A DNA stretch of 64,000 bases from the IMG/VR virus record IMGVR_UViG_3300045738_002143, one strand, 5' to 3'. The notes under the pieces were generated by a model. It made no database searches. It was not told the DNA's origin and was given only the letters and a program-made list of their open reading frames with translations. Positions 1 to 64,000 of this stretch are shown here, piece by piece. The stretch comes from an uncultured virus (IMG/VR IMGVR_UViG_3300045738_002143) (lineage: Duplodnaviria; Heunggongvirae; Uroviricota; Caudoviricetes). The translations under genes were made by a program, and so were the position numbers. Within the stretch, counting starts at the first letter, position 1; every line of letters begins with the position of its first letter.

Positions 1-2
1 AC

Positions 3-422
3 TTACAATCCGCCGCTTATTGTGGACTCGTAGATGCAGCGGATAAATATAATTCGTCTGTGAGTTTTGGGACATATGCTAGATTTAGAATAGCTGGCGA
101 GATGTGTGATTATTTGCGAGAAGTAGCATGGGGAACCAGGAATTATCCTTTTATTCCATTGTCCATTCACACACCAGAGCTATCTGATATTTTGTGGCAA
201 GAAGATGAATCCCCTAACGAGTTTTTCTATAAAGTAACTTCTAATTTGGGAAACATGGCTTGCCGAGTGGTGGGAAGTTATTGCAGCGGATACACGTTGC
301 GAGAGATTGGTGAGCAAATTGGACTTTGTGAAAGTAGAATATCTCAAATTCTAACGCAAGCGAAGAGGGCAATTCGTAGCGATTTTTCTCAGGAAGAATT
401 GTTGGTGGAATTGGAGAATTAG
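3..422 (+). CDS. Sigma-70 family sigma factor (FliA/WhiG-like), 5'-partial
   Basis: Frame open from window start: LQSAAYCGLVDAADKYN..FGTYARFRIAGEM (region 2) and TLREIGEQIGLCESRISQI (region 4 HTH). Confidence 0.85.
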   Translation, partial: LQSAAYCGLVDAADKYNSSVSFGTYARFRIAGEMCDYLREVAWGTRNYPFIPLSIHTPELSDILWQEDESPNEFFYKVTSNLGNMACRVVGSYCSGYTLREIGEQIGLCESRISQILTQAKRAIRSDFSQEELLVELEN

Positions 423-453
423 ATAAATTGTATTCCATGATTGTGAGGGCGAT

Positions 454-1416
454 ATGAAAATTTTCACTGCGATTGTTGTGCTTATTTTTTGTTGTGTTGC
501 GGCTACGGCTAATGCTGATGAGTCTAAGACGAGTACGGAGGGTATCGCACAGTCTAAAGTGGTAACTCATACAGAACTTCCCATGCCCACGGGAGCATCT
601 AACCCTCCTGCTGATTCAAATATAAAGAACCTTATTTGGAATCGACGCACTACCAAGAATTTTGTTATACTGAGTCTAGATGATGATCAAGGTGAGTACC
701 TTCAGAGAAATATAGAAAACATGAAGGATTGGGTAATGTCTCGATGGGGTCTTCCAAACGTAGATTTTCCGAATCAGGGAATTGAACCGGGTTGCATGAT
801 ACTATGTGTGCCAACTAAAGAACTGATGAAAAAGTTATTTCGTTTGGAAAGATCACATGGTGAAGTTAGAATGAAGGATGGGAATATAGAAAAAAGAGTC
901 TTGTGGGTTGTTCTAGATGGGCGACCAGCAGAAGCGGTTCCATCAGCATTGACTTTAGTGTGCTTGAAGCAAATTGAAATCGATCAAAAAATTAAGATTG
1001 GCTATTGGATGCAACGTGGCATGGCTGTACTTAATAGTACGATACCTCAAATTAGATCAAGGCTTGCAAGCCTACAAACACCTTTGAGCAAAGATAGTGA
1101 AATGTTCTTTAGTAAGAGGTTGTTTATTATGAGTGAGGAGGACTATAGAAATAAAAGTTCCGAACTACAAGATTTATTTGATAGTGAGGCAGCAGCATTA
1201 TGTTTGTTGTTCCGAAAAGAATTTGGCCAGCAAAATATGTTGCGATTTCTAAAGCAAGGAGGGAAGGAATCTATGTTATTAGGCACATATGGATTTCAAA
1301 ATTGTAATCACCTGGATATTACGTTCAAGAGATATATGTATCATCTTGCTTCTGATATAGCAGTCAATAAGACTCCAGAAAATTATCTACAAATAGTACC
1401 GTCAAAACCTAAATAA
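454..1416 (+). CDS. Hypothetical protein with signal peptide
   Basis: 320-aa ORF, hydrophobic N-terminus ending ANA. Confidence 0.7.
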   Translation: MKIFTAIVVLIFCCVAATANADESKTSTEGIAQSKVVTHTELPMPTGASNPPADSNIKNLIWNRRTTKNFVILSLDDDQGEYLQRNIENMKDWVMSRWGLPNVDFPNQGIEPGCMILCVPTKELMKKLFRLERSHGEVRMKDGNIEKRVLWVVLDGRPAEAVPSALTLVCLKQIEIDQKIKIGYWMQRGMAVLNSTIPQIRSRLASLQTPLSKDSEMFFSKRLFIMSEEDYRNKSSELQDLFDSEAAALCLLFRKEFGQQNMLRFLKQGGKESMLLGTYGFQNCNHLDITFKRYMYHLASDIAVNKTPENYLQIVPSKPK

Positions 1417-1443
1417 AGTAGAATCAAATTGTATGGAGGTTAT

Positions 1444-1740
1444 ATGTTTAGTATATTAATTTGGATTGTATATGGATTAATTGTTGGTTTGATTGCGAAA
1501 GCACTTCACCCCGGAGATGATCCTGTTGGTTTTTTGCCAACTGTTGGTATCGGCATTGCTGGTAGCTACGTGGGGGGTCTGGTCAACTGGCTTCTAGGTA
1601 GAGGAGAAGTTTTCTCTAGCTCTGGAATCTTAATGGGGGTTATTGGTGGTGTTATATTCTGTTATATTTATCGCAGATTCCGACTTAATAAGCTGTTTGC
1701 CTTGAAGGCGCAGCAAGTTAAAGAACGAGAAAATAAGTAA
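1444..1740 (+). CDS. GlsB/YeaQ/YmgE (transglycosylase-associated) membrane protein
   Basis: WIVYGLIVGLIAKALHPG..GIAGSYVGG pattern; GGAGG RBS before ATG 1444. Confidence 0.85.
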   Translation: MFSILIWIVYGLIVGLIAKALHPGDDPVGFLPTVGIGIAGSYVGGLVNWLLGRGEVFSSSGILMGVIGGVIFCYIYRRFRLNKLFALKAQQVKERENK

Positions 1741-2015
1741 TGACAATTGATGAAGAAGTTGTGGCGAAATTAAGAAAACGGTACAAAAAAATTCATCAGT
1801 TAATTTTCCACAGATCGCTGGAGAGGGCGGAAACTCCCGGCGATCTGTTTGACATATTGGATTCATTTCCAGATAAGTACCCGCTCGTTTGGGATGACGA
1901 TGAACGTCATTGGGTTGCGACGGAGGATATATCTCAAGTTGGTAGATTTAACCTACTTAGAAAGAAAGAAGAGAATGAAGAGAATGAAGAGAATGAAGAG
2001 GATGAAGACGGTTGA
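1740..2015 (+). CDS. Hypothetical protein, acidic tail
   Basis: ORF coupled to upstream stop; GAAGAGAAT repeats encode EEN tail. Confidence 0.65.
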   Translation: MTIDEEVVAKLRKRYKKIHQLIFHRSLERAETPGDLFDILDSFPDKYPLVWDDDERHWVATEDISQVGRFNLLRKKEENEENEENEEDEDG

Positions 2016-2658
2016 GTTTATGTTGTTTATGGCAATAATTTTACAGTGTGGAACAGCTTATTGTGGTCGTACCATTTGTTATAGATTGCCAGTGGTGAGG
2101 CAGTGTTCAAATGAGACACATCATTTGCGAAATTATGGAGTGATAAGAAATAGGGTTGAAGTTTGGGTTCATTTACCCAGTGGGCATAAATATTGCATTC
2201 CTGCGATCAACGGCATTCTTCCACAGATTGTAGAGCAAAGATATTCAAATGGCTCTGTGCATCTATGGTGTGATTATAGTCGTGGTGTTAAACACTATGG
2301 TGCAAGTCAGGTGAAATATCATCGTGAAGGGGAGTCTCTAGTCAAGCCATCGGCACCCAAGCCATCGGCGACATCGGCACCCAAGCCACCGGCACCCAAG
2401 CCACCGGCACTTAAGACATTATTGACACCTAAGAAGATTCCCCTTGTGAACGATTTAGATGATTTGAAAAAGAAGGTAAAAATACTTACAGATGAGAACA
2501 AGCTATTGAAAGAACGAGTTGGCGAATTAGAAAATCTGCCTAAGAAGAAAGTGGCGGCTCCTAAAAATGAATTGATTCGTCCTTCTCAAGTAACCGGTGA
2601 GGAAGATGGCAGGACAAAGACTTTTCCACGATACGAATCTACCAATGCACCTAGGTAA
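2002..2658 (+). CDS. Hypothetical protein with Pro-rich linker and coiled coil
   Basis: Start inferred at ATG 2002; hydrophobic N-terminus, KPSAP/KPPAP repeats. Confidence 0.6.
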   Translation: MKTVEFMLFMAIILQCGTAYCGRTICYRLPVVRQCSNETHHLRNYGVIRNRVEVWVHLPSGHKYCIPAINGILPQIVEQRYSNGSVHLWCDYSRGVKHYGASQVKYHREGESLVKPSAPKPSATSAPKPPAPKPPALKTLLTPKKIPLVNDLDDLKKKVKILTDENKLLKERVGELENLPKKKVAAPKNELIRPSQVTGEEDGRTKTFPRYESTNAPR

Positions 2659-3226
2659 AGAGTATTGCCAAAGGCATTCTATTAATGTGCCTTTGGTCAA
2701 GCACACTCAAAAAGATGGAACTATTTTTCTCCGAGATGACAGCAATCTTGGTGTGGAGTGGTTTGTTCTGAGCTTTAGTTTCCGAGATAATCCTCATCAT
2801 CCTGGAACGTATAAAATTTCCAACAGGATACCGATTCATAATGGCTACTCCAAAAACAACCTTCTTTTCGAGGTTGTAGATGAAAATGTTTTGGAGTGGG
2901 ATGAGTATGAGGATTATATTTTGGATTTTGCCAAAGATATAAAAACCTCCAGAGTAGTCACGGATCAGACAGAGATCGTTTTAGCGGCGTGGGAAATGTT
3001 TGTTTATTGTCATGACCGGTCATTGAGTAAATTTGCGGACATATTGTTTCCTAGTTTTGATGCGGAGTTATCAGCAGCCGACAGGTACGCTGCTTACCAG
3101 TTGGCGTCTAATTATTTCTTTGAGAACAAATTTGACTTTTATATAAGCTGGAAACGAGATATGATTTCATACATTAAGAGTTATAGTCATTGGTTGGCGG
3201 AGATTGTCCAAGAGTATGAATTGTAA
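2645..3226 (+). CDS. Hypothetical protein
   Basis: ORF in operon-like run; start inferred. Confidence 0.6.
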   Translation: MHLGKEYCQRHSINVPLVKHTQKDGTIFLRDDSNLGVEWFVLSFSFRDNPHHPGTYKISNRIPIHNGYSKNNLLFEVVDENVLEWDEYEDYILDFAKDIKTSRVVTDQTEIVLAAWEMFVYCHDRSLSKFADILFPSFDAELSAADRYAAYQLASNYFFENKFDFYISWKRDMISYIKSYSHWLAEIVQEYEL

Positions 3227-4262
3227 TCATTATTCTCCGGTTCAAGTAAAAGACCCCACTTCGGAGAACCATATTGTCACACTCCATCCTGGCCAGGAAT
3301 TTTTAGTTTCTATTTCCACAGAGATGGGAGCCGTGGAGATAGATGTAGACAGTAGGTTTTTTCGCTTGGCGCAGAAAGAGGTGAAATCTGATAAAGTTGT
3401 TTTTAGATTTTCTCAAATTTATGATCTGACGCCGTGGAGCAATGTTTCTAGAACTTATTTGGGGGAAGTTTTGATTCTTTCAGATAAGTATCTTTCTAGT
3501 TTGTGTGTGGTGTTAGAATCTCTCAATCCTAATAAGCGTGATGTAATTGTTGCTGTTAATCCAGAGGGTAGTTGCTTGAAGTTAGATGTACACAATATAT
3601 TGGAAGTAGTTGTGTATGACTCCAAGTTGGGCGACAATGATATGTGGAATTGTAATATTGTATCGGGAGATCACCAATTGAAGCTGGAGCAAATAGGGCA
3701 TGAAATCACCTCCAAGGACCAGCAAACGGTCGTAGGTATTGACAAATCGACGCTGCCGATTGATGGCTCTATAGATAGTGACAATGTTTACTGCATATTG
3801 CCACGCTCAATTGGTGGCGAGCCTTGTAGAGAGCACCATTACTGGTTTCGCTGCGACGGGCCGAGCATTGACATTCTTGGCGAATTACCCAGCGGAACTT
3901 ATTCAGGTGGAAAGATTGTTTTTGATGGGTCTTCCTGTACCAGCAGTATTAAGAATTATTTTTTCATGCTGCATTTATTGGTTAATGTGCGAGAGAAAAA
4001 TCGTGGAAAAATTTATCGTGGGATGCTTTGCCCGCCGAAAGATCAATGGGGGCCTAGGTGCTATGGAGTAGTCGCCCCCATTACAACTTTGGCTGTAAAC
4101 CAACAGAGAAGTTGGGAAGCTAGAGCAAGAGGCAATTGTCGGCAACGAAATGTCTGGTTACATCCGCAAGTTAAAAAGATAAAATTGAAAGAAAAGGAAA
4201 ATTCTGAATTAGGTTCTGGATGTCGTATAGCATATTTTAAGAAAAAGAAAATTTGCTATTGA
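3216..4262 (+). CDS. Hypothetical protein
   Basis: Long ORF overlapping upstream stop. Confidence 0.65.
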   Translation: MNCNHYSPVQVKDPTSENHIVTLHPGQEFLVSISTEMGAVEIDVDSRFFRLAQKEVKSDKVVFRFSQIYDLTPWSNVSRTYLGEVLILSDKYLSSLCVVLESLNPNKRDVIVAVNPEGSCLKLDVHNILEVVVYDSKLGDNDMWNCNIVSGDHQLKLEQIGHEITSKDQQTVVGIDKSTLPIDGSIDSDNVYCILPRSIGGEPCREHHYWFRCDGPSIDILGELPSGTYSGGKIVFDGSSCTSSIKNYFFMLHLLVNVREKNRGKIYRGMLCPPKDQWGPRCYGVVAPITTLAVNQQRSWEARARGNCRQRNVWLHPQVKKIKLKEKENSELGSGCRIAYFKKKKICY

Positions 4263-4313
4263 TGAATTGTCTTTTATTTTGGATAATGCGGCCATCTAAT
4301 TGGAGGAGATGGA

Positions 4314-4925
4314 ATGAAGGTAGACTTTGGTGAGCCGAAGACCGTTACACAAACTCTAAAGAAACCTAATCCCGGTTCTTTTGCAGCCGAGGGGTCTAAT
4401 GTTTCTTGGGTATCTTGTAGGGAGCAATTTGCCAATAAGTTTAATGAGTCTCTAGAGGGATTTTATTTTTCGCATGAAAGAGATAAGGGAGAGGACATTG
4501 CTGCTTTTATCACTAAAACAGAAGAAATTATAGAGCAATCTCCTAGTCATTTTGCTAAGACAAATAAAAATTTTGCACTTTGGATTCAGCCATCTGTGTT
4601 TTGGCGTAATTGTGCAATACGGCGGTCTTTGTTAACTATACTTCTTAGGTCTGGTGCTCATTTTAACCATGAGGAAGATAATTACGAAGAAGCTCTGTAT
4701 TCGCATGAGTATGTGCGAAAAACCAAACCAGCTATAAAAAGATTCCTGTTTGGGTTTACAGAATTTATTAGGGATGAAGTGGCTCTCGGTAATGGGCACG
4801 TTTTTAAACTTGGTTGGTTGGCTACATTTTCTTCTAAAAATGATGTTCAGATTAGAAGTCAACTTCTAAGGCTTGAAGAAGAAGAAGAATATTGTTCAGT
4901 AGATCAGGATTCTCTTTGGTCGTAG
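4314..4925 (+). CDS. Hypothetical protein
   Basis: 203-aa ORF with GGAGG RBS. Confidence 0.7.
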   Translation: MKVDFGEPKTVTQTLKKPNPGSFAAEGSNVSWVSCREQFANKFNESLEGFYFSHERDKGEDIAAFITKTEEIIEQSPSHFAKTNKNFALWIQPSVFWRNCAIRRSLLTILLRSGAHFNHEEDNYEEALYSHEYVRKTKPAIKRFLFGFTEFIRDEVALGNGHVFKLGWLATFSSKNDVQIRSQLLRLEEEEEYCSVDQDSLWS

Positions 4926-5005
4926 ATTGGAGTTGTACGAGTTCTTTACATTTACCAAGCCAATAAAAACCTTTCGTTCCAAAAATTCTTAAATGGAGAA
5001 CGTGG

Positions 5006-5551
5006 ATGACTGTCCGAGGAAATAAACTAAACGTTAGATGGATGCTACAACGGGACGTGAAGTATATTGTCAACATAGAAAATCTGAGTTTTGAACATCC
5101 CTGGTGCGAGGAAGATTTTTTGGAACAGTTGAGGTGTTGCAATTGCATTGGCATGATTTGCGAGAATGGAAGTCGAGACCTTGTAGGATTTATGATCTAT
5201 GAACTTCACACAGATAAGTTAAAAATTTTGAATTTTGCCGTACATCCTGACCATCGCAGAAAAGGAGTTGGGCTTGTAATGATGAATAGAATAATGGGCA
5301 AGCTATTAAATAAACGCAGGACTATTGTCGTTACTGTGAGAGAAACCAATCTGAATTTTCAACTTTTCTTGCGAGAGCTACGTTTTTTGGCGACTAAGGT
5401 TCACAAGGGCTTTTATGAAGGTTGTGATGGGTATGAATTTGAATTTTTTGAACATATTAACGATAAAATGCCAGTTCAAGAACGGCAATGCTACTCGCCA
5501 AGCGATATGCGACTCAGAGATTTTATAGCGAGACAACGAGGCGATGCATGA
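5006..5551 (+). CDS. RimI-like GNAT N-acetyltransferase
   Basis: VRWM..IENLSFEHPW..VGFMIYEL..ILNFAVHPDHRRKGVG..VRETN. Confidence 0.85.
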   Translation: MTVRGNKLNVRWMLQRDVKYIVNIENLSFEHPWCEEDFLEQLRCCNCIGMICENGSRDLVGFMIYELHTDKLKILNFAVHPDHRRKGVGLVMMNRIMGKLLNKRRTIVVTVRETNLNFQLFLRELRFLATKVHKGFYEGCDGYEFEFFEHINDKMPVQERQCYSPSDMRLRDFIARQRGDA

Positions 5552-5652
5552 GGTTGGAGGGTAAGAGGTTTTAATTAAAGTAAGTTCGCATAGAACTGTG
5601 GATTTCGATTGAATCATAAAGGTATATTTTGTATAATTATGTTTAACGTTTT

Positions 5653-6420
5653 ATGAGGCGAATAATGAAAACTACATGTTCATTTCTTGATTGGAGTTTT
5701 TGCGTGTTGATTCTGTCTGTTGTTGGGATTGGCGTTTTGTCGATGGCGTCGATGGCGTTGATTGGGGTGGGTGCTGGGGATAATATTGTTGACCAAAGCA
5801 GAACCATTAGCGTGAATGCAACAGGAAGCGTGACAGCCGAACCAGATATGGCTGTTATTTCTGTGGGCGCAACTACTGAGAATAAAAACGCAGGTGTTGC
5901 TTTGCGTCAGAATAATGTTCAGATGGCAGATGTGTTCGGGGTATTAGATAAGTTTGATATAGAAAACAAATATCGTAAGACAATTGGTCTTTCCATTCGT
6001 CCTAAATATCACTATGTTCAGAATCAAGAGCGTGTGTTTGACGGGTACGTGGTTACCAATAATGTCCGAGTCATGATTTGCGATTTAGACATTGTTGGTA
6101 AGTTGATAGATGCCGTCGTTCAAGATGGGGCCAATAAGATTGATAATATCTATTTCACATTCGAAAACCCTACGTCTCTAGAAACCAAGGCACGCATGGC
6201 TGCTTTGGAGTCGGCAAAAACAAAGGCTGCTGAAATGGCCGAGGCCCTATGTGCTGAGCTTGGTCATGTGTTGAAAATTTCAGGACATGTTAACCAGAGA
6301 AACACTGGTTCTCAGATACACATGAGATCGATGGCTGGTGATGTGGCAGAATCAGTGCCCGTAGCTGGAGGACAGCAGGCAGTTACCGCAAGTGTTAGCG
6401 TAACCTTTTTGTTGAAGTAA
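5653..6420 (+). CDS. SIMPL domain (DUF541) protein
   Basis: RTISVNATGSVTAEPDMA..GANKIDNIYF..GQQAVTASVSVTF. Confidence 0.9.
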   Translation: MRRIMKTTCSFLDWSFCVLILSVVGIGVLSMASMALIGVGAGDNIVDQSRTISVNATGSVTAEPDMAVISVGATTENKNAGVALRQNNVQMADVFGVLDKFDIENKYRKTIGLSIRPKYHYVQNQERVFDGYVVTNNVRVMICDLDIVGKLIDAVVQDGANKIDNIYFTFENPTSLETKARMAALESAKTKAAEMAEALCAELGHVLKISGHVNQRNTGSQIHMRSMAGDVAESVPVAGGQQAVTASVSVTFLLK

Positions 6421-6490
6421 ATATGAAAATCATTTCAATTTGCATACTTAGTTTTCTAGCTTTTTCATTGATTGTAGCTATTGCCATGTT

Positions 6491-6532
6491 GACGATGGAG
6501 ATATTCCGATAGACGATGGAGATATTCCGATA
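6491..6532. repeat. Perfect 21-bp tandem duplication
   Basis: GACGATGGAGATATTCCGATA x2. Confidence 0.95.
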
Positions 6533-6565
6533 ATGGTAAATAAACAAAAAAAGGAGTATTTAGTC

Positions 6566-6871
6566 ATGATATTGAATGAATCTAATTTTGAGGATGAGGT
6601 TCTCAAGTCTGAGAAGGTTGTTCTGGTAGATTTTTGGGCACCCTGGTGCGGACCATGTAACGCCTTGTCTCTAACTATAGAAGCGTTGTCTAAAAATAAT
6701 TATTCAGTAGGCAAGGTCAATATAGATGAAAATTCTGAGTTGGCGACCACATATGAGATTTCTTCAATTCCAGCTTTGTTGTTTTTCAAGGATGGTAAAG
6801 TGGCTAAGAAGCTTGTAGGCATCCAGCAGCAGGCGGCACTTGAAAAGGTGTTTGAGGAGTTGTCTAAATAA
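6566..6871 (+). CDS. trxA: Thioredoxin
   Basis: VLVDFWAPWCGPC; AAGGAG RBS before ATG 6566. Confidence 0.95.
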   Translation: MILNESNFEDEVLKSEKVVLVDFWAPWCGPCNALSLTIEALSKNNYSVGKVNIDENSELATTYEISSIPALLFFKDGKVAKKLVGIQQQAALEKVFEELSK

Positions 6872-6931
6872 TTGTATCGAGAGAACGCAGTTTGAAGTTC
6901 TTCTCACTCTTTTAGTGAGGAGGACTTTTTT

Positions 6932-7999
6932 ATGCGCAAACGAGTTTTGTTGACTGGCATCGGTGGTTTTATTGGTGCCCATTGTTTGGAATATTTTCTC
7001 AATAATACAGATTGGGAAATTATTGGACTGGATTCCTTTCGCCACAAAGGAAGCTTTCGAAGAGTAGAGGAGGCGAATAAGAGGCATTTGGATCATGTCA
7101 AAGATACTTCAACGATGGCAGAAAGATTCAATATTTACTGTCACGATCTTGTTGCCCCGATTGATCCGCAATTGGAAAGTTTGATTTTGAATCGTCGAAT
7201 TGTAGATGGCGAGGTTGTCGAAGATAAACTAGATTATATTATCAATATGGCCAGTAATAGTGCGGTTGAGAGATCAACTGACGATCCAACGGAGTGTTTG
7301 CGGAATAATCATGATTTAGTTGTTAATATGTTGGAATTTGCTCGTAGGGTAAATCCAGATATTTTCTTCCAGGTTTCCACAGACGAAGTGTATGGGGAAG
7401 CTAAGCCAGATCAGGCACATGTAGAATGGGATGTTATTCTTCCGAGTAATCCGTATGCCGCCAGCAAGGCCGCTCAGGAAGCAATCGCAATTGCTTATTG
7501 GAGAACTTATGATGTGCCCGTTGTTCTGACTAACACCATGAATAATATCGGCGAATGGCAAGACCCAGAGAAGTTTTTGCCGAAGATTATTCAGTTTGTT
7601 TCGCAAGGCAAAGAAGTACCGATCTACGGTGATGACCTTGCCAGTATTGGCACCCGCTTCTATCTACATGCTCAGAATCATGCGGATGCATTTGTGTTTC
7701 TTTCGCAGTTCAATCCAGCGATGTATGCGGATGGGGCAGATCGACCTGATCGATACAATATTTGTGGCGATACAGAATTGAATAATCTAGAAATGGCCCA
7801 ACTGATCGCAGATATTATGGGCAAAACGTTGAATTATAGGCTGATTCCATCGGAGTCAGCCCGCCGAGGGTACGATAGACGATATGCTCTGGATGGTTCC
7901 AAGATGACCAGGAAGGGTTGGACGCCACCCGTGTCTTTCCGAGAGAGTCTCAAAAGAGTGGTCGAATGGACCTTGGCTAATCAGCATTGGTTGGTCTAA
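6932..7999 (+). CDS. dTDP-glucose 4,6-dehydratase-like NAD-dependent epimerase/dehydratase
   Basis: [24 protein letters not shown]. Confidence 0.9.
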
Positions 8000-8037
8000 A
8001 AATTTTAAAAAGTGGCGGGAATCCATAGAAGTTCTGG

Positions 8038-8065
8038 TTTACAGTAACAGAAAGTGTAGTACAAT
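8038..8065 (+). promoter_or_regulatory. Recurrent promoter-like motif TTTACA-N16-TACAAT
   Basis: Same motif and spacing at 13413, 17645, 17713, 33116. Confidence 0.6.
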
Positions 8066-8291
8066 GACCAAAGAAGAAGGAATTGAAGTAGAAGGTACGG
8101 TAATTAAAGCGGAGCGGGGCTTGTTTTTGGTTGAGGTTGATTCTGAGAGTGAGACGAAGCATATTGTTAAAGCTCACATTGGCGGCAAGCTCAGGAAACA
8201 TTACATCAAAGTGATCCCAGGTGACCGTGTAACGGTGGAAGTTAGTGCCTACGATTTAACTCGTGGTCGAATTATATTTAGGATGAAGTAA
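8064..8291 (+). CDS. infA: Translation initiation factor IF-1
   Basis: [48 protein letters not shown]. Confidence 0.95.
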
Positions 8292-8292
8292 C

Positions 8293-8583
8293 ATGAATCG
8301 AATTCATGTTTTGTTGTGTGTTGTAGTGGTGTGGAATCTCGGTTGTTCCAATCAAACTGTCGATTCGGTAGATCGTGAGCCAGCAAAAGAGCACAGACAG
8401 CCAGTCAAAGTAAATTGGGATGAACAAACCGACTTTATTAGAGGCGGCGATAAGGATAAGTTCAAAAGAGATGCGGCTCTTATGAGAAGCATGACTCCGC
8501 AACAGCGGAGAGAATTTATCGAAAAAGAGAAAGCAGGAATCCGAGAAAGACGTGACACGATCAGACCCCGTTTAAGTAGGTGA
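8293..8583 (+). CDS. Hypothetical lipoprotein-like protein
   Basis: Hydrophobic N-terminus with LGC. Confidence 0.55.
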   Translation: MNRIHVLLCVVVVWNLGCSNQTVDSVDREPAKEHRQPVKVNWDEQTDFIRGGDKDKFKRDAALMRSMTPQQRREFIEKEKAGIRERRDTIRPRLSR

Positions 8584-9017
8584 TCGATATGGAAATCAAG
8601 ATTCACAGCACACCGGGAAGAGGCAAGAAGCAGTGCCCGGAATGTAAGGTTTATCTTGGGGTTAGAAACGGGAAATGTATTTGCGGACACGAGTTTGTCG
8701 CTGTACAGAAGAAGGTTTTGCCAAAAAAGGAAGCACCGGAAGGGCAAGAGTCAAAACCTGCGTTTGATCGAAAGGATTTTTTTACGGTTAAAATTAGTAT
8801 CCCTGCGGGCAAATGTCCTGCTAATTTAATGTCTACTGACTACGAAGCTGTGGAAGAATGGGTCGGAAAAGTTAAACTTCGTGGTGAAGCTGTAAACGTT
8901 ATTTATGCAGCAAGAGCTTTGAGATACTGGGCAAGGCAATTTTATGACATCTTTAGCGAAGAATATAAACTCGTTTCTCAACATGTGAATGAAATTTTTG
9001 GAGACGACGACAGATGA
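8580..9017 (+). CDS. Hypothetical protein with N-terminal zinc ribbon
   Basis: KQCPEC..KCICGHEF. Confidence 0.65.
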   Translation: MIDMEIKIHSTPGRGKKQCPECKVYLGVRNGKCICGHEFVAVQKKVLPKKEAPEGQESKPAFDRKDFFTVKISIPAGKCPANLMSTDYEAVEEWVGKVKLRGEAVNVIYAARALRYWARQFYDIFSEEYKLVSQHVNEIFGDDDR

Positions 9018-11266
9018 ATTTTACTCGAAGAGCCGACTTGCTCGAACAAGCTATTGAGCATTTGGATACGCTTTACGAAGTTGGTGATGATTGCATTCTT
9101 TCTGATGCTCTAGGTGTGGAACTTGGATTTCAGCCCGGTGAGAGTGTCAGTGATTCTCGATACGATATGTTTCGGGTAGAATTGGCTAAACTGCGTTCAA
9201 ATTCTAAAACCCTTACGGCTGCGACCGCTTCCAAACATGCCGATGTCGGTGTGCAGAAGCTCCAGCACGATCCGCCCATGACATCTATCAGCAAGGCATG
9301 TCATGAGGAGCGACCTCTGCAAGAAGAACAACTTTTCAAATGGTTGGCCGATTGCGCTTCTGCCGCTCCGTCTGATGTGCGAAAGAAGGTATTTGATCTA
9401 GACGCTAAGACCATTGAATCGGCGTCTCATTCGGCAAGAACCTATCAAGGTTTAGTCGTAACCTATCCTCGTGGATATTTCTATCAAACCTACAAACTGG
9501 ATGGTGTGGCTCTGGCGCTGTATTACGAGGACGGCGACTTGGTTAAAGCGGGGTTGCGACCTCGTGATGGTGTTAACGGCGAAGATGTGACTGAACAAGT
9601 TAAATACGTCAAAGGCGTTCCTCAGAAGCTAAAGTTGCCGGTTACTTGTTCCATTCGAGGCGAGGTGGTCTGCAAGCTGTCAGACTTCGATAAAGTACAG
9701 AAAGAACTTTTCGCAGCAGGTGAAAACCTGCGAGCGAATCCCAGGAATCATGCAGCGGGTGGTCTCCGACAATTTAAAGACCCAACCAAGACCAAGAAAA
9801 TGCGATTGTCCTTCATTGCTTACGGTATCGAAGCGCACGATAACCCTCCATATAAAACTGAGATTGATCGAGCGAAGTTCTGCGCTAAAAAGTTGGGCGT
9901 GCCTTTTGTTCAAACTCGACAGTTTAACTTTTATGATCTTCAAGATATGGAAGATAACCTCGATGATTTAGATTATGAGGTTGATGGCGTGGTTGTCGGC
10001 ATTAACAACATTGAAGACCAGACTGGGATGGGCCGACATGGCGATCCAAAAACAGGAAACCCTAAAGGTAAGATCGCTTGGAAATTTGCCGAAGAGCGAG
10101 CTAAACCATTTGTCAAAGCTATTGAATGGAAAACTGGCCGTACTGGCAAGATCGTGCCTGTGGCTATTTTCGATGGCGTTCAGTTGGCGGGCACTAACGT
10201 GCAACGTGCGACTTTGCACAACATTGGTTTCATGTTCCGTGAGAAGATCGATGTCGGTACGCAGATCATTGTCTTGAAATCTGGCAAAATTATCCCGAAG
10301 GTGGTAGGTGTTGAATCGAACCCTTGTGCTGGCAAGCCTGATTTTCCCGATCACTGCCCGTCTTGTGGCATCGCAACTAAAGTCAATAGTACACCGGCCA
10401 CTACATCTAGTCCTGAGATGTTTGAGTTGGTTTGTGAATCGAGTGGTTGCCCGGCTCAGATCATTAGTAATCTACAACACTACTTGACTACTTTTGGAGT
10501 TCTGGGTTTGGGAGAGTCTCGTGTCGCCGCTCTTGTCGAGGGCGGTGCAGTTAAGCGTCCTGCCGATTTCTACGAATTAGATGAAGTGAAAACAGCCGCT
10601 TGCGGCCTTAGCGAGCGACAGGGGCTTTTGGCGATGGCTGCCATTCATATGATCCCTAATCCAGACAAGATCGGCACAACGGATGCCAAGGGTCTTAAAG
10701 GGGATGCAAGGGATACGGCTAAGAACGAGGCTTTGCGATCCAGAGTGGAAAATGCTGCTAGGAATAAGGTTGAAATTCCCTTGTGGAAGCTTTTCGCCAG
10801 TTTGGGGATTCCGCAGGCTGGTAAATCTGCTGGTAAAGCCTTGGTTGAATATTTTGAAAATTTTGAAAAAATTAGATCGGTAGCTGTTGCAGATTTGGAG
10901 CAAGTTCCCGATATTGGTGGCGGCACTGCTCAGGCGGTCTATGATTTCCTGCGTGAGCATTCTGACGATATTAATGAGCTTTTGGGGCATGTAGACCCGC
11001 AGTTGCCAGTGACCGGTCAGTTGACTGGTAAGAAGTTTGTTTTCACTGGGGGTTTTCCCGAAGGCAAACGGCATTGGGAGCAAGAGGTTGAAGGGCAAGG
11101 TGGCAAGATTGGCAGTAGTGTTTCGAAGAATACTGATTATGTGGTTGAGGGTACGGATGCTGGATCGAAGGCCGATAAGGCTCGGAAGCTTGGTGTGACG
11201 ATGGTTGATCTCAATAGTCTCAAGAATATTTTGAGCCAAACTGTTACTGGATTGAAAAATATATAA
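9014..11266 (+). CDS. ligA: NAD+-dependent DNA ligase
   Basis: YKLDG, IRGEV, NPRN, DGVV, GRTG, ATLHN, Zn finger, HhH repeats, C-terminal BRCT (SSVSKNTDYVV). Confidence 0.95.
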   Translation: MNFTRRADLLEQAIEHLDTLYEVGDDCILSDALGVELGFQPGESVSDSRYDMFRVELAKLRSNSKTLTAATASKHADVGVQKLQHDPPMTSISKACHEERPLQEEQLFKWLADCASAAPSDVRKKVFDLDAKTIESASHSARTYQGLVVTYPRGYFYQTYKLDGVALALYYEDGDLVKAGLRPRDGVNGEDVTEQVKYVKGVPQKLKLPVTCSIRGEVVCKLSDFDKVQKELFAAGENLRANPRNHAAGGLRQFKDPTKTKKMRLSFIAYGIEAHDNPPYKTEIDRAKFCAKKLGVPFVQTRQFNFYDLQDMEDNLDDLDYEVDGVVVGINNIEDQTGMGRHGDPKTGNPKGKIAWKFAEERAKPFVKAIEWKTGRTGKIVPVAIFDGVQLAGTNVQRATLHNIGFMFREKIDVGTQIIVLKSGKIIPKVVGVESNPCAGKPDFPDHCPSCGIATKVNSTPATTSSPEMFELVCESSGCPAQIISNLQHYLTTFGVLGLGESRVAALVEGGAVKRPADFYELDEVKTAACGLSERQGLLAMAAIHMIPNPDKIGTTDAKGLKGDARDTAKNEALRSRVENAARNKVEIPLWKLFASLGIPQAGKSAGKALVEYFENFEKIRSVAVADLEQVPDIGGGTAQAVYDFLREHSDDINELLGHVDPQLPVTGQLTGKKFVFTGGFPEGKRHWEQEVEGQGGKIGSSVSKNTDYVVEGTDAGSKADKARKLGVTMVDLNSLKNILSQTVTGLKNI

Positions 11267-11382
11267 TGCATACTATATTTGTACTTTACATCACGAGGTT
11301 TTTGTCGTATAGTTTGATAGACAGGAAAAACAAAATTTTACATTTGTCTATCCCAGGATAGAAGAAACTAGAGAAACTAGAG

Positions 11383-13041
11383 ATGGCTAACAAGAGTCTT
11401 TTTGGAACTAAGACTGAAACCGAAAAAGCCACCGCAGTCAATGCTGCTGGTGGTCGTGCATACGAGTCGTCTCATAAGCAGGCTCTTGCGCAGATTGCTG
11501 CCACGAATTGCTTTAATGGAACCTACTACGCTAGGGCCGAGGACAATCTCAAGATTGCTCGTGATGCTGCGCAGAATTTAGTTGATGATCCACAGTTTAT
11601 CGCTAAGGTTGCATTATATTCTCGCAGCAAGTCTTACATGAAAGACATGCCAGCGTTCTTGACGGTTGTGTTGGCTGGGATCGATACCAAATTATTTAGG
11701 CAGGTGTTCCCGCTCGTGATCGATAATGGGAGGATGTTGCGTAATTTCATCCAAATTGCTCGCAGTGGGCAGACTGGCCGCACTTTTAATATGTCGGCTG
11801 GTACGTGTCGTCATGCAATTCGTGATTGGTTTGCCAGCAAGTCATCTCATGCAATTTTCAAGGCTTCTATCGGCAACGATCCTTCCATGCGAGATATTTT
11901 GCGCATGGCTCGTCCCCGACCGGATTCTAAGGAGAAGGCGGCTCTGTACGGTTATCTCAAGGGGGCCGAACTAGACAAGAAGACTGGTGCATACCGGACT
12001 TACAATAAAGATGGCAGTGTTCGTTACGAGCATCCTTTCGAGGCTCTGCCGCAGATTGTGCGTGAATACGAGCAATATAAGATGACCAAGGAAGGTACAC
12101 CACCGAATGTAGATTTCCGTATGTTGGATTCATTGGGTTTAGGTCAGTCTGAGTGGACAGACATCGCTCGAAATGCTCCGTGGATGATGACTCGGATGAA
12201 CCTGAACACGTTTGCACGTCATGGTGTATTCGAGGACACCGAGGTTAGTGATCTAATTGCGGCTCGTTTGAGCAACCGTGAGCAGATCGAGAAGTCCCGT
12301 ACTTTCCCATATCAGTTAATGTCTGCTTGGAGGGCCACTAGCGGGAACGAGAAGGTGCCGCATAATGTTCGTGAGGCGTTACAGGATGCGATGGAAATCG
12401 CAATCGATAATGTGCCGAAGATCAATGGTCAGGTATTCGTCTGTGTGGATACTTCAGGCTCTATGGGTTCGCCCGTCACTGGAGATCGTAGGGGATACGG
12501 CGCTCCAAGCACGAGTGTTAGTTGTGTAGACGTGGCCGGTTTGATTGCGTCGAGCGTGGTTCGCAAGAATAGTTCTGCCCAGGTTTTAACCTTCAAGAGT
12601 GATGCTGTACGTGTAGAATTGAACCCAAGGGACACTGTGTTAACCAATACTGAGAAGTTGGCTAGTGCTGGTGGTGGGACTAACTGTTCTTCTGCTTTGG
12701 CCAAGCTGAATCAAGAGCGGGCCACGGGTGATGTAATTATCTATGTCTCGGATTACGAGTCGTGGGTAGATTCTGGATATGGCTATGGATATGGTGCTGG
12801 TACTGGTATGCTCTCCGAGTGGAGTAATTTTCAGGAGCGGAATCCAAATGCCAAGTTGGTTTGTATAGATTTGACTCCGGGGTCTAACAGTCAAGTGAAG
12901 GAACGGCCCAATATCTTGCAAGTTGGAGGTTTCTCTGATACTGTGTTTGATGTGGTTAAAAACTTCATCGAGCATGGCGATAGTGATAATCACTGGGTTG
13001 ATGAGATTGAGAAAATCGAAATTAATTCTGAAAAGGCTTGA
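11383..13041 (+). CDS. Ro60/TROVE-domain RNA-binding protein (Rsr-like)
   Basis: N-terminal NAAGGRAY, TROVE region, vWA with DTSGSM MIDAS, GGTNCS, VGGFSD. Confidence 0.92.
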   Translation: MANKSLFGTKTETEKATAVNAAGGRAYESSHKQALAQIAATNCFNGTYYARAEDNLKIARDAAQNLVDDPQFIAKVALYSRSKSYMKDMPAFLTVVLAGIDTKLFRQVFPLVIDNGRMLRNFIQIARSGQTGRTFNMSAGTCRHAIRDWFASKSSHAIFKASIGNDPSMRDILRMARPRPDSKEKAALYGYLKGAELDKKTGAYRTYNKDGSVRYEHPFEALPQIVREYEQYKMTKEGTPPNVDFRMLDSLGLGQSEWTDIARNAPWMMTRMNLNTFARHGVFEDTEVSDLIAARLSNREQIEKSRTFPYQLMSAWRATSGNEKVPHNVREALQDAMEIAIDNVPKINGQVFVCVDTSGSMGSPVTGDRRGYGAPSTSVSCVDVAGLIASSVVRKNSSAQVLTFKSDAVRVELNPRDTVLTNTEKLASAGGGTNCSSALAKLNQERATGDVIIYVSDYESWVDSGYGYGYGAGTGMLSEWSNFQERNPNAKLVCIDLTPGSNSQVKERPNILQVGGFSDTVFDVVKNFIEHGDSDNHWVDEIEKIEINSEKA

Positions 13042-13065
13042 CATTTAGTCTGAAAAAGATAAAAT
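13038..13065 (+). promoter_or_regulatory. Promoter for RNA cluster downstream of Ro60 gene
   Basis: TTGACA-N16-TAAAAT, 8 nt before the first Y-like stem. Confidence 0.7.
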
Positions 13066-13073
13066 TGAAACAT

Positions 13074-13135
13074 GATCGGAATGCAGGTGGGATTACATCA
13101 AATGCAAAAAAAATCTCATCGACCCTTGTCCGATC
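13074..13135 (+). ncRNA. Y RNA-like RNA 1 (Ro-binding stem)
   Basis: GATCGGA/TCCGATC and GGTGGGATT/AATCTCATC helices; internal-loop motif GAATGCAGG..GAyCCTTGTC shared with copy 2; adjacent to Ro60 gene. Confidence 0.75.
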
Positions 13136-13145
13136 TGTATTTTAT

Positions 13146-13198
13146 GGGTGAGTAGCTTTGTTGGGGATGGCGATTTGGTTCGAGTCCAGTCTTGCCCT
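13146..13198 (+). ncRNA. tRNA-like element lacking an anticodon arm
   Basis: Acceptor-like GGGTGAG/CTTGCCC, TAGCT D-arm start, GGTTCGAGTCC T-loop. Confidence 0.6.
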
Positions 13199-13202
13199 TT
13201 TA

Positions 13203-13282
13203 CCCAGAATGCAGGCAGGACTACATCACCAATAAGATACCTCCTCTTTGGAGGAGGGATGTCTTGCCGATCCTTGTCTGGG
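13203..13282 (+). ncRNA. Y RNA-like RNA 2
   Basis: CCCAGA/TCTGGG and GGCAGGAC/GTCTTGCC helices, compensatory relative to copy 1; internal CCTCCTC hairpin. Confidence 0.75.
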
Positions 13283-13301
13283 ATTTTAATCACAACCACA
13301 T

Positions 13302-13337
13302 AAAAAACCCACCGGGGTGCAAGCCGGTGGGTTTTTT
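13302..13337 (+). terminator. Intrinsic terminator (possibly bidirectional)
   Basis: AAAAAACCCACCGG-loop-CCGGTGGGTTTTTT. Confidence 0.9.
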
Positions 13338-13412
13338 GTTTTTCTTGTGTTTTAATGTCCCGCAAATACAGTGTTTTTGTTCATTTATTCTAGATGTAAA
13401 TAAAGAACATGC

Positions 13413-13440
13413 TTTACAACTTGACTATTCGTAGTACAAT
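13413..13440 (+). promoter_or_regulatory. Promoter-like motif upstream of sigma factor
   Basis: TTTACA-N16-TACAAT with GTAG before the -10. Confidence 0.6.
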
Positions 13441-13606
13441 TAAAGCAATCTCTTACGGGTACTATCTTGCTCGATTCTGACGTTGCTAAAATTGGAGACA
13501 CCACTTGGTTGCGAAGAGAACAATTTGTCTAATGTTGAAGCGAATGGATTATTGGTGCATCGGACGGATTCGAGTCTGTAATTTGTAAAAGTACCGGATT
13601 AACTAC

Positions 13607-14230
13607 ATGGCGCAAGCCCACCTTACTACCACTGATGTTGCCGAATCTTCTGGCGTTAGAGAGAGAGTGCGGCTGCATGTCGCTAAGCCATGCATTGAGG
13701 ATCATATTGGCCTTGCCTATAGTTGTGCCTTGAGTTTTGTGGGGAAGGGTGCGCATAGTGATGTCGGGCTTTTTAGAACAGAAGACACTGAGGAATATTC
13801 TTTGGCCCTTCTTGGCTTGTGGGATGCTGTAGAAAGTTACAATCCAGACCTGGGATTTAAGTTTTCTACTCATGCTTACAAATGTATGCAAAGTCGCATA
13901 CTTGATGGTCGCAAATTTAATGGCAGACTGAAGAGGAATATACCTTTGGTAGAGGTAGATGACCTCGACTGTTTTATAGGCGATGGTCCTGCGAATTTTT
14001 TGCATGAGCAGATTCTTGAGTTCATTAAAGATCAAAGTGATTTACCGATTGGCACAGATAAGCAAAATATGGATATTTTGCGTGGACATTATATTGATGG
14101 AGATAGTTGGGCCGAGCTAGGAAAAAAGTTTGGAATGACGAGGGCTGGTGCTCGACATTGTGGCCAGGAAGCCATCAAGATAATTCGCAATAGGTTTAAT
14201 ATAAGAGATTGCGACGAAGCCACAAGCTAA
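13607..14230 (+). CDS. Sigma-70 family sigma factor
   Basis: ALLGLWDAVESYNPDLGFKFSTHAYKCM (region 2); SWAELGKKFGMTRAGAR (region 4). Confidence 0.85.
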   Translation: MAQAHLTTTDVAESSGVRERVRLHVAKPCIEDHIGLAYSCALSFVGKGAHSDVGLFRTEDTEEYSLALLGLWDAVESYNPDLGFKFSTHAYKCMQSRILDGRKFNGRLKRNIPLVEVDDLDCFIGDGPANFLHEQILEFIKDQSDLPIGTDKQNMDILRGHYIDGDSWAELGKKFGMTRAGARHCGQEAIKIIRNRFNIRDCDEATS

Positions 14231-14466
14231 GACTCCTCATGATCCTCGGCACAATCTTCCGCTTTGTGTCTTTCTGTTATCTCATCCACTAGGCCAATCT
14301 TAAGAGCCTCTGATTCCCCAACATTTCTTCCCGAACAGATAAGCTCCAGCTTTCGCTGGGCTAATTATACGGGGCAGACGTGTAGTGCGACCTCATGAGG
14401 GGAGGATGCCTAGCTTAACCTCTGGGAGAGCCTACAGGCCAGAGCTAACTCTAAGCCCCCACCCAA
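14227..14466 (-). pseudogene. Decayed enoyl-CoA hydratase/crotonase (FadB/FadJ-like) fragment
   Basis: Across frames: LGGGLELALAC / LPEVKLGILPS*GRTTRLPRIISPAKA / LELICSGRNVGESEALKIGLVDEI; in-frame TGA, frameshifts and internal deletion. Confidence 0.8.
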
Positions 14467-14536
14467 TATACATCTTGATGTGACCATGTTTGAAAATTCT
14501 CATGAACACGTTAAATAATGATAACCGGGGATAGCT

Positions 14537-14776
14537 ATGGATGTTAACAGAGAAATTACCTCGACGGCCTATGCGTACTTCCTAAACGAGCTAGGTTTGA
14601 ACGACGAGCAGAAGAAGCTTGTGAAGGCTTTAATTAGGCATTTATATATTGATGGGTGGACTGACGGCAATGCACACGACAATTTCCTTATCCCCAAAGA
14701 GTTTGCTGAAATGATTGATAAAGACCTAGAGAATAGTTGGGCCAATCTTATAATCGAGGGTGTGGCGTATGAGTGA
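14537..14776 (+). CDS. Hypothetical protein
   Basis: 79-aa ORF in small-gene run. Confidence 0.6.
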   Translation: MDVNREITSTAYAYFLNELGLNDEQKKLVKALIRHLYIDGWTDGNAHDNFLIPKEFAEMIDKDLENSWANLIIEGVAYE

Positions 14777-15062
14777 TGAATCAAGAGGCCCAAAAAAGGG
14801 TGAGTCAGCAGGAGTGGTAGTTAAGTTAGCTAAACTTGATGATGGTCAATACTTTATTCCCCTTCCTACTAAAATTACTGATGGTTTAGGTTGGAATGTT
14901 GATGACGATTTAGACCTCGAATTTACAGAGCTATGCGAAACTTGGGGGGAAACCCAAGGATGTGTTATTCGCAATCTAACTAAGGAAAGAAAAGACGTAC
15001 TAGATAAACTAACAGAGCAAGCACAAGAGCTAGACATGGGGTATGAGAACAGTGAAATGTAG
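14769..15062 (+). CDS. AbrB/MazE/SpoVT-like DNA-binding domain protein
   Basis: DGQYFIPLPTKITDGLGWNVDDDLDLEF. Confidence 0.65.
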   Translation: MSDESRGPKKGESAGVVVKLAKLDDGQYFIPLPTKITDGLGWNVDDDLDLEFTELCETWGETQGCVIRNLTKERKDVLDKLTEQAQELDMGYENSEM

Positions 15063-15225
15063 ATGGTGCGATAAAGAAGCAACTGGCTCTCTGTCAATTG
15101 ATATTGATGTGAAGTCAATGTTTTTCTGCGAGGAGCATGAAGAAAAGACTAATCTACTAATGTTGGCCGCTATTATGGGCGACGAAAATTTGATTAAAGA
15201 GTTGGAGAAAGATAATAATGTATGA
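15043..15225 (+). CDS. Small Cys/His (zinc-finger-like) protein
   Basis: CRWC..FCEEH. Confidence 0.55.
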   Translation: MRTVKCRWCDKEATGSLSIDIDVKSMFFCEEHEEKTNLLMLAAIMGDENLIKELEKDNNV

Positions 15226-15553
15226 AGTCTGGGACAGCCACGGTCAGAAGTTTGAGGCGAATTCCAATATGACAGATTATAAAATAGTAGAACATTTCTT
15301 TACCTGTGACTGTATGTCTCACGGATTACGAATAGTCTCGTATGATTGGGATGGAGACTGGCCACAAGATGAAGACATTAATATAGAACTATGGAAGTGC
15401 GTAGGTACTGGCCGTAAGGGTGTGTGGCATAGAATTAAGATGTGCTGGAATATAATGTGGCATGGTAGGGATTATGTTGACGATATTGTGTTAAAGAGAG
15501 AGGACGCTAAACGTCTAGCGGAAGTTATAATCGAGTTAACAGGGGAAAACTAA
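15218..15553 (+). CDS. Hypothetical protein
   Basis: ORF coupled to neighbours. Confidence 0.55.
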   Translation: MYEVWDSHGQKFEANSNMTDYKIVEHFFTCDCMSHGLRIVSYDWDGDWPQDEDINIELWKCVGTGRKGVWHRIKMCWNIMWHGRDYVDDIVLKREDAKRLAEVIIELTGEN

Positions 15554-15690
15554 TGGAAAACACTATAATTGTTGCTGCTATACTTTGCTTTCTACCAATA
15601 ACACACTTAATATACATTCCAACCAGCATCATCTTCAATCTGGATACATTGGGCTTTTATTTTGCGGGAAAAATCAATAGCTAGCTACAT

Positions 15691-15764
15691 TGTCGAGTCT
15701 CGAAAGAGATCGGCGGTCCCTACGAACTGGGTCAGGTCGGAAACGAAGCAGCCCTAGTAGGGAT
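15691..15764 (+). ncRNA. Minimal bacterial-type SRP RNA (4.5S-like, helix 8/domain IV)
   Basis: GGGTCAGGTCGGAAACGAAGCAGCCC (CAGG/AGCA symmetric loop, GNRA-type apical loop), GAAC asymmetric loop, closing GTCCCTAC/GTAGGGAT; 5' GAAA hairpin. Confidence 0.85.
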
Positions 15765-15774
15765 TTTATAAAAT

Positions 15775-15846
15775 GCCGGTGTAGCTCAGTGGTAGAGCAC
15801 TGGTTTTGTAAACCAGTTGTCGTGAGTTCGATCCTCTCCACCGGCT
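15775..15846 (+). tRNA. tRNA-Thr(UGU)
   Basis: Cloverleaf GCCGGTG/CACCGGC, anticodon loop TT-TGT-AA; no encoded CCA. Confidence 0.95.
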
Positions 15847-15875
15847 CTTCAGCGTTTTTTCGCACGCTTTCATTG

Positions 15876-15980
15876 GGGACCAAGTTCCTCGTCGCCTCGG
15901 CTCACTGTATGAACGACCCATCCTTGTTCATCGCCCCTTTGGGGTATACAAGCTTGCAGACTTACTCCGTCATAAGGCGG
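15876..15980 (+). ncRNA. Unassigned structured RNA candidate
   Basis: GGACCAAGT/ACTAGGTCT closure, TGTAT/ATACA, GAAC/GTTC, GCCCC/GGGGT, CCGTC/GGCGG; G-U pairs favour + strand. Confidence 0.5.
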
Positions 15981-16050
15981 TTCTATTATCACTAGGTCTA
16001 ATTTGTGTGTTGGTACGTATATATTATTAGAACTTAAATTGATCTGGGAG

Positions 16051-16713
16051 ATGCTGATTGTGAATTTTAAGCAATGGTTGGTTTTGGAAAATAAGCAACG
16101 GTTGGTTTTGGAAAACATCAAGAATGTTTTGACAGAAGGTCTTCAGGATTTAGATTCAGATAAACAACGTTTTGTAGTTGATTACATAGATCGGTGGGGA
16201 GCAAATGCGGCTAAGTCACCAGTTGATTACAAGAGAATCAATTGGACAAGCCATTGGTCAAATCCTGAAAATGTTGAAAAATTAAGAGACATACTTGCAG
16301 ATAAATTGATTGACGCAGGCGACGATTTAAGTCCTCAAGAGGCAAAGCGAATTATGGTTAATGCTCTTACCTCTGTTCATCAGAAAAATGTAGGCTTTGG
16401 TTCTAGAAGAAATATGGAGATGGCCAGAAGACATGATTTAGACCCAGAAGAATTTTTGCATCCTGATTTTAAACATTTACAAATGCCTGGATATGCACAG
16501 CATCATCCTGAATCGGGATCACAGCCTATTCAAAGGAAAGTTGGGCATACGCTCACGAGGGGTCCGGGTGGAAATCCGAGAAGAGCAGAGAGATGGAATC
16601 AATGGCGAGCCGATAAAGAGGAACGAGAACGACAAGGAATATTTACAAAGTATGGGAAGACTGGGGGGTACATCAAGGCACCAACGTGGAGCGATTTGGG
16701 AATGACTGGGTAA
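16051..16713 (+). CDS. Hypothetical phage protein with FKQWLxLE N-terminal motif
   Basis: Start inferred; 24-nt near-duplication near 5' end. Confidence 0.65.
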   Translation: MLIVNFKQWLVLENKQRLVLENIKNVLTEGLQDLDSDKQRFVVDYIDRWGANAAKSPVDYKRINWTSHWSNPENVEKLRDILADKLIDAGDDLSPQEAKRIMVNALTSVHQKNVGFGSRRNMEMARRHDLDPEEFLHPDFKHLQMPGYAQHHPESGSQPIQRKVGHTLTRGPGGNPRRAERWNQWRADKEERERQGIFTKYGKTGGYIKAPTWSDLGMTG

Positions 16714-16736
16714 AATCAAGGAAGGTTAATTAAATT

Positions 16737-17174
16737 ATGTCTGAAATAGTTATAGCAGGTGATTGCATAAGGAAGCCATTGATACAATTGGTTTTGGATA
16801 AAACTATTGAAGGCTGCATAATTTGGACCGCTACAAAGTTAAATTCTGGTGAAACCCCTTTCGTTGAAGGAGAGCCTGAGCCTCTCTACGCTGCTCCGGG
16901 AGTTAAATTTTTTGCTAACCCAAATCCAGAATATGACGATAGAATGACTTTTTCAGTATTCCGGCAAATTGGGGCTAACCCGTTGTATGTTCGGCATGTG
17001 ATGGAAGTTGGAAGATTTGAGCTTGATATGGTCAGTTTCGAACTGATTACCGAATGCGACCAGGAGGTGAAAGTTTTATACGATTATCTGATGGGCGGCG
17101 ATGATGGCTTCTCCAGTCCTGTGGATACAGTCCAACCATTCGATAGAGAATTTCTTGATGGTCTAACTTGCTAA
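16737..17174 (+). CDS. Hypothetical protein
   Basis: 145-aa ORF. Confidence 0.6.
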   Translation: MSEIVIAGDCIRKPLIQLVLDKTIEGCIIWTATKLNSGETPFVEGEPEPLYAAPGVKFFANPNPEYDDRMTFSVFRQIGANPLYVRHVMEVGRFELDMVSFELITECDQEVKVLYDYLMGGDDGFSSPVDTVQPFDREFLDGLTC

Positions 17175-17602
17175 GTGAATCACAACATGTTCGAAATGAT
17201 GCCGGTCGCAAACAGAGCAGGCCGAAACAAACAAGTGATTGCACCGTAAGAGCTTTGTCGATCACTACCAATACGAGTTACGATGTGGCTTATGACTTAC
17301 TTAAAGGACGAGGGCGTAAGTCTAGCAAAGGGTTTTTCTTCCCTAACAGATGTGTTGATGATTATGCGCTAGGACATAGGTTTATTTGGAAGCCTTTCCC
17401 TTTAGTCAAGTCAAAAAAAAGAATGAGTCCTGAGCGTTTTATTGAAAAGTTCCCCAAAGGTGTTTACATCTGCAAAACTGTAAGACACGTATATGCTGTG
17501 GTAGATGGGGTTATCAATGATATGTTTGTGATTGATTGGTATGAGGGACGCTGTGTTTATGGTTGTTGGGAAGTGGTAAAAAGCTCAGACGCATCCCTGT
17601 AA
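17168..17602 (+). CDS. Hypothetical phage protein (DCxVRAL motif)
   Basis: SDCTVRALS..HVYAVVDGVIND, Cys/His pattern. Confidence 0.6.
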   Translation: MLSESQHVRNDAGRKQSRPKQTSDCTVRALSITTNTSYDVAYDLLKGRGRKSSKGFFFPNRCVDDYALGHRFIWKPFPLVKSKKRMSPERFIEKFPKGVYICKTVRHVYAVVDGVINDMFVIDWYEGRCVYGCWEVVKSSDASL

Positions 17603-17644
17603 TTAGCCCCTCCTCCTTCTTTTTCTCTTTTTCCTAATTCTTGG

Positions 17645-17740
17645 TTTACAGACCTAACTTTGGTAGTACAATGGGAACATCACCAACGAGAAGTGGTGGT
17701 TTCAATTTCTGGCTTACAGAAGCCAAAACAGTAGTACAAT
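17645..17740 (+). promoter_or_regulatory. Two tandem promoter-like motifs (68-nt period)
   Basis: TTTACA-N12-GTAGTACAATG at 17645 and CTTACA-N12-GTAGTACAATG at 17713. Confidence 0.7.
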
Positions 17741-17746
17741 GAGGGA

Positions 17747-18006
17747 ACAACAGGGGTGTTCGCAGCCCCATGAGAGGCGAGAAGCGGCATTTAGGGTGGT
17801 GAGGCACAGTGTGCGTTCGATTGTGAGGAATCAATTTTGGTTCATCGTAAGTCGGCCACGCTCTCACAACATTTGCTGGCTCTCGCAGAAGGCCGTGCTC
17901 GCAAGAGTGAAACATGTCGGAGATAAAAAGATGAGCTTGCTCAGCGGCCTCCGACATCACAATTCCTGTGTCCGAGGCGCATCACACCGCCTCGGCGCAG
18001 GTTTTT
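17747..18006 (+). ncRNA. ~260-nt structured RNA, candidate guide/scaffold for the Cas12f/TnpB-like protein
   Basis: Helices GGGG/CCCC, GCGAGA/TCTCGC, TTGTGAG/CTCACAA, GCTC-GCAA-GAGT, ATGTCGGAG/CTCCGACAT; bounded by promoter and terminator. Confidence 0.65.
17965..18006 (+). terminator. Intrinsic terminator
   Basis: CCTGTGTCCGAGGCG/CGCCTCGGCGCAGG then TTTTT. Confidence 0.8.
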
Positions 18007-18046
18007 AATCTTAATCAGTTTCGATGTTTGTTACTAAGGAGAAATC

Positions 18047-18538
18047 ATGGCACGCTCTACTAACCAAAATCTGAAACGTTTGCAGACGTTAGCCGATGCG
18101 GCGGATAAGAATATTTTTGAACGAATCGATCTAGCCGCAAGGGTGCTTGCTGATCTCGATTGGGTTGCCGAAAATCATGAAAACGAGGATAAGGCTCGAT
18201 CATGGTTGGAATCGCAATTTTTCAATCAACTCGCAGGGATATTCTCTCTTGGTAAACTCTTCCAAATTCACGAGCAATTTCCTAACGAGGAACAGTGGGC
18301 AGAGTACCGCTATGACCTCCCGGCGATGCACTCTCTGTGGAAAGAGCGTCAGTCAGATGATGGTCTCACCGGCACACGCACGGCGTGGAAGCCTATCGCT
18401 GAAGAGTTCAAGGCCAGATGTGAAGAGTTAGAGTCCGAGAACGCAGCGCTCAAATTGCAGGTTGTTGAGCTAACCCACAAGAATGCGGTCCTTGAAGGAC
18501 GGCTGGCTGAGCGGCGACGAGATGAAGATGCGGCGTGA
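18047..18538 (+). CDS. Hypothetical protein with C-terminal coiled coil
   Basis: AAGGAG RBS; heptad-rich C-terminus. Confidence 0.75.
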   Translation: MARSTNQNLKRLQTLADAADKNIFERIDLAARVLADLDWVAENHENEDKARSWLESQFFNQLAGIFSLGKLFQIHEQFPNEEQWAEYRYDLPAMHSLWKERQSDDGLTGTRTAWKPIAEEFKARCEELESENAALKLQVVELTHKNAVLEGRLAERRRDEDAA

Positions 18539-18620
18539 GCTTGAGCTTTGACAGTTTGTGATGTGAGTTTACTGGGAACTGGGCCTGATGCAAAAGTAGT
18601 GTGAGTAGAAGGAGAAAAAC

Positions 18621-19922
18621 ATGCCTAAACCAACCGTAATGGAAATCGAAATCGGTGCCCCGGTGGGCATGTCGCAGAAGAGGTTGCATAAATCTCTTGA
18701 GCAGAGTGCAAGAGATTGCAATCGGGTGCGGAACGCAATGATCCGTAGGTTCATCCGGTTTCATGAAGATAATCCCGACTACGAACCGAAAGACATCACG
18801 ACGAAGAGGGGCGAGACGAAGAAGGAAAATGCGGTGTTCCCGTATGAACTCGTTTCCTCAACGTGCGATGATAGTTTCTACCGATTAGGGCAGCGAGTAG
18901 CTCCTCGTTTGGGTAGTTTGCTAATTACCGCTATTCAGAACGAGGTCGTGAATGCGCTCAAAAATAGAGTACCTTACGATCACGATGGCGATGCTCGGTA
19001 TAAGTGGCAATCTATCTTGAATTTCGAAACGTCGGCTCCATCATACAGGGGTATGGTCATTCCTGCACCAAACAAGGGGATCGTGCTAGGCTATCAGGGC
19101 CATGTCTCGAATCCAAAATCAAAATTGGGCGAGATGGCAGAAGACCATTGCGTCATCAAGTTTGGTTTATTTTCCCAGAAAAGCGGCTGGAAAATCCTCA
19201 GCCCCGTTGTGAGATGCAATCTTGGATCGGCCTGGAGTCGAGGCCACAAACGGCTTCTGCGGGAGATGGCTTCCGGGGAGAGGAAAATTTGTGACTCCAA
19301 GATCGTGTTCAAGAGAAAAAAGTGGTTTTTACAGTTGACTTATGAAGTGCCTGTGAAAGATCATGGTCTCGATCAAACTCGGACGGCGATTTTGGTCATG
19401 AATGGGGCGCAGCACGACCGCCCGTTTGCGATTAGCATGATTGGCAAAGATGGCAACTGGTTTACCTTCGGCATCGGCGATGGTAAGCCGCTGGAAAAAG
19501 AACGTGTGCGATTGGACACACGCAGACGAGCCATGCGGTATCGCAGCCGCAACGGCTCTGGTACGGGCCACGGCAAGAAGAAGTTCTACAGCCGCCTGCG
19601 GCCAGCCGCACGTCGTTATACCGATATGCAGAATGAATTTCGCAATCAGGCAATCAACGACATCGTGAGATCACTCGTGCGTCACGATTGCGGTAAGCTC
19701 GAATATCGTGAGCCTACTAAGCCAGTGAGGGAATTGTCTTGGTTCGAGAAGAAGAATACTCCCTTTGACTGGGTGAAGTTCTTGGGTCACCTGGAATTCA
19801 AATTGGAGGCAAATTGCATTGAGGTAGAGACTCGTCGGATGCAGATGAAAGAGTGGAAAGCTAAGTTCGGCGTAGTTGATGCAGACGATGTAGACGATGC
19901 GAAGGATGCAGCGGTAGCATAA
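18621..19922 (+). CDS. Cas12f/TnpB-like protein, predicted nuclease-dead and C-terminally truncated
   Basis: SAPSYR..IP, KKWFLQLTYE, GHGKKK, IVR..HDCGKLEYREP, LEFKLEANCIEV; RuvC-I GxDxG replaced by ILVMNG; no Zn finger or RuvC-III. Confidence 0.75.
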   Translation: MPKPTVMEIEIGAPVGMSQKRLHKSLEQSARDCNRVRNAMIRRFIRFHEDNPDYEPKDITTKRGETKKENAVFPYELVSSTCDDSFYRLGQRVAPRLGSLLITAIQNEVVNALKNRVPYDHDGDARYKWQSILNFETSAPSYRGMVIPAPNKGIVLGYQGHVSNPKSKLGEMAEDHCVIKFGLFSQKSGWKILSPVVRCNLGSAWSRGHKRLLREMASGERKICDSKIVFKRKKWFLQLTYEVPVKDHGLDQTRTAILVMNGAQHDRPFAISMIGKDGNWFTFGIGDGKPLEKERVRLDTRRRAMRYRSRNGSGTGHGKKKFYSRLRPAARRYTDMQNEFRNQAINDIVRSLVRHDCGKLEYREPTKPVRELSWFEKKNTPFDWVKFLGHLEFKLEANCIEVETRRMQMKEWKAKFGVVDADDVDDAKDAAVA

Positions 19923-19932
19923 GGATTCAAGC

Positions 19933-20196
19933 ATGAAGGATCATCTTGACTGTGCCATTTGTGGCGAGCCAGTTAATTTATCGGCGAAGCGTCGTCGAGA
20001 ATTGCTAAAGGAAGGCCGTCGCCCGGTGTGTAGAAAAAATGGATGCTATCGATATGCCAAGACGCTTCCCAAAAACATAAAACGAGTTTCCGCAGTCGAA
20101 GGAATGGTGATTAATCTGGAAACGGGCAAGATGAGCCGCACGTTTTGTGAGCCAAGGCCCGAAGTACATGGTGACGAAAATCAGTGTGATTTATGA
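19933..20196 (+). CDS. Small zinc-finger-like protein
   Basis: CAICG..CRKNGC. Confidence 0.6.
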   Translation: MKDHLDCAICGEPVNLSAKRRRELLKEGRRPVCRKNGCYRYAKTLPKNIKRVSAVEGMVINLETGKMSRTFCEPRPEVHGDENQCDL

Positions 20197-20414
20197 ATCA
20201 GTGCAAAGCGTGCGGACATTATTTTCTTGAGGGGTTTTGTCTCAATTGCTCCAACTGCAAGGGGGATTGCATTTGCGACGACGATAATCCGAAAATCAGT
20301 GACCGAGAATTGGATAAACTGATTGCTCAGAGTGAGGCAGTAGTAAAAAATTGGACACCGGAACAACGACAAAAGTACGAGGACGACATTACAACCGATT
20401 ATCCCGGATATTGA
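20193..20414 (+). CDS. Small Cys-rich protein
   Basis: CKAC..CLNCSNC..CIC. Confidence 0.55.
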   Translation: MNQCKACGHYFLEGFCLNCSNCKGDCICDDDNPKISDRELDKLIAQSEAVVKNWTPEQRQKYEDDITTDYPGY

Positions 20415-20527
20415 AAAATTATGATGTTGTCTTTATTTAATATCTACACTATGATACACTACTTAAACATGCGAACCCGATGGATTGGTTCGGTGACACT
20501 TATTACTTGAGAGAGAAGAGATTGATT

Positions 20528-20722
20528 ATGGCACAGGGCACGATTAAGAAGTTGATGGAAAAAGGTTTTGGATTTATTGACACCGGTAATGGCGATCTGT
20601 TTTTCCACATGTCCGCTTTGGACGGGGTGGGATTTGAGGAACTCCAAGAAGGCCAACAAGTCGAATACAACGAAGGCCAAGGGCCAAAGGGCGCACGGGC
20701 TGAAAATGTACGGCCAGTGTGA
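20528..20722 (+). CDS. Cold-shock domain protein
   Basis: KGFGFI (RNP1), LFFH (RNP2), GPKGARAENV. Confidence 0.95.
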   Translation: MAQGTIKKLMEKGFGFIDTGNGDLFFHMSALDGVGFEELQEGQQVEYNEGQGPKGARAENVRPV

Positions 20723-20747
20723 TGCAAGGGGCTGCTAGAATTTGAGA

Positions 20748-20918
20748 CGGGCTGCTATACATACCCCTACCGTGATGCGGGCCGAACAGGGTCCGAACAG
20801 GAGAGTAACGGTATCATGACGAATCCCGTCGCCGATACCACGTAACTCTTCTGGGCTGCTCAGGAGTGAGCTAGTTGGAATAATAAACCCGCTCAGGCGA
20901 AGCCTGGGCGGGTTTATT
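20748..20918 (+). ncRNA. Unassigned structured RNA candidate (6S-sized rod)
   Basis: TGnTAGAAT upstream; CAGGAGAG/CTCTTCTG, GGTATC/GATACC, GACG/CGTC helices; ends in terminator. Confidence 0.5.
20882..20918 (+). terminator. Bidirectional intrinsic terminator
   Basis: AATAAACCCGCTCAGGC-GAA-GCCTGGGCGGGTTTATT between convergent units. Confidence 0.9.
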
Positions 20919-20945
20919 TATTGGATGGTTACATTCCTGGTGTCC

Positions 20946-21704
20946 TTAGCGTTTGAGCACCATCTTTATTTGTTTGGTTTGACGAATGTCTGCACCAAGT
21001 TCATGTGCTTTTCCATGTTCATTATCCAAGCCAAATGCAAGAGTTATCAAGTATCTGTGTTTGCCTGTTTTCTTTCGATATTGGCTCATTTGACCTCTGT
21101 GAGCCAATCTCTGGTCAAACACTATTACATCCGTCTTTTTACTCGCAATGTATTCTTCCTTTGTTTTTTTTAACTGACTATTTGGCTGCATCCATAGTCC
21201 ATGTTCGTTATTGTGATGATCTTGCAGAAAAAAACACATTTTGACAATAAGACATTCACTATCCTTTATCGACAAGTTTTTATATTTCTGATTGATTCCT
21301 CGCTTTAAATCTTGATCGTCACGGTGCCAGGGACTAATTTTGTCTTGATGCAAATCACTGTGGCCTAAAAATCTCCATTTCCTGCTACCGAATACTGCAT
21401 TGGTCAACAACTTGGAAATTCGGGTATCGCTCACAATGTCCGAAAGTTTTTTTAGTTCTTCGAACTTCCCAACCCAACCAGGAACACATTTTCCCCCCGC
21501 AATATTTTTTATCTTCCTGGCGTTATAGAAATTCTCAACTATCTCACGATATACATTGATTTCATCCTCATCAAAAAAACTTTCAGCCACAAAAAATCCA
21601 TTCTTTTCAAATTTGTCACGATATGCAGCATTTGCTTCGTCCTCATTAAGAATGCCCCGGAAAAAGTCCTCCGCCGTGCGTTGTGGATTTGAATGATGAA
21701 GCAT
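20946..21704 (-). CDS. PhyH-like 2OG-Fe(II) dioxygenase
   Basis: FEKNGFFV, WHRD, VIVFDQRLAHRG. Confidence 0.8.
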   Translation of the reverse strand: MLHHSNPQRTAEDFFRGILNEDEANAAYRDKFEKNGFFVAESFFDEDEINVYREIVENFYNARKIKNIAGGKCVPGWVGKFEELKKLSDIVSDTRISKLLTNAVFGSRKWRFLGHSDLHQDKISPWHRDDQDLKRGINQKYKNLSIKDSECLIVKMCFFLQDHHNNEHGLWMQPNSQLKKTKEEYIASKKTDVIVFDQRLAHRGQMSQYRKKTGKHRYLITLAFGLDNEHGKAHELGADIRQTKQIKMVLKR

Positions 21705-21705
21705 A

Positions 21706-22524
21706 TTACTTTTTTCTAAGGACTCTACGTTTGCTTAGTTCGCCGCTCAAGCACTCCCTTGGCCCACCAGACCCAAGAGATTTTTCAATGTCCCTGATTC
21801 CTTTAACTAATTTCATTATACCTTGTGGTTCTACTGAAGCTAATTGGTCGCTACCCCACATAGTTCTATCAAGAGTTATATGCCTTTCAACCCAAGAAGC
21901 TCCCATAGCGACAGCAGCAAAGGTGGTAACCAGTCCATATTCATGTCCGCTGTATCCTATTTCTGTTTTTGGCCATCTGGATTCAAGGTGTTTTATATAG
22001 TTTAAGTTGAGTTCATTAACTGGGGATGGGTAGGTGGAGTTTGTGTGCATAATTACGTCTGGGTTACATGCCTCAACACATTCTACTATTTCTTCTTCTG
22101 TACTCATGCCGGTAGATATAATTAGGGTATCAAATTTTTCTCTAGCACACTTGCACAATTCTATATCTGTAATTAGGGCTGATGGTATTTTAGCTATGTT
22201 TATGAAGGAGGACATAAAGTCAATAGAATCTTTGTCCCACACAGAAGAGAAACATCCTATGCGGTTACAGCAATAGTCAAATATTTCTTCGTATTGGGAT
22301 TTGTTGAATTCAATTTTCTTCTTGTAGTCTAGGTAGGTCATGTCTCCCCAAGGGGTGGATTTTGTTTTACTTTTTTGGTGTTCCGGCACACATAAATCTG
22401 GATTTCTCTTTTGCCACTTGATGTAATCACAGCCAGCTACTACAGCGACATCAATCAGCTTTTTGGCTATTGATAAGTCCCCATTATGGTTGATGCCGCC
22501 TTCTACTATGATCTTAGTATGCAT
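21706..22524 (-). CDS. N-acetylneuraminate (nonulosonate) synthase, NeuB family
   Basis: EGGINHNGD, ISTGMS, STYP, IGYSGHE, ERHITLDR..GSD. Confidence 0.95.
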   Translation of the reverse strand: MHTKIIVEGGINHNGDLSIAKKLIDVAVVAGCDYIKWQKRNPDLCVPEHQKSKTKSTPWGDMTYLDYKKKIEFNKSQYEEIFDYCCNRIGCFSSVWDKDSIDFMSSFINIAKIPSALITDIELCKCAREKFDTLIISTGMSTEEEIVECVEACNPDVIMHTNSTYPSPVNELNLNYIKHLESRWPKTEIGYSGHEYGLVTTFAAVAMGASWVERHITLDRTMWGSDQLASVEPQGIMKLVKGIRDIEKSLGSGGPRECLSGELSKRRVLRKK

Positions 22525-23129
22525 TCCATGTCCTTTTTGGTGTCTACGTCTATTGCCTCATCAATTTTCATAAAATAAGTATGCCTGTTGTATAGATCAT
22601 TGTTTAATCTGTCCAACTCCGATGGGAGAATTATTGATATGTAATGAGAAAGTTCAAAGCATTCTCGATAATCTTGCCTCCTAGAAAAGTTATGCTCGAC
22701 TACTTGCTCTCCTGTTCCGTCTTCCATGTCAAACATCATCAGATATGGTGTTTGTTTAACCTTTTTTCTGCACAAAAGGCTATTTAGCTTCTGTTTTTTG
22801 AACAGATCAATTGCCCTTTCTACGTCGTCCCATTTGCGGTGTGGGTATGTGAGATACAGCATCACTACTGGATCGTTTTCCGATTGAAAATTGGAACAGA
22901 AATCTTTCATCATATCTTTGGTGGTCGATTCGTCGGTAGCGGATGAGGGGTGTCTGTCTATATTCATAAATCCGTATTTTGTGGCGTATTCTCTAATTAC
23001 TTCATCATCAGTAAATACATGTACTGAATATTTTGGGGGTATGGTGCTGGCTGTGTAATCGAATAGTTTTCTGTTTTTTAATGGTACTCCTTTTGAGTTC
23101 CGCCTAGCGGGAATAAGTATTTTAACCAT
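22506..23129 (-). CDS. CMP-nonulosonate synthetase (NeuA-like cytidylyltransferase)
   Basis: IPARRNSKGVPLKN..DVDT; adjacent to NeuB. Confidence 0.9.
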   Translation of the reverse strand: MVKILIPARRNSKGVPLKNRKLFDYTASTIPPKYSVHVFTDDEVIREYATKYGFMNIDRHPSSATDESTTKDMMKDFCSNFQSENDPVVMLYLTYPHRKWDDVERAIDLFKKQKLNSLLCRKKVKQTPYLMMFDMEDGTGEQVVEHNFSRRQDYRECFELSHYISIILPSELDRLNNDLYNRHTYFMKIDEAIDVDTKKDMECILRS

Positions 23130-23219
23130 CTAACACTTCCCCAAATAAAGTTGCTGGCACATATTAATATCCATATTCTAGATATGGTGTTAATTATAAT
23201 AAACTTATGTGGGTAGCAT

Positions 23220-24035
23220 ATGCTTTTTTCAGAACCAAAATTCTGTAGCCGATTCGTAAACTCAAATGAGGCGGATTGGTCAGGGTGTTTGGCCATTTCA
23301 GGGGAATCATTGGCCTTCGTTTCCTCAGTTAATGAAGGAGGACGTTGTTGGTCAGGGCGATTGGCCATGAGTCTATTCGAACTACATGATTTTTTGGATG
23401 TGCCTAATCTTAAAAATATAGAAACAACAAATATGGTTATAATTGGCAATGCCCCGTATGATCTGAAATTGCCATTGGGAGGTCTTGTAGATTCTTTTGA
23501 AAACATAATGAGATTTAACGATTTCTCAGTGGCAGGAAGACACGAGAGGTATGTGGGTTCTAAAACTACAATATGGTGTTATTTCAATATAAATCCCGTC
23601 CTCCGAAAACGTAACTTTATAAGGCCAAAAGGACATTCTAAAGAATTGATTGTTATGCGTGGAAATTACTTGCATAAACAATTGTGCAAACATGTTGAAA
23701 GTGGATTTGCAGAAAAGATACCTGGAAGTATTGCAAAAGAAATCAATTCGGCATCGGTATTTTCTGTTGTACGAGGGAGGAAGAAATTCCCTTCTACAGG
23801 GGTTATGGGTATTGCTTGGGCATTGTCTAAAGGATACAAGCCTTTGGTTATAGGATTCAATGGGTTTATGAATGAAGGATCAAAACATTATTACAATAAA
23901 ATGGGAAACGCAGGCCGTAAAAATCATTCAGGAGATGAAGAAATACAGTTTTTGAAAGGGCTACATCAGGAAGGAAAGATTTGTTTTTTAGACTTTGCTA
24001 GAAGCAATCGGAAAGCAAGAATTGCCATGATGTAA
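23220..24035 (+). CDS. GT29 sialyltransferase-like protein
   Basis: Sialylmotif L-like VIIGN..VDSFENIMRFN..VGSKTT; S-like PSTG; HYY; H..E. Confidence 0.8.
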   Translation: MLFSEPKFCSRFVNSNEADWSGCLAISGESLAFVSSVNEGGRCWSGRLAMSLFELHDFLDVPNLKNIETTNMVIIGNAPYDLKLPLGGLVDSFENIMRFNDFSVAGRHERYVGSKTTIWCYFNINPVLRKRNFIRPKGHSKELIVMRGNYLHKQLCKHVESGFAEKIPGSIAKEINSASVFSVVRGRKKFPSTGVMGIAWALSKGYKPLVIGFNGFMNEGSKHYYNKMGNAGRKNHSGDEEIQFLKGLHQEGKICFLDFARSNRKARIAMM

Positions 24036-24073
24036 AGGTTGCGCATTGATCTAAATACAGTGGAGGAATAAAT

Positions 24074-24625
24074 ATGAATTCACTTATTGTAGCAACTGTT
24101 CTGCTGTGTGCGACAACGCCAGAGTTACCAGATGGTTCATTGATATTTTTGGATCACAGTAACAATATAGTTGAGAGATATACTGATGCTAAAACAACGC
24201 ATGTTGCAATTGTGATTAATGATAAAGATGGAGCTTGGGTTTATGAGGCGCAACCTCCCAAGGTGAGAAAGGTGAAATTGTCAGAATTCTATGATGATAT
24301 TGTCCGGCTAAAAAGAAAAAGGAAAAAGCTTCGACTTTGGGTGTACACTCCTTTAGAGCCATATAATGATCGTCAAGTAAAAGCGATGAGGGATTATCTG
24401 GAGCAACAGGTGGGAAGAAAGTATTCGATTAAGAGTTATTTGCGAGGCAGAGAGTTAGATGGAATACATTGTTCTGAGATGGTGTCTAGGGCATTGGAAA
24501 AGAGTCAGCGATTTAGAATCTTCAATCCAGCCAGGACCAGTCCTGATGGATTGTTGAGACGGATCAAACATTTGCACACAAGTATTGAGGTCTATATACC
24601 GGTGTTGCCCAGGAGCAATTTATGA
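24074..24625 (+). CDS. Permuted papain-like amidase (YiiX/YebB-like)
   Basis: THVAIV..VYEA..CSEMV (His before Cys). Confidence 0.75.
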
Positions 24626-25317
24626 TGCGAGTTAGACGACCTTTTTCTAACTTTTTACACACCAAGAGTTATGAAAATAATTTCCATTCTCAGAATAAAA
24701 GTTGTGCTGTGATATTTAGTAGCCCCGTGTTGCTGAATAGAGAATATGGCAAGATTATTGATTCTTATGATTTTGTCATTAGATTTAATATGGCACCAAC
24801 GTTGGGGTACGAAAAATTTGTTGGTTCAAAGACCACACATCGCATACTCGGTGGTTATCATGGGACACCATATTATTTTATGGAACAGAATGAGTTAGTT
24901 TTGAGGCCCAACAAACTCACGTACTGGCGTAAGTATTTTGAGAATGATTATGAAAACTATTTGAAGTTTAATAATAAGGCGTATTTTGACAATTACTTTA
25001 TAATGGAACCATGCGGCTTGTCGTCAAACGGTCCTGTAGGATTGTTATTTGCAATTAAACATTTTAGCGAAGTTGGTTTATTTGGTTTTGATTTAGATTT
25101 AGAAATAGATCGAAACAAATGGCATTACTTTGATGATCTAAAAAACACAAAATATTGTAAAGAAATAATGTCTGTTTATGATCTTCCTAATCCATACGAT
25201 AAAATAGTTTCTACCGCTGATGTAAAAACCGTGCATAGAAACCACCGCTTTGTGGAAGAAAAAAAATCAATCCTAAAATTTGTGCAAGATAATAAAGTTG
25301 TGTTGAATGGGGCCTAA
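24622..25317 (+). CDS. GT29 sialyltransferase-like protein
   Basis: [43 protein letters not shown]. Confidence 0.85.
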
Positions 25318-26159
25318 TGTTATATCATAAAAACCCCCCAATAGTCAGTCTTTTTGGAAGTTGTATTCGTATTGAAAGATGGTTAAAGATTTATGAATCC
25401 CTATCATCCCAAAACGATATAGACTTTGAATTAGTTTTTTCAGGACATATTCGTCCCAATTTTGCTTTGCCTGATAATTTCAAATACATTTATGCTAATG
25501 TCAAACCCACGCAATGTTGGAGCATAGCGGCTAGAGAAAGTAAAGGCCATATAGTTTCTAATTTTGGAGACGACATTGATCTAAGCGAACATGCATTAGA
25601 TAAAGCTTATGAAGCATTTCTGAAAGAGAATAATTCCAAGGCCGTTATAGTACCAGAGATGTTCTTCCAAAATAGAGGTAAAACACATAGAAGTTCAGAT
25701 ATCAGAACTGGACAACCGTTTTCTCCTTGTTCTGCGTTCAGGCCGACCAAAAAGAAGGGCAGTTATCTTTTGGCTAAACGGTTAAAGGGTGTTATGCCAC
25801 TTGTTCCTCAAACATTAGCATTCTATGAAAGAGAGTTCTTTTCTAGCTTCAATGGGTGTGACCGTAGATTTGTTACTTCTTACGGAGATCATGATCTCTA
25901 TTTGCGGGCCATGAAAAAGGGGGCTTATTGTGTATTTTGTGATGATATATGGAATCGGCATATTAACGGTAAAAAAACCAAACAGTATTTGGCGGAATCG
26001 GGGCATGGGACTGCGGATAGATCATTATTATTTGATTTGTGGATAGAGAATGGTGAGTTTGTCGATAGAACATCCCATCATGAATCATTCGTATATGATG
26101 ATGCAATATATACGGTAATTCAAGGAAACACTTCTTGGGTAAGGCGTGATAAGATTTAA
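25317..26159 (+). CDS. GT-A fold (GT2-like) glycosyltransferase
   Basis: SKGHIVSNFGDD; YGDHDLYLR. Confidence 0.65.
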   Translation: MLYHKNPPIVSLFGSCIRIERWLKIYESLSSQNDIDFELVFSGHIRPNFALPDNFKYIYANVKPTQCWSIAARESKGHIVSNFGDDIDLSEHALDKAYEAFLKENNSKAVIVPEMFFQNRGKTHRSSDIRTGQPFSPCSAFRPTKKKGSYLLAKRLKGVMPLVPQTLAFYEREFFSSFNGCDRRFVTSYGDHDLYLRAMKKGAYCVFCDDIWNRHINGKKTKQYLAESGHGTADRSLLFDLWIENGEFVDRTSHHESFVYDDAIYTVIQGNTSWVRRDKI

Positions 26160-26179
26160 GGTGCATAACTAGATACCAC

Positions 26180-26488
26180 ATGACGTGGATTATATTGCTG
26201 GCCATATGGACTCTGATTTGGAAAATGTCGGCCTCATGGTACGCAGCCCAGGAACGTCAATTCTGTTGGTTTCTTTGTATTTGGTTTGCCCCAACTTTCG
26301 GGGTCATGGAAATATGTTATGTGTTTTACATAAGATATTTTTTCACCGCCGGTAGATGTCCCCGGTGCAGGGGGGCGGCTAGATTGGTGGTCTATAAAGT
26401 TGGGCCGTTGGCGAGGTGTGAAGCTATTGGTGGCGAGAAGGCTAAAGAGTTTGTGAAAGAAAAGGGATTAAAAATTCCAGAGTATTGA
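26180..26488 (+). CDS. DUF5652-like membrane protein
   Basis: WTLIWK..WYAA..Q..WF..TFGVMEICY. Confidence 0.6.
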   Translation: MTWIILLAIWTLIWKMSASWYAAQERQFCWFLCIWFAPTFGVMEICYVFYIRYFFTAGRCPRCRGAARLVVYKVGPLARCEAIGGEKAKEFVKEKGLKIPEY

Positions 26489-26530
26489 GCTTTATGTGCT
26501 TTTTATCATTTCACCTCTAAATAAGATATC

Positions 26531-26878
26531 ATGGAATTTAGAACCTTTTTAGAACAGGATCAGCATTCGGCTCGCCCGTGGAAAGCTAAGCGAGCGGATG
26601 TGATATCAATGTGGGAGAAGCTACAGGCCAATCTTCCTATTGCGATTAAACCGGTGCGATTAGGTTTTCGGGGAAGCAAGTTTCGTCAGGATGGGATTAG
26701 AGTTACGGGTTCTCCGCAATTTATCACTTCTGTCATCAGTCGAATGAAAGACCTCTTGGTTTACGAGACCAAATCTGATACAAAGCTAGAGGTAGAATTT
26801 AGACAGATTGAGTCTAAGGATGGCGATCCGACGCCTCAATATGTATTCTATATTCATGTGGTTTATGAAGAGCCATAA
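26531..26878 (+). CDS. Hypothetical phage protein (MEFRTFLE N-terminus)
   Basis: CTAAATA motif upstream. Confidence 0.65.
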   Translation: MEFRTFLEQDQHSARPWKAKRADVISMWEKLQANLPIAIKPVRLGFRGSKFRQDGIRVTGSPQFITSVISRMKDLLVYETKSDTKLEVEFRQIESKDGDPTPQYVFYIHVVYEEP

Positions 26879-26929
26879 GAAGTGCAATATTTACACGAAA
26901 TTTTTTGAGTGTAAATACTCTATTAGGGC

Positions 26930-27268
26930 ATGAACACCAAAGAATATCAGAGGGAGTACCACAAGAAATGGTATGCCGATCCCAAGAATGCTCGGAATAA
27001 AAAGGAAAACGCAAAGAAGCACCGCATCTTGAAACGTGCAAGGAACCGCCAGTTTCTCAAGGAATACAAAGAAGAGAAGTGTTGCGAGAAGTGCGACGAA
27101 TCACATCCGGCTTGTTTGGACTTCCACCATTTGGAACCTTCAGAAAAGGACCATAACATTTCTGACATGGTGCCCAGAGGCTATAGCATTGAGAGGATTA
27201 ATGAAGAGATTGGGAAGTGCATTTTGGTTTGTAGAAATTGTCACGCTAAAATTCACTGGGGCGATTAG
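26930..27268 (+). CDS. HNH endonuclease (free-standing, homing-type)
   Basis: CEKC..CLDFHH..KCILVCRNCH..H. Confidence 0.85.
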   Translation: MNTKEYQREYHKKWYADPKNARNKKENAKKHRILKRARNRQFLKEYKEEKCCEKCDESHPACLDFHHLEPSEKDHNISDMVPRGYSIERINEEIGKCILVCRNCHAKIHWGD

Positions 27269-27332
27269 CTTAGTTGGCTAAAGCATTCGGCTTACATCCG
27301 AAAGATCGCAGGTTCGAATCCTGCATCGCTCA
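27259..27332 (+). tRNA. tRNA-Val(UAC)
   Basis: GGGCGAT/ATCGCTC acceptor, CT-TAC-AT loop, GGTTCGAATCC. Confidence 0.93.
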
Positions 27333-27372
27333 CTTAAGGTGATAAAAGCCGTTAACGCATCGGGAGACTAAC

Positions 27373-28767
27373 ATGACAGAGCAGGTTGCCAAGAGTGAAT
27401 ATAAATATGGTTTTCACGACAATAATGTAAACATCGAGACGTTCGACAAGGGCCTGAGCGAAGATGTTGTTCGTCGAATTTCTGAAATAAAAAGTGAACC
27501 AGAGTGGATGCTGGAATATCGATTGAAAGCTCTTGATATATTCTATAAAAAGCCCATGCCTATGTGGGGCGGAGACATGAGTGGCATAAACTTTGATAAT
27601 ATTATTTATTACGTAAAGCCATCAGACAAACAAGAGAACGACTGGGACGATGTTCCTGATGAAATAAGAAAAACATACGATAAACTGGGTATTCCTGAAG
27701 CTGAAAAGAAATATCTAGCTGGTGTGAAAGCTCAGTATGAATCCGAAGTAATATATGGAAGCCTTGAAGAAGGTCTAGAAAAGCAAGGTGTAATTTTTCT
27801 TAGTACCGATGAAGCGTTGAAAAAACATCCTGATTTGGTAAAGGAATATTTCGGAACAATTATCCCTCCTGCGGATAACAAATTTGCAGCCTTGAATACG
27901 GCAGTTTGGAGTGGAGGTTCATTTATCTATATTCCAAAAGGCGTTAATGTTGAATTTCCTTTACAAGCATACTTCCGCATTAATTCAGAGAACATGGGGC
28001 AATTTGAAAGAACGATTATCATTTGTGATGAGGGTTCACAGGTTCACTATGTTGAGGGCTGCACCGCTCCAATTTGGACATCAGATTCTTTACACTCGGC
28101 TGTTGTTGAAATTGTTGTAAAGAAAGATGCTCGTTGTCGTTACACTACAATTCAGAATTGGTCAAACAACGTATACAACCTTGTCACTAAACGAGCGATG
28201 GCCTATAGGGATAGTGTAATGGAGTGGGTTGACGGGAATCTGGGTTCTAAACTTACGATGAAATATCCGTCAATTTACATGATGGAACCGGGGGCACGAG
28301 GTGAAATTCTTAGTATTGCTTTTGCCGCCAGGGGCCAACATCAGGATGCTGGAGGCAAAGTGGTTCATTGTGCCCCAAACACTTCTAGCCGGATCGTCTC
28401 AAAGTCAATTTCTAAAGATGGTGGAAGATCGTCATATCGAGGTCTTTGCAAAGTGGTGAAAGGAGCAAAGAATTGTAAGTCTAATGTTGTTTGTGACGCA
28501 CTTATTCTTGATCCAGAAAGTCGATCTGATACTTATCCTTACATTGAAGTTGATGAAGAAAATGTATCCATAGAACATGAGGCGTCAGTAAGCAGGATTG
28601 GGGAAGAACAATTGTTCTATTTAATGTCTCGTGGCATGTCGGAATCTGAAGCATCTACGATGATTGTAAGCGGTTTTATTGAACCGTTAACCAAAATACT
28701 TCCAATGGAGTACAGTATAGAAATGAATCGCCTAATTGAACTGCAAATGGAAGGTTCTGTGGGATAA
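27373..28767 (+). CDS. sufB: Fe-S cluster assembly protein SufB
   Basis: [42 protein letters not shown]. Confidence 0.97.
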
Positions 28768-28796
28768 ATGATTCGTTTGGCATATTCCCATTCGCT

Positions 28797-29027
28797 TCAA
28801 GAACAAACTTTTATTGTGGTGGATGAACCAACTTTTAATGCCGTCTTTCCGCCCGATGCATGTTTGGTGACGCATCCGATTGATTTTGGTTTTGTTGTGG
28901 ATGTAGTTTCCGATGTCGAACAGCCACAGCCACCATTATTCTCTGGCTTGCGTGCCTGGTCCATCGCCGCCCTGTTTTGCCGCACAGCCATGCCTTGACC
29001 TACGCCTGTTACCGATGTTGCTCCCAT
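28797..29027 (-). CDS. Small hypothetical protein (MGATSVTGVG N-terminus)
   Basis: GGAGG RBS on minus strand. Confidence 0.6.
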   Translation of the reverse strand: MGATSVTGVGQGMAVRQNRAAMDQARKPENNGGCGCSTSETTSTTKPKSIGCVTKHASGGKTALKVGSSTTIKVCS

Positions 29028-29110
29028 TTTTTCCTCCTTGAAATCCTTGAAATTATATAGAATGGGCGATGCATATTACTACATTCAATTAAGTGTAAGT
29101 GGAGATCGCT

Positions 29111-29368
29111 ATGGACCTGTGGAAGTATTATGGTGTCGATTGGGCGTTGTTTTTTTTGATAGTGCTGCATCTTTGGATGCTTGGCAACAAATGGCGAGCG
29201 GCATGGATTGTTGGTGTGGGAATTTCTATTTGTTCAATTCTCTTTGGATACTTGTCTGAAAGTGTAGCTCTTGTTCTAATGAACGTTGTTTTAATCTTCT
29301 TTCACATCTGGAATTATGTTAAGTGGGGAGAGCAGGATGCAATTGGCAGAATTCAAAGAGATGAGTGA
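29111..29368 (+). CDS. Small membrane protein (PnuC-like repeat)
   Basis: DW..LWMLGNK..W three-TM pattern; GGAG RBS. Confidence 0.55.
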   Translation: MDLWKYYGVDWALFFLIVLHLWMLGNKWRAAWIVGVGISICSILFGYLSESVALVLMNVVLIFFHIWNYVKWGEQDAIGRIQRDE

Positions 29369-29588
29369 TGAACAGGTCAGGCTGGTAACACAACATATTA
29401 CGGGAGAGCTTACTGATGTTCAGTTCAATTACCAGATTGTCACTAACGGGTTTGATGAAGAAGAAATTCTAGCCGCAGTCAAGTTCGTCAGAGCGAGGGC
29501 CAATAATTTGGTAATTTTGGTTTTCTGTTTCTTGGCACTTATCTCCCTGCTATTTATAGCTTGGATTTGGAGTTTGTTTAGCTAGAGT

Positions 29589-29972
29589 ATGTTAATGAAT
29601 CCAAATGACGCAGTAATTGTGGCGGAAGAGCTATTTGTTTGTGACGATCCGAATTACATTGTTGTTTTTCAACTTTTGGATTTTGGTAAAGATGTAGATT
29701 TGAGTGTCCATGTTCACTTATCGCCACCACCATTTGGAATAATGAACTACTACGATCCGCAGGACTTCGCCACCTTCACTGGATTATGGGATTCTATAAA
29801 ATATGTTTTTCGAGGTGGGGCTGGGCACGGTTATTATCCGGTTAAGCACACGGATGTTGATCGCATGATTGCGGTTTTAGAAAGATATCAAAAAGTTCAC
29901 GAAAAGCTAACCGCCTCCGAAGAAGAAAGTGCCGTTGGAGATTGGGAATCAGAAGGTGGTGCGGTATCTTAG
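29589..29972 (+). CDS. Hypothetical protein
   Basis: 127-aa ORF. Confidence 0.55.
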   Translation: MLMNPNDAVIVAEELFVCDDPNYIVVFQLLDFGKDVDLSVHVHLSPPPFGIMNYYDPQDFATFTGLWDSIKYVFRGGAGHGYYPVKHTDVDRMIAVLERYQKVHEKLTASEEESAVGDWESEGGAVS

Positions 29973-30033
29973 TTCCAATTATAAGCAGAAGTTCGCCTCC
30001 TTCCTTGTTGGAAGAAGGTGAACTCCCAAGTGC

Positions 30034-30132
30034 TTACTTGAACATATTTGATATCCATTTAGGCTGTGGAAGGAAGTTCCATCCCACTACCAAACCAATT
30101 GCTACTCCGATTAGAAGATTAGTAAGGTCCAT
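30034..30132 (-). CDS. 32-aa membrane micropeptide
   Basis: MDLTNLLIGVAIGLVVGWNFLPQPKWISNMFK; AAAGG RBS; followed by hairpin at ~29988-30026. Confidence 0.6.
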   Translation of the reverse strand: MDLTNLLIGVAIGLVVGWNFLPQPKWISNMFK

Positions 30133-30513
30133 GATTTTTTCCTTTCTGTGAAACAGGGTCCGCCATTCTGGCAGCATACATATTTATGCTTATTATCTGT
30201 ATAAGAGTACATAACTTTTCATATTGAATTAGATGATAGTATTTGTTATGAAAGAAGGTCGGGTGAAAAAAGAAAGGGAATACTTGTTTGTCGAGTTTCC
30301 AAAAACATTTCGTATTGGAAAGCTAATTCATGCACCGAAAAGGATTCGGAAGAAAGTACCATCGAAGGCAATCTGGGTTGTTATTATCATCGTTATCTTT
30401 ATATTGTTTTTTGCTGCTACTTTATGAGATGCTCGTAGCTAAAGTCCTAATAAATGAAGTTGTTGTACTATTTTAACTTGGTATGAAATAAGTCGGGAAA
30501 GATAGATAATATC

Positions 30514-30708
30514 ATGGAAGAGCTAGAAGCCAAAATAAAAGACCTTGATTTAGAACAAGCAAATATGATTGTTGAAGAAGAAGGTAAGATTTTAAGGGTT
30601 ACGAAGCAAGATGACAATTTTCTTATTTGCACTTGTGATTATTGTACTCATAGGGTAAATGTGGAAGTTATAAAAAATAAAGTCGTGAAAATACTCAGTG
30701 TTGGATAG
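30514..30708 (+). CDS. Peptidase inhibitor I78/potato-inhibitor-like small protein
   Basis: LRV..TCDY..RVNV..V..G. Confidence 0.55.
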   Translation: MEELEAKIKDLDLEQANMIVEEEGKILRVTKQDDNFLICTCDYCTHRVNVEVIKNKVVKILSVG

Positions 30709-30734
30709 TCAAATTTATTGTTTGATAACGAAAT

Positions 30735-30808
30735 CGGGATGTAGCTCAGTCTGGTAGAGCGCTGCGTTTGGGGCGCAGAAGTCGCACGTCCGAATCGTGT
30801 CATCCCGA
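30735..30808 (+). tRNA. tRNA-Pro(UGG)
   Basis: CGGGATG/CATCCCG acceptor, TT-TGG-GG loop; T-loop TCCGAAT. Confidence 0.9.
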
Positions 30809-30825
30809 CCTATAAAGGAGTTCTT

Positions 30826-30903
30826 ATGTCTAAGGGCAGAGATAATCGCAAAGAGAAAAAGTCGCCTAAGAAAAAAAAGAAGAAAAAGGGTGACTCTAAA
30901 TAG
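30826..30903 (+). CDS. 25-aa Lys-rich basic micropeptide
   Basis: MSKGRDNRKEKKSPKKKKKKKGDSK with AAGGAG RBS. Confidence 0.55.
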   Translation: MSKGRDNRKEKKSPKKKKKKKGDSK

Positions 30904-31133
30904 TTCACAAAATTAGTGGGTAGACTTTAAGGGTCTATTCACCGAAATTTCATGTCAGAACACGAATATTATTGGTACTGGCGAGGCGTTCGCTTGCAAC
31001 TTTTAGATTGGTACAAGAGTTGTTTATTGCGGCTAGGGTTTAAATGTCCGCACAATCACAATCGACCACATGACCCACAAATTCATAATATGGTCGGCAA
31101 ATCTATAAGCCACATAAAAGGAAATAGCGATAC

Positions 31134-31206
31134 GCCCTCGTAGCTCAGCGGATAGAGCATCGGATTTCTAATCCGATGGTCGCAGGTTCGAGTCCTGCCG
31201 AGGGTA
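31134..31206 (+). tRNA. tRNA-Arg(UCU)
   Basis: GCCCTCG/CGAGGGT acceptor, TT-TCT-AA loop. Confidence 0.95.
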
Positions 31207-31219
31207 CTAAGGAATAGTA

Positions 31220-31504
31220 ATGAAGAAGGACATAGATAAATCGAAGCCTCAATTTTATCATTCTTCTACCATTATTGTATATTTCCGACACGGCTCTAGT
31301 GTTGATTCCGTATTAGAAGAGCATGGTTTGGACGGCGTTATAGTTTCCTATATTTTGAACCAGTGGGCAGTTGAAGTGCCCCACGGTCGAGAGGTAGAAT
31401 ACATTGAGCGTCTGAATAAGCTAGACTCAATCACGGGAGTCAACGAGCATTTCCTGGAGGGAGAGAAAAAGTTCTTCCGCAGGAAGCGTCGGTTTGAAGA
31501 TTAA
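31220..31504 (+). CDS. Hypothetical protein
   Basis: AAGGA RBS. Confidence 0.6.
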   Translation: MKKDIDKSKPQFYHSSTIIVYFRHGSSVDSVLEEHGLDGVIVSYILNQWAVEVPHGREVEYIERLNKLDSITGVNEHFLEGEKKFFRRKRRFED

Positions 31505-31930
31505 TGGTTTGATTGATGTAGAATTGGCTGGTGGACTCCCCTCAATTATTGGGTTGGGAGAGGTACTACCCTTTTATACTTTTACATGGTGAGAAAATGA
31601 CTAGAATAAAGATAGAATCTCTTGGAGAATTGCCGGATGATTGTGATGGCTGGGTTGTCAAGATAGAAGAAAATGGACATGTCGAGGAGATAACATTTGG
31701 GTTTTTCGAAGAAGTTTCCGCTTTTCTTGAAGAGGGTGTTTGCGTAGATGATTCAGATCGATGGAAGGAAGGTCTGGCAACGGATAATTATGAAAGTGGT
31801 GCAATTTCTTTTGAGGATTGAGCATCAGCAACTCTTTTGCCTATCGTCCCGTATCCAAATACACCGACCTTAATCACATCGCCTCCAACTAGCTCCATAT
31901 CATCTTGAAGCATAACTAGGAATTATTTAA

Positions 31931-32305
31931 GTGGAAGCAGTCAAACAAGTGATCGTGATTCGGCGAGATTTGAAAATGCGCCGGGGGAAGGAGATCGCTC
32001 AGGGTAGCCACGCTAGTCTAGCTTTTATCACTCGTCAGCTTCAACATGGCAACAAGGTGAAACTTTCAAAAGTGGCGAAGCAATGGATCGATTCTAGTTT
32101 TGCCAAGATATGTTGTCGAGTAAATTCTGAAGAACAACTACTTGATATTTATCAACGGGCAAAAGATGCTATGTTGGAAGTTCATCTGATTACCGATAGT
32201 GGTAAGACGGAGTTCGATGGGGTTCCAACAAAAACGTGTTTGGCTATTGGGCCAAATTTGTCCGATGAAATAGATGAAATTACAGGCGAGTTGCAGTTGT
32301 ACTGA
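31931..32305 (+). CDS. pth2: Peptidyl-tRNA hydrolase type 2 (Pth2)
   Basis: KQVIVIRRDLKMRRGKEIAQGSHAS..DSGKTE..TCLAIGP..IDEITGEL. Confidence 0.93.
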   Translation: MEAVKQVIVIRRDLKMRRGKEIAQGSHASLAFITRQLQHGNKVKLSKVAKQWIDSSFAKICCRVNSEEQLLDIYQRAKDAMLEVHLITDSGKTEFDGVPTKTCLAIGPNLSDEIDEITGELQLY

Positions 32306-32359
32306 ATTATTTTTAGAAGAGAGGAGGACCAGACTAGATATTTGGAAGGAGCGATTTAT

Positions 32360-33052
32360 ATGGCTATTCTAACCTTAGAGCACCGAAGGGTATTGGTGCT
32401 GAATAAGCTTTGGGCGGCTATTGGTGTATGTTCACTGCAACGAGCAATTGGGCTGCTATTCAGTGAGTACCACAACGGCGAGCCAAAGGCACGGGTCATT
32501 GATCCTGTTATGGACTTCCAAACATTTTCCTGGTCTGATTGGGCCGAATTGCGACCCAAGGATGATGAGCAATGTATTCACGCTGCACATGGCATGGCGT
32601 TTAGGTTGCCAGAAGTTTTACTGCTTACTCGGTATGATAAGATGCCGCAGCAGCGAGTTCTTTTTTCCCGCAGGACGCTCTACAGGAGAGATAATTTCTG
32701 TTGCCAATATTGTGGCATAAAACCGGGCAGTGAAGAACTTACAATCGACCACGTTATTCCTCGTTCTCATGATGGAAAGACGACATGGGATAATTGTGTT
32801 CTTGCTTGTGTTCAGTGCAACTCTCAGAAGGCAAACCGGATTCCAGAAAAGGCTTACAAGGGTTTGCTATCGCAGGGATTGCGAAAAAATTGGAGAGGTC
32901 CGACCCCGATGAGGTTGCGTTCGGTTCCAAAAAAGCCTAGATACACTCTGTTTAAGGGCAATAGAAAAACGGTCCCTCAGTCTTGGAACCATTTTATTTC
33001 CGAGGCGTATTGGCAGGTAACAATGGACAACGATGAAAAGGATGAAGACTAA
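32360..33052 (+). CDS. HNH endonuclease (McrA-like)
   Basis: VLVLN, RDNFCCQYCG, LTIDHVIPRS, WDNCVLACVQCN. Confidence 0.9.
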   Translation: MAILTLEHRRVLVLNKLWAAIGVCSLQRAIGLLFSEYHNGEPKARVIDPVMDFQTFSWSDWAELRPKDDEQCIHAAHGMAFRLPEVLLLTRYDKMPQQRVLFSRRTLYRRDNFCCQYCGIKPGSEELTIDHVIPRSHDGKTTWDNCVLACVQCNSQKANRIPEKAYKGLLSQGLRKNWRGPTPMRLRSVPKKPRYTLFKGNRKTVPQSWNHFISEAYWQVTMDNDEKDED

Positions 33053-33079
33053 CGTTTTTCGATAGGATACAGTTTTGTG

Positions 33080-33111
33080 AACCCCCGATGCCGCAGGCAT
33101 TGGGGGTTTTT
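33080..33111 (+). terminator. Intrinsic terminator
   Basis: AACCCCCGATGCC/GGCATTGGGGGTTTTT. Confidence 0.85.
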
Positions 33112-33115
33112 GTGG

Positions 33116-33143
33116 TTTACAACCGAGTTAAACGCAGTATAAT
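33116..33143 (+). promoter_or_regulatory. Promoter upstream of csrA leader
   Basis: TTTACA-N16-TATAAT. Confidence 0.75.
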
Positions 33144-33144
33144 G

Positions 33145-33280
33145 GCGGTCTGGAGCGTTTACCAGCAGATTGGGGTGGATGGCTATCCGAATGTCTGGTT
33201 GGGCGTTACAGCGGCCCACAGGGACTCTCAGGGCCGTTTAGACACTCGGAGTAGATCGTTACCTATTTTGATGTAGATTG
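33145..33280 (+). ncRNA. Structured leader/sRNA upstream of csrA
   Basis: Nested helices CTATCCGA/TCGGAGTAG, TGTCTGG/TTAGACA, GCGGCCC/GGGCCGT with ACAGGGA apical loop. Confidence 0.55.
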
Positions 33281-33303
33281 CTTTTTTCAAGGAGGAGATA
33301 AAG

Positions 33304-33609
33304 ATGCTTGTGTTAAGTAGAAAAAGGAATGAAGCCATTGTGATATCCACGAAGCAAGGGGAGATCACAGTGCAAGTGGTGGAAACTAGAGGAGAACAGG
33401 TTAGGCTTGGAATCGAATGTAGCAGGGACATACCAGTGCATAGAAAAGAAGTGCTGGATGCGATTAAAGAAAACAACAATCTCGCCGACCATGACGAGTC
33501 ATTGTTGCAGTATCAATCTTATGTCGCAACGTGTGTTGAGGATTCGACAATTAGTAACCCTGTTCGTCCGATTGGTTTTGATGAATGGTACGCTTCTCAG
33601 TGTCGTTGA
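33304..33609 (+). CDS. csrA: Carbon storage regulator CsrA-like protein
   Basis: MLVLSRKRNEAIVI..QVRLGIE..IPVHRKE. Confidence 0.9.
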   Translation: MLVLSRKRNEAIVISTKQGEITVQVVETRGEQVRLGIECSRDIPVHRKEVLDAIKENNNLADHDESLLQYQSYVATCVEDSTISNPVRPIGFDEWYASQCR

Positions 33610-33747
33610 TAATTATTGACGCTTCTTGATCGGATACGTAGACCATAATGATTATTCTCTGCCAAAAATAGTTATCTCAGGAGGTAGAAGCATGAATGGA
33701 TAGTGCGATCAAAAGGGCCGGTAGCTCAGTTGGTTAGAGCAGCGGAC

Positions 33748-34176
33748 TTAACTAAAAGATCGTCTAAGTGAAGGGTGGTGTAAGTCAGTATGACAGTTCA
33801 AGCATAAAAGTTGACATTTGTTGGATTCTTCCAATAAAGTTTCCCATTTGTGATTTGAACACGCACGTAGGTCTAATCCAAAGTTTTTAGTTGCTGGATT
33901 AATGTGGTGGAAGCTAAGAGCGGAGTAGTTGTATTGATAACCACAAAGTTCGCATTTTCCACCTTTTCCTTCGACTAGATTAATCTTGCGTTTTAGACCA
34001 CGTTTCTGTTGCGAAGCATAGTTTTGGTGCTTGATGTTGCCATGTTTATTATGGCATTTTCGAGAACAATATTTTGCTTGCCTACCAGATAATGTCTTGC
34101 TGCAAACAACGCATTTTATATGACGTTCTTTTATTGGGTTGCTATTAGTTTTCATGTGATTATGGGAGTAGTTCAT
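33748..34176 (-). CDS. Intron-encoded HNH endonuclease (antisense)
   Basis: CELCG..ALSFHH..KCQLLCLNCH..H plus N-terminal CVVC..YCSRKC. Confidence 0.85.
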   Translation of the reverse strand: MNYSHNHMKTNSNPIKERHIKCVVCSKTLSGRQAKYCSRKCHNKHGNIKHQNYASQQKRGLKRKINLVEGKGGKCELCGYQYNYSALSFHHINPATKNFGLDLRACSNHKWETLLEESNKCQLLCLNCHTDLHHPSLRRSFS

Positions 34177-34359
34177 AATCGTTTTGAAGACTTTTAGTAG
34201 AATTTGTCAAATTCAGGGAAGGCTAAGTTTCTTAGGAAATATGCTAATCCTGAGCCAAGCTCGTAAGAGAAGGTGCAGAGACTAGACGGCAAACCCGTAA
34301 AGGGAAGGGATAGTCCAGGCCACAAACTTGAAAGAGGCGGCGAAAGTCGTAGTGGTAAG
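33749..34359 (+). mobile_element. Group I intron (IC3-like)
   Basis: P AAATTCAGGGAA, Q AATCCTGAGC, R GCAGAGACTAGA, S AGGGATAGTCC; P3 TTTGTC/GGCAAA; exon ends in U, intron ends in G. Confidence 0.9.
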
Positions 34360-34400
34360 CATAATCCGTTGGTCGAAGGTTCGAGTCCTTCTCGGCCCAC

Positions 34401-34757
34401 TTATCTTTGTAGCTTTTCTGCTGTGCGATGCCACATAGAAGGTTCTTGTCCAGTTGGGCCTTGTACTTTCTGCCAGTCTCTTGTTTTTTCCTTAATCCAT
34501 TTTTCAGGATTATCTTTGAATGCTGGCCACCATGCTGGGTATCTGGGTGGATTAGCTTCAACTATCATTCTGAATATAGTTTGATAGTCGGGTTGTTGGG
34601 GGTACAGTTCTTCTAAAGCTCTCTTTACTAGCTCAGGCATGACAGTCAACAATTCATTGTGTTCAAGATTGTCGCTGTAGCCCGCAACAAGTTCGGCGGT
34701 AGACATCTTCATGCCTTCATTTTTCAACCATTCATTGAATAATTGGTATTTGGCCAT
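34401..34757 (-). CDS. Hypothetical phage protein (FNEWLKNE N-terminus)
   Basis: 118-aa ORF. Confidence 0.6.
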   Translation of the reverse strand: MAKYQLFNEWLKNEGMKMSTAELVAGYSDNLEHNELLTVMPELVKRALEELYPQQPDYQTIFRMIVEANPPRYPAWWPAFKDNPEKWIKEKTRDWQKVQGPTGQEPSMWHRTAEKLQR

Positions 34758-34759
34758 TG

Positions 34760-35080
34760 CTATTGTATCCTTTGAGGATTTCCTGCTCGTCTATCTCTAT
34801 CGCCAGCACTCCATCCTGCACGGTATTCATTTGCCAGAATCCAGCTTATTGGAGAAAGCCAGTTGCCGTTATAGCCATCTCGGTAGCCACGAATATATTC
34901 AATTGATTGAGGGATGATGGGCTGAACCGGTGGATGCACGAGTGGTCCCGGTTCGATTGGCTCTACTGGCCGAACTGGCTCTACTGGCCGAACTGGCTCT
35001 ACTGGCGGCATTGGCTCTATTGGCGTCTGTCCGCAGCCGATGAATAATGCCACAATTCCTAAAATTAAAGTTCTTTTCAT
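34760..35080 (-). CDS. Lipoprotein-like protein with PVEPVR repeats
   Basis: MKRTLILGIVALFIGC lipobox-like; 18-bp tandem repeats near 34958-35008. Confidence 0.65.
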   Translation of the reverse strand: MKRTLILGIVALFIGCGQTPIEPMPPVEPVRPVEPVRPVEPIEPGPLVHPPVQPIIPQSIEYIRGYRDGYNGNWLSPISWILANEYRAGWSAGDRDRRAGNPQRIQ

Positions 35081-35138
35081 GGGGTTATCTATACTGTGAG
35101 CAGCAATAATTTTAGAGGGTTGATAGGTAGATACTCTC

Positions 35139-35705
35139 ATGGAATTTAGACAATGGTTGGAAAATACCCCGTTTGCACCTGCACCTGGACCAGTACCATC
35201 ATTTGAAGAAAAGTTGCAAGAGCTAAAAAGCGAAAGCGGCTTTATGAAGTTTGCACATGGAGCAGGTGAATCTCCTCAAGTTAAACAACATAATCTACAG
35301 AATGGGATCGTTGTTTCTACAGATAGTCCGACAGAGCATTTTACTGGGCTAGATACGGTTACAGTGGATCAATTGTATAATTGGCCACATCGAGGGTACA
35401 AAAATATCTGGGTGGTTTTTGTGCCGGAAAACACCCGCTACAGGGATGTGTTGAAATTCCATCCGACCAATGAAAGAAAGTATGTTGTTCCGACAAATTA
35501 CATTCGAGGATTTTTTGATGTTGAAAATAGCCGATGGGTTGATGGGGTGGATTTTGACCCTCAACCTGTGCCTATGGACCAGGGAGAAGTTTCAAAACAA
35601 CAACAACAGGTGTTGCCCCGGTTTGTCGTTGACCCCAATCGCCAACATTTGGACATACCACAATCATCCTCGCACTCCGATACAGTAGTTGGTGATGTTT
35701 GGTAA
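35139..35705 (+). CDS. Hypothetical phage protein (MEFRQWLE N-terminus)
   Basis: 188-aa ORF. Confidence 0.65.
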   Translation: MEFRQWLENTPFAPAPGPVPSFEEKLQELKSESGFMKFAHGAGESPQVKQHNLQNGIVVSTDSPTEHFTGLDTVTVDQLYNWPHRGYKNIWVVFVPENTRYRDVLKFHPTNERKYVVPTNYIRGFFDVENSRWVDGVDFDPQPVPMDQGEVSKQQQQVLPRFVVDPNRQHLDIPQSSSHSDTVVGDVW

Positions 35706-35729
35706 TTTTTGCGCAATTCATCCTCCTTT

Positions 35730-36449
35730 ATGTTTATGATTTGTGTTTATTATCTAAATGAGAGAGATATACATGTTCGCATGGCTATGAATAGTCTGCA
35801 CATGTTGCGGGCGCATAATCAGTCTGTGCCAATTAGATTGTTTATTGTTTCTAACGAGTTTGTTCCCAAGCACAAGCATACTGAGGAATTATTGAAATGG
35901 TGCAAAGAATGGCGAGTAGAAGTTGTTCAGAAACCACTTGATCACGAGTTCTTTTTTACTAATAAGCACCACATCAAAGATTGCCCTGAAAATCGGGTAT
36001 TGTTTATAGATGCCGATACGTTTATTTTTGATGACGTGGAAAAAATATTCGATAAGTATCAAGATTGTGATTTTGTTGGCTGCAAGAATGAATGGGTTAC
36101 TGGCCGGGGGTGGGATGATTTTCTAGATGGGGTCATGCCATTTAATGGTGGTGTGCAACTTTATAACAATGGGTGCCATAGGAATATTTTGGGGCAGTTG
36201 CCTTCTAAATGCAATGATCTGGGGGCGATGGGAAAATGGTTAAAAGAAGGAGATATGGAACACAATCGAGAAGAAATGGCTATTTCCAAAATTGTTGCTG
36301 AGGAACATTCTTTTGAGTATTTTAGAAGAGAGGATTGTCTAATACCTTTGTGGAGTTCTGACCTTGATAATCCGCAAGAGACGATTATATTTCATTCTTT
36401 TGTAAGCCAATGGAATCAGATTTATTCAATGGTAGAGTCTAAAAAATAA
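35730..36449 (+). CDS. GT8-like glycosyltransferase
   Basis: VLFIDADT, FNGGV. Confidence 0.7.
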   Translation: MFMICVYYLNERDIHVRMAMNSLHMLRAHNQSVPIRLFIVSNEFVPKHKHTEELLKWCKEWRVEVVQKPLDHEFFFTNKHHIKDCPENRVLFIDADTFIFDDVEKIFDKYQDCDFVGCKNEWVTGRGWDDFLDGVMPFNGGVQLYNNGCHRNILGQLPSKCNDLGAMGKWLKEGDMEHNREEMAISKIVAEEHSFEYFRREDCLIPLWSSDLDNPQETIIFHSFVSQWNQIYSMVESKK

Positions 36450-37000
36450 ATCTTTCCTTCCTGGTGTAGTTCTTTCAAATAGTCCATTTCCTTATTGCCC
36501 GAATGGCCAAAACATTTACTTTTATCCCATTGTTCATAATAGTGTTGTGATCCTTTGTTCTTAAATCCATTGAATCCAATAACCAAAGGTCGGTAGCCTT
36601 CATACAAGGCCCAGGCAATACCTATAATTCCTGTCGAAGGCTGTCGTACAGGTACATCCCAACACGGGCGGAAGAACAACTTTCGCCTCAATTTATCCAA
36701 AACATGTTTGCGGTTGATTCCGTAAGCTATTTCTTGGGGATATCCTTTTATCTTATTGTGCGTTTCACAAGATCGCAATTTTTGTATGGCAGGACTGTGA
36801 GGCAAATAACACCATATTGTAGTTTTGGAGCCTACATATTTATCGTGTCCCGTAACTGAAAAAGTATTGAACCTCATTATGTTTTCAAAAGAATCTATAA
36901 ACCTTCCCAAAGGTAATTTAAAATCGTATGGGGCATTGCCGATTATGACAATATTGCATCTCGCCATAGCTGAGAATTTGTGAGGATTGTGAAAAAGCAT
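36422..37000 (-). CDS. GT29 sialyltransferase-like protein (paralog of 23220-24035)
   Basis: IIGNAPYD.KLPLG..DSFENIMRFN..VGSKTTIW; PSTG; HYY. Confidence 0.8.
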   Translation of the reverse strand: MLFHNPHKFSAMARCNIVIIGNAPYDFKLPLGRFIDSFENIMRFNTFSVTGHDKYVGSKTTIWCYLPHSPAIQKLRSCETHNKIKGYPQEIAYGINRKHVLDKLRRKLFFRPCWDVPVRQPSTGIIGIAWALYEGYRPLVIGFNGFKNKGSQHYYEQWDKSKCFGHSGNKEMDYLKELHQEGKIYFLDSTIE

Positions 37001-37055
37001 ATATTCTCCCTTGGTGTAAGATGTACTACTATATATTGACGAAAGTGGGAGTAGT

Positions 37056-38126
37056 ATGAAAGCAATTATATTTGGCGGCGGTGGGGATATGGGAGTAGCA
37101 ATGGCCTACGGCCTGCACAGGCTAGGAATTGGCGTTCAGATTGTAGATAACAATGGGTCATCTAGGAACAATGCTTATAAGATATTGAAGGAAACCAAGT
37201 TGGTGCCCAATGTAGAAATAAGATCAGGGCCAGATTTCACCAATGCGAATGTCGCCATATCTGCTGCACCGTATGCCGTCAATGAGAAAATCGCAGGGAT
37301 GTGCTTTAGGGCTAACGTTCCTTACTGTGATTTGGGTGGTAACCCTCTTGTTTCCAGCAACATTCAAGAGCTTGCTGTGCGAAATAAGGGAGTAGCTTTT
37401 ACCGATCTGGGATGTGCTCCTGGTTTGGTGAATATTATGGCTGAGGCATCCTGGAAGCACCACAGAAAGCCCCGCAAGGTTCCCAAGAATGTATACATGA
37501 TGGTTGGCGGTTTGCCTAATAATCCCACAAATCGGCTCAGGTACGCTCGTGTATTTAATGTGGGCGGGTTATACAATGAACTTACTGGGGATTGTGAAAT
37601 CCTAGAAGATGGGAAGGTAGTAACCAGACCGGCTTTGGGCGATATTGAAACGGTTGCTGATCTATCTGACCCGCTGGTGTCATTCGAATCTGGACTCACT
37701 AAGGGCGGGTTATCTCACACACTGAAGCTGATGGAAAGTAGAAAGGTTAAAAATTGTTGCTACAAAACACTCCGTTTTCCGGGACACTTTGATTACATTA
37801 CTTTCATGCTTGAAGAATGCAAAATGAACTTCAAGGAGTTTGTAAAATTTATTAAGAGGGCATGCCCAGAGACAGAAGATGATTTCTTGATAATGCATAT
37901 AGAAGTAGACGACCATGTAGTTCAACATCGCATCGATTCGGATGATACATGGACGGCCATGCAAAAAAGCACATCATTTCCTACGGCAGCAATGGCGGCG
38001 ATTCTTGCAGAAGGCGATGGCCGGAAGCCTGTTTTGGATTATTCTGATGTACCGCTTGTAGATTTTGCAGAGAAATTATCAGTTATTGGAGGCATAGGCG
38101 AACCTCTTAGCTATTGGAATCTCTGA
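37056..38126 (+). CDS. Saccharopine dehydrogenase-like oxidoreductase
   Basis: YCDLGG, DLGCAPGLVN, VGGLP, YKTLRFPGH. Confidence 0.85.
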   Translation: MKAIIFGGGGDMGVAMAYGLHRLGIGVQIVDNNGSSRNNAYKILKETKLVPNVEIRSGPDFTNANVAISAAPYAVNEKIAGMCFRANVPYCDLGGNPLVSSNIQELAVRNKGVAFTDLGCAPGLVNIMAEASWKHHRKPRKVPKNVYMMVGGLPNNPTNRLRYARVFNVGGLYNELTGDCEILEDGKVVTRPALGDIETVADLSDPLVSFESGLTKGGLSHTLKLMESRKVKNCCYKTLRFPGHFDYITFMLEECKMNFKEFVKFIKRACPETEDDFLIMHIEVDDHVVQHRIDSDDTWTAMQKSTSFPTAAMAAILAEGDGRKPVLDYSDVPLVDFAEKLSVIGGIGEPLSYWNL

Positions 38127-38145
38127 TCGTTACTCTTCGCCATCG

Positions 38146-39189
38146 TTAGAGTGTTAATTTTCCTTCACTAGCGGTTCCCGTTCTGGTGGCGGCGGTACAA
38201 AATGCTTCTTGCACTGCTGTCAATGTAGCATCTGTTCCGTCCCATTCTTTTAACGCTGGTTGTTGTAATCCACGCCCGTATGAAAAAGTTAGTCGCCAAG
38301 GGCAATGAGCACCTTCTGCAATTTTATTGATCTTGTTAAGCCTATCATTGGCATCGTGGTCGCTTTGACCTCCAGACAGGAATGCAATTCCTGGTACGGC
38401 TCCTGGCACGGTGTCTAATAAGCATTGGACAGTTTTTTCTGCTACCAAATCGTTTAGTTCTTGGCTTAATTGCAGACTGCTGGCAGTTGGTGCGTGGATA
38501 TACGTTTTGGATTGGTAGCCGGGTAATACCATGTTGGGCTTTAATATCATTTCATTGAAATTTACACCTAATCGGAAGAGTTGATCGAACGTGGTGTGTA
38601 GAACCTCTCTCGTGATGCTGAATACACGGTCGATTGATAGCTCGTGATCCATGATAATTTCTGGTTCTACAATGGGCACCAATCCGCATTGCTGAGATAT
38701 TCTGGCATATCTGGCGAGTGCGTAGGCATTGGCTTCTACATTACCTTTACTGATGTGGCAGCAAGTTCCTGGCGAAAGTACGGCTCGCCACTTTGTAAAC
38801 CTTGCACCAAGTTCACGATAGCGATCTAGTCTGTCGGCAAGACCGTCTAGACCTTCTGTGATTTTTTCGCCTTTATCGTTCCACGGCTTGGTCCCCTTGT
38901 CTACTTTGATACCGGTAAGAACCCCAAGCTGGGCGAGGATTGATGGGATTGGAAGTCCGTCGTCTCCCAATTGTTCAAGTGTTTCTTCAAATAGAATGAC
39001 GCCGCTAATGTGCTTATTCATGTCCTTGGTAGAGAATAAGGCGTTTCTGAATTTGCGACGGTTTTCCGGCGTAGACTCGACGCCGATGGCGTCGAGTCTT
39101 TTTGTCATTGTAGGATTGCTTTCATCGGCAGCCAAAATGCCTTTTCCGTCTGCCATCAATTCTTGTGCTATGTTTTTTAGATCGCTCAT
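38146..39189 (-). CDS. Fructose-bisphosphate aldolase class I
   Basis: GKGILAADES, GIKVDKG, KWRAV, VPIVEPE, LKPNM, FLSGGQ, FSYGR. Confidence 0.95.
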   Translation of the reverse strand: MSDLKNIAQELMADGKGILAADESNPTMTKRLDAIGVESTPENRRKFRNALFSTKDMNKHISGVILFEETLEQLGDDGLPIPSILAQLGVLTGIKVDKGTKPWNDKGEKITEGLDGLADRLDRYRELGARFTKWRAVLSPGTCCHISKGNVEANAYALARYARISQQCGLVPIVEPEIIMDHELSIDRVFSITREVLHTTFDQLFRLGVNFNEMILKPNMVLPGYQSKTYIHAPTASSLQLSQELNDLVAEKTVQCLLDTVPGAVPGIAFLSGGQSDHDANDRLNKINKIAEGAHCPWRLTFSYGRGLQQPALKEWDGTDATLTAVQEAFCTAATRTGTASEGKLTL

Positions 39190-39214
39190 GTTTGTCTCCG
39201 GGTTACTAGATGCT

Positions 39215-40036
39215 CTATAAAAGTAGTTGGTCGTTATTTGCTATTGTTGGAGTTTTCATTTCGTTTGACTCTAAATGAATGCCGTTGTATTGAAAATCAC
39301 CGATATAGGGTGGCCGCAACAGTCTTTCTTCGGTTTCATTTCTTGCTAGTTTTTGTATTTCAGGATCGTATTTTCGCCAAGAAATAAAACCTGTCATGTA
39401 AGAGTAGTACAGGTTTCTTCTGATGTGGTTAGCTTTCCAAGGTTTACAACCATGAATTATTGCGTCCGTGAAAAGAACCACATCTCCAGCAGATAGGTTT
39501 GGACACATTAAGTATGGACTGTCAAAATCTTCTTCTATAGCTCTCAGCAAATCATTTCCACTTACTGGATCATTTCCAAAGCCTGATCGCATATTGTTGA
39601 ATGCGTTGCTTTTGTGCGAGCCGGGAAGGAAGACCAACCCTCCATCTTCTGACTTTTGATCCTTCAACACATGACACACTTGTATTTGAGTTGTGAATAC
39701 TTTACCTCCATTCGTGCAGTACACATTGTATCCATCCGAATAGGGACCGCCGTGTAGATTGGCTGCGTCTCCACGCCATGTGGGTTGTTGTCTTCCAAAT
39801 CCGTGATCGAATCTGAAAGTAGACCCTAAGAAAAACTCTAGCCTTTTCAACAAACGAGGGTCAGACATTAAGTCTAAGAATCGATCATGAACGCCAATAG
39901 TTTTGAACTTGACTGGCTTCTCACCTTGTAGGTGTTCATCAATAATAGAATTAAGCTCATCGACTATTTGGGGAGAATGGAAGTTGCGAATGATTGCAAA
40001 TCCCAAACAGTCTAAGAAGTATATTTCATTTTTCAT
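39215..40036 (-). CDS. PhyH-like 2OG-Fe(II) dioxygenase
   Basis: LHGG, GGLVFLPGSHK, AGDVVLFTDAIIHG. Confidence 0.85.
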   Translation of the reverse strand: MKNEIYFLDCLGFAIIRNFHSPQIVDELNSIIDEHLQGEKPVKFKTIGVHDRFLDLMSDPRLLKRLEFFLGSTFRFDHGFGRQQPTWRGDAANLHGGPYSDGYNVYCTNGGKVFTTQIQVCHVLKDQKSEDGGLVFLPGSHKSNAFNNMRSGFGNDPVSGNDLLRAIEEDFDSPYLMCPNLSAGDVVLFTDAIIHGCKPWKANHIRRNLYYSYMTGFISWRKYDPEIQKLARNETEERLLRPPYIGDFQYNGIHLESNEMKTPTIANNDQLLL

Positions 40037-41016
40037 TTTTTCACAAGTACAAAATCAATGAAAGATTGCCCCATTTGAAAGTTTGGTATTGTCTCTTCAA
40101 ATTTTGAATTGTTTGCTGCCCACAACTCTCTCAAATGTTGTGCTATTTTTTTGTTTTTATGGAAAAAAGATTCTACAGGCTGACGTATGATTTCAAATGA
40201 TTTGGTTTCCCAAGGTAGTGCCTCAAAAAATCTATTGTAGAACTCAAGAGGCCGGTAGACTTTTTGAATATCAGACTCATCATCTAAAAATAAATGTGCG
40301 AATGCTTTGTTTATTTTTTGGTACTGGTGTCCTCCATGTCTAGAACACCAAGGGTGCAGCCTGAATGAAATCAGACTTCCAGATTTACAAACTGAATCTA
40401 TCTCGGCTAGTGCTTTTGCCGGGTCTTTGGTGTGATCGAGTACGTCATGTGCCGACACAATATCGTAGGGGCCAGAGGTTGCAACATCCACAAATCTGGT
40501 TGTAAGCATCAGTTTGTTTTTTATTTTTCCATTCCACTCTTTTTCACCAGTGGATACGATGTCGTATCCCACAGAGAGTGAGGCTTTTGTTGTTGCCGCT
40601 TGTGCGGCATGTCCTTCGCCACATCCGAAGTCAAGAAATTTTTTATCAGTTAAGGTTAGTTCTGAATCCAATAGATCAATTATGCCTTCGCCTCTTTCTG
40701 ACTTTTCTTCTTCTGAATTTGTATTGCATATTAGAAAGTCTGGGACGGCGCTGGGCCAATCTTCACTTTCCATGAGTGTTGAGAAATCAGCAACCGCTTG
40801 AGGGCTATCTTGGGGGGTGTGAGCAACTGGTGTCGTGTCACGCTCTACCCGATAAAAATAGGCGTCCTCTTGAGTGTCTTCTCCATCATCCTTGATGGGA
40901 TCAGGGGAGAGTTCAGAATGAATCTCATTTAATAGGGCGAGGGCTTGAACCTTGTTTTTAAGTGTTTTGACCGTGATTAGATCAATGACCAATGCTAATT
41001 TATCGATGGTTTTCAT
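40033..41016 (-). CDS. Class I SAM-dependent methyltransferase
   Basis: FLDFGCGEG, DVLDH, HPWCSRHGGH. Confidence 0.85.
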   Translation of the reverse strand: MKTIDKLALVIDLITVKTLKNKVQALALLNEIHSELSPDPIKDDGEDTQEDAYFYRVERDTTPVAHTPQDSPQAVADFSTLMESEDWPSAVPDFLICNTNSEEEKSERGEGIIDLLDSELTLTDKKFLDFGCGEGHAAQAATTKASLSVGYDIVSTGEKEWNGKIKNKLMLTTRFVDVATSGPYDIVSAHDVLDHTKDPAKALAEIDSVCKSGSLISFRLHPWCSRHGGHQYQKINKAFAHLFLDDESDIQKVYRPLEFYNRFFEALPWETKSFEIIRQPVESFFHKNKKIAQHLRELWAANNSKFEETIPNFQMGQSFIDFVLVKK

Positions 41017-41165
41017 AATTGTATTTAGCTCCACCTACACGCCCGCACCAGTTTATCATAATAGTGTGCGACGGGAATTGAACCCACGTTACAACACATC
41101 TAATAAAAATCTATACCTATGATAATATATTAGTAGGGTGGCGGTCCTTTTTTATAGGTGGAAAT

Positions 41166-41750
41166 ATGTTGTTTGTTGGCAAAGGCAGAGATCACGAAGA
41201 TCGAAAGGACTGGCACTCTCCGTATGAGTCGGAGAAGATGGTGATGGAGCGCCTGTTGGGTTCTTGCGATCAGGAGTATGCAATAGAAATAGGTGGTTTT
41301 TTTGGAAGCACCACGACAAGATTGGCTTCTTTGTGTGAGAAGAAAGGCATGACGTTGGTTGTGATTGATCCTTGGATTTATCAGAATAGCTATTTCATTT
41401 TCAAACAGACTACCAAGGGTTTTGATTGCATACGGACAATCAAAAAGACTTCAAAAGACGCTTTTCCTGAAGTGAAGTCTATGGTGGATGGTAAGTGTGG
41501 GTTTATTTTTGTTGATGGAAATCATTCTTATCCTGTTGTGAAGTTTGACATGGAAAACTACTTCTCTTTGCTTGCGAAAGATGGAGTTCTGGTTGCACAT
41601 GATTTGTGGTTTTCGGAAGGAGTTAAAAAGGCTTTTTATGAATTTGTCAAGACAAGAAGTTTTTACACTTTCAAACACGAACCTACAGAGGATGAATTGA
41701 TAAATCACCATTCTGCGCAGATGGGATTGGGATGGGTGCATAATGATTAA
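41166..41750 (+). CDS. Methyltransferase (Methyltransf_24-like)
   Basis: IEIG..GSTT, FIFVDGNHSY, VAHD. Confidence 0.85.
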   Translation: MLFVGKGRDHEDRKDWHSPYESEKMVMERLLGSCDQEYAIEIGGFFGSTTTRLASLCEKKGMTLVVIDPWIYQNSYFIFKQTTKGFDCIRTIKKTSKDAFPEVKSMVDGKCGFIFVDGNHSYPVVKFDMENYFSLLAKDGVLVAHDLWFSEGVKKAFYEFVKTRSFYTFKHEPTEDELINHHSAQMGLGWVHND

Positions 41751-42870
41751 GGTTGGTCGTTCGCCACTTCTTCTACAGAAGACCATAGAAGATAAGCTCC
41801 ATAAGTTCACAGATATTTTGGACCTTTGTATTTGCAATCGTTGTTTTTATGCCAGGCATCAATCTCAAAAGTGGCTCGCTCATCATCATGGCAATTTGAG
41901 CATAGAGCTATCAAATAACCAAAATGTTACAAGCCGTCATGTGGATGATTGGTTGATGGATACGGAGCATGGGTTTCTTCATTGTTTCTTGGTTGCTTTT
42001 TTCGCTCTAGAACAAATGAAAATTCCACATGAGGAACTTTTGAGTTTGGTTTGTTCGAGCGAAAATTGGCTTGAAAAGTTGTTAGTGGGTTGTTTGTTGC
42101 ATGATTTCGCTAGATTTGCTGGAGCCGCCGAAGAGGGGCACGATCAGAAATTACGTCATTTTTTTCCTGATCTTTCAGAGGACGTTTACACTCATTCAAA
42201 CCCCATTGAAGAGACGCCGTTGGTTATAGGAGATAGAATTGAATTAAGGAGGTTTCCATACTGGCGAGATTGGGTGAGTGTGGATGTTTCAAAGTACACA
42301 ACAAATGAGACAGAAGTTAATTACTTCTACAAATCGATTAGGCCGGTGCTTGCTCGTATCTTTGAAGGGCGGTACGAACTCTGGGTCAGACATGGGGCAG
42401 AGGTTGAAACGGATTTTTCCAAAGGCGTTTTTCCACAAGGTGTCAATATGCCGCCGATGCCGAACAGAAAGCCCGCCCGCCCCGATCAACAACCGTCTGT
42501 AGACATAGGAAAGTTTTTTACATTTGTTTCTACATCCAGCCGCACTCAAAATTGTTTGTTCGATCATTCCCAGTGGTGGTCGCCTCGTTGTTGTATTACG
42601 ATTGACAGGTTGAAAGAACTTGGTGCTAGGTGCGTTCCTTGCGGCAGCGGAAGAGATCATCTATGTATAGAAAGTTTATCTGGAAAGTTCCAACTTCCTA
42701 TTGAGGAATGGGTTGTGCTGTATGACTATTACCAATTGAGCCTAAGTACCTTTTCAACGCCGGAAAATGTTGTGTCTTACACGATGGGTATTGAGGAAGA
42801 TTTGGCTATCAAGATATTGAGTTGTACGGAAAAGATATCAGAAAGAATCAAGGTGCTTTTGAATGATTAG
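41743..42870 (+). CDS. HD-domain-like protein
   Basis: HGFLH..LLHD..H. Confidence 0.55.
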   Translation: MIKVGRSPLLLQKTIEDKLHKFTDILDLCICNRCFYARHQSQKWLAHHHGNLSIELSNNQNVTSRHVDDWLMDTEHGFLHCFLVAFFALEQMKIPHEELLSLVCSSENWLEKLLVGCLLHDFARFAGAAEEGHDQKLRHFFPDLSEDVYTHSNPIEETPLVIGDRIELRRFPYWRDWVSVDVSKYTTNETEVNYFYKSIRPVLARIFEGRYELWVRHGAEVETDFSKGVFPQGVNMPPMPNRKPARPDQQPSVDIGKFFTFVSTSSRTQNCLFDHSQWWSPRCCITIDRLKELGARCVPCGSGRDHLCIESLSGKFQLPIEEWVVLYDYYQLSLSTFSTPENVVSYTMGIEEDLAIKILSCTEKISERIKVLLND

Positions 42871-43807
42871 TTTTGTCTTGGTTTGTCAGCGAGGGCCGCT
42901 AGAAGTCATGAGTGCGATCTGCGCCGCTTCTTTGAGGAGACACATTCAATTTCCTTTTGAAATAGTCGTGGCAATAGCTGGTCAGTACGGGCCTCTAAGT
43001 GGCACCTCATACGATCTTCTAGATTCTTTAGAGGTTCGCACGGTGGAAATTCATAACGACTTCAATCCTGAGTATCGCATTGGCAATAAGCTGTTTGCTG
43101 TAAACGTAGATTGTGATGCTGATGTCATGGTCTTTTTAGATAGTGACATATTGATGATGAAGAACTTATTGGAGTTGGGCGAAGAGGGTAAGATACATGC
43201 TCTTCCAACACCGGCCTATCCCAAGTTGCATGGGCATGACAGGTCGCATTGGGAATCTCTGTACGATTATTTTGGCCTCGATATGAAAGAGCCTTTTAGG
43301 TTTTACAATTCAGGATTCATTGTAATTCCAAACGGGATAGGTTTACAGCAAAAGTGGATCGAGTATGCAAGGCGAGTCCATAGAGCCAGTCATGATCGCA
43401 AGATCAAAATACTGCCCGAAAGTCCGAAGTCTAGAGAGTACGATCAGCTTTCTCTTAGTTTGACTCTTTCCAAGTACGATGATAAATTGAAAAGTTTGTT
43501 ACCATTCAAAAGAACCAAGGGCTGTATGAATCCTGATTTTTGGAATTGGGATTGTCCCGATCCTATTGAATACAATATGCTAATCAATGTTTGTGATTAT
43601 TGCTGGAAAGAAGAGGTTGTGCCAACCTTTTTGGCTGTGCAAACTCACAAGTACAAATTCAGACCGACAGGACTTCAAGGGAAATATATGGACATGGTGT
43701 CTAAAAAAGTTCTTAGTCTTGTGAAAGAACATCCGAAGATAGCTGATCTTCCAGATTGGGGTGAGTATGTAAACCGTTGGCTAGGCATTCAAACCCATTT
43801 CCTTTAA
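42863..43807 (+). CDS. GT8-like glycosyltransferase
   Basis: VFLDSDI, YNSGF, DQ. Confidence 0.7.
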   Translation: MISFVLVCQRGPLEVMSAICAASLRRHIQFPFEIVVAIAGQYGPLSGTSYDLLDSLEVRTVEIHNDFNPEYRIGNKLFAVNVDCDADVMVFLDSDILMMKNLLELGEEGKIHALPTPAYPKLHGHDRSHWESLYDYFGLDMKEPFRFYNSGFIVIPNGIGLQQKWIEYARRVHRASHDRKIKILPESPKSREYDQLSLSLTLSKYDDKLKSLLPFKRTKGCMNPDFWNWDCPDPIEYNMLINVCDYCWKEEVVPTFLAVQTHKYKFRPTGLQGKYMDMVSKKVLSLVKEHPKIADLPDWGEYVNRWLGIQTHFL

Positions 43808-44402
43808 CGAATGACCGAACTTTAGAGCCTGTTACGATACATTGTCCTACAATGTTTTTATTTGGCGGAACGTAACTCCCTGGCATCAAAACAGAAAAGC
43901 ACCCTATATTGCATCCATCGTCTATAGTTGCTCCAAACTTGCGATGTACTTTTTCTTTGTTGGTTTGATAACAGGCGTTGATATACGATCTACCAACAGG
44001 AAGGTTGCATGTGGCGGAATAGCCAGCAAAGTTGATGGAGTCTCCAAAGACCGAATCAGCAATTACATTTTTGTGAGCTATGGTGGTGTTGGAGCCAATT
44101 ATGCATCGGATCACTTCACAATGAGGCCCGATGCATGAGTTTGGACCTATGTATACTGGTCCACGTATGAATGAGTAGGGGCCGATTCTTACGTTGTCGT
44201 CAAGATAAACTTCGCCCGTAAATAGAGCATATGGTTGGATTTCTACATTTTTGCCCTTATGGACCTTAGCGCTAATGTCTCTATATTCAGAAACCCAATG
44301 ATCGGGAGTTTCCCACTCATATTGATTTACTTTTTTGTGGAAAGATTCTAGCAAATCCCACGGCGTGGTATGTTTTTCTTTCCATAATTGTGTCACACTC
44401 AT
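43713..44402 (-). CDS. Hexapeptide-repeat acyltransferase (GlmU C-terminal-like)
   Basis: IGPYSFIRGPVYIGPNSCIGPHCEV..KFGATI. Confidence 0.85.
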   Translation of the reverse strand: MSVTQLWKEKHTTPWDLLESFHKKVNQYEWETPDHWVSEYRDISAKVHKGKNVEIQPYALFTGEVYLDDNVRIGPYSFIRGPVYIGPNSCIGPHCEVIRCIIGSNTTIAHKNVIADSVFGDSINFAGYSATCNLPVGRSYINACYQTNKEKVHRKFGATIDDGCNIGCFSVLMPGSYVPPNKNIVGQCIVTGSKVRSFVKGNGFECLANGLHTHPNLEDQLSSDVLSQD

Positions 44403-44418
44403 ACTCTGTTAGAGTATG
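44400..44418. promoter_or_regulatory. Palindromic element joining two divergent start codons
   Basis: CATACTCT-GTT-AGAGTATG; related copies at 26915 and 54021. Confidence 0.55.
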
Positions 44419-45051
44419 AAATTTCTAAATTGCGACAGAGTTTTGTGTCTTTCGCCCCATCCAGATGACCTAGAGATAGGAATGATAGGAACCATTACGA
44501 AGTGTAATGATACTCATTTTGATTTGCTGACGATGGCACGGGGCGGCACGGATGGTTTTGATCCTACTAATGATTTGAATCGATTGGGAGAGATTGAGAC
44601 GTTGTGGAAGGAGTCTGGTTGTTCCAATGTAAGTTTGTTGAAAAGCAAATTTGACTTCATAGATGATGCTGAAGAACCAGAGTGGGTCAACTTCATAGAA
44701 AACACGTATGATCTTCACAAATACGAATGTTTGTTGATGCCTCCTTTAGAGGACTCTCATTGCGAACATAGGTTTGCCGCTCACGTTGCTCACGCCCTAA
44801 CTCGATACGTTCCTCTAGGTATGGTTGAATACAAAACTGTAAGTGCGCTTCAACACTGGAGTCCCAATTTGTTTGTGGATGTTACAGAGTTGATGTCGCA
44901 AAAGATGAAGCTACTGGAAGACGCTTTCCAGTCTCAAAGGCAGAAGAAGTGGTTCGCATCCATAGAGCCTTTTCATTTCAACTTCAGATGCCAAAAAAGA
45001 GGGATAGAACGTGTGGAACAATTCAGAGTCACAGAGTTGGTTCAGAGGTAA
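44416..45051 (+). CDS. PIG-L/LmbE family deacetylase
   Basis: SPHPDD, DSHCEH, SQ. Confidence 0.85.
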   Translation: MKFLNCDRVLCLSPHPDDLEIGMIGTITKCNDTHFDLLTMARGGTDGFDPTNDLNRLGEIETLWKESGCSNVSLLKSKFDFIDDAEEPEWVNFIENTYDLHKYECLLMPPLEDSHCEHRFAAHVAHALTRYVPLGMVEYKTVSALQHWSPNLFVDVTELMSQKMKLLEDAFQSQRQKKWFASIEPFHFNFRCQKRGIERVEQFRVTELVQR

Positions 45052-45950
45052 TTGTACTTCGTCCATTTGATTACAGTGTCCATGTTCGACAGGTATGAGT
45101 CGAAGACGGACTTGGCGTAAAGCGAAATTTGTTGAAGGTTTTTGGTTGATAGAAATCTGCCAATGTATTTTTCCGTTTCGTTTATTCTACATTCTGGAAT
45201 GCGAATGATGAACTCGTCATAGTTTACAATTTCTTCTAATGGTAATTTGGCGTTATCCGCCAGGAGTATTGGAATTCTACCGTGCGACAGAGCTTCAAAG
45301 AATCGTTCTGAATTAGCACCTCCTCCCTTTGGACATAGAACAAACTTACTGTCTTTGATTAGATTGTGATATTGTTTTTTGCCGTCGTCTATATCGTTTT
45401 CTTTCTTTTCATAAAAGTAACAACCAGTGTCTTTGAAAAATGTGGATACCTTTGTGTTGTGAAACGCCTTTTCGATGTTGCTCCTGACTATATTCGTTGA
45501 ACACGATCCTTGGAAGGATAGATCGTATTTTGCTTTGTTGATGTTTGAGTATGGTTGTTTGTGAACTTTGTATGGTATGGCGATGCCGTCACTTCCTTGC
45601 TGGACGCTGGGCTTTAGGACCATTCCTTTTGAAAGGATTGGTAGCACTTCTTCATAGTCTCCTTCTTGAAAGAATATGTGCTTATGAATTTCCACACCGT
45701 CTAGCAGCTTAGTCATGATTTCGTTTGCGTTATGGAGATATGACTTCCACTCATGTAGATATTCATTTCGCAAAGGACAGGAAATGTAACTATTTATCAT
45801 GATTGAAGCTGGATAAACCTTTAGTCCGTAATAACTTTCTTTGATTTGACTTAAATAGGTTAGAGGTTTTAAGGTTAGAGTTGGATGTTGGAAGTGAGGA
45901 GCTTTTCCCAGTTCGGGTCCAACCGTGAATTTATCAAATGGAATAACCAT
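45042..45950 (-). CDS. Exostosin-like (GT47) glycosyltransferase
   Basis: SKFVLCPKG..SERFFEAL..IPI..LP; start inferred. Confidence 0.8.
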   Translation of the reverse strand: MVIPFDKFTVGPELGKAPHFQHPTLTLKPLTYLSQIKESYYGLKVYPASIMINSYISCPLRNEYLHEWKSYLHNANEIMTKLLDGVEIHKHIFFQEGDYEEVLPILSKGMVLKPSVQQGSDGIAIPYKVHKQPYSNINKAKYDLSFQGSCSTNIVRSNIEKAFHNTKVSTFFKDTGCYFYEKKENDIDDGKKQYHNLIKDSKFVLCPKGGGANSERFFEALSHGRIPILLADNAKLPLEEIVNYDEFIIRIPECRINETEKYIGRFLSTKNLQQISLYAKSVFDSYLSNMDTVIKWTKYNYL

Positions 45951-46560
45951 GAATGTATGTATGATTGTGCTTTTTACTAAGGAGATAGAACAGTGGGCGA
46001 AGTACGGTGAAATAAACAAAAGACTGTATTGCGATAGACATGGGTATGATTTTCATGTATTCAAAAAGACCCTTGATTCATCCCGCCCTCCTACTTGGTC
46101 TAAGTTTTTGGCTGTCTCCAAATTGTTGAGTTCTTATGATTGGGTTTTTTGTACGGACGCTGACAGTCTTGTTATGAATCCTACCATTCGCATGGATTCC
46201 TTTTTGGATGAAAAGTATGATATGGTTGTAGGAAGCGATCACAACGGAATAAACACAGGCCATTTGTTTATCAAGCGGTCAGATTGGTCTTTTGACTTTT
46301 TGGACAGGTGCCAGGAACAGACTCAATTCATAGGAGTACAGTCAGAAATGTGTGATGAACAGGGGGCGTTTCGGCACCTTTACGAAGCTGATAAAATCAA
46401 AACCCTTCCTCAGCGGCAGATCAACTCGTACAGATCAGGGCATGGAGTTGTAGAGGGGGAGTTTCAATTCGGTGACTTCATAATCCATTTTGCAGAGCGA
46501 CATATAGACCGCAAGCCTTTCATGAGAGACTATTTGGTTAAAGCATCGCTAATGCTTTAG
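45949..46560 (+). CDS. GT34-like galactosyltransferase
   Basis: YCDRHGY, WSK, DWVFCTDAD, INTG, EQ, DFIIHF. Confidence 0.85.
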   Translation: MNVCMIVLFTKEIEQWAKYGEINKRLYCDRHGYDFHVFKKTLDSSRPPTWSKFLAVSKLLSSYDWVFCTDADSLVMNPTIRMDSFLDEKYDMVVGSDHNGINTGHLFIKRSDWSFDFLDRCQEQTQFIGVQSEMCDEQGAFRHLYEADKIKTLPQRQINSYRSGHGVVEGEFQFGDFIIHFAERHIDRKPFMRDYLVKASLML

Positions 46561-47497
46561 ATTTTGTTGGTGACGGCAGGGATTTGTAAACTTTTGAAGA
46601 GACGAATTCTTGCAGAAAGTTGCTTATGGTAAATCTGTCCTTATTCATTTCTGACAGATACTTATGTCCTTCCGTTATTTTGTCTATGTCGGATAAAATA
46701 CACTCTGCTTCTTCGAGAGTTTCGTAAAATAGGGGGTAGTTTTTTCCAAGATACTCTTCAAGAGCCGGTAGTCTGTTTATTACGAGAGGAGTGTTTGTCG
46801 ATAGACATTCGACTACAGTTGTGCTTGCAGCAACATCGTGGTAGTATGAGAATACTATGTTCTTAGACAGTAGTTCTGTGTAGTCTTTTGCATCTACGAA
46901 TGAAATTGTTTCTACATCTGTAAATTGAGGGCTTTCTCTGTCTAGAGTTTTGGCTATTTGCAAAATGGTCTTTTTATAAGGGCACTTTAGTTCGCCGAAT
47001 GCATGAAAGTTTCTAAGGAACGCCCCAACAAATAGCACTCTTTTATTTTTGTTGGAAATGAATGAATCCAAATCAAATGGAGGAGTTAGTTTTTTTACAG
47101 GTCGAGGCAATGTCGATACAGGTATGGATATTTTGTTTTCAAGAAATTGCTTGGTGTATTCGCATAAGGTGAATATGCCTAAGCAATTGTGTTCGTTACG
47201 CTTCCAAAAATCTGTAGTAATAGTGTGTTGCAGCCCTCTTTGTAAAGAGTATCTTTCATGATTTGGATGCACTGGCGCATGGTGTAGGACGCCTACAAAC
47301 TTCTCTTCGATAAGTCGTCTATCAACCACTTCGTCTAAGTAAGAAATGAAAATGGGAGCTTTGGGATTGTGCAAGCAATAGAGACTATCCGACACCCAGC
47401 CCCAACCGTTCACTTTCCATTTTTCACCTATACTGTGCCACCAGTTGTCTAAATCCCTCTGGTGCCAGTCGAGGCTTATTTTTTTTTCAAAGGACAT
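46538..47497 (-). CDS. Glycosyltransferase-like protein (GT-B)
   Basis: FLRN, ASTTVVEC..NTPLVINRLPALEEYLG. Confidence 0.6.
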   Translation of the reverse strand: MSFEKKISLDWHQRDLDNWWHSIGEKWKVNGWGWVSDSLYCLHNPKAPIFISYLDEVVDRRLIEEKFVGVLHHAPVHPNHERYSLQRGLQHTITTDFWKRNEHNCLGIFTLCEYTKQFLENKISIPVSTLPRPVKKLTPPFDLDSFISNKNKRVLFVGAFLRNFHAFGELKCPYKKTILQIAKTLDRESPQFTDVETISFVDAKDYTELLSKNIVFSYYHDVAASTTVVECLSTNTPLVINRLPALEEYLGKNYPLFYETLEEAECILSDIDKITEGHKYLSEMNKDRFTISNFLQEFVSSKVYKSLPSPTKSKALAML

Positions 47498-48113
47498 CTA
47501 ACAAATCTTCTGTTTTGATTATTTTTGCTTCTTTTGGATAAATCATGTGAATTTTTTTGTGGCCTTTTGGCTGGATGATAATGTTCTCTCCATGTGTGCA
47601 TTCGGCCAAATGAGCAATTCCGTCATCAATGCCTATTACCAATTGTGCAGAGGCTATTATTTCTATTTTTTGTAGCAGAGTAGCGTCATGCATGTTTTTA
47701 GCATCAGCGATTGGTCTAGCTCCTATGTTGACTACCTCAAGACTAAGTTTGTTGATTATCTTAGATTTGAGTCGATCACCTATCTCTTTGTAGTGCGATC
47801 CGCTGTTGGCGTCAAAATGACATGCTACAAATGGTTTTTTTGAACGCTCTGGTAGCTTTCTGTAGACAGGGCACTTCTCATCGCACTCCCAACTTGGATA
47901 AACTAGAGTTGCGTTGGATGAAGATTGATATGTAAGATTTGGTCGAAAAACATCTAGTAAAGCAATCAGTGTTGACCTAACTTCCTTTTGGCAACAATGA
48001 CAAGTTTCATCACAGAAAATTCCTGCCTTGGAGTCAAAGTGGCACTGTATGACGTTAATCATATCGCCCAAATGCATGTGCGACAGTTTCATAGATTTGT
48101 TGATCGCCATCAC
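47487..48113 (-). CDS. GT9-like glycosyltransferase
   Basis: HLGD..IGIDDGIAHLA. Confidence 0.65.
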   Translation of the reverse strand: MMAINKSMKLSHMHLGDMINVIQCHFDSKAGIFCDETCHCCQKEVRSTLIALLDVFRPNLTYQSSSNATLVYPSWECDEKCPVYRKLPERSKKPFVACHFDANSGSHYKEIGDRLKSKIINKLSLEVVNIGARPIADAKNMHDATLLQKIEIIASAQLVIGIDDGIAHLAECTHGENIIIQPKGHKKIHMIYPKEAKIIKTEDLLDVL

Positions 48114-49078
48114 AATAGAGTTGTCCTTATAACTGATTTTAGGCGACTATGTTGTTCCTTAGACATCCATGTGGCAGCATGTGACGACAATGCCTTTACA
48201 TCTTCCCAAAACGAATTATCCCCCATTAAAAAAGCTCGCTTTAGTGACGGAGATTGGTCGTAAACGTCTGACAAAAAGAACATAAAGGCTACCGCTGGTA
48301 TGTATATTCTTAGATTTACTAGATGCCTGTTTTGAACCTTCAGCAGTTCATCCACGGAAGAGTATGTTGCAGGTTCCTCTCTGTGGAATCTTTCTGGGTT
48401 TTGAAAGTGTACCATCAGTCTGTGTGGCAAAAGCTCAACCTTTTTCTGTTCGCAAAAGCAAAACAAAGTAGGTTCATACATCGTATCGTGGACCTCTCTT
48501 TCACAAAGTTTGGTGATAACCTCATAGCCCTCTGGCGGCGACAGGTAAGATTGTATTTTGATGGTGTGCGAATCTAGCAATTGCTTGTGTTTTTTGAATA
48601 GATGCCCACCGGGATAGAATTGCTTTCCGAAGCATCCAAAAGATAATTCTAATGACTCAAATTCTTTCATCATTTGGCTTGGCAAAAACGTAGATATCTC
48701 CGCAACTCTAGGGAAAATTTTTTTATGGTCTAGCGTGTGGATGGCATAGTATTCTCCTTGGTCCCATGTGAAAACGGTTCCTTTTCGGCATTTTGTGATT
48801 ATTTCATCTACTTGTTGTGTGAATAGGTTGTCTTGTTGAACAAAGACGGACACATCATCTGATGGATGTATTTGAATTGTATCGTAGAATCGAAAGAAGT
48901 CCTTGGGATTTGCATCGTGAGCTACTATTTCAACCGTGTTAGATTTTGGCAGGTTGTATTTTTTGAATGTTTGGACAAAAATCTTGTGGTCAAAATTGGA
49001 AAATGCCCAAGATAGGTTTCTTATATGGAGATCAAATCCTTTGGGATGTTGAGATATGGTGGTGTAGATATGAATCAT
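48110..49078 (-). CDS. Hypothetical, possible GT-A protein
   Basis: VFVQQDNLF; start inferred. Confidence 0.55.
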   Translation of the reverse strand: MIHIYTTISQHPKGFDLHIRNLSWAFSNFDHKIFVQTFKKYNLPKSNTVEIVAHDANPKDFFRFYDTIQIHPSDDVSVFVQQDNLFTQQVDEIITKCRKGTVFTWDQGEYYAIHTLDHKKIFPRVAEISTFLPSQMMKEFESLELSFGCFGKQFYPGGHLFKKHKQLLDSHTIKIQSYLSPPEGYEVITKLCEREVHDTMYEPTLFCFCEQKKVELLPHRLMVHFQNPERFHREEPATYSSVDELLKVQNRHLVNLRIYIPAVAFMFFLSDVYDQSPSLKRAFLMGDNSFWEDVKALSSHAATWMSKEQHSRLKSVIRTTLL

Positions 49079-49909
49079 TTTAGTAAGCCAATTGTACGAT
49101 GGACCTTTGGTGGTTGTTTGCGACCAGAAGGTTACGAAGCGTTGAGGGTTTCTATTCAAAACTTCGACAGAATATACTCAGATCGCTTTGCGAAGTACAT
49201 TATGTATAACAACTGTGATGCCAACCACGTTTTGGACATAGCGTCTGAGTTTAGTATAGTTGCTATCGAGCAAAAGTGGAGTTGGTGCCCCATACAACAT
49301 GAGTATAAATCTGTGGTTCCCGACCAAAGCGGTAAGTATTTTGGAGGCTCCATGTGGAAATGGTGCCCACCTCGGTTGAACATTCATTTGCACGAATTGG
49401 TCATAGATAACGATTTAATTTTGCTTCAACCAATGGATGAAATTGAAAGGTTCCTTCAGTCCACCTCTCCTCTCATTGTTGCTGATCCTTTGAAGTTTCA
49501 AGGCAGGTATAAGCATCTGCTGCCAAACTCGCAATTCAACGCTGGCTTGATGGGCTTGCCGCCTGATTACGATATCGCCAAAGCTATGATTGGCATTTGG
49601 AGAGAAAATGGTAAGTTCAACTTCCTGACACAAGCAGATGAGCAGGGGCTTGTGAGCGCCGCAATACAGGTGTGTAATCCAATTGTAATTTCAGAATCGG
49701 ATTTAGTAGAAGTTCATCCAAACGGTCGGCCAGATGAGGTTGTTTGGGATGATGCTGAAGAGGTAAATCACATGACACTTCAACCAGTGATTGATTTCGA
49801 TAGTAAAGGCTATCACTTTGTATCACTAAATCGCAATCATCATCCTCATTGGGAGCGGTTTCAAAGAAGTTTGGAGACACGTCCCATCTCATATTCCGTC
49901 CAGAATTGA
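49070..49909 (+). CDS. GT-A-like protein (paralog of 51399-52139)
   Basis: KPIVRWT, WK..PPR..HELVIDND, FNAG, EQG. Confidence 0.65.
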   Translation: MNHFSKPIVRWTFGGCLRPEGYEALRVSIQNFDRIYSDRFAKYIMYNNCDANHVLDIASEFSIVAIEQKWSWCPIQHEYKSVVPDQSGKYFGGSMWKWCPPRLNIHLHELVIDNDLILLQPMDEIERFLQSTSPLIVADPLKFQGRYKHLLPNSQFNAGLMGLPPDYDIAKAMIGIWRENGKFNFLTQADEQGLVSAAIQVCNPIVISESDLVEVHPNGRPDEVVWDDAEEVNHMTLQPVIDFDSKGYHFVSLNRNHHPHWERFQRSLETRPISYSVQN

Positions 49910-50790
49910 CTTACAAAATGGATGCACTCATTCAGTTCGGTTAATTTGAATTTCTTGTATGCTTCCAATTGAGATGGATACACTTTGTAGATTGATTCTT
50001 TCAAACTGCTCACGAGCATTTCATACGTTTCTTCCAGAAAAAATGGAATCAATCCACGGACTCGAATTGAGTGTTTGGGCAGACTTCCGCTGTGTAGATG
50101 AACGCTCCAGCAGTTTTGATTATCTGTTATATCCTGCGGCGTGTAATCGTTTAAGCATGTTTTTTTTGGTATATCTTGCCAATAGTTTTGAATGTCTTTT
50201 ACGTTGTGGTCAAACACGAACAGGTTTACAGCTTCGTCTACAAGGTGCCTGTGATAGCCATTAGAAACGTAGTAGTCGAGAACTTTATCCTTCAACCCTT
50301 TGTCCTTTAGCACTTCTTCTGTGAAGTCCTTTAGGATGCGTATGCCAGCCAACGCATTTGAGGATGTTTTGTCAAAGCAAATCATTCCTCCATTCGTGCG
50401 GCAAATGTTTATCTTGTCATCGTCAACAGGCATCGTTGTGGGAGACTTCAAAAACATCTGGTCCATATCGCAGTAGAGGATTTTTTTACAACTGGTTAAA
50501 GATGAAAACCTATTTGTTTCGTATGGTCGAAGTAGTATTGGAGCGAATCCATGTTTGTTGAAATGATTATCATTTTTCGATGCTCTGATAACCTCAAAGT
50601 TTAGAAAGTCATATTTGTCCCACCGGGTATTGGGTTCTGTATAGTCCACCACATAGATAGGCGTGTCTGGGGCGAGGTGTCGCATTAAAGCGATGCATGG
50701 AATGACACACATCAGATAATCACGACCGGGGTCGTGATTGAGTTTTGTCATTCTGTCGGTTTTTGTCCATTGAAGGAAAATTGCAGTCAT
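49861..50790 (-). CDS. GT-A-like protein
   Basis: ILYCDMD, NGG, DE; start inferred. Confidence 0.55.
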   Translation of the reverse strand: MTAIFLQWTKTDRMTKLNHDPGRDYLMCVIPCIALMRHLAPDTPIYVVDYTEPNTRWDKYDFLNFEVIRASKNDNHFNKHGFAPILLRPYETNRFSSLTSCKKILYCDMDQMFLKSPTTMPVDDDKINICRTNGGMICFDKTSSNALAGIRILKDFTEEVLKDKGLKDKVLDYYVSNGYHRHLVDEAVNLFVFDHNVKDIQNYWQDIPKKTCLNDYTPQDITDNQNCWSVHLHSGSLPKHSIRVRGLIPFFLEETYEMLVSSLKESIYKVYPSQLEAYKKFKLTELNECIHFVSQFWTEYEMGRVSKLL

Positions 50791-51454
50791 GCGTAGGATC
50801 AATATCTTTTCGTTAAGAAGAAGTGGTCATCATGCGATCATCGAGTGGGTCATTCCCATTTTGGGAGGTAACGTCTCACACCAAAATGATGTGCCTCGTA
50901 TTCCAGAGGGTCTTAGGGATGATTACAGAATTATCTATGGCGATGGGGCTGAGGTATTGATCCATAATTACGAGGATGTGGATTTCAGGGATTATCATGA
51001 ATCAGGAGAGTGTTGGTTTGTATTACGGGATGTCCACAATACTTTTGCTAGTCGATTGAAAGTGGATGGGATGTATGATTGGTGGGTTCCTTGGAAGTGC
51101 GATGATGTAGAGCTATGGAAAGTCTACTGCCGTGAGTTTGCTGGAAAGACCAATTTTTCTAATGCTCTCTTCATAAATTACAACCTATGGTTTGCTGATA
51201 GGTCGTATAGGGTTTCGCTTGCAGATCAGATTGGTGGTAAGTTTACAGATGAGGCTTTGGAGTTGGTTGGGCAACATGGGAATGGGAGCAGTTTTGACTT
51301 TCGTAAATACAATGGCCGGGCGCAACAGATGCAAACGACGCAAAGGTGGAAGTATTTTACTGAAGACTTGAATTACTGGAACCTATTTGACGAAGAGTCT
51401 ATAGAATTATCTTCATCTGTTTTTGGCAATGTTGTTCAGAAGATTTATTATTGA
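50789..51454 (+). CDS. Sulfotransferase-like protein
   Basis: RRSGHHAI (5'-PSB-like), RD..N..AS (3'-PB-like). Confidence 0.65.
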   Translation: MRRINIFSLRRSGHHAIIEWVIPILGGNVSHQNDVPRIPEGLRDDYRIIYGDGAEVLIHNYEDVDFRDYHESGECWFVLRDVHNTFASRLKVDGMYDWWVPWKCDDVELWKVYCREFAGKTNFSNALFINYNLWFADRSYRVSLADQIGGKFTDEALELVGQHGNGSSFDFRKYNGRAQQMQTTQRWKYFTEDLNYWNLFDEESIELSSSVFGNVVQKIYY

Positions 51455-52139
51455 CCCATTGGTAAAACTTTGGGTGCGATTCTTTGTTGGCTCTTGCGAA
51501 ATGAAAGCCTTTGCGGATGTGATTCTTCTCTTGAGCCTCTAAAGAGAAATCAGGTTCCACAATAGGAACCGTAGGTAGTCCTATCATTATATGTTTGGGC
51601 TGGTCGAGCAGGGTGGCGGCTACAAGCCCCTGTTCATCAAAGCGTCCAGTCCACGGCAACATTCGGCGACTCAGTTCTTGTTTGAAATCGAAACCAGGAG
51701 GCAGTCCAAAAATCCCAGAATTGATTTGGATGCCTTTTGGCACTTCATACCTTCCATGAAGCCCATGAAGTCCTTGGTATAAAAGCGGACAGTTGTTTGA
51801 TAGGAATTCATCAATTTCATAAAGTCTATCTGTTAGCACGATGTCGTTGTCTATGAAAATTTCATGTGATGAAGACCTGATCCTAGCAGGAAACAATTTC
51901 CAAGCAACTTCACACATTTTATCTGGAGGATGTGGAAGGTCATCTAGATGTTTGGTTTGGTCGATTAACTCTGTATCCATTTTTTGAATTTGCCTCAATT
52001 CTAACGGAGTTAAATTGTTGTGGCAAATGATTCGATCAAAGTCTGGATAAAGTTTAACAGCAAGATCAACAGACTTTGCTAAGACATCAAATCCACATGG
52101 GTGTACGTTGCCTATGGTCCATCTTAGAATTGGCTTCAT
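51399..52139 (-). CDS. GT-A-like protein
   Basis: KPILRWT, HEIFIDND, INSG, DEQG. Confidence 0.65.
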   Translation of the reverse strand: MKPILRWTIGNVHPCGFDVLAKSVDLAVKLYPDFDRIICHNNLTPLELRQIQKMDTELIDQTKHLDDLPHPPDKMCEVAWKLFPARIRSSSHEIFIDNDIVLTDRLYEIDEFLSNNCPLLYQGLHGLHGRYEVPKGIQINSGIFGLPPGFDFKQELSRRMLPWTGRFDEQGLVAATLLDQPKHIMIGLPTVPIVEPDFSLEAQEKNHIRKGFHFARANKESHPKFYQWVNNKSSEQHCQKQMKIIL

Positions 52140-52942
52140 AACACTTTCGTCCATGTTGGTTGCAGGGCTTTCATTAGGGTTCTAGTTTCTTCTATTGGCT
52201 TTTCAAAACCTTCTATTGTTTTGAGGTTGGTATTGAATTGGAAATTATAAGGAAAGTCAAAGTTCAACAATCTCCAATAACAGCCCGGATGTCTTAACCA
52301 CATGCTAAGTTTGTTGTTTTGTTTTTTCGCAAGGGGCAGGTGTTCTCTTATTGGTTTGGTGATGTTTGATGATGTTAAGATGCTTTTCTTAACCAGATCG
52401 GGACAGTTTCTTTTTATGGCACATCCGTTAGATGGAATTGTGTTTTTGATAACGTGTGGAGAGAAATCTTCTTTCCCCAGTACGAAGTCATATCTCCAAG
52501 CATCCCAATATATAAAATCAACGCCCTCTGTTAGTGGTGATATGTAATCGATTAGTTGTGGATGTAGCCAGTCGTCATCGTCTGTGACGACCAGCCAATC
52601 CCAAGAATCTTCTAAGTTTGATATGGGTTTTAATTGCGACTCTTGCCAAGTAGCTTGTGCGATGCGCTTCAATTCGGCTCGCCATTTTACGTAGCTTATA
52701 GAAAAGTAAGAATCCCAACATTTGATTTTGTCAATTGCTGGTAAAAATCTACTTTCTTTTAGGCGAGACAAATACCCTTCGCTGGTTAAGTCCTTCCAAT
52801 TTTCAGTTTCACGGACGAATACGCCGAATTTCAATTGATTCATTTGTTGTATTTTTTGATTAGTTGCAACCATCAAAACTTCCTCAATATCTATGTGAAA
52901 TCTTCCTTGTTTTGGGGTGTAGATTTTAGGGTGTTTCATCAT
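52136..52942 (-). CDS. GT2-like protein
   Basis: WLVVTDDDDWLHP. Confidence 0.55.
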   Translation of the reverse strand: MMKHPKIYTPKQGRFHIDIEEVLMVATNQKIQQMNQLKFGVFVRETENWKDLTSEGYLSRLKESRFLPAIDKIKCWDSYFSISYVKWRAELKRIAQATWQESQLKPISNLEDSWDWLVVTDDDDWLHPQLIDYISPLTEGVDFIYWDAWRYDFVLGKEDFSPHVIKNTIPSNGCAIKRNCPDLVKKSILTSSNITKPIREHLPLAKKQNNKLSMWLRHPGCYWRLLNFDFPYNFQFNTNLKTIEGFEKPIEETRTLMKALQPTWTKVL

Positions 52943-54023
52943 TGGCTTTACTCATTGCTTGCGCTATTACTTGGTGCATATCAAAGTATCGATACGAACC
53001 TAGACGGCCACCAATAATTACGTTGTCCAGTTTTTTTGATTCTTGTTTGTATTTTGCATAGATCGCATTGTTCCTGTCGTCATTGATGGGCAAATAAGGT
53101 GCAGCCCCAGACTTCCACTCTATTGGGTACTCGTAGGTGATTACGGTTCGGGGGTTCTCTTGTGACGTGAAGTGTTTGTGTTCTATAATTCTCGTATAGG
53201 GCACAGTTTCGTCGGTATAGTTCATTTGACCGATACCTTGAAAGTCTCCATCTAAAATTTTGCTACGGAATCGTAGGGTGCGATATTCCAGTTCGCCGTA
53301 TTCGTAGTTGAAGAACCGGTCAATGGGGCCAGAGTAAACGAGTTTGTGGTCATAACGCTGCCAGCATTTATCTAGTTTATCGAAGAAGTCTACATTTAAA
53401 TCAACTTTGATGTTTGGATGGTCGAGTATGTTCTCGATCATGTGTGTGAAGCCTTTGATGGGCACGCCCTGGTAGCGATGGTTGTTGTAATACTCATCAT
53501 TGAAGGTCAGTCGTAACGGGAGTCGCTTGATGATAAAAGCAGGGAGTTCCTTTGGCTCTCGCATCCATTGCTTTTTGGTGTAGCCGTAGATGAGCTTGTG
53601 GTAGATTTCCTCTCCGACCTGTGACAGCGCCCACTCTTCCAGATTTTGAGGGTCTTTTATTGGTACTTTTCTAGAGCTTAGTTCTCTTTTTGCTTGATCC
53701 GGTGTTTCGCAACCCCACAACTCGTAATAGGTTTGCATATTGAATGGTAGAGAGTATATTTTACCGTGGTAATTTGCTTTGACCTTATGTCTATAAGTGT
53801 TAAATTCGGCAAATTGATTTACGTAATCCCACAATTTTTTATTGTTTGTGTGATATAGATGTGGCCCGTATTCATGGACAATGATGCCTTCTACCTCTTT
53901 GGTGTAGCAATTTCCTCCAACATGTGGTTTTTTGTCAATCACTCGGCATTTGTGTCCCAGGTCTGCTACTGTTCGGGCGAATACTGAACCAAACAACCCT
54001 GTGCCAACTACTAGATAATCCAT
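52926..54023 (-). CDS. glf: UDP-galactopyranose mutase
   Basis: GTGLFG, GGNCY, HEYGPH, GYTKKQW, LEYRTL, GRLGSYRYFDM. Confidence 0.95.
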   Translation of the reverse strand: MDYLVVGTGLFGSVFARTVADLGHKCRVIDKKPHVGGNCYTKEVEGIIVHEYGPHLYHTNNKKLWDYVNQFAEFNTYRHKVKANYHGKIYSLPFNMQTYYELWGCETPDQAKRELSSRKVPIKDPQNLEEWALSQVGEEIYHKLIYGYTKKQWMREPKELPAFIIKRLPLRLTFNDEYYNNHRYQGVPIKGFTHMIENILDHPNIKVDLNVDFFDKLDKCWQRYDHKLVYSGPIDRFFNYEYGELEYRTLRFRSKILDGDFQGIGQMNYTDETVPYTRIIEHKHFTSQENPRTVITYEYPIEWKSGAAPYLPINDDRNNAIYAKYKQESKKLDNVIIGGRLGSYRYFDMHQVIAQAMSKANDETP

Positions 54024-54067
54024 ACTCTATTAGAGTTGGAATTTGTTGGAAGTTTATAAGGATATTG

Positions 54068-55735
54068 ATGGAAGTTGAAAATGTATACGAAGCAGCATTG
54101 GCTGTAATAAAAAGCCAAAGACAATTGTCTTATGAAGAACTGATGTTTCAGTGTAATTCAGAGATGGATGTATTTGTACGTGTAGTTGAAAAAATAAAGG
54201 AAGAGGATACGGTCATTACTGACAATCGTGGGTTTGTTAGGACGGTAGAATGGCCAATCATGGATTATTGGCCATTAGCGTATGATCCCGCTTTGGCAGT
54301 GAAAACAAGGGAAGATAGAAGGCTTCTTGGACGCCAGATTTGCGATAAACTAGGAATCAATAATGACCAATCATTCTTAGATTTCGGTTGTGGTGATGGG
54401 GATACGGCAATTGAGGCTGCTAATTTTGCTAGATTGTCCATAGGATACGATATTAAAGCTCCAGAATCACACAATGATGTAGTTTTGACGGGCGAAATGA
54501 AGGTGGTCGAAAAATATGGGCCTTTTGATGTAATTCTTCTTTGGGATGTTTTAGATCACTTGGTTGGTGACCCTGTGGAGGAATTGAATAAAATCAAGAG
54601 ACTTTTGTCACCTAACGGTAGAATTTATATACGATGTCATCCTTGGACATCTAAGAATGGCGGGCACTGTTCTTTGAATAAGGCTTACATTCATTTGTTA
54701 TTTGATGAATCGAATCCGGCTGATGATGTAACAAGAACCTTAAATCCTCTGGAAGATTACCGGGGATGGTTTGAGTCATCTAATTTGAAGATTGTGGAAG
54801 AAGACATTATACGAGATAAGGTAGACCCATTTTTTGAGAACAAAGAAATTTGGAAACAAATTTGTAGTAATTGGGAACATGAGACAGTAGGATTCTATAA
54901 CCCGATACAGAATCGCACCAAATACAACTGTGGAGATACTTTAGATTTCAGGGATGCGTGTGTTCATAATACCAGACTGGTAAAAGTTGGTAGTTATCAG
55001 CCAAATGGATTTGGGCTTTATGATATGCATGGTAATGTTTGGGAGTGGTGTCATGATAATTATGGCCCTGGCAGAAATAGTGATGGGTCATGTCATGTGA
55101 ATGCCGAGTTGTTTAGGGAACAATCTGCTCATGTTTTGCGGGGTGGTGGGTTTTTTGACATTGGGGATATATGTTATTCAAGTGCTCGTCCCCATTGTCG
55201 AGGGCCAAACTCTTGTAGTTTTGATACTGGGTTCAGAGTAGTTATGGCTGCTGGCAATCCACTTTTGAATTTAGGGAATGGTTATAAAAATTCTCTTGGT
55301 ATGGAATTTGTCCTCATTCCTCCTGGTGACTTTATCATGGGGGCAGAATGTGATAAAATAAGTTTGCCTCAAACTCATATGTCGATCACTCATCCTTTTT
55401 ATATGGGTGTTCATACTGTTACTCAGAAGCAATATTCAGAAATTGCGAGTTTGGAAAGTTTAAGCCCGGAACGTTTTTCTCCAGATGTAACAACCGGTGA
55501 CAAACATCGTCTCTCCGGCTTTAGGCGAGAGGAGATGCTGAATGATAATTTTCCAATTGTAGGTGTTAGTTGGTCAGCCGCAAGTGAGTTTTGTAAGAAA
55601 ATTGGTCAGAAGGATGGAAATATGTATAGACTTCCTAGTGAGGCTGAGTGGGAATATTGTTGTGGAGGCATTTGTAATAATAGCTTGATGAATATTTTAG
55701 GCATTCAATTTGTGGATTATGTATGTTGTTATTAG
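54068..55735 (+). CDS. SAM methyltransferase with inserted circularly permuted FGE-sulfatase (SUMF1-like) domain
   Basis: FLDFGCGDG, DVLDH, RCHPW; then PNGFGLYDMHGNVWEW..GFRV followed by NSLGMEFVLIP..RLPSEAEWEY. Confidence 0.85.
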   Translation: MEVENVYEAALAVIKSQRQLSYEELMFQCNSEMDVFVRVVEKIKEEDTVITDNRGFVRTVEWPIMDYWPLAYDPALAVKTREDRRLLGRQICDKLGINNDQSFLDFGCGDGDTAIEAANFARLSIGYDIKAPESHNDVVLTGEMKVVEKYGPFDVILLWDVLDHLVGDPVEELNKIKRLLSPNGRIYIRCHPWTSKNGGHCSLNKAYIHLLFDESNPADDVTRTLNPLEDYRGWFESSNLKIVEEDIIRDKVDPFFENKEIWKQICSNWEHETVGFYNPIQNRTKYNCGDTLDFRDACVHNTRLVKVGSYQPNGFGLYDMHGNVWEWCHDNYGPGRNSDGSCHVNAELFREQSAHVLRGGGFFDIGDICYSSARPHCRGPNSCSFDTGFRVVMAAGNPLLNLGNGYKNSLGMEFVLIPPGDFIMGAECDKISLPQTHMSITHPFYMGVHTVTQKQYSEIASLESLSPERFSPDVTTGDKHRLSGFRREEMLNDNFPIVGVSWSAASEFCKKIGQKDGNMYRLPSEAEWEYCCGGICNNSLMNILGIQFVDYVCCY

Positions 55736-56601
55736 AAGCTAAATCAAGAAAAGTATTGGTCATGATAATTGGTCATAATAATCCACATTTTTTGCAAGAC
55801 TCAGCAGAAGCGTTTATGTTTTACCATCGTGATGCCACTACTTCTTTTGAAGTGGTATTTGCAATAGATTGTAACAAGGAGTCTGAAGAGTATTTGGTTA
55901 GCCGGTATGGCCAAGATTATGTCTTCAATAGTCGTGATAAAAATGGTTGGGGCCGTGGTATTCTTCGGACAATTATTCATGCGATGGATTATTTTGAAGA
56001 TCGGTTTTATTTTAGCGACATGATGACTATGGATTCAGATGCGCTTTGCATCGGTCCTTGTATAGACATTATTTGTGACGGAATAGAAGAGAATGATTTG
56101 TATAGTGGTCTGAAGTGGCCGCTCGATCCTAACGATAGAGCCTGGCATTTTAGACTTCAACGCTATGCCCCCAGTATAAGAGGAAAACAAATATATCCTC
56201 TACTAAGTCATAAATCCGCCATAGAGGGTGACGGTAAAAGAATTTGTGCTGGGCCATGTATGTTTTGGACTAAAATGTGTTTGGACATACTTAAAGAATC
56301 GGGTTTCAGACCAGGGAAGTTGTTTGATAATTTATATCGTCATATTTATTTTCCACACGATCAAATATCTACATTCTTGTATTTAGTTAGTGCTGGGAAT
56401 CATAAGGAGCATAAAAGCCTATACCGCATGAAATGGAGCAGTTCCTTGGATAAAGAATTTGTCGAGGGGTTTGGGGATGTGCCAAGCGTGGATGAAAATG
56501 TTTGCATAATACATCCAACGGGTGTTACGGAAGAAGAAGAAGTTCATACTCGTAAATATTTCAAACATCTTCGAGACGAATGCCCATCAAGGATTGTATG
56601 A
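55723..56601 (+). CDS. GT-A-like hypothetical protein
   Basis: MDSDAL DxD motif; glycan cluster context. Confidence 0.55.
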   Translation: MLLLEAKSRKVLVMIIGHNNPHFLQDSAEAFMFYHRDATTSFEVVFAIDCNKESEEYLVSRYGQDYVFNSRDKNGWGRGILRTIIHAMDYFEDRFYFSDMMTMDSDALCIGPCIDIICDGIEENDLYSGLKWPLDPNDRAWHFRLQRYAPSIRGKQIYPLLSHKSAIEGDGKRICAGPCMFWTKMCLDILKESGFRPGKLFDNLYRHIYFPHDQISTFLYLVSAGNHKEHKSLYRMKWSSSLDKEFVEGFGDVPSVDENVCIIHPTGVTEEEEVHTRKYFKHLRDECPSRIV

Positions 56602-57326
56602 AATATATTATTACGGGAACAGGCAGGTGTGGTACTCTATATGTGGCCAGACTTTTAACAAGTCTGGGCTATCCCTGTACTCATGAAGGAATTTTTGCTG
56701 TTGAAGATGACCCATCTGAGGCTCTGTCGAGTGCTTTGAATCGCATACACCATAATAGCTTCGCTGTTAGTGAAATTTCTCAAGATAGGGAGGGAGACTG
56801 GTATAATTTTGAGAAATACCCTTGTCCTATAGCCGATGCTAGCTATATGGCTGCTCCATTTCTGTTACATAAAGAATTCGAAGAAATAAAGGTTGTACAT
56901 TTGGTTCGCCATCCTGTTAAAGTTATTTTCTCTTTTTTGAGGTTTGGGTATTTTGGTGAATTGAATTGCTCAAGGCACTTTAAATGGGAAAATCATATTC
57001 ATCATTATTTACCGGATGCTTACGAATCCAATGATCCCGTTGAAAATGCTTGTATGTTTTACTTAGGATGGAATGAAATGATAGAGAAACGGCAGAGTAA
57101 TTATTTTTTTCATCGTATTGAAGATGGAGATGGGCCACTTCTGGAGCATCTGGGTATTGTTCCTACAGAAGATATGTATTCAAATAAAAAGTGCAACACG
57201 AATAACGCTAAAGGAATTAGGAAAACCTGGGGCGACATACCAGACAGTGGCATTAAGTCTGCATTGTCGGAAATATCGCAGAGGTATGGATATGATGGAT
57301 GTGGCAAAGGCGTTACTTTTTTTTAA
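56598..57326 (+). CDS. Sulfotransferase-like protein
   Basis: TGTGRCGT..HE..HLVRHP..S. Confidence 0.75.
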   Translation: MKYIITGTGRCGTLYVARLLTSLGYPCTHEGIFAVEDDPSEALSSALNRIHHNSFAVSEISQDREGDWYNFEKYPCPIADASYMAAPFLLHKEFEEIKVVHLVRHPVKVIFSFLRFGYFGELNCSRHFKWENHIHHYLPDAYESNDPVENACMFYLGWNEMIEKRQSNYFFHRIEDGDGPLLEHLGIVPTEDMYSNKKCNTNNAKGIRKTWGDIPDSGIKSALSEISQRYGYDGCGKGVTFF

Positions 57327-57843
57327 TCTCGCTCGCCGCTTTTTTGTAATCGTCTATATCTAAGTATCCAATATAGGATTCGTCTCCGAACCCGCCTACA
57401 AAGTAGATGCTTTCAATTTTCAACACGTAGAAGTTGAAGTCCTTAAGGTCGATGAATTCTTTTGCTTTCTTGTGCTTTGCGAGGTAGAGTTTGCGTAGCT
57501 TTTTGATTCTTTTTTTATCGGTGACCTTCAATAATTTACCATCAAATGTGACTCTGGGTGAGTTAAACACATTGTCTTCAGATGGCTCAAACACCATTAT
57601 GCTTACATGTGGATTGATTTTGATGTTGTCAGTATGAATTGCCAGATCGCTGATGAAAACAAAGGGGATGCCGCTCTCTAGGGCGATCCCCATCACTGAC
57701 GAATAGGGCTTGTGGACTGTATTTTCTTTTTCAAGGCTTACTGTCGAAACCATTGCTACCTTGTGACGGCTAATCATTTCGAATGCTTTAAGTGCGTCTT
57801 CGTCAACGGCGGTAAATAATATTGCGGATAAAATAAGAAGCAT
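57313..57843 (-). CDS. Pyridoxamine 5'-phosphate oxidase/HugZ-like protein
   Basis: PYSS..ISDLAIHTDN..RVT..DF..FVGGFG. Confidence 0.8.
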   Translation of the reverse strand: MLLILSAILFTAVDEDALKAFEMISRHKVAMVSTVSLEKENTVHKPYSSVMGIALESGIPFVFISDLAIHTDNIKINPHVSIMVFEPSEDNVFNSPRVTFDGKLLKVTDKKRIKKLRKLYLAKHKKAKEFIDLKDFNFYVLKIESIYFVGGFGDESYIGYLDIDDYKKAASEIKKK

Positions 57844-57849
57844 ATTTTC

Positions 57850-58635
57850 CTAACTATCAAAACGTTCTTTTTGTAACCATCCTGTAATTTTAGCAGAAAT
57901 ATTAAGTATATCGATTCTGGCCAAACAGGACGTGATCTTGTGTATCCAACCGGGAATCACAAGGCGGCTTCCTTTCATTAGGCCAACATATCCTTGTCTG
58001 GCCACTTCTCCCACAGGTAAAGGTTTCATGATTTTAAACAGCCAAGATTTTTTAGTAGAGGTAATGTTCCAAAAGTCAGTTGCAGTAGGTCCGGGGCAAA
58101 GGGTGGTTATAGTTATTCCCGTTCCTTTTAGGTTCTCTCTTAATGCTTGAGAGAAGTAATATACATAAGATTTACTTGCGCCATAAGCAGCCATATATGG
58201 CATCGGCTGAAAAGCACTTGTGGAAGATACATTTAATATCTTTCCCGAACCTCGTTTAAGCATCTCTCTTAAAAACAGATGTGTTAATCCGGTTAGGGTT
58301 CTTACGTTCAGATCGATCATTTTTTCTGTTTTGACTCGATCTGTGTCTTGAAACTTACCACAGGTTCCAAATCCAGCATTATTTACCAAGTAATCAATTT
58401 GGTATGAATGACGAATTGTTTCTGCGAAAACGTCCCATGCTGCTGTAGATTTGGTTAAGTCTTTAACTATAGTTTTTACTTCAACGCCATATAGTTCTTC
58501 TAATATTCTTGCTGATTCTTCTAATTGTTTCTGATTAATGTCAACTAGAACTAAGTCGTGTCCATCGGCAGCAAAGCATTTAGATATATTCCAACCGATG
58601 CCTCTTGCGGCACCGGTGATTAAAGCTTTGCCCAT
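57850..58635 (-). CDS. Short-chain dehydrogenase/reductase
   Basis: TGAARGIG, NNAGFG, YGASK, PGPTAT. Confidence 0.92.
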   Translation of the reverse strand: MGKALITGAARGIGWNISKCFAADGHDLVLVDINQKQLEESARILEELYGVEVKTIVKDLTKSTAAWDVFAETIRHSYQIDYLVNNAGFGTCGKFQDTDRVKTEKMIDLNVRTLTGLTHLFLREMLKRGSGKILNVSSTSAFQPMPYMAAYGASKSYVYYFSQALRENLKGTGITITTLCPGPTATDFWNITSTKKSWLFKIMKPLPVGEVARQGYVGLMKGSRLVIPGWIHKITSCLARIDILNISAKITGWLQKERFDS

Positions 58636-58672
58636 GCACTTATTTTTTTTACAGCACACTGTGTTTTATCTT

Positions 58673-58951
58673 CTAGGATCGGTTGGTGATCGTCCGATCT
58701 ATTTTTTGTTTGTCCAAAGGTGTATAGTAAGATTCCCATCCCAAATATTGGAGTCGCTCCAGAGTTTGCCGTTGTTTTTTGTGATCTCGCCACGGATAAT
58801 CTAAAAAAGTTTTACCAGTTGGTTTTTTAGTTTTCCAATCTATGTGTTCTTTTTTACTTGGGTCATAACTTATGAATAGGCGTCTAAACACAGTTTTTCC
58901 ACCATCGGGAGATTCGTAAATCCATTTTTCTTCTTTATCATCTATTCCCAT
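58673..58951 (-). CDS. Hypothetical phage protein
   Basis: WIYESPDGGKTVFRR motif. Confidence 0.6.
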   Translation of the reverse strand: MGIDDKEEKWIYESPDGGKTVFRRLFISYDPSKKEHIDWKTKKPTGKTFLDYPWRDHKKQRQTLERLQYLGWESYYTPLDKQKIDRTITNRS

Positions 58952-58953
58952 AA

Positions 58954-60009
58954 TTAAATTCCTAATTCGTAGTCTATAAATGATTGACTCATTTGGAATG
59001 ATGGAAAATTTTTCTGCGATGGGAATCGTGCTTCTGGTAGCCAGCTTTGTAGAATTCTTTTACTTATTATTGAATTTTCCTCAAAGAATTTTTCTACTGA
59101 GGTTTTGGATACATCTTGCTTCTTTATTGCCAAACCGGCTTCTTTAAACCATTTTTGATACGTTCTGATGGGGTAGACTACGTTGTGTAAATTGGCCGAC
59201 ATGTCAGTTAGTGGGTGTCCCATTTCTTCCATTTCTTTTTCGCTGAAGACCAGATGTAAGAATGCTTTGTTTATTTTTTGGTAAAGATGAGATGCGTGGC
59301 GACTGCTCCAAGGATGACATCGAACGTAAATTGTGGAATCTGGTTTCGATACTTCTCGTATTTTTGACAAAACCGATGATATAGTTTCTCCTTCGATGTG
59401 GTCTAACACGTCATACATTAAAATTATATCGTATGGACCGTGTGATCTTACTTTATCAAAATCAGTTGTTAGAAGGGATTCTTCATTTTCCCATTCTAGT
59501 TTTGATTCTGCCGCTTTTTTTATGTCGTATCCTATTGATACAGTTGGTTTGTTGTTATCTCTCACTCTAGTTGAAATGTGTCCCTCTCCACAACCAAAAT
59601 CTAGAAATTTCAACCCCTCTAGACTTTTGGCGATTACAAGTTCTGTTATGCCTTCTGCTCTGTCTAATTTATCTTCTTCCGAAGTAATATCGCAAATTAA
59701 GCTTGGGTTTACAGCAGTTGGCCACGAATCGCTATTTAGCAACTTTTGTAGTTCTTCGAACTCGGCTTTTTGCTCTGCAACTGGCTCTGCAACTGGCTCT
59801 GCAACTGGCTCTGCAACTGGCTCTGCAACTGGCTCTGCAACTGGCTCTGCAACTGGCTCTGCAACTGGCTCTGCCCGGACCCAGGCCCCATTTCTGAATT
59901 TTATGAGGAATGCTTTTATTTCTTGTAGCGTTGGTCGGAGATTTTTATTTTGTATTGTTTCTAGTGCATTTAACCAAGCGTCAAAGTTATCTGTCATGAT
60001 TTCCCTCAT
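58954..60009 (-). CDS. Class I SAM-dependent methyltransferase (paralog of 40033-41016)
   Basis: FLDFGCGEG, YDVLDH, RCHPW, FQMSQSFIDY. Confidence 0.85.
   Translation of the reverse strand: MREIMTDNFDAWLNALETIQNKNLRPTLQEIKAFLIKFRNGAWVRAEPVAEPVAEPVAEPVAEPVAEPVAEPVAEPVAEQKAEFEELQKLLNSDSWPTAVNPSLICDITSEEDKLDRAEGITELVIAKSLEGLKFLDFGCGEGHISTRVRDNNKPTVSIGYDIKKAAESKLEWENEESLLTTDFDKVRSHGPYDIILMYDVLDHIEGETISSVLSKIREVSKPDSTIYVRCHPWSSRHASHLYQKINKAFLHLVFSEKEMEEMGHPLTDMSANLHNVVYPIRTYQKWFKEAGLAIKKQDVSKTSVEKFFEENSIISKRILQSWLPEARFPSQKNFPSFQMSQSFIDYELGI
59773..59874. repeat. Perfect 12-bp tandem repeat, 8.5 copies, encoding (AEPV)n
   Basis: CTCTGCAACTGG x8 plus partial. Confidence 0.97.
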
Positions 60010-60046
60010 CTAAAAAAGCATATGTACTATAATAGTTAGACCCATT

Positions 60047-60850
60047 ATGAAAATAGCAGTAATTTTAAACGCACACGGGGACACCCCGCTTGTGCTTGAC
60101 ACTATCGACGCCATCAAAACCTGGGTGACAGATGATATTCTTGTTGTAATTGATGGCGCAGCACGCAAATGGTCTGAGAATGTAGATTTGCCAGTTGTTA
60201 AGCTCAATGGATTTCGGCACAATTGTCCCAAAAGCCCCTATAGGAACGTCACTTTGGGGATGATGGAGACCGTTAAGAAATGGCCGGATGCTGATTGGTA
60301 TTGCTATATGGAATATGATGTGTTGTTTACATCCAGCGAATTTAAGAGAGACTTAGAATTTGGCAATAAGGACTTGTGGTGTATTGGCAATGATTCTCGT
60401 CACGGGAGTTACAAGTTTCCTCTTTTAGAAACCATAACAAAGATGAAATTTAATTGTAGTAAATATCTTCTTGGATGTTGCGTTTTTCATCGAGGCAAGT
60501 TTCTTCGCAAGTTGCAGGATATGAATTTTTTTGAAAGGTTTCTCTACTACACTAACGATTTCGATAAAGGTTTCTTTCCTGGATACGATGGTTATGATTT
60601 TGCTGAACATCTTTATCCCACGTTGGCGCATCACTTAGGAGGCAAGGTTGGTCATTTTGCTTCATGGGGAGGTACGGAAACTGAAGGATGGTCCGGGAAT
60701 TATCTTCGCTATCCTATGCGATGGAAGCCAGAATTGAGTCTAAAAGAGAACTTTAAGGATGCAACTATTATGCATCCATTGAAGTCCGTAGATCATCCCA
60801 TTCGAGAGCACCATAGAATAAATAGAATTGAGTATAAGAGAGTATCCTGA
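60047..60850 (+). CDS. GT-A-like hypothetical protein
   Basis: ADWYCYMEYDV..HP.K. Confidence 0.55.
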   Translation: MKIAVILNAHGDTPLVLDTIDAIKTWVTDDILVVIDGAARKWSENVDLPVVKLNGFRHNCPKSPYRNVTLGMMETVKKWPDADWYCYMEYDVLFTSSEFKRDLEFGNKDLWCIGNDSRHGSYKFPLLETITKMKFNCSKYLLGCCVFHRGKFLRKLQDMNFFERFLYYTNDFDKGFFPGYDGYDFAEHLYPTLAHHLGGKVGHFASWGGTETEGWSGNYLRYPMRWKPELSLKENFKDATIMHPLKSVDHPIREHHRINRIEYKRVS

Positions 60851-61452
60851 TGATAGACGAAGATTTCTACAACCCGGCAGTATTGGGCTTTGTGATGAAC
60901 GTGATCCCTTTCAATGAGGCGTCTGTCAAAAAGCAACTTGTAAGTGTTGTACAAAGTTTAGAGTCAGATGATCGGTGCTATATGTGTCACCAGGATTATG
61001 ATGATATACCTCCTTTGCCAGGATTGGCGGTAAAGCATATTGCTGGGTGGAAGCCCACATATGATTTCAGATTTGGTGAGGCAATCAGGAAGGCCGTTTG
61101 TGTTCTTGGTACTGAGGATGATGAGTGTGAAAAGTATTTGTTCATAGTTTTGGACAAATATAAGCCGGAATGGGAACCCGAAGTGCGAAAGGCCCTGAAT
61201 GTTGATTTGAAGTTTGGATACAATGTTCAATTTTACTTTTGTGCAATTGGTGATAAGTGTGATTTATCTCTAGAAAAAGTCGTAGACTTTCATCCGCAGG
61301 TCACTTTAAATAAGCTTGATGGCCCAGATCAAATTGGAAAATTCATTTTGCATCAATACAAGCCCATCCCTAACCATGTCTCGTTAGATATCGATATTCT
61401 AAAAGTGGAGTTTAAGGAAAGATATGGCAGAAAAAAAAATAAAAAAAGCTAG
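60850..61452 (+). CDS. Hypothetical protein
   Basis: 200-aa coupled ORF. Confidence 0.55.
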   Translation: MIDEDFYNPAVLGFVMNVIPFNEASVKKQLVSVVQSLESDDRCYMCHQDYDDIPPLPGLAVKHIAGWKPTYDFRFGEAIRKAVCVLGTEDDECEKYLFIVLDKYKPEWEPEVRKALNVDLKFGYNVQFYFCAIGDKCDLSLEKVVDFHPQVTLNKLDGPDQIGKFILHQYKPIPNHVSLDIDILKVEFKERYGRKKNKKS

Positions 61453-62197
61453 ACCTATAGAACAGTCACCATTTTCTAGATCGCCAGTTACAATCATTAT
61501 CCCATTTCATGGCCAATATGATAAAGTAGGACGATTGTTAAAAAGCATATGGACCGGGACTCGAAGTAATCCATATGAAATATGTTTGGTAGATGACTCA
61601 TCTCCAAATAGTGACTTCATCGAGAAAATGATCGATCAACCTCAAGTCGTGCCATTTAGGACGCCGCAACGACTTGGGTTTGGTGGTGCCTTGAAGTTTG
61701 GATTTGAGAGAACCACTCAGCCGTGGGTTTGTTTTCTAAATTCTGATTGCACAATAGAAGATTCTGGTTGGCTTATCGAAATGGGTAGGTCTTTAATGAG
61801 ACTTAGAGGCCAAGGTGTGCAAATGGTATCAGCCCGTAGTAACAATCCAGGCTCTTTTGTAAACAGCATGCTTAAAGCTGAAAAATCAGATAAAAGAATG
61901 ATTGAAGATTTTATATTGGAAGACGGACATTTGCCATTGTATTGTGCCTTGTGTCACAGAGATTTATTCGAACACATTGGTGGATTTATAAAAGAATATC
62001 CATATGGTTGGTACGAGGATGAAGAACTCGCTTATCGCATGAGTCATTATGGGTTTAGTCAAGCGATTTGTTCGAAAAGTTGGGTTAGACATGAAGGTGC
62101 CGCAACTATAAAAGCTCTTTTTAAAGAAAATCCAGAAGCCAAGGAAATTATGGCATCTAATCGAGATCGGTGTATTGCAGATATTTCTTTGTTATGA
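61424..62197 (+). CDS. GT2 family glycosyltransferase
   Basis: IIIP, VDDSS, FLNSD, YEDEE. Confidence 0.85.
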   Translation: MAEKKIKKARPIEQSPFSRSPVTIIIPFHGQYDKVGRLLKSIWTGTRSNPYEICLVDDSSPNSDFIEKMIDQPQVVPFRTPQRLGFGGALKFGFERTTQPWVCFLNSDCTIEDSGWLIEMGRSLMRLRGQGVQMVSARSNNPGSFVNSMLKAEKSDKRMIEDFILEDGHLPLYCALCHRDLFEHIGGFIKEYPYGWYEDEELAYRMSHYGFSQAICSKSWVRHEGAATIKALFKENPEAKEIMASNRDRCIADISLL

Positions 62198-62276
62198 AGA
62201 GTATATAATATCAGTAGCAATGATGTACCTAGTATGGCATCACACCCATACATTAGGAATTTTAAGGAGGAAAAAT

Positions 62277-62435
62277 ATGCCTACTACAATGAAATGTAAG
62301 AAGGATGATGGAACTTTCAAGTATGTTACGTGGAGATTCTTCTATCCTAAATGTCCAAAGATAAACCAACTTTGTAACCCGCAAGCTGGAGCATACGTAG
62401 CCGCAGTTACGGTTTGTAATCAACGCCTATTCTAG
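62277..62435 (+). CDS. Small Cys-containing protein
   Basis: AAGGAGG RBS, followed by terminator. Confidence 0.6.
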   Translation: MPTTMKCKKDDGTFKYVTWRFFYPKCPKINQLCNPQAGAYVAAVTVCNQRLF

Positions 62436-62454
62436 AGTTGATTACGGGTATAAT

Positions 62455-62489
62455 AAAAAGCTCGCCTCGTATAAGAGGCGGGTTTTTTT
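62455..62489 (+). terminator. Intrinsic terminator
   Basis: AAAAAGCTCGCCTC/GAGGCGGGTTTTTTT. Confidence 0.85.
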
Positions 62490-62537
62490 GTGAGGCGGGA
62501 TATATGTTTGTTCATTTTTTTAGAAAGGTACTTTACT

Positions 62538-62708
62538 ATGTTTAATCGAGATAACTTAGAATTAGGCGTAATCGCTGGCGTAGGTGCTGGATTGGCAGGA
62601 CTCTTGGGAAACGTAATTGACGTTGAACTTGGTCTGTTGTTGTTTCCAGTAGTAGCTGGTGGCATGGCAATTGTCGTGAAGATTTTAAAAGACAAGCTTA
62701 TGAACTAG
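62538..62708 (+). CDS. Small two-TM membrane protein
   Basis: GAAAGG RBS, Gly-rich hydrophobic segments. Confidence 0.55.
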   Translation: MFNRDNLELGVIAGVGAGLAGLLGNVIDVELGLLLFPVVAGGMAIVVKILKDKLMN

Positions 62709-62736
62709 TCATAGGTTGACTAGAAGGCACATCCGC

Positions 62737-63060
62737 TCAGGCGGATGTGTCTTTTTTTTTGAACTTTTTAAGCCAACGACATACAAAAGGATATATCGCT
62801 AGGGAAAGTCCAATTCGTAAAGGTTTAATGAGTTCTACAACCGCATAGGCGATGCCAATTTCACCGGCTGGAGATTCTTGGAAAAAAGATGCTATGCTAT
62901 CCCATCCAAAATATTCGAATAAAGAAACTACATCGAATCCAAAAGCTATAGTCAAATATATTAGACCTAGCCATATGCCCTTTAAAACTAGATTGAATAT
63001 CAAAAATCCTATGCCGTACTTGCCTATCAGTACGGCTTTTTTTTTCACATTAGAAGACAT
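62737..63060 (-). CDS. Membrane protein, DUF1279-like
   Basis: KYG..AYAV..KPLRI pattern. Confidence 0.55.
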   Translation of the reverse strand: MSSNVKKKAVLIGKYGIGFLIFNLVLKGIWLGLIYLTIAFGFDVVSLFEYFGWDSIASFFQESPAGEIGIAYAVVELIKPLRIGLSLAIYPFVCRWLKKFKKKDTSA

Positions 63061-63090
63061 GTGCTTTCAACAATTAAACCAAAACGATAA

Positions 63091-63121
63091 AAAATGGCCC
63101 ACTGTCATGGGACAGCGAGCC
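63091..63121 (-). terminator. Intrinsic terminator
   Basis: GGCTCGCTGTC/GACAGTGGGCC then ATTTTT on minus strand. Confidence 0.7.
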
Positions 63122-63183
63122 AGAGTCAGATTTGAGTCTTAGTGGAACTTTGGAATTCACCCCCTCTCGTTCCACCGATAGTC

Positions 63184-63552
63184 TCATCCTCCGACGTGGG
63201 TCACTACGCCCTTGAGTGTGATAGTTTGGTTGGGCTGCCAGTCTGTTAATTTGTTGCTAAGAAACGGCTTCCCACCAGCTTCTCGATTGACGGCAATTGT
63301 AATATGTTTGATCTCGTTTTTACTGGGGATTGGAGACTCTACGCCGACTGCCATCACTTTGTCATCTTGGGCTTGAGAGATAATAGTTAATGGGGCTTCC
63401 TGCCCCACCAATTCATTGGCTGGCCCTTGTTCTGGAGAACCCATGTTAATTGTCATATGGTGGGCCAGGGTTTCCCAACCTTCTGGTACATCAATTGAAT
63501 TTACGAGTCTATCGTGAGACTCTGGGGTTAAGACGAGTGCTGTATAACTCAT
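63184..63552 (-). CDS. 2H-type phosphoesterase (tRNA-ligase cyclic phosphodiesterase-like)
   Basis: Two HxT motifs (HMTI, HITI), KPFLSN. Confidence 0.7.
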   Translation of the reverse strand: MSYTALVLTPESHDRLVNSIDVPEGWETLAHHMTINMGSPEQGPANELVGQEAPLTIISQAQDDKVMAVGVESPIPSKNEIKHITIAVNREAGGKPFLSNKLTDWQPNQTITLKGVVTHVGG

Positions 63553-63983
63553 GATTTTTTCCTTACATAGCGTGTTTTTATTTTGGGGTTTTTAGATTGG
63601 GTACGAGGTTCGGGAAATTCTTTTTGTCTCGGCTCCATCTCACGACCAAGTAGTCGCATTCTTTCCTGCCAGTATGTAGTAGAGTCTTTCGTTACAGTTC
63701 CATCTTCGTTGGCCCATTGATTTCCGCCTTCTCCAAATTTTTTCTGGTTGTATTGTAGCCAATATTCGAAGACTCTGTTAGCATCTTTTTCATCTCTGTT
63801 GAGAATTTTATCCTTACTGACCTCCCAGTCTCCCTCTACGCTTTCCCGCCTTATGGGAATTAGTTGTGCAATCGGTGGCCAAGAATCTTTTCTGATTTTG
63901 ATCCATTCGTTTTTGACATCGATGCAGAGATTGATCCACAGATCGTATTGCATCCAGTCTGATTCGATTATCCCTTCCATCAC
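63549..63983 (-). CDS. Hypothetical protein
   Basis: 144-aa ORF coupled to downstream gene. Confidence 0.55.
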   Translation of the reverse strand: MMEGIIESDWMQYDLWINLCIDVKNEWIKIRKDSWPPIAQLIPIRRESVEGDWEVSKDKILNRDEKDANRVFEYWLQYNQKKFGEGGNQWANEDGTVTKDSTTYWQERMRLLGREMEPRQKEFPEPRTQSKNPKIKTRYVRKKS

Positions 63984-64000
63984 ATGATAATTTTGTGGCG

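Follow-up and report, generated by a model that had tools for sequence, protein, structure and literature searches.

A candidate miniature SRP RNA, reduced to the Ffh-binding tip, upstream of a tRNA gene in DNA assigned to a huge marine phage

A 49-nt hairpin located just upstream of a tRNA-Thr gene in the DNA of an uncultured virus (IMG/VR record IMGVR_UViG_3300045738_002143) is best explained, judging from its sequence and predicted fold, as a true gene of the phage, coding for a miniature SRP RNA that consists only of the Ffh-binding tip (domain IV). The SRP occurs universally and is essential, and research on its RNA goes back decades. The best reading of the function of the phage element is that it would act as a phage-supplied SRP RNA or as an Ffh decoy. 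The whole stretch of DNA analyzed, 64,000 nt in length, is hereafter referred to as the window, and the features of the locus are as follows.

15691..15715, plus strand: hairpin A, 10 bp with one bulged G and a GAAA tetraloop, from the MFE fold; abuts the SRP-like hairpin B
15716..15764, plus strand: hairpin B, the putative minimal SRP RNA, domain IV (helix 8) only; from the covariance models RF00169 and R2 and the fold
15765..15774, plus strand: A/U-rich spacer of 10 nt, with U at tRNA position -1; read from the sequence
15775..15847, plus strand: tRNA-Thr, anticodon UGU; from ARAGORN and RF00005 (70.2 bits)

The original prediction had described an SRP helix-8 signature in a hairpin of approximately 49 nt, preceded by a separate GAAA hairpin and ending 10 nt before tRNA-Thr, and all of these elements were recovered. 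The MFE structure of positions 15685–15774 consisted of two adjoining hairpins (-33.4 kcal/mol, z = -3.79), and none of 200 shuffled sequences was as stable; for hairpin B alone (49 nt; -21.1 kcal/mol, z = -3.0), 2 of 200 shuffles were as stable. Specifically, hairpin B begins with an outer stem of 8 bp (15716–15723 with 15757–15764), followed by an asymmetric loop in which 5′ GAACU (15724–15728) faces 3′ UA (15755–15756), so that the longer side is the 5′ side and is A/C-rich, as in RF00169. A 4-bp helix (15729–15732 with 15751–15754) leads to a symmetric loop of CAGG (15733–15736) against AGCA (15747–15750), which is exact at the upper-case positions of the RF00169 consensus, and the tip is a GAAA tetraloop of the GNRA type (15740–15743) closed by a 3-bp helix. 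In SRP RNA, the symmetric internal loop is the core of the Ffh M-domain site. The distal region of the rod is absent in both the fold and the RF00169 alignment, as hairpin B closes after 8 bp. The distance from the end of hairpin B to tRNA-Thr is exactly 10 nt. A stable 5′ hairpin abutting the SRP hairpin, like hairpin A, was also clear at two other viral loci of the same type (L134 and L129, described below), whereas it was ambiguous at the remaining minimal loci because the automatically drawn hairpin borders were unreliable; the role of hairpin A may be to shield the 5′ end or to stack on the SRP hairpin. A hydrophobic ORF of 43 aa (15553–15684) ends 6 nt 5′ of hairpin A and, from its sequence, may encode a small membrane protein directly upstream of the miniature SRP RNA. 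This ORF matched no family in Pfam or PHROGs, and a 236-aa ORF downstream had no relatives among the viral contigs.

The search with the Rfam model of the bacterial small SRP RNA (RF00169, Bacteria_small_SRP), which the original prediction had named as its check, gave a hit at positions 15708–15784 with 44.1 bits against a gathering score of 40 (E = 3.1e-6 over both strands of the 64-kb window and all 4227 Rfam families); without a terminal helix formed with bases of the tRNA, the score would not reach this threshold. In this alignment, the outermost helix pairs positions 15708–15715 with the first bases of tRNA-Thr, which is probably an artefact of the full-length model. The well-aligned part of the match covers model positions of about 23–68; the alignment agrees with the conserved consensus positions of domain IV, with GAAA replacing the consensus GGAA tetraloop, and about 20 rod positions, in the stretches of about 9–22 and 71–86, are deleted. 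Because the distal rod that defines the family is missing, the element is regarded as a truncated viral variant and not as an ffs gene. The covariance model R2, for which 11 minimal hairpins from further viral contigs, but not the window, were used, matched positions 15714–15769 with 56.7 bits (E = 4.6e-21).

When the exact 26-nt tip of hairpin B was searched in one genome per prokaryote species, 31 loci were found. In total, 29 of them belonged to Planctomycetota (Fuerstiella, Planctomycetaceae, Tepidisphaerales, and Phycisphaerales) or Verrucomicrobiota (Akkermansiaceae and Verrucomicrobiaceae) and had rods spanning 81–124 nt in the folds, including two that were misfolded in the MFE structure and are of the same sequence type. 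Set against these 29 full-length bacterial SRP RNAs with the identical tip, the predicted lack of the distal rod held. Compared with bacterial 4.5S RNA (ffs, RF00169), hairpin B has the same GNRA tetraloop, CAGG/AGCA loop, A/C-rich asymmetric loop, and helices between them, whereas below the asymmetric loop it differs from the host-type RNA, being only 49 nt long, with an unrelated 8-bp stem and without the distal GTPase-docking region. Its gene is also carried by a phage and lies 10 nt before a tRNA, in contrast to the stand-alone cellular gene. No tRNA was located within 120 nt at any of the 31 tip-identical genome loci, indicating that the tRNA linkage is a feature of phages. The other two loci (L220 and L229) were minimal hairpins with the window's exact 26-nt tip on short MAG contigs of 3.3 kb (Gemmatimonadaceae bin) and 11 kb (Alphaproteobacteria bin), and they may be phage fragments binned into MAGs. 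Since the host-type tip is kept exactly, it hints that the phage probably infects marine Planctomycetota or Verrucomicrobiota. A protein with an FGE-sulfatase domain in the window agrees only loosely with such a host.

In terms of gene content, 81 ORFs of the window were scanned against Pfam and 41 against PHROGs, and phage-typical genes were found. The window encodes an NAD-dependent DNA ligase, a Ro60/TROVE protein, two sigma-70-like ORFs, HNH endonucleases, CsrA, a cold-shock protein, PTH2, and thioredoxin, together with four scattered tRNAs detected with ARAGORN. No ribosomal or other cellular housekeeping genes were identified with Pfam among the 81 ORFs, and no structural gene was present in the window. 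A search with the Ro60 protein identified 12 viral loci, two of which (L191 and L192, on contigs of 102 and 259 kb) had the gene neighbourhood of the window, consisting of a 209-aa ORF, thioredoxin, ligase, CsrA, Ro60, and a sigma factor; the identities to the window were 48% for the ligase and 59% for Ro60. The 259-kb IMG/VR record as a whole (G001), which is syntenic with the window, contained 48 tRNAs and a tmRNA, and its PHROG matches included a major head protein (E = 2.5e-22), a head maturation protease, head-closure and tail-fibre proteins, a UvsX-like recombinase, a DnaB-like helicase, DNA polymerase, thymidylate synthase, PhoH, and many homing endonucleases. Because of its synteny with this record carrying head, tail, and replication genes, the window is, as far as gene content and order tell, a fragment of a huge tailed phage of marine origin. 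The viral nature of the contig, which the original prediction had asked to be confirmed, is thus supported by the synteny and by the lack of housekeeping genes, and the hairpin is not the normal ffs of a cellular chromosome. In a Pfam search for hallmark genes, Terminase_6N was found in one of five viral records, and the tail sheath family gave no match above its cut-off; the assignment to a phage came instead from the PHROG matches of the whole of G001. Among GenBank phages, a megablast search with 25 kb gave no match, and a blastn search with 3 kb gave only matches to tRNAs. Near-identical DNA was present in the metagenomes of 14 studies (marine, hydrothermal-vent, and marine-sediment).

Several other features of these genomes were observed. 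A group I intron lies at 34142–34340 of the window (58.8 bits; gathering score, 50). The window also contains a large glycan-synthesis block with eukaryote-like families unusual for a phage (21706–25317, 36422–37000, 45042–46560, and 52926–55735), comprising three GT29 sialyltransferase-like ORFs, NeuB, exostosin GT47, GT34, UDP-galactopyranose mutase, and a methyltransferase fused to an FGE-sulfatase domain. Auxiliary genes (27373–28767, 38146–39189, and 31931–32305) encode SufB/D (Fe-S cluster assembly), a class I fructose-bisphosphate aldolase, and PTH2, the last of which is a peptidyl-tRNA hydrolase of the archaeal/eukaryotic type. The Ro60 homologue (11383–13041) is followed directly by a weak match to YrlA, a Y RNA-like element (13074–13138; 20.8 bits, E = 0.43), and far stronger YrlA matches lie directly downstream of Ro60 in relatives (55.7 bits in L190 and 45.3 bits in L194), so that the window probably carries a diverged Ro60–Y RNA module approximately 2.6 kb upstream of the miniature SRP RNA. 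The Ro60 genes adjoin tRNA clusters in the Ro60-bearing relatives. G001 (L234–L246) contains a phrog_506-type transposase in six or more copies, a DNA polymerase gene whose parts flank homing endonucleases, and two tRNAs that have CUA anticodons and were called Pyl by ARAGORN.

The truncated design recurred in other viral contigs. The 24-nt core of the window's hairpin was found exactly in three of them, located between two tRNA-Ser genes in L001 and L003 and just upstream of tRNA-Leu in L002. With RF00169, the L002 homologue scored 41.9 bits, and the local core of the L001 homologue alone scored 33.7 bits, which is under the gathering score. A degenerate tip pattern searched in IMG/VR identified 67 viral loci, of which the 42 non-redundant ones were classed by eye from their folds: 22 were long-rod SRP RNAs, many of them at contig ends, like prophage borders; 11 were minimal hairpins (L134, L137, L139, L140, L161, L162, L164, L168, L177, L127, and L129); six were chance matches without helix pairing; and three were cut by the contig end. 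The 24-nt core of the window was exact in L139/L001 and L140/L002. A tRNA on the same strand was located within 60 nt at nine of the 11 minimal loci (all except L127 and L129) and at none of the 22 long-rod loci; in two of the latter, a tRNA lies 102 nt upstream. Both L127 and L129 were stand-alone, with a 5′ hairpin and a terminator of their own and no tRNA. The window belongs to the phage minimal class, as it has a domain-IV-only hairpin (about 26–55 nt in this class) and a same-strand tRNA within 60 nt. The other viral hairpins thus share the truncated design and, except for the two stand-alone loci, the tRNA adjacency, but they differ from the window in their outer stems, neighbouring tRNAs (Ser, Leu, Phe, Arg, Gln, and Ala), and surrounding genes.

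When the 12 minimal hairpins, including that of the window, were aligned, helices 2 and 3 were paired in 100% of cells, although for helix 3 this is partly a selection effect because the minimal set was picked by eye from folds. All three pairs of the tetraloop stem change on both sides, and the covariation score was 0.555 versus 0.183 in shuffles, with none of 500 shuffles reaching 0.555, a result to be read in the light of the similar covariation of bacterial SRP RNAs. The outer stems, which vary in length and register among the 12 hairpins, were 58% paired in the ungapped alignment. Two small viral contigs in IMG/VR (L147 and L184) contain, at about 385–440, an SRP RNA that is AT-rich and has a rod of roughly 100 nt; it lies 102 nt after a cluster of tRNA-Lys, tRNA-Lys, and tRNA-Leu and may be a phage-borne full-length SRP RNA or host DNA. 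In a scan with a loose tip pattern, the matches listed were mostly chance matches in coding sequences.

The miniature SRP RNA had no credible match in the 12 Ro60-anchored relatives and five whole records (20–100% complete), where the sole match was partial (E = 0.41). Its absence from the closest Ro60-linked relatives indicates that it is not a core gene of this phage lineage. R2 found no copy in two published huge-phage genomes of 735 and 462 kb (Al-Shayeb et al. 2020). When the 49-nt hairpin was searched against GenBank phages with blastn, eight weak records were obtained, and the best of them, Rhodococcus phage E3, was rejected as a chance match: it is antisense inside a CDS, its score with the class models R1 and R2 is 16.5–18.5 bits, the AGCAGC motif is missing, and the sequence does not fold (z = +0.57).

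At the level of strains, contigs from three other studies (X3, X9, and X17) span the hairpin, and a further one (X2) covers position 15735 onward. C15701T affects the C-G pair that closes the loop of hairpin A, turning it into U-G, and C15723T does the same to a C-G pair in the outer stem of hairpin B; pairing is kept in both cases. T15728C, found in all four other strains, turns the asymmetric loop into GAACC, the consensus of the class. Variation in the hairpins was not below that of the flanks in the X9 contig (2 of 74 positions versus 12 of 672). In the X3 strain, positions 15854–16003 downstream of the tRNA, a non-coding region of 150 nt whose fold is not unusual (z = -1.4), are replaced by 44 other bases, and the hairpin–tRNA module is retained. 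This module persists across other marine metagenomes.

The Ffh/FtsY GTPase domain (PF00448) was detected in none of the five carrier records, one of which is 96% complete, and in none of the 81 ORFs of the window, while the controls were positive in 14 of 14 genomes; the protein partner of the RNA must therefore be that of the host. As described in passages of PMC5454536 and PMC4091067, FtsY first binds the tetraloop, and the GTPase pair then moves to the distal site, leading to GTP hydrolysis and cargo handover; the latter source also ascribes to the tetraloop a large acceleration of SRP–receptor assembly. According to sections of a preprint (bioRxiv 10.1101/378745), transport is abolished and GTPase activity attenuated once the distal stem has been shortened by more than 14 bp (citing Ataide 2011), and over-expressed SRP RNA variants without the docking fold are lethal in E. 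coli. An excerpt of PMC11404819 reports that a mimic of the tetraloop (PNA) prevents formation of the SRP–receptor complex.

Against this background, we propose that the miniature RNA would be co-transcribed on the plus strand with tRNA-Thr and that, given the position of the tRNA 5′ end, cleavage by RNase P at 15775 would release an RNA of about 60–85 nt, in which hairpin A and the SRP hairpin are followed by a tail of 10 nt. As the known roles of the motifs suggest, the symmetric and asymmetric loops would bind the M domain of the host Ffh, and the GNRA tetraloop would still be able to recruit the receptor FtsY. Because the distal rod is absent, Ffh loaded with the phage RNA could not finish the normal targeting cycle; it would stall, with GTP hydrolysis not activated and with no rod on which Ffh and FtsY could dock. 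The miniature RNA would thereby compete with the host SRP RNA for Ffh and act as a dominant-negative decoy, damping or rewiring co-translational membrane-protein targeting during infection, a reading to which we assign a probability of roughly 45%. It is consistent with a tip-only design that recurs beside tRNAs, lacks the distal rod, and keeps its pairing. On the other hand, a block of the SRP might also harm the insertion of the phage's own membrane proteins, the element is missing from the closest Ro60-linked relatives, and the strain variation inside the hairpins is no lower than in the flanks. The wider proposal, that several unrelated large-phage lineages encode domain-IV-only decoys that are cut from tRNA precursors, capture the host Ffh and FtsY, and stall targeting, is more tentative still.

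The main alternative is that the phage supplies a working minimal SRP RNA, which would keep Ffh loaded, stable, and able to meet FtsY during the shut-down of host transcription. Insertion of the phage membrane proteins would thus be secured, and the RNA would be part of the translation-support kit of huge phages (tRNAs, tmRNA, and peptidyl-tRNA hydrolase). This is compatible with the surrounding translation-related genes (four tRNAs, PTH2, CsrA, and the cold-shock protein) and with the 48 tRNAs and tmRNA of the relative G001. Moreover, fragments of E. coli 4.5S RNA of the size of domain IV have been reported to support growth. The tetraloop, the accelerator of SRP–receptor assembly according to PMC4091067, is also kept. 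However, the distal truncation would abolish cargo transport according to the preprint section cited above (bioRxiv 10.1101/378745, citing Ataide 2011), and a shortage during infection is not obvious, since the host SRP RNA is presumably stable. Furthermore, neither the window nor any of the 11 minimal viral copies has the distal site, even though the host RNA is only about 50 nt longer, which would be unexpected for full function. Sequence alone cannot separate a decoy from a substitute; it is this consistent loss of the distal site in every viral copy, at a saving of merely about 50 nt, that leads us to favour the decoy and to regard the substitute as less likely.

The tight coupling to tRNA genes also raises the question of a target other than Ffh: the hairpin could act as a decoy against a host nuclease or defence system directed at SRP RNA, make contact with the translation machinery, or serve as a structural leader for the processing of tRNA-Thr. 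By analogy, phage tRNAs replace tRNAs cut by host anticodon nucleases. Phage tRNAs are proposed to counter tRNA-targeting defences (PMC10264068). Nevertheless, a processing hairpin would not need to preserve every Ffh-contacting motif exactly across unrelated stems, and no nuclease targeting SRP RNA turned up in the literature searches, which were aimed elsewhere; such a target is therefore considered improbable.

Even less probable is an inert relic, i.e., a fragment of a host ffs left by recombination, or the remnant of an attachment site within ffs, that no longer has a function. Temperate phages integrate into ffs (PMC12540744), many of the long-rod SRP loci in IMG/VR resemble prophage borders in their position, and the tip is identical to the host-type sequence. 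However, the remnant of an attachment site would hold the 3′ terminal piece of ffs and not both apical strands closed by a new, unrelated 8-bp stem, and at least 11 other viral loci, nine of which adjoin tRNAs, show the same truncation with stems that differ. We rejected the attachment-site origin on these grounds, and the compensatory changes and wobble-preserving strain variants, which keep the pairing, speak against a functionless fragment in general. A chance resemblance was also rejected, as the truncated design recurs in at least 11 other viral loci with its pairing kept by compensatory changes.

In full-text literature searches, no description of an SRP RNA encoded by a virus turned up; the closest publication concerns a phage attachment site inside ffs (PMC12540744). 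The main text of the survey of huge phages (PMC7162821) does not mention SRP, signal recognition, 4.5S, Ffh, or FtsY, and that of a paper on phage G (PMC12484599) does not mention SRP, signal recognition, or 4.5S. The tRNAs and tmRNA of huge phages (Al-Shayeb et al. 2020, PMC7162821) are likewise small RNAs linked to host translation in phage tRNA regions, but they are full-size and functional, whereas the miniature SRP RNA is partial. Engineered 4.5S truncations and tetraloop mimics, which disturb SRP function in the laboratory according to the excerpts cited above, similarly keep the tip without the docking site; the element described here differs in being natural, virus-encoded, and embedded in a tRNA transcription unit.

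The recurrence of the element in phage tRNA clusters implies selection for a partial activity, and its sequence suggests that the phage engages or blocks the membrane-targeting machinery of the host. A natural RNA with the Ffh site and the tetraloop but without the distal site is the separation-of-function construct that biochemists make by hand. If the wider decoy proposal is true, it would be the first case of a viral RNA mimicking SRP RNA and a new route of host takeover at the level of membrane-protein biogenesis, and the tip, being tuned to the host, would serve as a marker for host prediction (in this case Planctomycetota or Verrucomicrobiota). If the miniature RNA binds Ffh, three ideas become testable: that phages manipulate membrane-protein targeting, that tRNA-processing enzymes are put to a new use in releasing an effector RNA that is not a tRNA, and that a short host-matched tag may link uncultured huge phages to their hosts.

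Follow-up and report, generated by a model that had tools for sequence, protein, structure and literature searches.

The 64-kb window analysed here (the whole stretch of marine phage DNA, 64,000 nucleotides) holds a region predicted to encode a structured RNA ahead of a gene for a Cas12f-like protein, which raises the question of whether such an RNA would carry a guide of its own or would serve as an adaptor for guides supplied from elsewhere. On the evidence given below, the RNA at about 17747-18006 is probably a tracrRNA-type adaptor for a nuclease-dead Cas12f-like protein, whose gene lies 0.6 kb downstream. At the sequence level this is supported by the conservation of the RNA, its covarying structure, the complementarity of its tail and one of its loops to CRISPR repeats, again with covariation, the homology of the protein and the loss of catalytic motifs; from these we infer the ends of the transcript, binding between RNA and protein, DNA binding without cutting, the role of a solo repeat and a target. 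The features are collected in Table 1.

Table 1. Features of the RNA and its surroundings in the 64-kb window, by position.
Feature	Position	Strand	Basis or remark
Promoter-like site P1 (TTTACA, 16 nt, TACAAT)	17645..17672	+	10/12 matches
Short hairpin followed by U-rich run, after promoter P1	17679..17712	+	Terminator-like site 17679-17700
Promoter-like site P2 (CTTACA, 16 nt, TACAAT)	17713..17740	+	9/12 matches, sigma-70-like
Structured tracrRNA-like RNA	17747..18006	+	Inferred start to terminator U-run
Hairpin P1	17753..17769	+	17753-57 with 17765-69; loop 17758-64 holds UUCGCA
Anti-repeat 2 (proposed), hairpin P1 loop	17758..17764	+	Related-locus loops complementary to last six bases of own repeats
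Long-range helix P2, 5' strand	17777..17788	+	Pairs with 17875-17886
Central variable domain	17789..17874	+	Long irregular hairpin 17796-17870 in window (MFE)
Long-range helix P2, 3' strand	17875..17886	+	Pairs with 17777-17788
Pseudoknot stem a, 5' arm	17890..17895	+	Pairs with 17945-17950
GCAA-tetraloop hairpin in pseudoknot loop 1	17896..17909	+	Lineage-specific insertion
Loop-1 motif GAAACA	17909..17914	+	Inside scaffold
Pseudoknot stem b, 5' arm	17915..17922	+	Pairs with 17949-17956
3' arms of stems a (17945-50) and b (17949-56)	17945..17956	+	Two-base overlap
Anti-repeat 1 (proposed), single-stranded 3' tail	17956..17966	+	Related-locus tails pair with own repeats
Intrinsic terminator	17965..18006	+	Lower stem 17965-68/17998-18001, upper stem 17972-79/17988-95, U-run 18002-06
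Coiled-coil companion protein (163 aa)	18047..18538	+	Helical N-terminal domain and long C-terminal coiled-coil helix
Solo degenerate CRISPR-repeat 3' end (TTGTGAT + GTGAG), candidate crRNA handle	18556..18567	+	In register with repeats of other loci
Candidate guide ('spacer') after solo repeat	18568..18603	+	Inferred from position; reaches ribosome-binding region of next gene
Cas12f-like protein (433 aa), RuvC site not intact	18621..19922	+	Profile and phmmer against solved structures
Small zinc-ribbon protein (87 aa; DCxICGEP ... RPxCRKNGC)	19933..20196	+	Third conserved module gene

The RNA belongs to a family that adjoins relatives of the 433-aa protein in 16 other loci. In a BLAST search, 14 of the 32 related loci gave matches to its 5' and 3' blocks, invariably on the strand of the protein gene; the RNA of L014 was added by a covariance model of the 3' domain (78 positions), that of L017 weakly (E 0.19) and that of L038 by a motif scan of viral contigs. 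Within the family the length ranges from ~210 to 260 nt, the window copy measuring ~260 nt, and the identifiable contexts of the RNA and protein family are all viral. In close relatives of the window the RNA is nearly invariant, the protein gene meanwhile showing many changes. Rfam returned no family for the region, either at the gathering threshold or at E<=10, and neither the RNA region nor a 4-kb neighbour had a BLAST match among 50,697 phage records.

The existence and the ends of the RNA are proposed from promoter and terminator motifs together with conservation; among public sequencing runs the stretch turned up in DNA runs and in no RNA run. Spacing from promoter P2 would place the start near 17747, and in relatives position 17713 is a T, which gives this promoter a -35 box reading TTTACA. 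The RNA would be transcribed from its own promoter P2, possibly from promoter P1 too, and would end at its own terminator. This terminator, already pointed out in the first-pass annotation, is visible both in the sequence and in the fold (17965-18006) but was missed by a simple terminator scan, and nearly all related RNAs have a terminator of unrelated sequence at the equivalent place.

When folded, 17747-18006 has a minimum free energy of -99.8 kcal/mol (z = -2.51), a value reached by 3 of 200 shuffled sequences. The conserved scaffold has three elements: hairpin P1, an H-type pseudoknot and helix P2, which encloses a variable domain. RNAalifold gave five pairs with compensatory changes in hairpin P1 and, on 13 sequences, retained all 10 pairs of helix P2 with compensatory changes at 4; a G-C pair of this helix is C-G in L009 and, judged by eye, in L017. 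The helix 17777-82/17881-86 of the first-pass annotation proved to be part of this longer, covariation-supported pairing (17777-88/17875-86, 13 sequences). The central domain, 17789-17874, is unalignable between loci, and a helix suggested there, 17821-27/17863-69, is absent from its MFE structure, in which 17863-67 pairs with 17799-803. A CTCTCA named earlier as the partner of TGAGAG also falls inside this domain.

The pseudoknot is formed by 17890-95/17945-50 crossing 17915-22/17949-56. Over 11 sequences 94.3% of the cells are paired as against at most 46% in slid registers, and the covariation score of 0.389 (0.148 in shuffles) was equalled by none of 500 shuffles. Stem a changes from C-G to U-A in three of the 11 sequences, among other changes, stem b has compensatory changes at 4 of 6 pairs (helices 2 and 3 of the pseudoknot test), and hairpin P1, helix P2 and stem a together show them at 8 of 19 pairs. 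The earlier helix 17914-22/17949-57 is thereby confirmed as a covarying pseudoknot stem, and the pairing AGGCCG/CGGCCT is real too, but it belongs to the pseudoknot and coexists with that helix instead of replacing it. A GCAA hairpin at 17897-908 is likewise present but is not general: of the 13 aligned RNAs only those of the window and L009 have an insertion at this point of loop 1, and the other 11 lack it. Owing to the extra hairpin, the alignment between the window's 3' domain and the covariance model of the other loci covers just 22 nt (E 0.076), which is why the pseudoknot of the window is based on inspection and folding and not on the model.

Covariation across homologous loci thus bears out the view of a multi-helix, pseudoknot-containing RNA, likely to work with the neighbouring Cas12f-like protein, and most of the helices first claimed are present with support beyond chance; the parts of that claim concerning a repeat end and a guide were wrong. 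The stretch GAGTGAAAC had been likened to the 3' end of a CRISPR repeat, but its GAAAC makes up loop 1 of the pseudoknot, which is conserved as G-R-A-A-N in 13 of 13 aligned RNAs. The presumed guide that followed, 17914-17935, consists of one arm and the loop of the pseudoknot, 17915-22 covarying with 17949-56, and is therefore scaffold. A drop in conservation had been expected at 17913/14, as the boundary between scaffold and guide; none occurs there, and the drop comes after 17956.

An open reading frame spans the region (17739-18008, 89 aa), and only 40 nt without a promoter-like site separate the terminator from the next gene, so that the downstream genes may depend on read-through. Both observations would suit an RNA that does not act in trans at all, the region being either coding or the 5' leader of the downstream operon, acting in cis as an attenuator or riboswitch, but this is scarcely credible. 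The 89-aa frame has no Pfam match, many indels are not multiples of three, and the variable columns show no third-position excess (22/34, 20/32 and 26/35 for positions 1, 2 and 3), so that the structured-RNA reading withstood the codon-pattern comparison by which the first-pass annotation had proposed to judge it. The coiled-coil gene precedes the RNA in L005 and is separated from it by an array in L001, which shows that the RNA is not tied to a leader position; a cis leader would also leave the complementarity in trans to CRISPR repeats unexplained.

This complementarity was found in the related loci, where the 3' tail varies between almost all lineages yet always matches the CRISPR repeats of its own locus, pairing with them over 8-12 bases. 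In 10 of 13 loci tested the 9-12-mer following the pseudoknot recurs as its reverse complement elsewhere in the same locus, in most of these ten with a period of 66-77 nt, and the periodic sites are CRISPR arrays with repeats of ~36-37 nt and variable spacers. Repeat ends that pair with at least 7 bases of the tail and continue with the hexamer motif number 41, 8, 15, 16, 26, 14 etc. per locus, and every related locus with enough flank has cognate arrays of its own. The loop of hairpin P1 corresponds to the terminal bases of the repeats: CUCGCA matches the repeat end UGCGAG in most loci, CUUGCA matches UGCAAG in L026/27 and, independently, in L038, and CUCUCA matches UGAGAG in L025, where the loop had served to predict the repeat end before it was located. 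The RNA family thus contains what defines a tracrRNA, an anti-repeat complementary to the repeat of its own system, and with covariation. Since the repeats of a locus are complementary to both its tail and its loop, with covariation in each case, the family looks like a dual anti-repeat tracrRNA and not a guide RNA.

Guide RNAs of Cas12f contain a pseudoknot and two repeat:anti-repeat duplexes. In the present family the final 15-18 bases of each CRISPR repeat would be bound by the tail, over 8-12 bases, and by the hairpin P1 loop at the terminal hexamer adjoining the spacer, and this pairing would dock the crRNA guide on the dCas12f-like protein. No cas1, cas2 or cas4 was detected among 18 flanking ORFs of four related loci, and 306 spacers from related loci had no match to the window.

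The tail could also be regarded as a guide in itself, with the ~10-16 nt from 17956 pairing to DNA as in TnpB omega-RNA, TldR or dCas12f-sigmaE systems, where the guide is located at the 3' end directly behind the scaffold; some TldRs are reported to use guides of just 9-11 nt (10.1101/2023.11.30.569447; PMC13472631), and the window is without an array. This is very improbable, as the complementarity of related-locus tails to their own repeats, and their changing alongside them, would then be coincidence. The window tail runs directly into a strong terminator stem and has no match in the window beyond chance. A scaffold joined in one RNA to a target-matching 3' guide was thus not found, guides being supplied by arrays, and the drop in conservation after 17956, taken with a tail that matches the repeats of the locus, argues for a tracrRNA-type adaptor over a repeat-plus-guide or single-guide RNA.

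The Cas12f-like gene announced downstream of the RNA is present at 18621-19922. Its product matches 9nzq in phmmer (E 5.8e-8), and a profile of its family (280 representative proteins at E<=1e-3) searched against solved structures gave 10 matches, all 10 to Cas12f or TnpB-type proteins annotated as OrfB, with 9nzq again the best (E 7.4e-13) and 9n9c, a 'nuclease-deactivated Cas12f', among them (E 4.9e-9). The homology to Cas12f extends over the WED/RuvC core, and the RuvC triad (D, E, D) is not intact. The position of the RuvC-I aspartate is occupied by N261, none of 14 relatives having D there, the alignment ends ~75 residues short of the Cas12f C-terminus with the segment of the third RuvC residue absent, and the last 70 residues contain no CxxC pair and hence no C-terminal zinc finger of that type. 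An invariant E364 in the motif YREP may be the RuvC-II glutamate, which leaves room for some residual activity, e.g. RNA processing. Since RuvC-III and the zinc finger are missing along with the RuvC-I aspartate, the complex should bind guide-matching DNA without cutting it, and RNA-guided DNA binding without cleavage is the likely function; the bound complex would silence transcription or recruit two conserved partner proteins. Viral contigs scanned for exact peptides of the window protein gave no match, and two scans of the representative genomes of 185,579 species, using one or two peptide patterns each, gave no relative.

The first of the partners, the coiled-coil protein, has homologues in 23 of 23 loci with enough upstream sequence. 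Its AF2 model has a pLDDT of 87, but apart from coiled coils no Pfam, PHROG or fold match was obtained; the N-terminal domain had no Foldseek match, the wide structural alignment matches listed cover the C-terminal helix only, and a language-model atlas led to DUF3102 only, below 0.9. Of 49 loci scanned, 31 have the zinc-ribbon gene immediately behind the one for the dCas12f-like protein; the zinc-ribbon product has no relative in PDB or Pfam. That it might be the split-off zinc finger of Cas12f was considered and rejected, as it shows no similarity to Cas12f.

Searching the 64-kb window for tandem repeats and patterns revealed no CRISPR array, and in close relatives none is inserted in 17500-20600. 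The solo repeat end at 18556-67 is the sole site in the 64 kb, on either strand, with 7 or more bases paired to the tail and G[CT][GA]AG next to them. It is situated in the 82-nt gap ahead of the dCas12f gene, i.e. in its 5' leader, and solo repeats are found in the equivalent gap also in L007, L030 and L009. With the tail it forms 7 pairs (8-12 elsewhere) and with the hairpin P1 loop 6, two of them G-U, the duplex energies being -8.6 and -5.3 kcal/mol. It could be a decaying relic. It may instead give a single fixed crRNA or, alternatively, make the system autoregulatory, with the complex binding its own mRNA or locus. Behind it the relatives have a cluster of indels (18569-18598), and the sequence of one contig parts from the window immediately after 18568. 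For the two candidate guides, one after 18567 and one after 18605, no target was found in the window, the best seeds of 9 nt being about as expected by chance. The single match from a pattern search for the repeat-end motif, at 27079, falls within an HNH gene and was dismissed as chance.

An array-less copy would also be expected if the phage tracrRNA and the dead Cas12f served as a decoy or anti-CRISPR, capturing type V-F crRNAs of the host or a rival phage and neutralising immunity or redirecting it into harmless binding; the same idea has been proposed for phage Cas9 with a dead RuvC and a phage tracrRNA (PMC11656645). The lack of an array in the window, and in relatives over 17500-20600, accords with this. 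We consider it unlikely, however, as the related loci with enough flank carry their own cognate arrays, which makes the basic mode of the family self-contained, and the window is part of a larger genome, elsewhere in which an array may lie. The two pattern scans of the 185,579 species' representatives produced no candidate host system, and exact-pattern scans of viral contigs for the cognate repeat end that would be expected turned up no array, only 8 isolated matches.

The adaptor reading places the module close to type V-F Cas12f, with which it shares a small Cas12f-type protein, a separately encoded structured RNA beside the gene, a scaffold pseudoknot, and anti-repeats directed at the 3' portion of the repeat, on the spacer side. 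It differs in the three missing elements of the window protein (RuvC-I aspartate, zinc finger, RuvC-III), in the long RNA (~210-260 nt) with a 5' hairpin loop as one anti-repeat, and in the two extra conserved genes, the viral contexts and the array-less window copy. Nor is it a complete CRISPR-Cas locus, as the window is without an array and the related loci have arrays but, among the ORFs inspected, no adaptation genes.

In dCas12f-sigmaE systems, Cas12f homologues are truncated at the C-terminus with part of RuvC removed and bind DNA without cutting it (Hoffmann et al., PMC13472631). The likeness lies in a truncated, RuvC-deficient Cas12f homologue encoded with a dedicated partner protein (PMC13472631). 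There, however, single guide RNAs of 85-105 nt are encoded immediately downstream, reportedly with no tracrRNA found, and the partner is a sigma-E factor on Bacteroidetes chromosomes (PMC13472631), whereas here a ~260-nt tracrRNA is encoded upstream, guides come from CRISPR arrays and the partners are a coiled-coil and a zinc-ribbon protein. The genes adjoining the dCas12f-like gene gave no sigma-factor match in Pfam, PHROGs or PDB, so that an operonic sigma-E factor is not found. A sigma-like gene is located at 13607-14230, 3.4 kb upstream and outside the conserved module. A separate dCas12f cluster near CRISPR arrays, mentioned in Extended Data Fig. 1 of PMC13472631, may overlap the family of the window protein.

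TldRs are described as RuvC-dead, C-terminally reduced and in some cases phage-encoded proteins that repress transcription through RNA-guided binding (10.1101/2023.11.30.569447). The window protein resembles them as a RuvC-dead, C-terminally reduced, phage-encoded protein of TnpB/Cas12 type, but the profile search puts it closest to Cas12f proper, and TldRs use a single guide RNA of ~100-113 nt with a 9-16-nt 3' guide (10.1101/2023.11.30.569447). TldRs are not known to have CRISPR arrays. Type V-M Cas12m is comparable as a mobile-element type V effector with arrays that silences by binding and not by cutting (PMC11656645); it differs in protein family and size, no Cas12m appeared among the solved-structure matches, and the present module has a tracrRNA. 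Phage Cas9 with a dead RuvC ('Cas9c') offers the parallel of a virus with a disabled effector and a tracrRNA (PMC11656645), and Cas9 tracr-L that of a degenerate guide acting on the expression of its own system. The effector class is another one in both cases, and for the array-less copy and solo repeat of the window both roles are hypotheses.

A fuller reading, which we put forward tentatively as one possibility, is a four-part viral DNA binder built on a dead, virus-specific branch of Cas12f (a dual-anti-repeat tracrRNA with a kissing hairpin loop, the dCas12f, the coiled-coil protein and the zinc-ribbon protein) that might switch genes of the host or a rival phage off or on, and that in the window might be cut down to one hard-wired guide in the 5' leader of the effector, self-regulating and array-free. 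Recent work has established that some natural RNA-guided transcription factors are nuclease-dead TnpB and Cas12f relatives, the described cases being single-guide systems of bacterial chromosomes or prophages. The dCas12f-like family retains a dual tracrRNA/crRNA and real arrays and adds two partner proteins, in contexts that are viral wherever identifiable, which together would be a further, phage-made route from CRISPR effector to regulator. A literature search found no paper describing the module; a Cell 2022 survey of virus-encoded CRISPR and a Science 2023 clustering study were outside its scope and may bear on novelty. The pairing rule, by which tail and hairpin loop match the repeat end, is testable and could be used to find arrays and to programme a binder of ~430 aa, and the array-less window copy raises the question of how a phage would use a tracrRNA and a dead effector alone.

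When analysing the stretch ahead of the RNA, the unit driven by promoter P1 (to ~17712) looks like a partial duplicate of promoter P2 and the RNA 5' end. Its hairpin and U-rich run at 17679-17712 may be either a weak terminator or leader, or else a remnant of the duplication; close relatives have a 13-nt insertion behind 17686, which indicates that this segment is poorly constrained.

RNA folding of 17747-18006 gave a minimum free energy (MFE) of -99.8 kcal/mol and a z-score of -2.51, with equally stable folds in 3 of 200 shuffles. A search of Rfam returned no family, neither at the gathering thresholds over the whole window nor at E<=10 over 17300-18300. The region lies in a gap between genes that also contains two promoter-like sites (see table). 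By appearance the first promoter unit (17645-17712) is a partial tandem duplicate of the second promoter together with the RNA 5' end, from which the P1 hairpin has been deleted, and relatives of the window carry a 13-nt insertion in it after 17686.

Features of the RNA locus and its neighbouring genes in the window
Feature	Position	Strand	Remark
Intergenic gap	17603-18046		444 nt, between + strand genes
Promoter-like site TTTACA/TACAAT	17645-72	+	-10 region nearly identical to that of the second site
Promoter-like site CTTACA/TACAAT	17713-40	+	
G+C-rich hairpin and U-run	end at 18006		
163-aa protein	18047-18538	+	
433-aa Cas12f-like protein	18621-19922	+	
87-aa cysteine-rich protein	19933-20196	+	

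When 32 loci with relatives of the 433-aa protein (1 viral, 31 metagenomic) were searched by BLAST and nhmmer using 17600-18050 as query, two conserved blocks, equivalent to 17752-90 and 17880-95, appeared in 14 of them, on the strand of the protein and mostly 0.7-1.9 kb upstream of its gene; in most of the remaining loci the upstream sequence is too short. Further copies of the RNA came from a 3'-domain covariance model (L014 and, weakly, L017) and from scanning viral contigs for motifs (L038). The first-pass annotation had coupled the RNA to the Cas12f-like gene, and its presence beside relatives of the protein in related loci agrees with this. Among close relatives of the window (marine, seawater and hydrothermal-vent metagenome runs) the RNA is almost unchanged, against dozens of changes in the protein gene; one relative contig differs by 7 substitutions over 17547-18568, and of those listed 6 fall outside 17749-18006.

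RNAalifold analysis of 13 sequences revealed the P1 hairpin (17753-57/17765-69), a long-range helix P2 (17777-88/17875-86) and a helix at 17892-95/17945-48, with compensatory changes at 8 of 19 pairs. Inspection showed that the last of these crosses 17915-22/17949-56, forming an H-type pseudoknot. When both stems were tested jointly in 11 well-aligned sequences, 94.3% of the cells were paired, double changes occurred at 5 of 10 pairs and the covariation score was 0.389 compared to 0.148 +/- 0.032 for shuffles, none of 500 scoring as high, while slid registers paired to 46% at most. Constraining the window RNA to P1, P2 and the second pseudoknot stem gave -97.7 kcal/mol, a cost of only ~2 kcal/mol against the MFE. 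The earlier description of a structured RNA was largely right, with covariation-supported helices and a pseudoknot, and we consider the structured RNA predicted at 17747-18006 to be real. Two of the helices first noted, 17777-82/17881-86 and 17914-22/17949-57, were recovered as part of P2 and as a pseudoknot stem, and the GCAA hairpin (17897-908) is there, but as an insertion in loop 1 of the pseudoknot that is restricted to the window and, with another sequence, L009. A further proposed helix, 17821-27/17863-69, is absent from the MFE structure of the central domain (17789-17874), which varies in both length and sequence and is not alignable between loci.

The variable piece is a 9-14-nt single strand between pseudoknot and terminator, here called the tail (17956-66 in the window). 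In 10 of 13 loci tested the locus' own tail recurs elsewhere as its reverse complement, in most of these in tandem with a period of 66-77 nt, and the tandem sites belong to CRISPR arrays, located on the same strand as the protein gene, in which repeats and variable spacers each measure ~36-37 nt. The tail pairs with 8-12 repeat bases, ending one base before the terminal GCGAG directly 5' of the spacer, and lineages differ in tail and repeat sequence with the complementarity kept. A second repeat contact was recognised from the otherwise unexplained conservation of the P1 loop, whose hexamer is complementary to the last six bases of the repeat. In most loci a CUCGCA loop goes with the repeat end UGCGAG, in L026/27 and again in L038 CUUGCA goes with UGCAAG, and in L025 CUCUCA goes with UGAGAG, a repeat end that the loop had predicted ahead of the discovery of the array. 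Since both tail and P1 loop are complementary to the repeat end, with covariation, the RNA is best described as a tracrRNA, the two putative anti-repeats of which would clamp the repeat 3' end. Guide RNAs of Cas12f contain a pseudoknot and two repeat:anti-repeat duplexes. The first-pass annotation had likened the hairpin and GAAAC motif to the 3' end of a crRNA repeat and taken 17914-17935 for a possible guide, predicting that conservation would drop at 17913/14; no such drop is seen, and motif and following helix are conserved scaffold, specificity being placed in the tail and the P1 loop.

The 433-aa protein has no Pfam match but resembles solved Cas12f nucleases (9nzq, E 5.8e-8), and with a profile of 14 family members all 10 structure matches were Cas12f or TnpB-type OrfB-annotated entries (best 7.4e-13), among them a "nuclease-deactivated Cas12f", 9n9c. 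Pairwise, N261 aligns with the RuvC-I aspartate of 9nzq; across 14 relatives this column has N, G, A, L, C, T or S but never D. As the match stops ~75 residues short of the 9nzq C-terminus and the window protein has no CxxC motif in its final 70 residues, the zinc finger and RuvC-III are lacking. The RuvC-II glutamate may survive in an invariant YREP motif (362-365). These features argue for a nuclease-dead Cas12f (dCas12f), in a family of 280 representative proteins at E<=1e-3 (104 at E<=1e-30). Homologues of the 163-aa protein were present in 23 of 23 loci with enough upstream sequence; its model (pLDDT 87) has a helical domain and a 49-residue C-terminal helix matching coiled coils only. 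A conserved zinc-ribbon family, encoded 3' of the dCas12f gene in 31 of 49 scanned loci, includes the 87-aa protein, which has no known relatives in PDB or Pfam. A second small cysteine-rich ORF (73 aa, 20193-20414) directly follows the zinc-ribbon gene, with no PHROG match and not seen in related loci.

The best reading is that the tracrRNA scaffold would bind dead Cas12f, that tail and P1 loop would capture crRNAs and that the complex would bind matching DNA without cutting, the outcome being set by the coiled-coil (163-aa) and zinc-ribbon (87-aa) partners; the steps past RNA-RNA pairing are proposed by analogy to Cas12f and nuclease-dead relatives. As described in PMC13472631, dCas12f-sigmaE works without a tracrRNA, with 85-105-nt single guides encoded downstream and a sigma-factor partner, unlike the family described here; a dCas12f cluster "near CRISPR arrays" mentioned there might overlap with it. 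TldR, as described in 10.1101/2023.11.30.569447, also differs in having single guides with 9-16-nt 3' guides. Compared to type V-F proper, the family is predicted from sequence to lack nuclease activity and has the two partner genes. A literature search found no description of such a tracrRNA/dead Cas12f module, and sequence comparison points to a new tracrRNA family of a virus-borne, putatively nuclease-dead Cas12f variant.

Tandem-repeat and pattern searches found no CRISPR array in the 64-kb window, although an array may lie beyond it. When both strands were scanned for at least 7 bases paired with the tail followed by G[CT][GA]AG, exactly one site emerged, 18556-67, in the 82 nt that separate the 163-aa gene from the 433-aa gene. 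Its register is that of true repeats; the predicted duplex with the tail has 7 pairs (-8.6 kcal/mol) and that with the P1 loop 6, two of them G-U (-5.3 kcal/mol). The equivalent position in L007, L030, L009, L025, L026/27, L005 and L001 holds a solo repeat end or the repeat that closes an upstream array. Indels of close relatives cluster at 18535-18598, and one relative contig is unlike the window from exactly behind 18568, the predicted repeat/guide junction. The candidate guide would be the sequence 3' of 18567, which continues into the dCas12f gene's ribosome-binding site; no other part of the window matches it convincingly. The site may work as a single guide, serve in autoregulation or be a relic. 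For this array-less copy a live alternative is that the phage's dead effector and tracrRNA would soak up host crRNAs, as a review (PMC11656645) proposes for phage dead Cas9 with tracrRNA.

Related sites were seen in other loci. In L009 (3895-3950) the sequence behind a solo repeat end copies 32 nt from the terminator region of the locus' own tracrRNA, which is either a self-directed spacer or a duplication, and in L006 (1069-1092) both anti-repeats are matched (8-10 pairs and UGCGAG) within the dCas12f coding sequence. Repeat-like sequence overlaps the final codons and the stop of the coiled-coil gene in L007 (1355-1377) and in other loci, so that protein C-terminus and repeat end share bases; endings in VGV before the stop are frequent.

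Flanks of the related loci encode an integrase, a terminase and a YqaJ-type recombinase, and cas1, cas2 and cas4 were not found among 18 flanking ORFs of four loci. The viral contig collection supplies six loci on five distinct contigs. Two pattern scans of representative prokaryote genomes gave no relative, which is weak evidence of absence as the patterns were narrow. The gene content of the window suggests a large phage, with an NAD-dependent ligase, a Ro-like protein, a sigma-like factor, HNH endonucleases, four tRNAs and a group I intron. The protein encoded at 11383-13041 matches phrog_850, annotated as RNA-binding protein (E 5e-39), and is presumably Ro60-like. The sigma-factor-like gene (13607-14230; phrog_351, E 8e-10), 3.4 kb upstream of the module, is not conserved with it in other loci. 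At 15708-15784 Rfam gives a match to bacterial small SRP RNA (44.1 bits against a gathering score of 40) that shares ~10 nt with the beginning of tRNA-Thr (15775-15847); it would be unusual for a phage to encode an SRP-like RNA. The intron match (34142-34340, 58.8 bits) covers the full model, with HNH endonuclease genes nearby. Non-coding sequence 3' of a cold-shock gene (20723-20925) contains three copies of GGGCTGCT and a strong terminator hairpin near 20889-20920, and is possibly another small RNA.

Follow-up and report, generated by a model that had tools for sequence, protein, structure and literature searches.

The closest described counterparts of the element treated here have come from bacterial tRNA genes, phage genes and protist rDNA. 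A group I intron of the cyanobacterial tRNA-fMet gene is said to have been described by Biniszkiewicz et al. in 1994 and by Bonocora and Shub in 2001, its copy in Synechocystis PCC 6803 reportedly encoding I-Ssp6803I, the ORF of which lies in the sense orientation, and the intron in the tRNA-Ile(CAU) gene of Azoarcus sp. BH72 reportedly goes back to work of Reinhold-Hurek and Shub in 1992. Among phages, SPO1 has a group I intron with the HNH gene of I-HmuI, and a free-standing HNH gene beside an ORF-less intron, in cyanophage psbA, has reportedly been termed "collaborative homing" by Zeng, Bonocora and Shub in 2009. Antisense homing-endonuclease genes are said to have been found by Haugen, Johansen and colleagues in nuclear rDNA group I introns of protists. 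The four classical tRNA intron classes are all of IC3 type and include fMet.2Ug, inserted after U33, and Ile2.5Ug, inserted after CAU as in Azoarcus (Williams 2020 preprint), which agrees with the background on insertion sites given in a sequence-only reading of the DNA analysed here. The available excerpt of one source assigns I-Ssp6803I to the PD-(D/E)XK enzymes (PMC3424549), and that of another describes I-PfoP3I of cyanophage Pf-WMP3 as an HNH-family homing or nicking endonuclease of a phage group I intron (PMC3428280). A review of 2014, in its accessible part, places every phage intron known by then in a protein-coding gene, although phage tRNA genes are numerous (PMC3984707).

In the window, by which we mean the whole 64,000-nt stretch of DNA analysed, from an uncultured marine virus-like genome, a group I intron of 611 nt has been found to interrupt a tRNA(CAU) gene after U33 (33715-34399, plus strand, as are all features below unless noted), and the combination of the split tRNA gene with an HNH gene on the opposite strand has been confirmed. 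The 5' exon (33715-33748, 34 nt) comprises the acceptor strand, the D arm and the 5' strand of the anticodon stem and ends in C32 U33 (GGACT). The 3' exon (34360-34399) starts with CATAAT and supplies the CAU anticodon, A37 A38, the 3' anticodon-stem strand, the variable loop, the T arm, the acceptor strand and the discriminator A, and does not encode CCA. The split gene is not called by ARAGORN at default settings; with the intron option, the program places an intron of 611 nt at ggact|cataa in a tRNA(cat), which reproduces both the length and the junction GGACT|CATAAT of the sequence-only reading, its intron placement being often wrong for related split tRNAs, which have been labelled Ser, Leu, Gln or Stop. 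Other splice points, giving UAU or UAA anticodons, have been discarded because they need an intron end other than G or a base other than U at -1.

The insertion point, CT|CATAA, lies after two loop bases with U at -1 and G at omega, as in fMet.2Ug, and not after five loop bases as in Ile2.5Ug. With the cyanobacterial intron the element shares the U33|C34 insertion, the CAU tRNA, a probable IC3 type and the fact that some copies carry a homing-endonuclease ORF, but the cyanobacterial intron resides in an initiator tRNA of a cyanobacterium, whereas the tRNA of the window is not an initiator and its bearer is probably a phage. With the Azoarcus intron it shares an Ile2-like CAU tRNA, a small core of probable IC3 type, a P1 formed with the anticodon stem and, as far as the available part of the Azoarcus source describes them, 5'-truncated circles; the Azoarcus intron, however, lies after CAU, three bases to the 3' side, measures 205 nt without an ORF, and is bacterial. 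Insertions of the Azoarcus type have also been seen on viral contigs (L033, L050, L035).

The intron spans 33749-34359, with U at -1 (33748) and omega-G as its last base, G34359, which is also the base used in the RNA circle junction discussed below. The Rfam covariance model Intron_gpI (RF00028) matches 34142-34340 with 58.8 bits, above the gathering score of 50 (E 2.4e-12, whole window). P2 (34141-34198) consists of a basal stem (34141-44/34195-98) and an inner hairpin (34149-55/34162-68), the latter being found also in an ORF-less relative (L023). P3 (34203-08/34288-93; element 34203-34293) encloses P4 (34213-18/34248-53), P5 (34222-23/34243-44), P6 (34254-56/34272-74), P6a (34260-62/34267-69) and the 5' strand of P7 (34280-84), which is completed by its 3' strand at 34311-15 and in which an A-U pair has been swapped to U-A in 2/21 sequences. 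P8 (34294-96/34302-04) shares the element 34294-34315 with that 3' strand of P7, and the 3' domain (34319-34359) is made of a closing stem (34319-23/34352-56) and two hairpins with GAAA loops (34327-36, 34337-50), followed by AAG up to omega-G 34359. Across 39 core pairs in 21 relatives, 97.7% of the alignment cells are paired and 25 of the 39 pairs show a change on both sides; none of 500 shuffles has reached the observed paired percentage, the both-sides-changed counts (pairs or cells) or the covariation score, 5/500 have reached the count of further pair types, and sliding the partners as a control has left just 27-41% paired. The core helices P3-P8, the P3/P7 pseudoknot included, are thus conserved and covarying, and every listed pair forms in the window's own row of the alignment. 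A 14-nt core word of the intron, GAGACTAGACGGCA, recurs in introns of tRNA-Leu(UAA), Arg, Met and other tRNAs on viral contigs. Together with the Rfam match, the ARAGORN result and the PHROG match of the HNH ORF (below), this covariation has upheld the earlier proposal that a group I intron with an HNH gene on its antisense strand interrupts a tRNA(CAU) at U33|C34, a proposal to which the RNA circle junction lends further support.

No unambiguous P1 or internal guide sequence had been recognised from the sequence alone, a view that no longer stands: homology with 22 related split tRNA(CAU) genes on IMG/VR viral contigs, which with the window make up the family analysed for P1, identifies the guide sequence as GGGTT at 34136-34140. 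In 23/23 members, P1 contains the U.G pair and 2-7 further pairs with the homologous GGG motif, and the pairs covary at -3 (A-U, U-A, G-C, G.U) and also at -4. P1 of the window has four base pairs, G34137.U33748 (wobble), G34138-C33747, T34139-A33746 and T34140-G33745, two of them wobbles. Its loop, L1 (33749-34136), delimited by the alignment of relatives, is 388 nt long, compared with 6-53 nt in ORF-less relatives, and is the antisense of the HNH ORF. Another guide candidate, GGTCT at 33870-74 inside the ORF, could pair with the exon over 5 bp, but a stretch of 611 nt is expected to hold about one match of this kind by chance, and 34136-40 has been preferred because GGTCT is not homologous to the guide sequence of the relatives. 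The inverted repeat that had been taken to bracket the ORF, ACTAAAAG (33751-33758) and CTTTTAGT (34191-34198), does exist, but its role as a structural boundary has had to be given up. A perfect downstream complement to some 8-mer of the intron's first 15 bases turns up in 743 of 5000 shuffles, the intron holds 3 perfect 8-bp inverted pairs where shuffles hold 3.4 +/- 2.4, the 3' arm is the 3' strand of P2, and the repeat is absent in both ORF-bearing viral relatives.

A probable trace of the ribozyme's activity has been found in a public metatranscriptome: in a contig of 151 nt (run X20, record 11), 34316-34359 is followed without a gap by 33754-33860, a step back of 606 positions, with 0 differences. 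This joint of G34359 to A33754 (circularisation site 33753-33754) is a 5'-truncated intron circle lacking 5 nt, and it is absent from the three DNA runs searched. The released 5-mer UAACU (33749-53) can pair with GGUUG (34137-41), so that a mimic of the splice site is formed just before the cut of the circle; for the Azoarcus pre-tRNA-Ile, the accessible part of the source describes how such circles arise by attack of omega-G after the 5' end has paired again with the guide sequence (PMC13168695). The intron parts lacking RNA cover and the small share of run X20 have been given no weight. The circle has been recorded once, as a contig of depth 8.3, in a single RNA library, a kind of library that may contain DNA. 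Ligated exons of the window's tRNA have been found neither in the reads nor in the RNA contigs searched, and the exon-exon joints seen in the DNA runs, which skip 611 and have sides of 23-30 nt, are probably those of other organisms. The missing spliced read, together with a weak P1 of 4 bp that, with its two wobbles, has to close a very long loop, counts against an active intron and could be read as the mark of a decaying relic that has lost splicing and has left the tRNA a pseudogene. We consider such decay extremely improbable, since the listed core pairs all form in the window, the RNA circle has been closed by the omega-G predicted, at a position compatible with the guide sequence, and contigs of three further studies have preserved the element with 98.5-99.7% identity. 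Our favoured reading, held with high confidence, is an active intron, probably IC3-type, that separates U33 from C34 in the Ile2-like tRNA(CAU) gene of what is probably a large marine phage.

Initiator tRNAs have a mismatch at 1:72, and the foot of their anticodon stem consists of three G-C pairs. The G1-C72 pair and the anticodon stem GCGGA/UCCGU of the split tRNA therefore set it apart from initiators, which in the bacterial relatives are separate genes that start with CGCGGGG and carry GGGCTCATAACCC. That it may instead be an elongator tRNA-Met, so that the intron would sit in a Met gene and the phage would supply Met decoding, is what the ARAGORN label of tRNA-Met would imply, a call made from the anticodon alone. 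We regard this as decidedly unlikely. The cloverleaf of the split tRNA contains the acceptor pairs G3:C70, C4:G69 and C5:G68, and the accessible portion of one source gives G3:C70 and C4:G69 in B. cenocepacia and positions 4:69 and 5:68 in E. coli as identity elements of TilS (PMC11947777). The acceptor stem of the split tRNA agrees with these rules for tRNA-Ile2, which are those of B. cenocepacia and E. coli and may differ from those of the host. Furthermore, elongator Met genes of the bacterial relatives start with GGCUG (C3, U4), the split genes with GGGCC, and G001 and G002, both complete bacterial chromosomes, have an initiator and a GGCUG-type elongator as uninterrupted CAU tRNAs, the split gene coming third and being the sole Ile2 candidate in a pattern search. 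The other four tRNAs of the window all read A-ending codons (NNA), and ATA accounts for 329/1040 Ile codons in the window (32%). BLAST of the exons against E. coli genomes has returned tRNA-Asn and tRNA-Lys by generic similarity. From the TilS identity pairs, the elimination in the two chromosomes and the ATA usage we infer that the tRNA is Ile2-like, as had been proposed.

The ORF on the minus strand (33748-34176; codons 34176-33751, stop 33748-33750) would encode a homing endonuclease of the HNH type with 142 aa, with a possible second start at M8 (34155). The earlier observation that its TAA stop overlaps the 5' splice junction has proved correct, since positions 33748-33750 cover U33 and the first two intron bases. 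At the other end, both candidate start codons fall within P2, and the N-terminus runs antisense to P2 and the guide sequence, Asn13-Pro14 being the antisense of the guide sequence itself. The ORF matches PHROG 2255 "HNH endonuclease" (E 1.6e-21); in Pfam and NCBIfam no family has scored above the cut-off, the best Pfam match being an AI2M-like HNH (E 0.013). The HNH motif and its flanking zinc-binding CxxC pairs are intact, and CxxC, HH and CxxCH do not vary among 32 homologues, C75, C78, H90, C125, C128, H129 and H133 being invariant. An AF2 model (pLDDT 88) has had as best Foldseek matches almost exclusively HNH nucleases, at weak scores (E 0.06 or weaker), with no match in the PDB at E <= 0.001. 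The combination of a phage group I intron with an HNH-family endonuclease resembles the introns of I-HmuI and I-PfoP3I, which differ in lying in DNA polymerase genes and in having a sense-strand ORF placed in a peripheral loop. The position on the strand opposite the ribozyme recalls the protist rDNA introns, the genes of which, in contrast, are eukaryotic, encode His-Cys box enzymes and are expressed with spliceosomal introns and polyadenylation, so that host, enzyme family and target all differ.

Whether the HNH protein serves this intron has to be weighed separately. The layout is kept in two further ORF-bearing viral loci (L148, L152) and in 30/80 bacterial loci, a bacterial count for which the longest ORF was picked and was a different or broken ORF in 6/34 rows. 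Around the insertion point, the anticodon stem-loop region shown, GAGCAGCGGACU|CAUAAUCCGUUG, does not differ between the window and a viral tRNA without intron (L207), and it is the same also in split tRNA-Ile2 genes of Pyrinomonadaceae. This recurrent co-location with split tRNA genes and the intron-less target provide circumstantial evidence that the protein may be the homing endonuclease of this intron. A different history, in which the intron is genuine but a nuclease of the free-standing type has landed in L1 and is not, or is no longer, its homing enzyme, being poorly expressed or directed to another target, appears unlikely to us, although several observations fit it. Neither candidate start is preceded by a Shine-Dalgarno motif, and a scan of the HNH strand for promoters and terminators has given nothing convincing, its sole promoter-like site scoring 9/12 and such sites not being enriched over shuffles. 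The family occurs also as free-standing genes next to ORF-less introns, in viral loci at 56-60% identity (L120, L128, L181, L190), where they converge on the 3' end of the tRNA, and Gammaproteobacteria have loci with an HNH gene just outside an intron of ~235 nt. Such HNH relatives outside ORF-less introns of tRNA(CAU) (the L120 group) and of other tRNAs (Gammaproteobacteria) resemble in their position the psbA case of collaborative homing, from which the window differs by having its HNH gene inside the intron. The ORF-less relatives, which exist at the same insertion site, moreover keep both ends of L1, which suggests loss of the ORF, and among 11 natural variant sites counted in the window's ORF about 6 are synonymous and 5 non-synonymous. 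On the other side, no catalytic or zinc-binding residue has been lost, the four variants seen, including those from three other studies, all have an open ORF, and viral and bacterial copies, with 45-57% protein identity, retain its placement, a constancy hard to account for unless the protein is under selection. We therefore continue to favour the homing endonuclease as the more probable role.

The sequence-only reading had called this combination unusual. For the searchable literature the description holds, as no publication of an antisense-HNH tRNA(CAU) intron layout has been found there, but it does not hold for sequence databases, in which the viral and bacterial copies indicate that the layout is not rare and that the same element is common in bacteria. 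Relatives of the window's own locus have been found neither with the HNH protein nor with the adjacent 118-aa ORF, a search with the PTH2 gene has led to three viral contigs without synteny, and blastn against phage records has given tRNA-like matches of 39 nt only; with no syntenic match in these searches, no intron-less sister genome has been found.

The phage setting assumed before is probable in that 22 related split tRNAs and the PTH2 relatives lie on viral contigs; its weak side is that no virion or packaging PHROG (terminase, portal) has matched any of the 64 window ORFs scanned. The same absence would be expected if the window were a piece of a bacterial or other cellular genome, a reading that also draws on the cell-like SufB, class I aldolase, NAD-dependent ligase and thioredoxin, an SRP RNA match, pieces of sigma factors and the commonness of the element in bacteria. 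Against a cellular origin, which we hold to be a minor possibility, stand the 39/63 ORFs with no Pfam family at E 1e-6, the nearest relatives of the PTH2 gene on viral contigs of 527 and 229 kb, the related split tRNAs on IMG/VR viral contigs, and the cluster of tRNAs for A-ending codons with several HNH genes, as in large phages. A phage origin thus remains the probable one. The ligase of the window is ~30% identical to phage proteins, and SufB matches in phage records look like host DNA. Upstream of the tRNA, a consensus scan alone has located a terminator-like hairpin (33079-33109) followed by a promoter-like TTTACA-16-TATAAT (33116-33143), the scan giving 7 promoter-like sites versus 4.8 +/- 1.9 in shuffles; these signals (33079-33143) may mark the start of a CsrA-tRNA transcript.

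From these features the following course can be proposed. The pre-tRNA would probably be transcribed together with the upstream CsrA-like gene, whereupon the end of the 5' exon, GACU, would pair with the guide GGUU (34137-40) and close the 388-nt loop of P1. The core P3-P9 would then remove the intron and ligate the exons to a 75-nt tRNA, which would read AUA once modified to lysidine by the host. The freed intron would pair its own 5' end UAACU again with the guide, and attack of the terminal G after U33753 would yield the circle minus 5 nt. The HNH gene, antisense of the P1 loop, would be read from the other strand, by a signal of its own or by read-through of the converging genes 35140-34401, and its enzyme would be expected to cleave tRNA(CAU) alleles lacking the intron, in or close to the anticodon loop, repair of the cut then copying the intron in (homing). 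More speculatively, and in our view doubtful, the phage copy might act as a shuttle: as the stem-loop at the insertion site is identical in the window, L207 and the Pyrinomonadaceae genes, its HNH enzyme could cut tRNA-Ile2 genes of hosts or co-infecting phages and seed the intron across phyla. In a second, likewise speculative reading, the intron RNA, its circle included, might serve as an antisense regulator of its own endonuclease. The former would explain one element in Acidobacteriota, Patescibacteria, Armatimonadota, a cyanobacterium and phages; the latter is suggested by the ORF, which lies exactly antisense to P1 loop, guide sequence and P2. Conversely, if this were true, the AUA-reading tRNA could be throttled in its maturation whenever the HNH gene is transcribed.

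That invasion extends to the tRNA genes of probable phages is shown by this locus and by the related ones on viral contigs. The RNA circle in a public metatranscriptome suggests that the ribozyme works in nature, and the predicted guide sequence makes it directly testable. One stretch of DNA is doubly constrained here, by RNA structure on one strand and by a protein on the other, with the gene ending on the splice site. The ORF-bearing, ORF-less and free-standing-nuclease variants offer a test set for the gain and loss of homing-endonuclease genes in introns. As default tRNA finders miss such split genes, the AUA-decoding capacity of phages would be under-called.

The tRNA(CAU) gene is interrupted after U33 by a 611-nt intron, with a 5′ half (33715-33748, plus strand) ending in GCGGACT and a 3′ half (34360-34399, plus strand) beginning with CATAATCCGT, and the joined halves form a 75-nt cloverleaf with the anticodon CAU. 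A default ARAGORN run has not called the split gene, listing Thr, Val, Pro and Arg only; the intron option has returned tRNA(cat) with a 611-nt intron between ggact and cataa. The last base of the 5′ exon is U and that of the intron is G, and the other splice points, with UAU or UAA anticodons, each violate one of these two rules. The Rfam model Intron_gpI matches 34142-34340 with 58.8 bits (gathering score 50). The sequence-only reading of a tRNA(CAU) split by a group I intron, with an HNH gene on the opposite strand, has thus been borne out by the ARAGORN call, the covariance match and, for the ORF, a match to PHROG 2255 "HNH endonuclease" (E 1.6e-21).

The same reading had described the helix between exon and guide sequence (P1) as not unambiguously identifiable, and it has now been located through comparison of a motif over 23 sequences, the window and 22 relatives. 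All 23 carry a conserved GGG 6-398 nt 3′ of the 5′ splice site, the second G of which (the first in locus L114) pairs with U-1, and the following two to seven bases pair with the exon. Exon position -3 is mostly A, with U in L106 and G in L139, L165 and L127, and its partners are U for A, A for the U of L106, and C or U for the G of the other three; position -4 is found in G.U, A-U, G-C and U-A pairs. The homologous guide sequence of the window is GGGTT (34136-34140, plus strand), giving a P1 of U33748.G34137, C33747-G34138, A33746-U34139 and G33745.U34140. As P1 is closed at 34137, its loop L1 extends over 388 nt and is coextensive with the HNH ORF, against 6-53 nt in ORF-less relatives. An alternative guide, GGTCT at 33870, has been rejected as a chance-level match without homology to the motif of the relatives.

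The ribozyme core has been examined on an alignment from the guide sequence through the 3′ splice site (A2, 21 sequences), in which RNAalifold has found 30 pairs, 20 with compensatory change. A hand-named structure of 39 pairs, comprising P3, P4, P5, P6, P6a, the pseudoknot P7, P8 and three helices of the 3′ domain, is paired in 97.7% of cells, and 25 of its pairs are altered on both sides. None of 500 column shuffles has matched the observed paired percentage, the both-side pairs, the both-side cells or the covariation score; for the number of further pair types, 5 of the 500 have done so. When the 3′ partners are shifted by 1-3 columns, the paired share drops to 27-41%. All listed core pairs form in the window's own row. 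P2 has a basal stem of 4 bp (34141-44 with 34195-98, plus strand) and an inner hairpin (34149-55 with 34162-68, plus strand), the latter also seen in the close ORF-less relative L023.

The HNH ORF comprises 142 codons on the minus strand (34176-33751), and its TAA stop (33748-33750) covers U33 and the first two intron bases. Codons 1 to 13-14 lie antisense to P2 and to the guide sequence, with Asn13-Pro14 encoded by AACCCA, the complement of TGGGTT, and the final codon adjoins the splice site; therefore, all of L1 is coding on the opposite strand. Pfam has given no family above its cut-offs for the ORF. Among 5.8 billion proteins, 93 homologues have been found, one 96% identical and the others at most 63%, and a 32-sequence alignment shows an invariant N-terminal CxxC...CxxxC pair, a CxxC before HH and a final CxxCH...H. 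The AlphaFold model (mean pLDDT 88) has no Foldseek match in the PDB at E <= 0.001, and the best weak rows are nearly all HNH nucleases (Cap5, Cas9 HNH domains, Gme HNH, McrA and T4 endonuclease VII). The frame is open in natural variants from metagenome contigs, which carry about 6 synonymous and 5 non-synonymous changes. A Shine-Dalgarno motif is absent before both candidate starts (34176 and 34155), and the sole promoter-like site on this strand is weak. Two minus-strand ORFs (35140-34401) point at the tRNA with no terminator predicted in between, and expression of the HNH gene by read-through is therefore possible.

An inverted repeat proposed earlier to bracket the ORF does exist, with arms ACTAAAAG at 33751-58 and CTTTTAGT at 34191-98, but a structural role is not borne out. 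Its 3′ arm is the 3′ strand of P2, its pairing would cross P1, and it has no counterpart in L148 and L152, two viral relatives with an HNH homologue. Such a bracket arises in 743 of 5000 shuffles, and the intron holds 3 pairs of this kind against 3.4 +/- 2.4 in shuffles. The bracket is best read as a coincidence.

Two exact-word scans of IMG/VR, with a 14-nt core word (106 loci) and a 15-nt word of the 3′ splice site (100 loci, about half of them chance matches without a tRNA), have retrieved 206 loci, some contigs being found by both. With a purpose-written finder, 22 distinct tRNA(CAU) genes that carry an intron (185-637 nt) exactly after U33 have been detected in 50 of these loci. L148 (637-nt intron) and L152 (553 nt) carry the HNH homologue in the same place on the opposite strand, 52% and 45% identical. 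Through the 14-nt word, viral tRNA genes for Leu(UAA), Arg, Lys and Gln, and still others, have also been seen to carry group I introns. Azoarcus-type genes, in which the intron follows the CAU anticodon, are present in that set, and ARAGORN frequently mislabels them. Some viral contigs (L013, L038, L044, L067, L074, L076) have two or three split tRNAs within 2 kb, L038 holding a split Leu(UAA) and a split CAU gene close together. In the viral loci L120, L128, L181 and L190, an ORF-less 207-nt intron occupies the same tRNA(CAU) site, and a free-standing HNH gene, 56-60% identical, converges on the tRNA 3′ end (in L120, 1363-1707, minus strand, beside the split tRNA at 1071-1350, plus strand), which accounts for the G(F/L)EP tails seen in the homologues P0005 and P0010. 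This arrangement could precede or follow the state in which the nuclease lies inside the intron. In the alignment, the ORF-less L1 matches its ORF-bearing counterpart at both ends, which is only suggestive of an origin of ORF-less relatives by internal deletion. An uninterrupted viral tRNA(CAU) (L207, 1140-1250), whose displayed sequence equals that of the window from GAGCAGCGGACT through CATAATCCGTTGGTCGAAGGTTC, appears to be a natural intron-less target sequence.

In bacteria, a profile scan over one genome per GTDB species has revealed at least 564 stretches encoding HNH relatives, and the best 80 of these have been examined. A group I core (nhmmer profile of A2) lies beside the HNH gene in 68 of the 80, on the opposite strand in 55 and on the same strand in 13. 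Our own finder has detected a tRNA(CAU) split between CT and CATAA in 31 of the 80, and 30 of these have an intron of 558-651 nt with the HNH gene region inside it on the other strand; such loci belong to Acidobacteriota (many Pyrinomonadaceae), Armatimonadota and several Patescibacteria. Such a split gene is also called by ARAGORN in a Chamaesiphon locus (L239). The 24 bases around the insertion point are identical between the window and several Pyrinomonadaceae copies. Among 34 split genes, 28 have an ORF end between -55 and +57 nt from the 5′ splice site, and in 6 of the 34 the stop covers the junction exactly as in the window. In Gammaproteobacteria (L216, L219-L222, L224, L227-L229, L232-L233 and others), another tRNA (labelled Gln or Arg by ARAGORN) carries an ORF-less intron of about 235-275 nt and the HNH gene lies just outside it, and in Bacteroidota (L250, L256-L258, L261, L263, L265, L271, L275) it lies within introns of about 670 nt on the sense strand, so that the family shows both orientations and both placements.

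The stretch 33300-34800 is present, whole or in part, in seawater, marine and hydrothermal-vent metagenomes (20 listed runs, 16 studies), and the window itself may derive from one of these runs. Three DNA runs and one RNA run (X20) have been compared in detail. Contigs of 671, 681 and 718 nt (2, 10 and 9 differences) span intron and ORF in the DNA runs, and the intron-bearing allele is therefore present in several studies. In X20, a 151-nt contig (depth 8.3, no differences) passes from 34316-34359 directly to 33754-33860, thus going back 606 nt, and this joint is absent from all three DNA runs; the circle rests on this single contig of a single library, and DNA carry-over is possible in RNA libraries. 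The circle would lack the first five intron bases, UAACU, which can pair with GGUUG (34137-41) and share the ending ACU with the 5′ exon. The intron's terminal G would attack near its own 5′ end and yield a circle with the joint of the X20 contig. The pairing at the putative circle site agrees with the independent comparative assignment of the guide sequence. In this, the intron resembles that of Azoarcus pre-tRNA-Ile, for which passages of PMC13168695 describe 5′-truncated circles once the 5′ end re-pairs with the guide sequence. No contig of the ligated exons has been found in the four runs. Joints skipping 611 nt in the DNA runs most likely stem from uninterrupted genes of other organisms, because their sides are short (23-30 nt) and lie within very deep exon bins.

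Regarding tRNA identity, the split tRNA is not an initiator, since G1-C72 is paired and the foot of the anticodon stem is without the three G-C pairs of an initiator. Its acceptor stem has G3:C70, C4:G69 and C5:G68; according to sections of PMC11947777, TilS relies on G3:C70 and C4:G69 in B. cenocepacia and on 4:69 and 5:68 in E. coli. The same split gene occurs in two complete bacterial chromosomes (G001, G002), where a pattern search for uninterrupted CAU tRNAs has found an initiator and a GGCUG-type elongator, plus one odd extra gene in G001. By elimination, the split gene is the candidate for Ile2; the pattern behind this search demands CTCATAA and GTTCRA and is not exhaustive. The earlier label "Ile2-like" has thereby been strengthened by identity pairs and elimination, within the reach of that search. 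Of the 1040 Ile codons in window ORFs, 329 (32%) are ATA, and the other four tRNAs read ACA, GUA, CCA and AGA, a set that an AUA-reading tRNA fits. All five window tRNAs (15775, 27259, 30735, 31134, 33715) would read A-ending codons if the split tRNA is Ile2, and among the Arg codons of the window ORFs AGA is used most.

The window is likely to belong to a large phage. For this speak 39 of 63 ORFs without a Pfam family, SD-like motifs before 27 of 67 ORFs (6.5 +/- 2.5 at random places), a tRNA cluster, three HNH genes, and nearest PTH2 relatives on viral contigs of 527 and 229 kb; against it, none of 64 scanned ORFs matches a virion or packaging PHROG, and cell-like genes (SufB, class I aldolase, ligase) and an SRP RNA match are present. 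The latter (15708-15784, plus strand; Rfam Bacteria_small_SRP, RF00169, 44.1 bits, cut-off 40) overlaps with its end the start of tRNA-Thr(UGU) (15775-15847), and an SRP RNA gene would be unusual on a probable phage. A Ro60/TROVE-like protein (11383-13038), PTH2 peptidyl-tRNA hydrolase (31931-32302), SufB (27373-28764) and three GT29 sialyltransferase-like ORFs beside NeuB (23220-25314 and 36425-37000) form a set, both cell-like and eukaryote-like, that is odd for a virus. The second HNH gene (26930-27265, plus strand; PHROG 2255, E 8.1e-25), 33% identical to that of the intron, ends within the first bases of tRNA-Val(UAC) (27259-27333, plus strand) and so is another tRNA-associated nuclease; the third (32342-33052, plus strand; Pfam HNH, E 7.5e-17) lies 660 nt upstream of the split tRNA. 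A CsrA-family regulator homologue (33304-33609, plus strand; Pfam E 6.7e-19, strong SD motif) probably shares a transcript with the split tRNA, because it sits between a promoter-like site (33116-33143) and that gene.

Four classical bacterial classes (Leu.3Ug, Arg.5Ug, fMet.2Ug, Ile2.5Ug) and 17 new ones have been listed in a preprint (Williams, 2020); the new ones may include a bacterial "Ile2.2Ug". Its sole remark on genes is that introns longer than about 400 bp "may contain" them. A review places all phage introns then known in protein-coding genes (Hausner, Hafez and Edgell, 2014; PMC3984707), and the word "tRNA" is absent from the main text of the Jug-phage paper. The literature searched has described neither a phage tRNA group I intron nor an antisense HNH gene in a tRNA intron. 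The combination had been called unusual, which holds for that literature but not for the sequence databases, where L148, L152 and 30 of the 80 bacterial loci repeat it. The intron is a real group I intron of the mobile type and is probably active, and the known kind to which it belongs is the group I intron of a tRNA anticodon loop with a homing-endonuclease gene. The layout is recurrent in databases and undescribed in the literature searched; the window copy adds to it a guide sequence, now identified, and a naturally occurring RNA circle junction.
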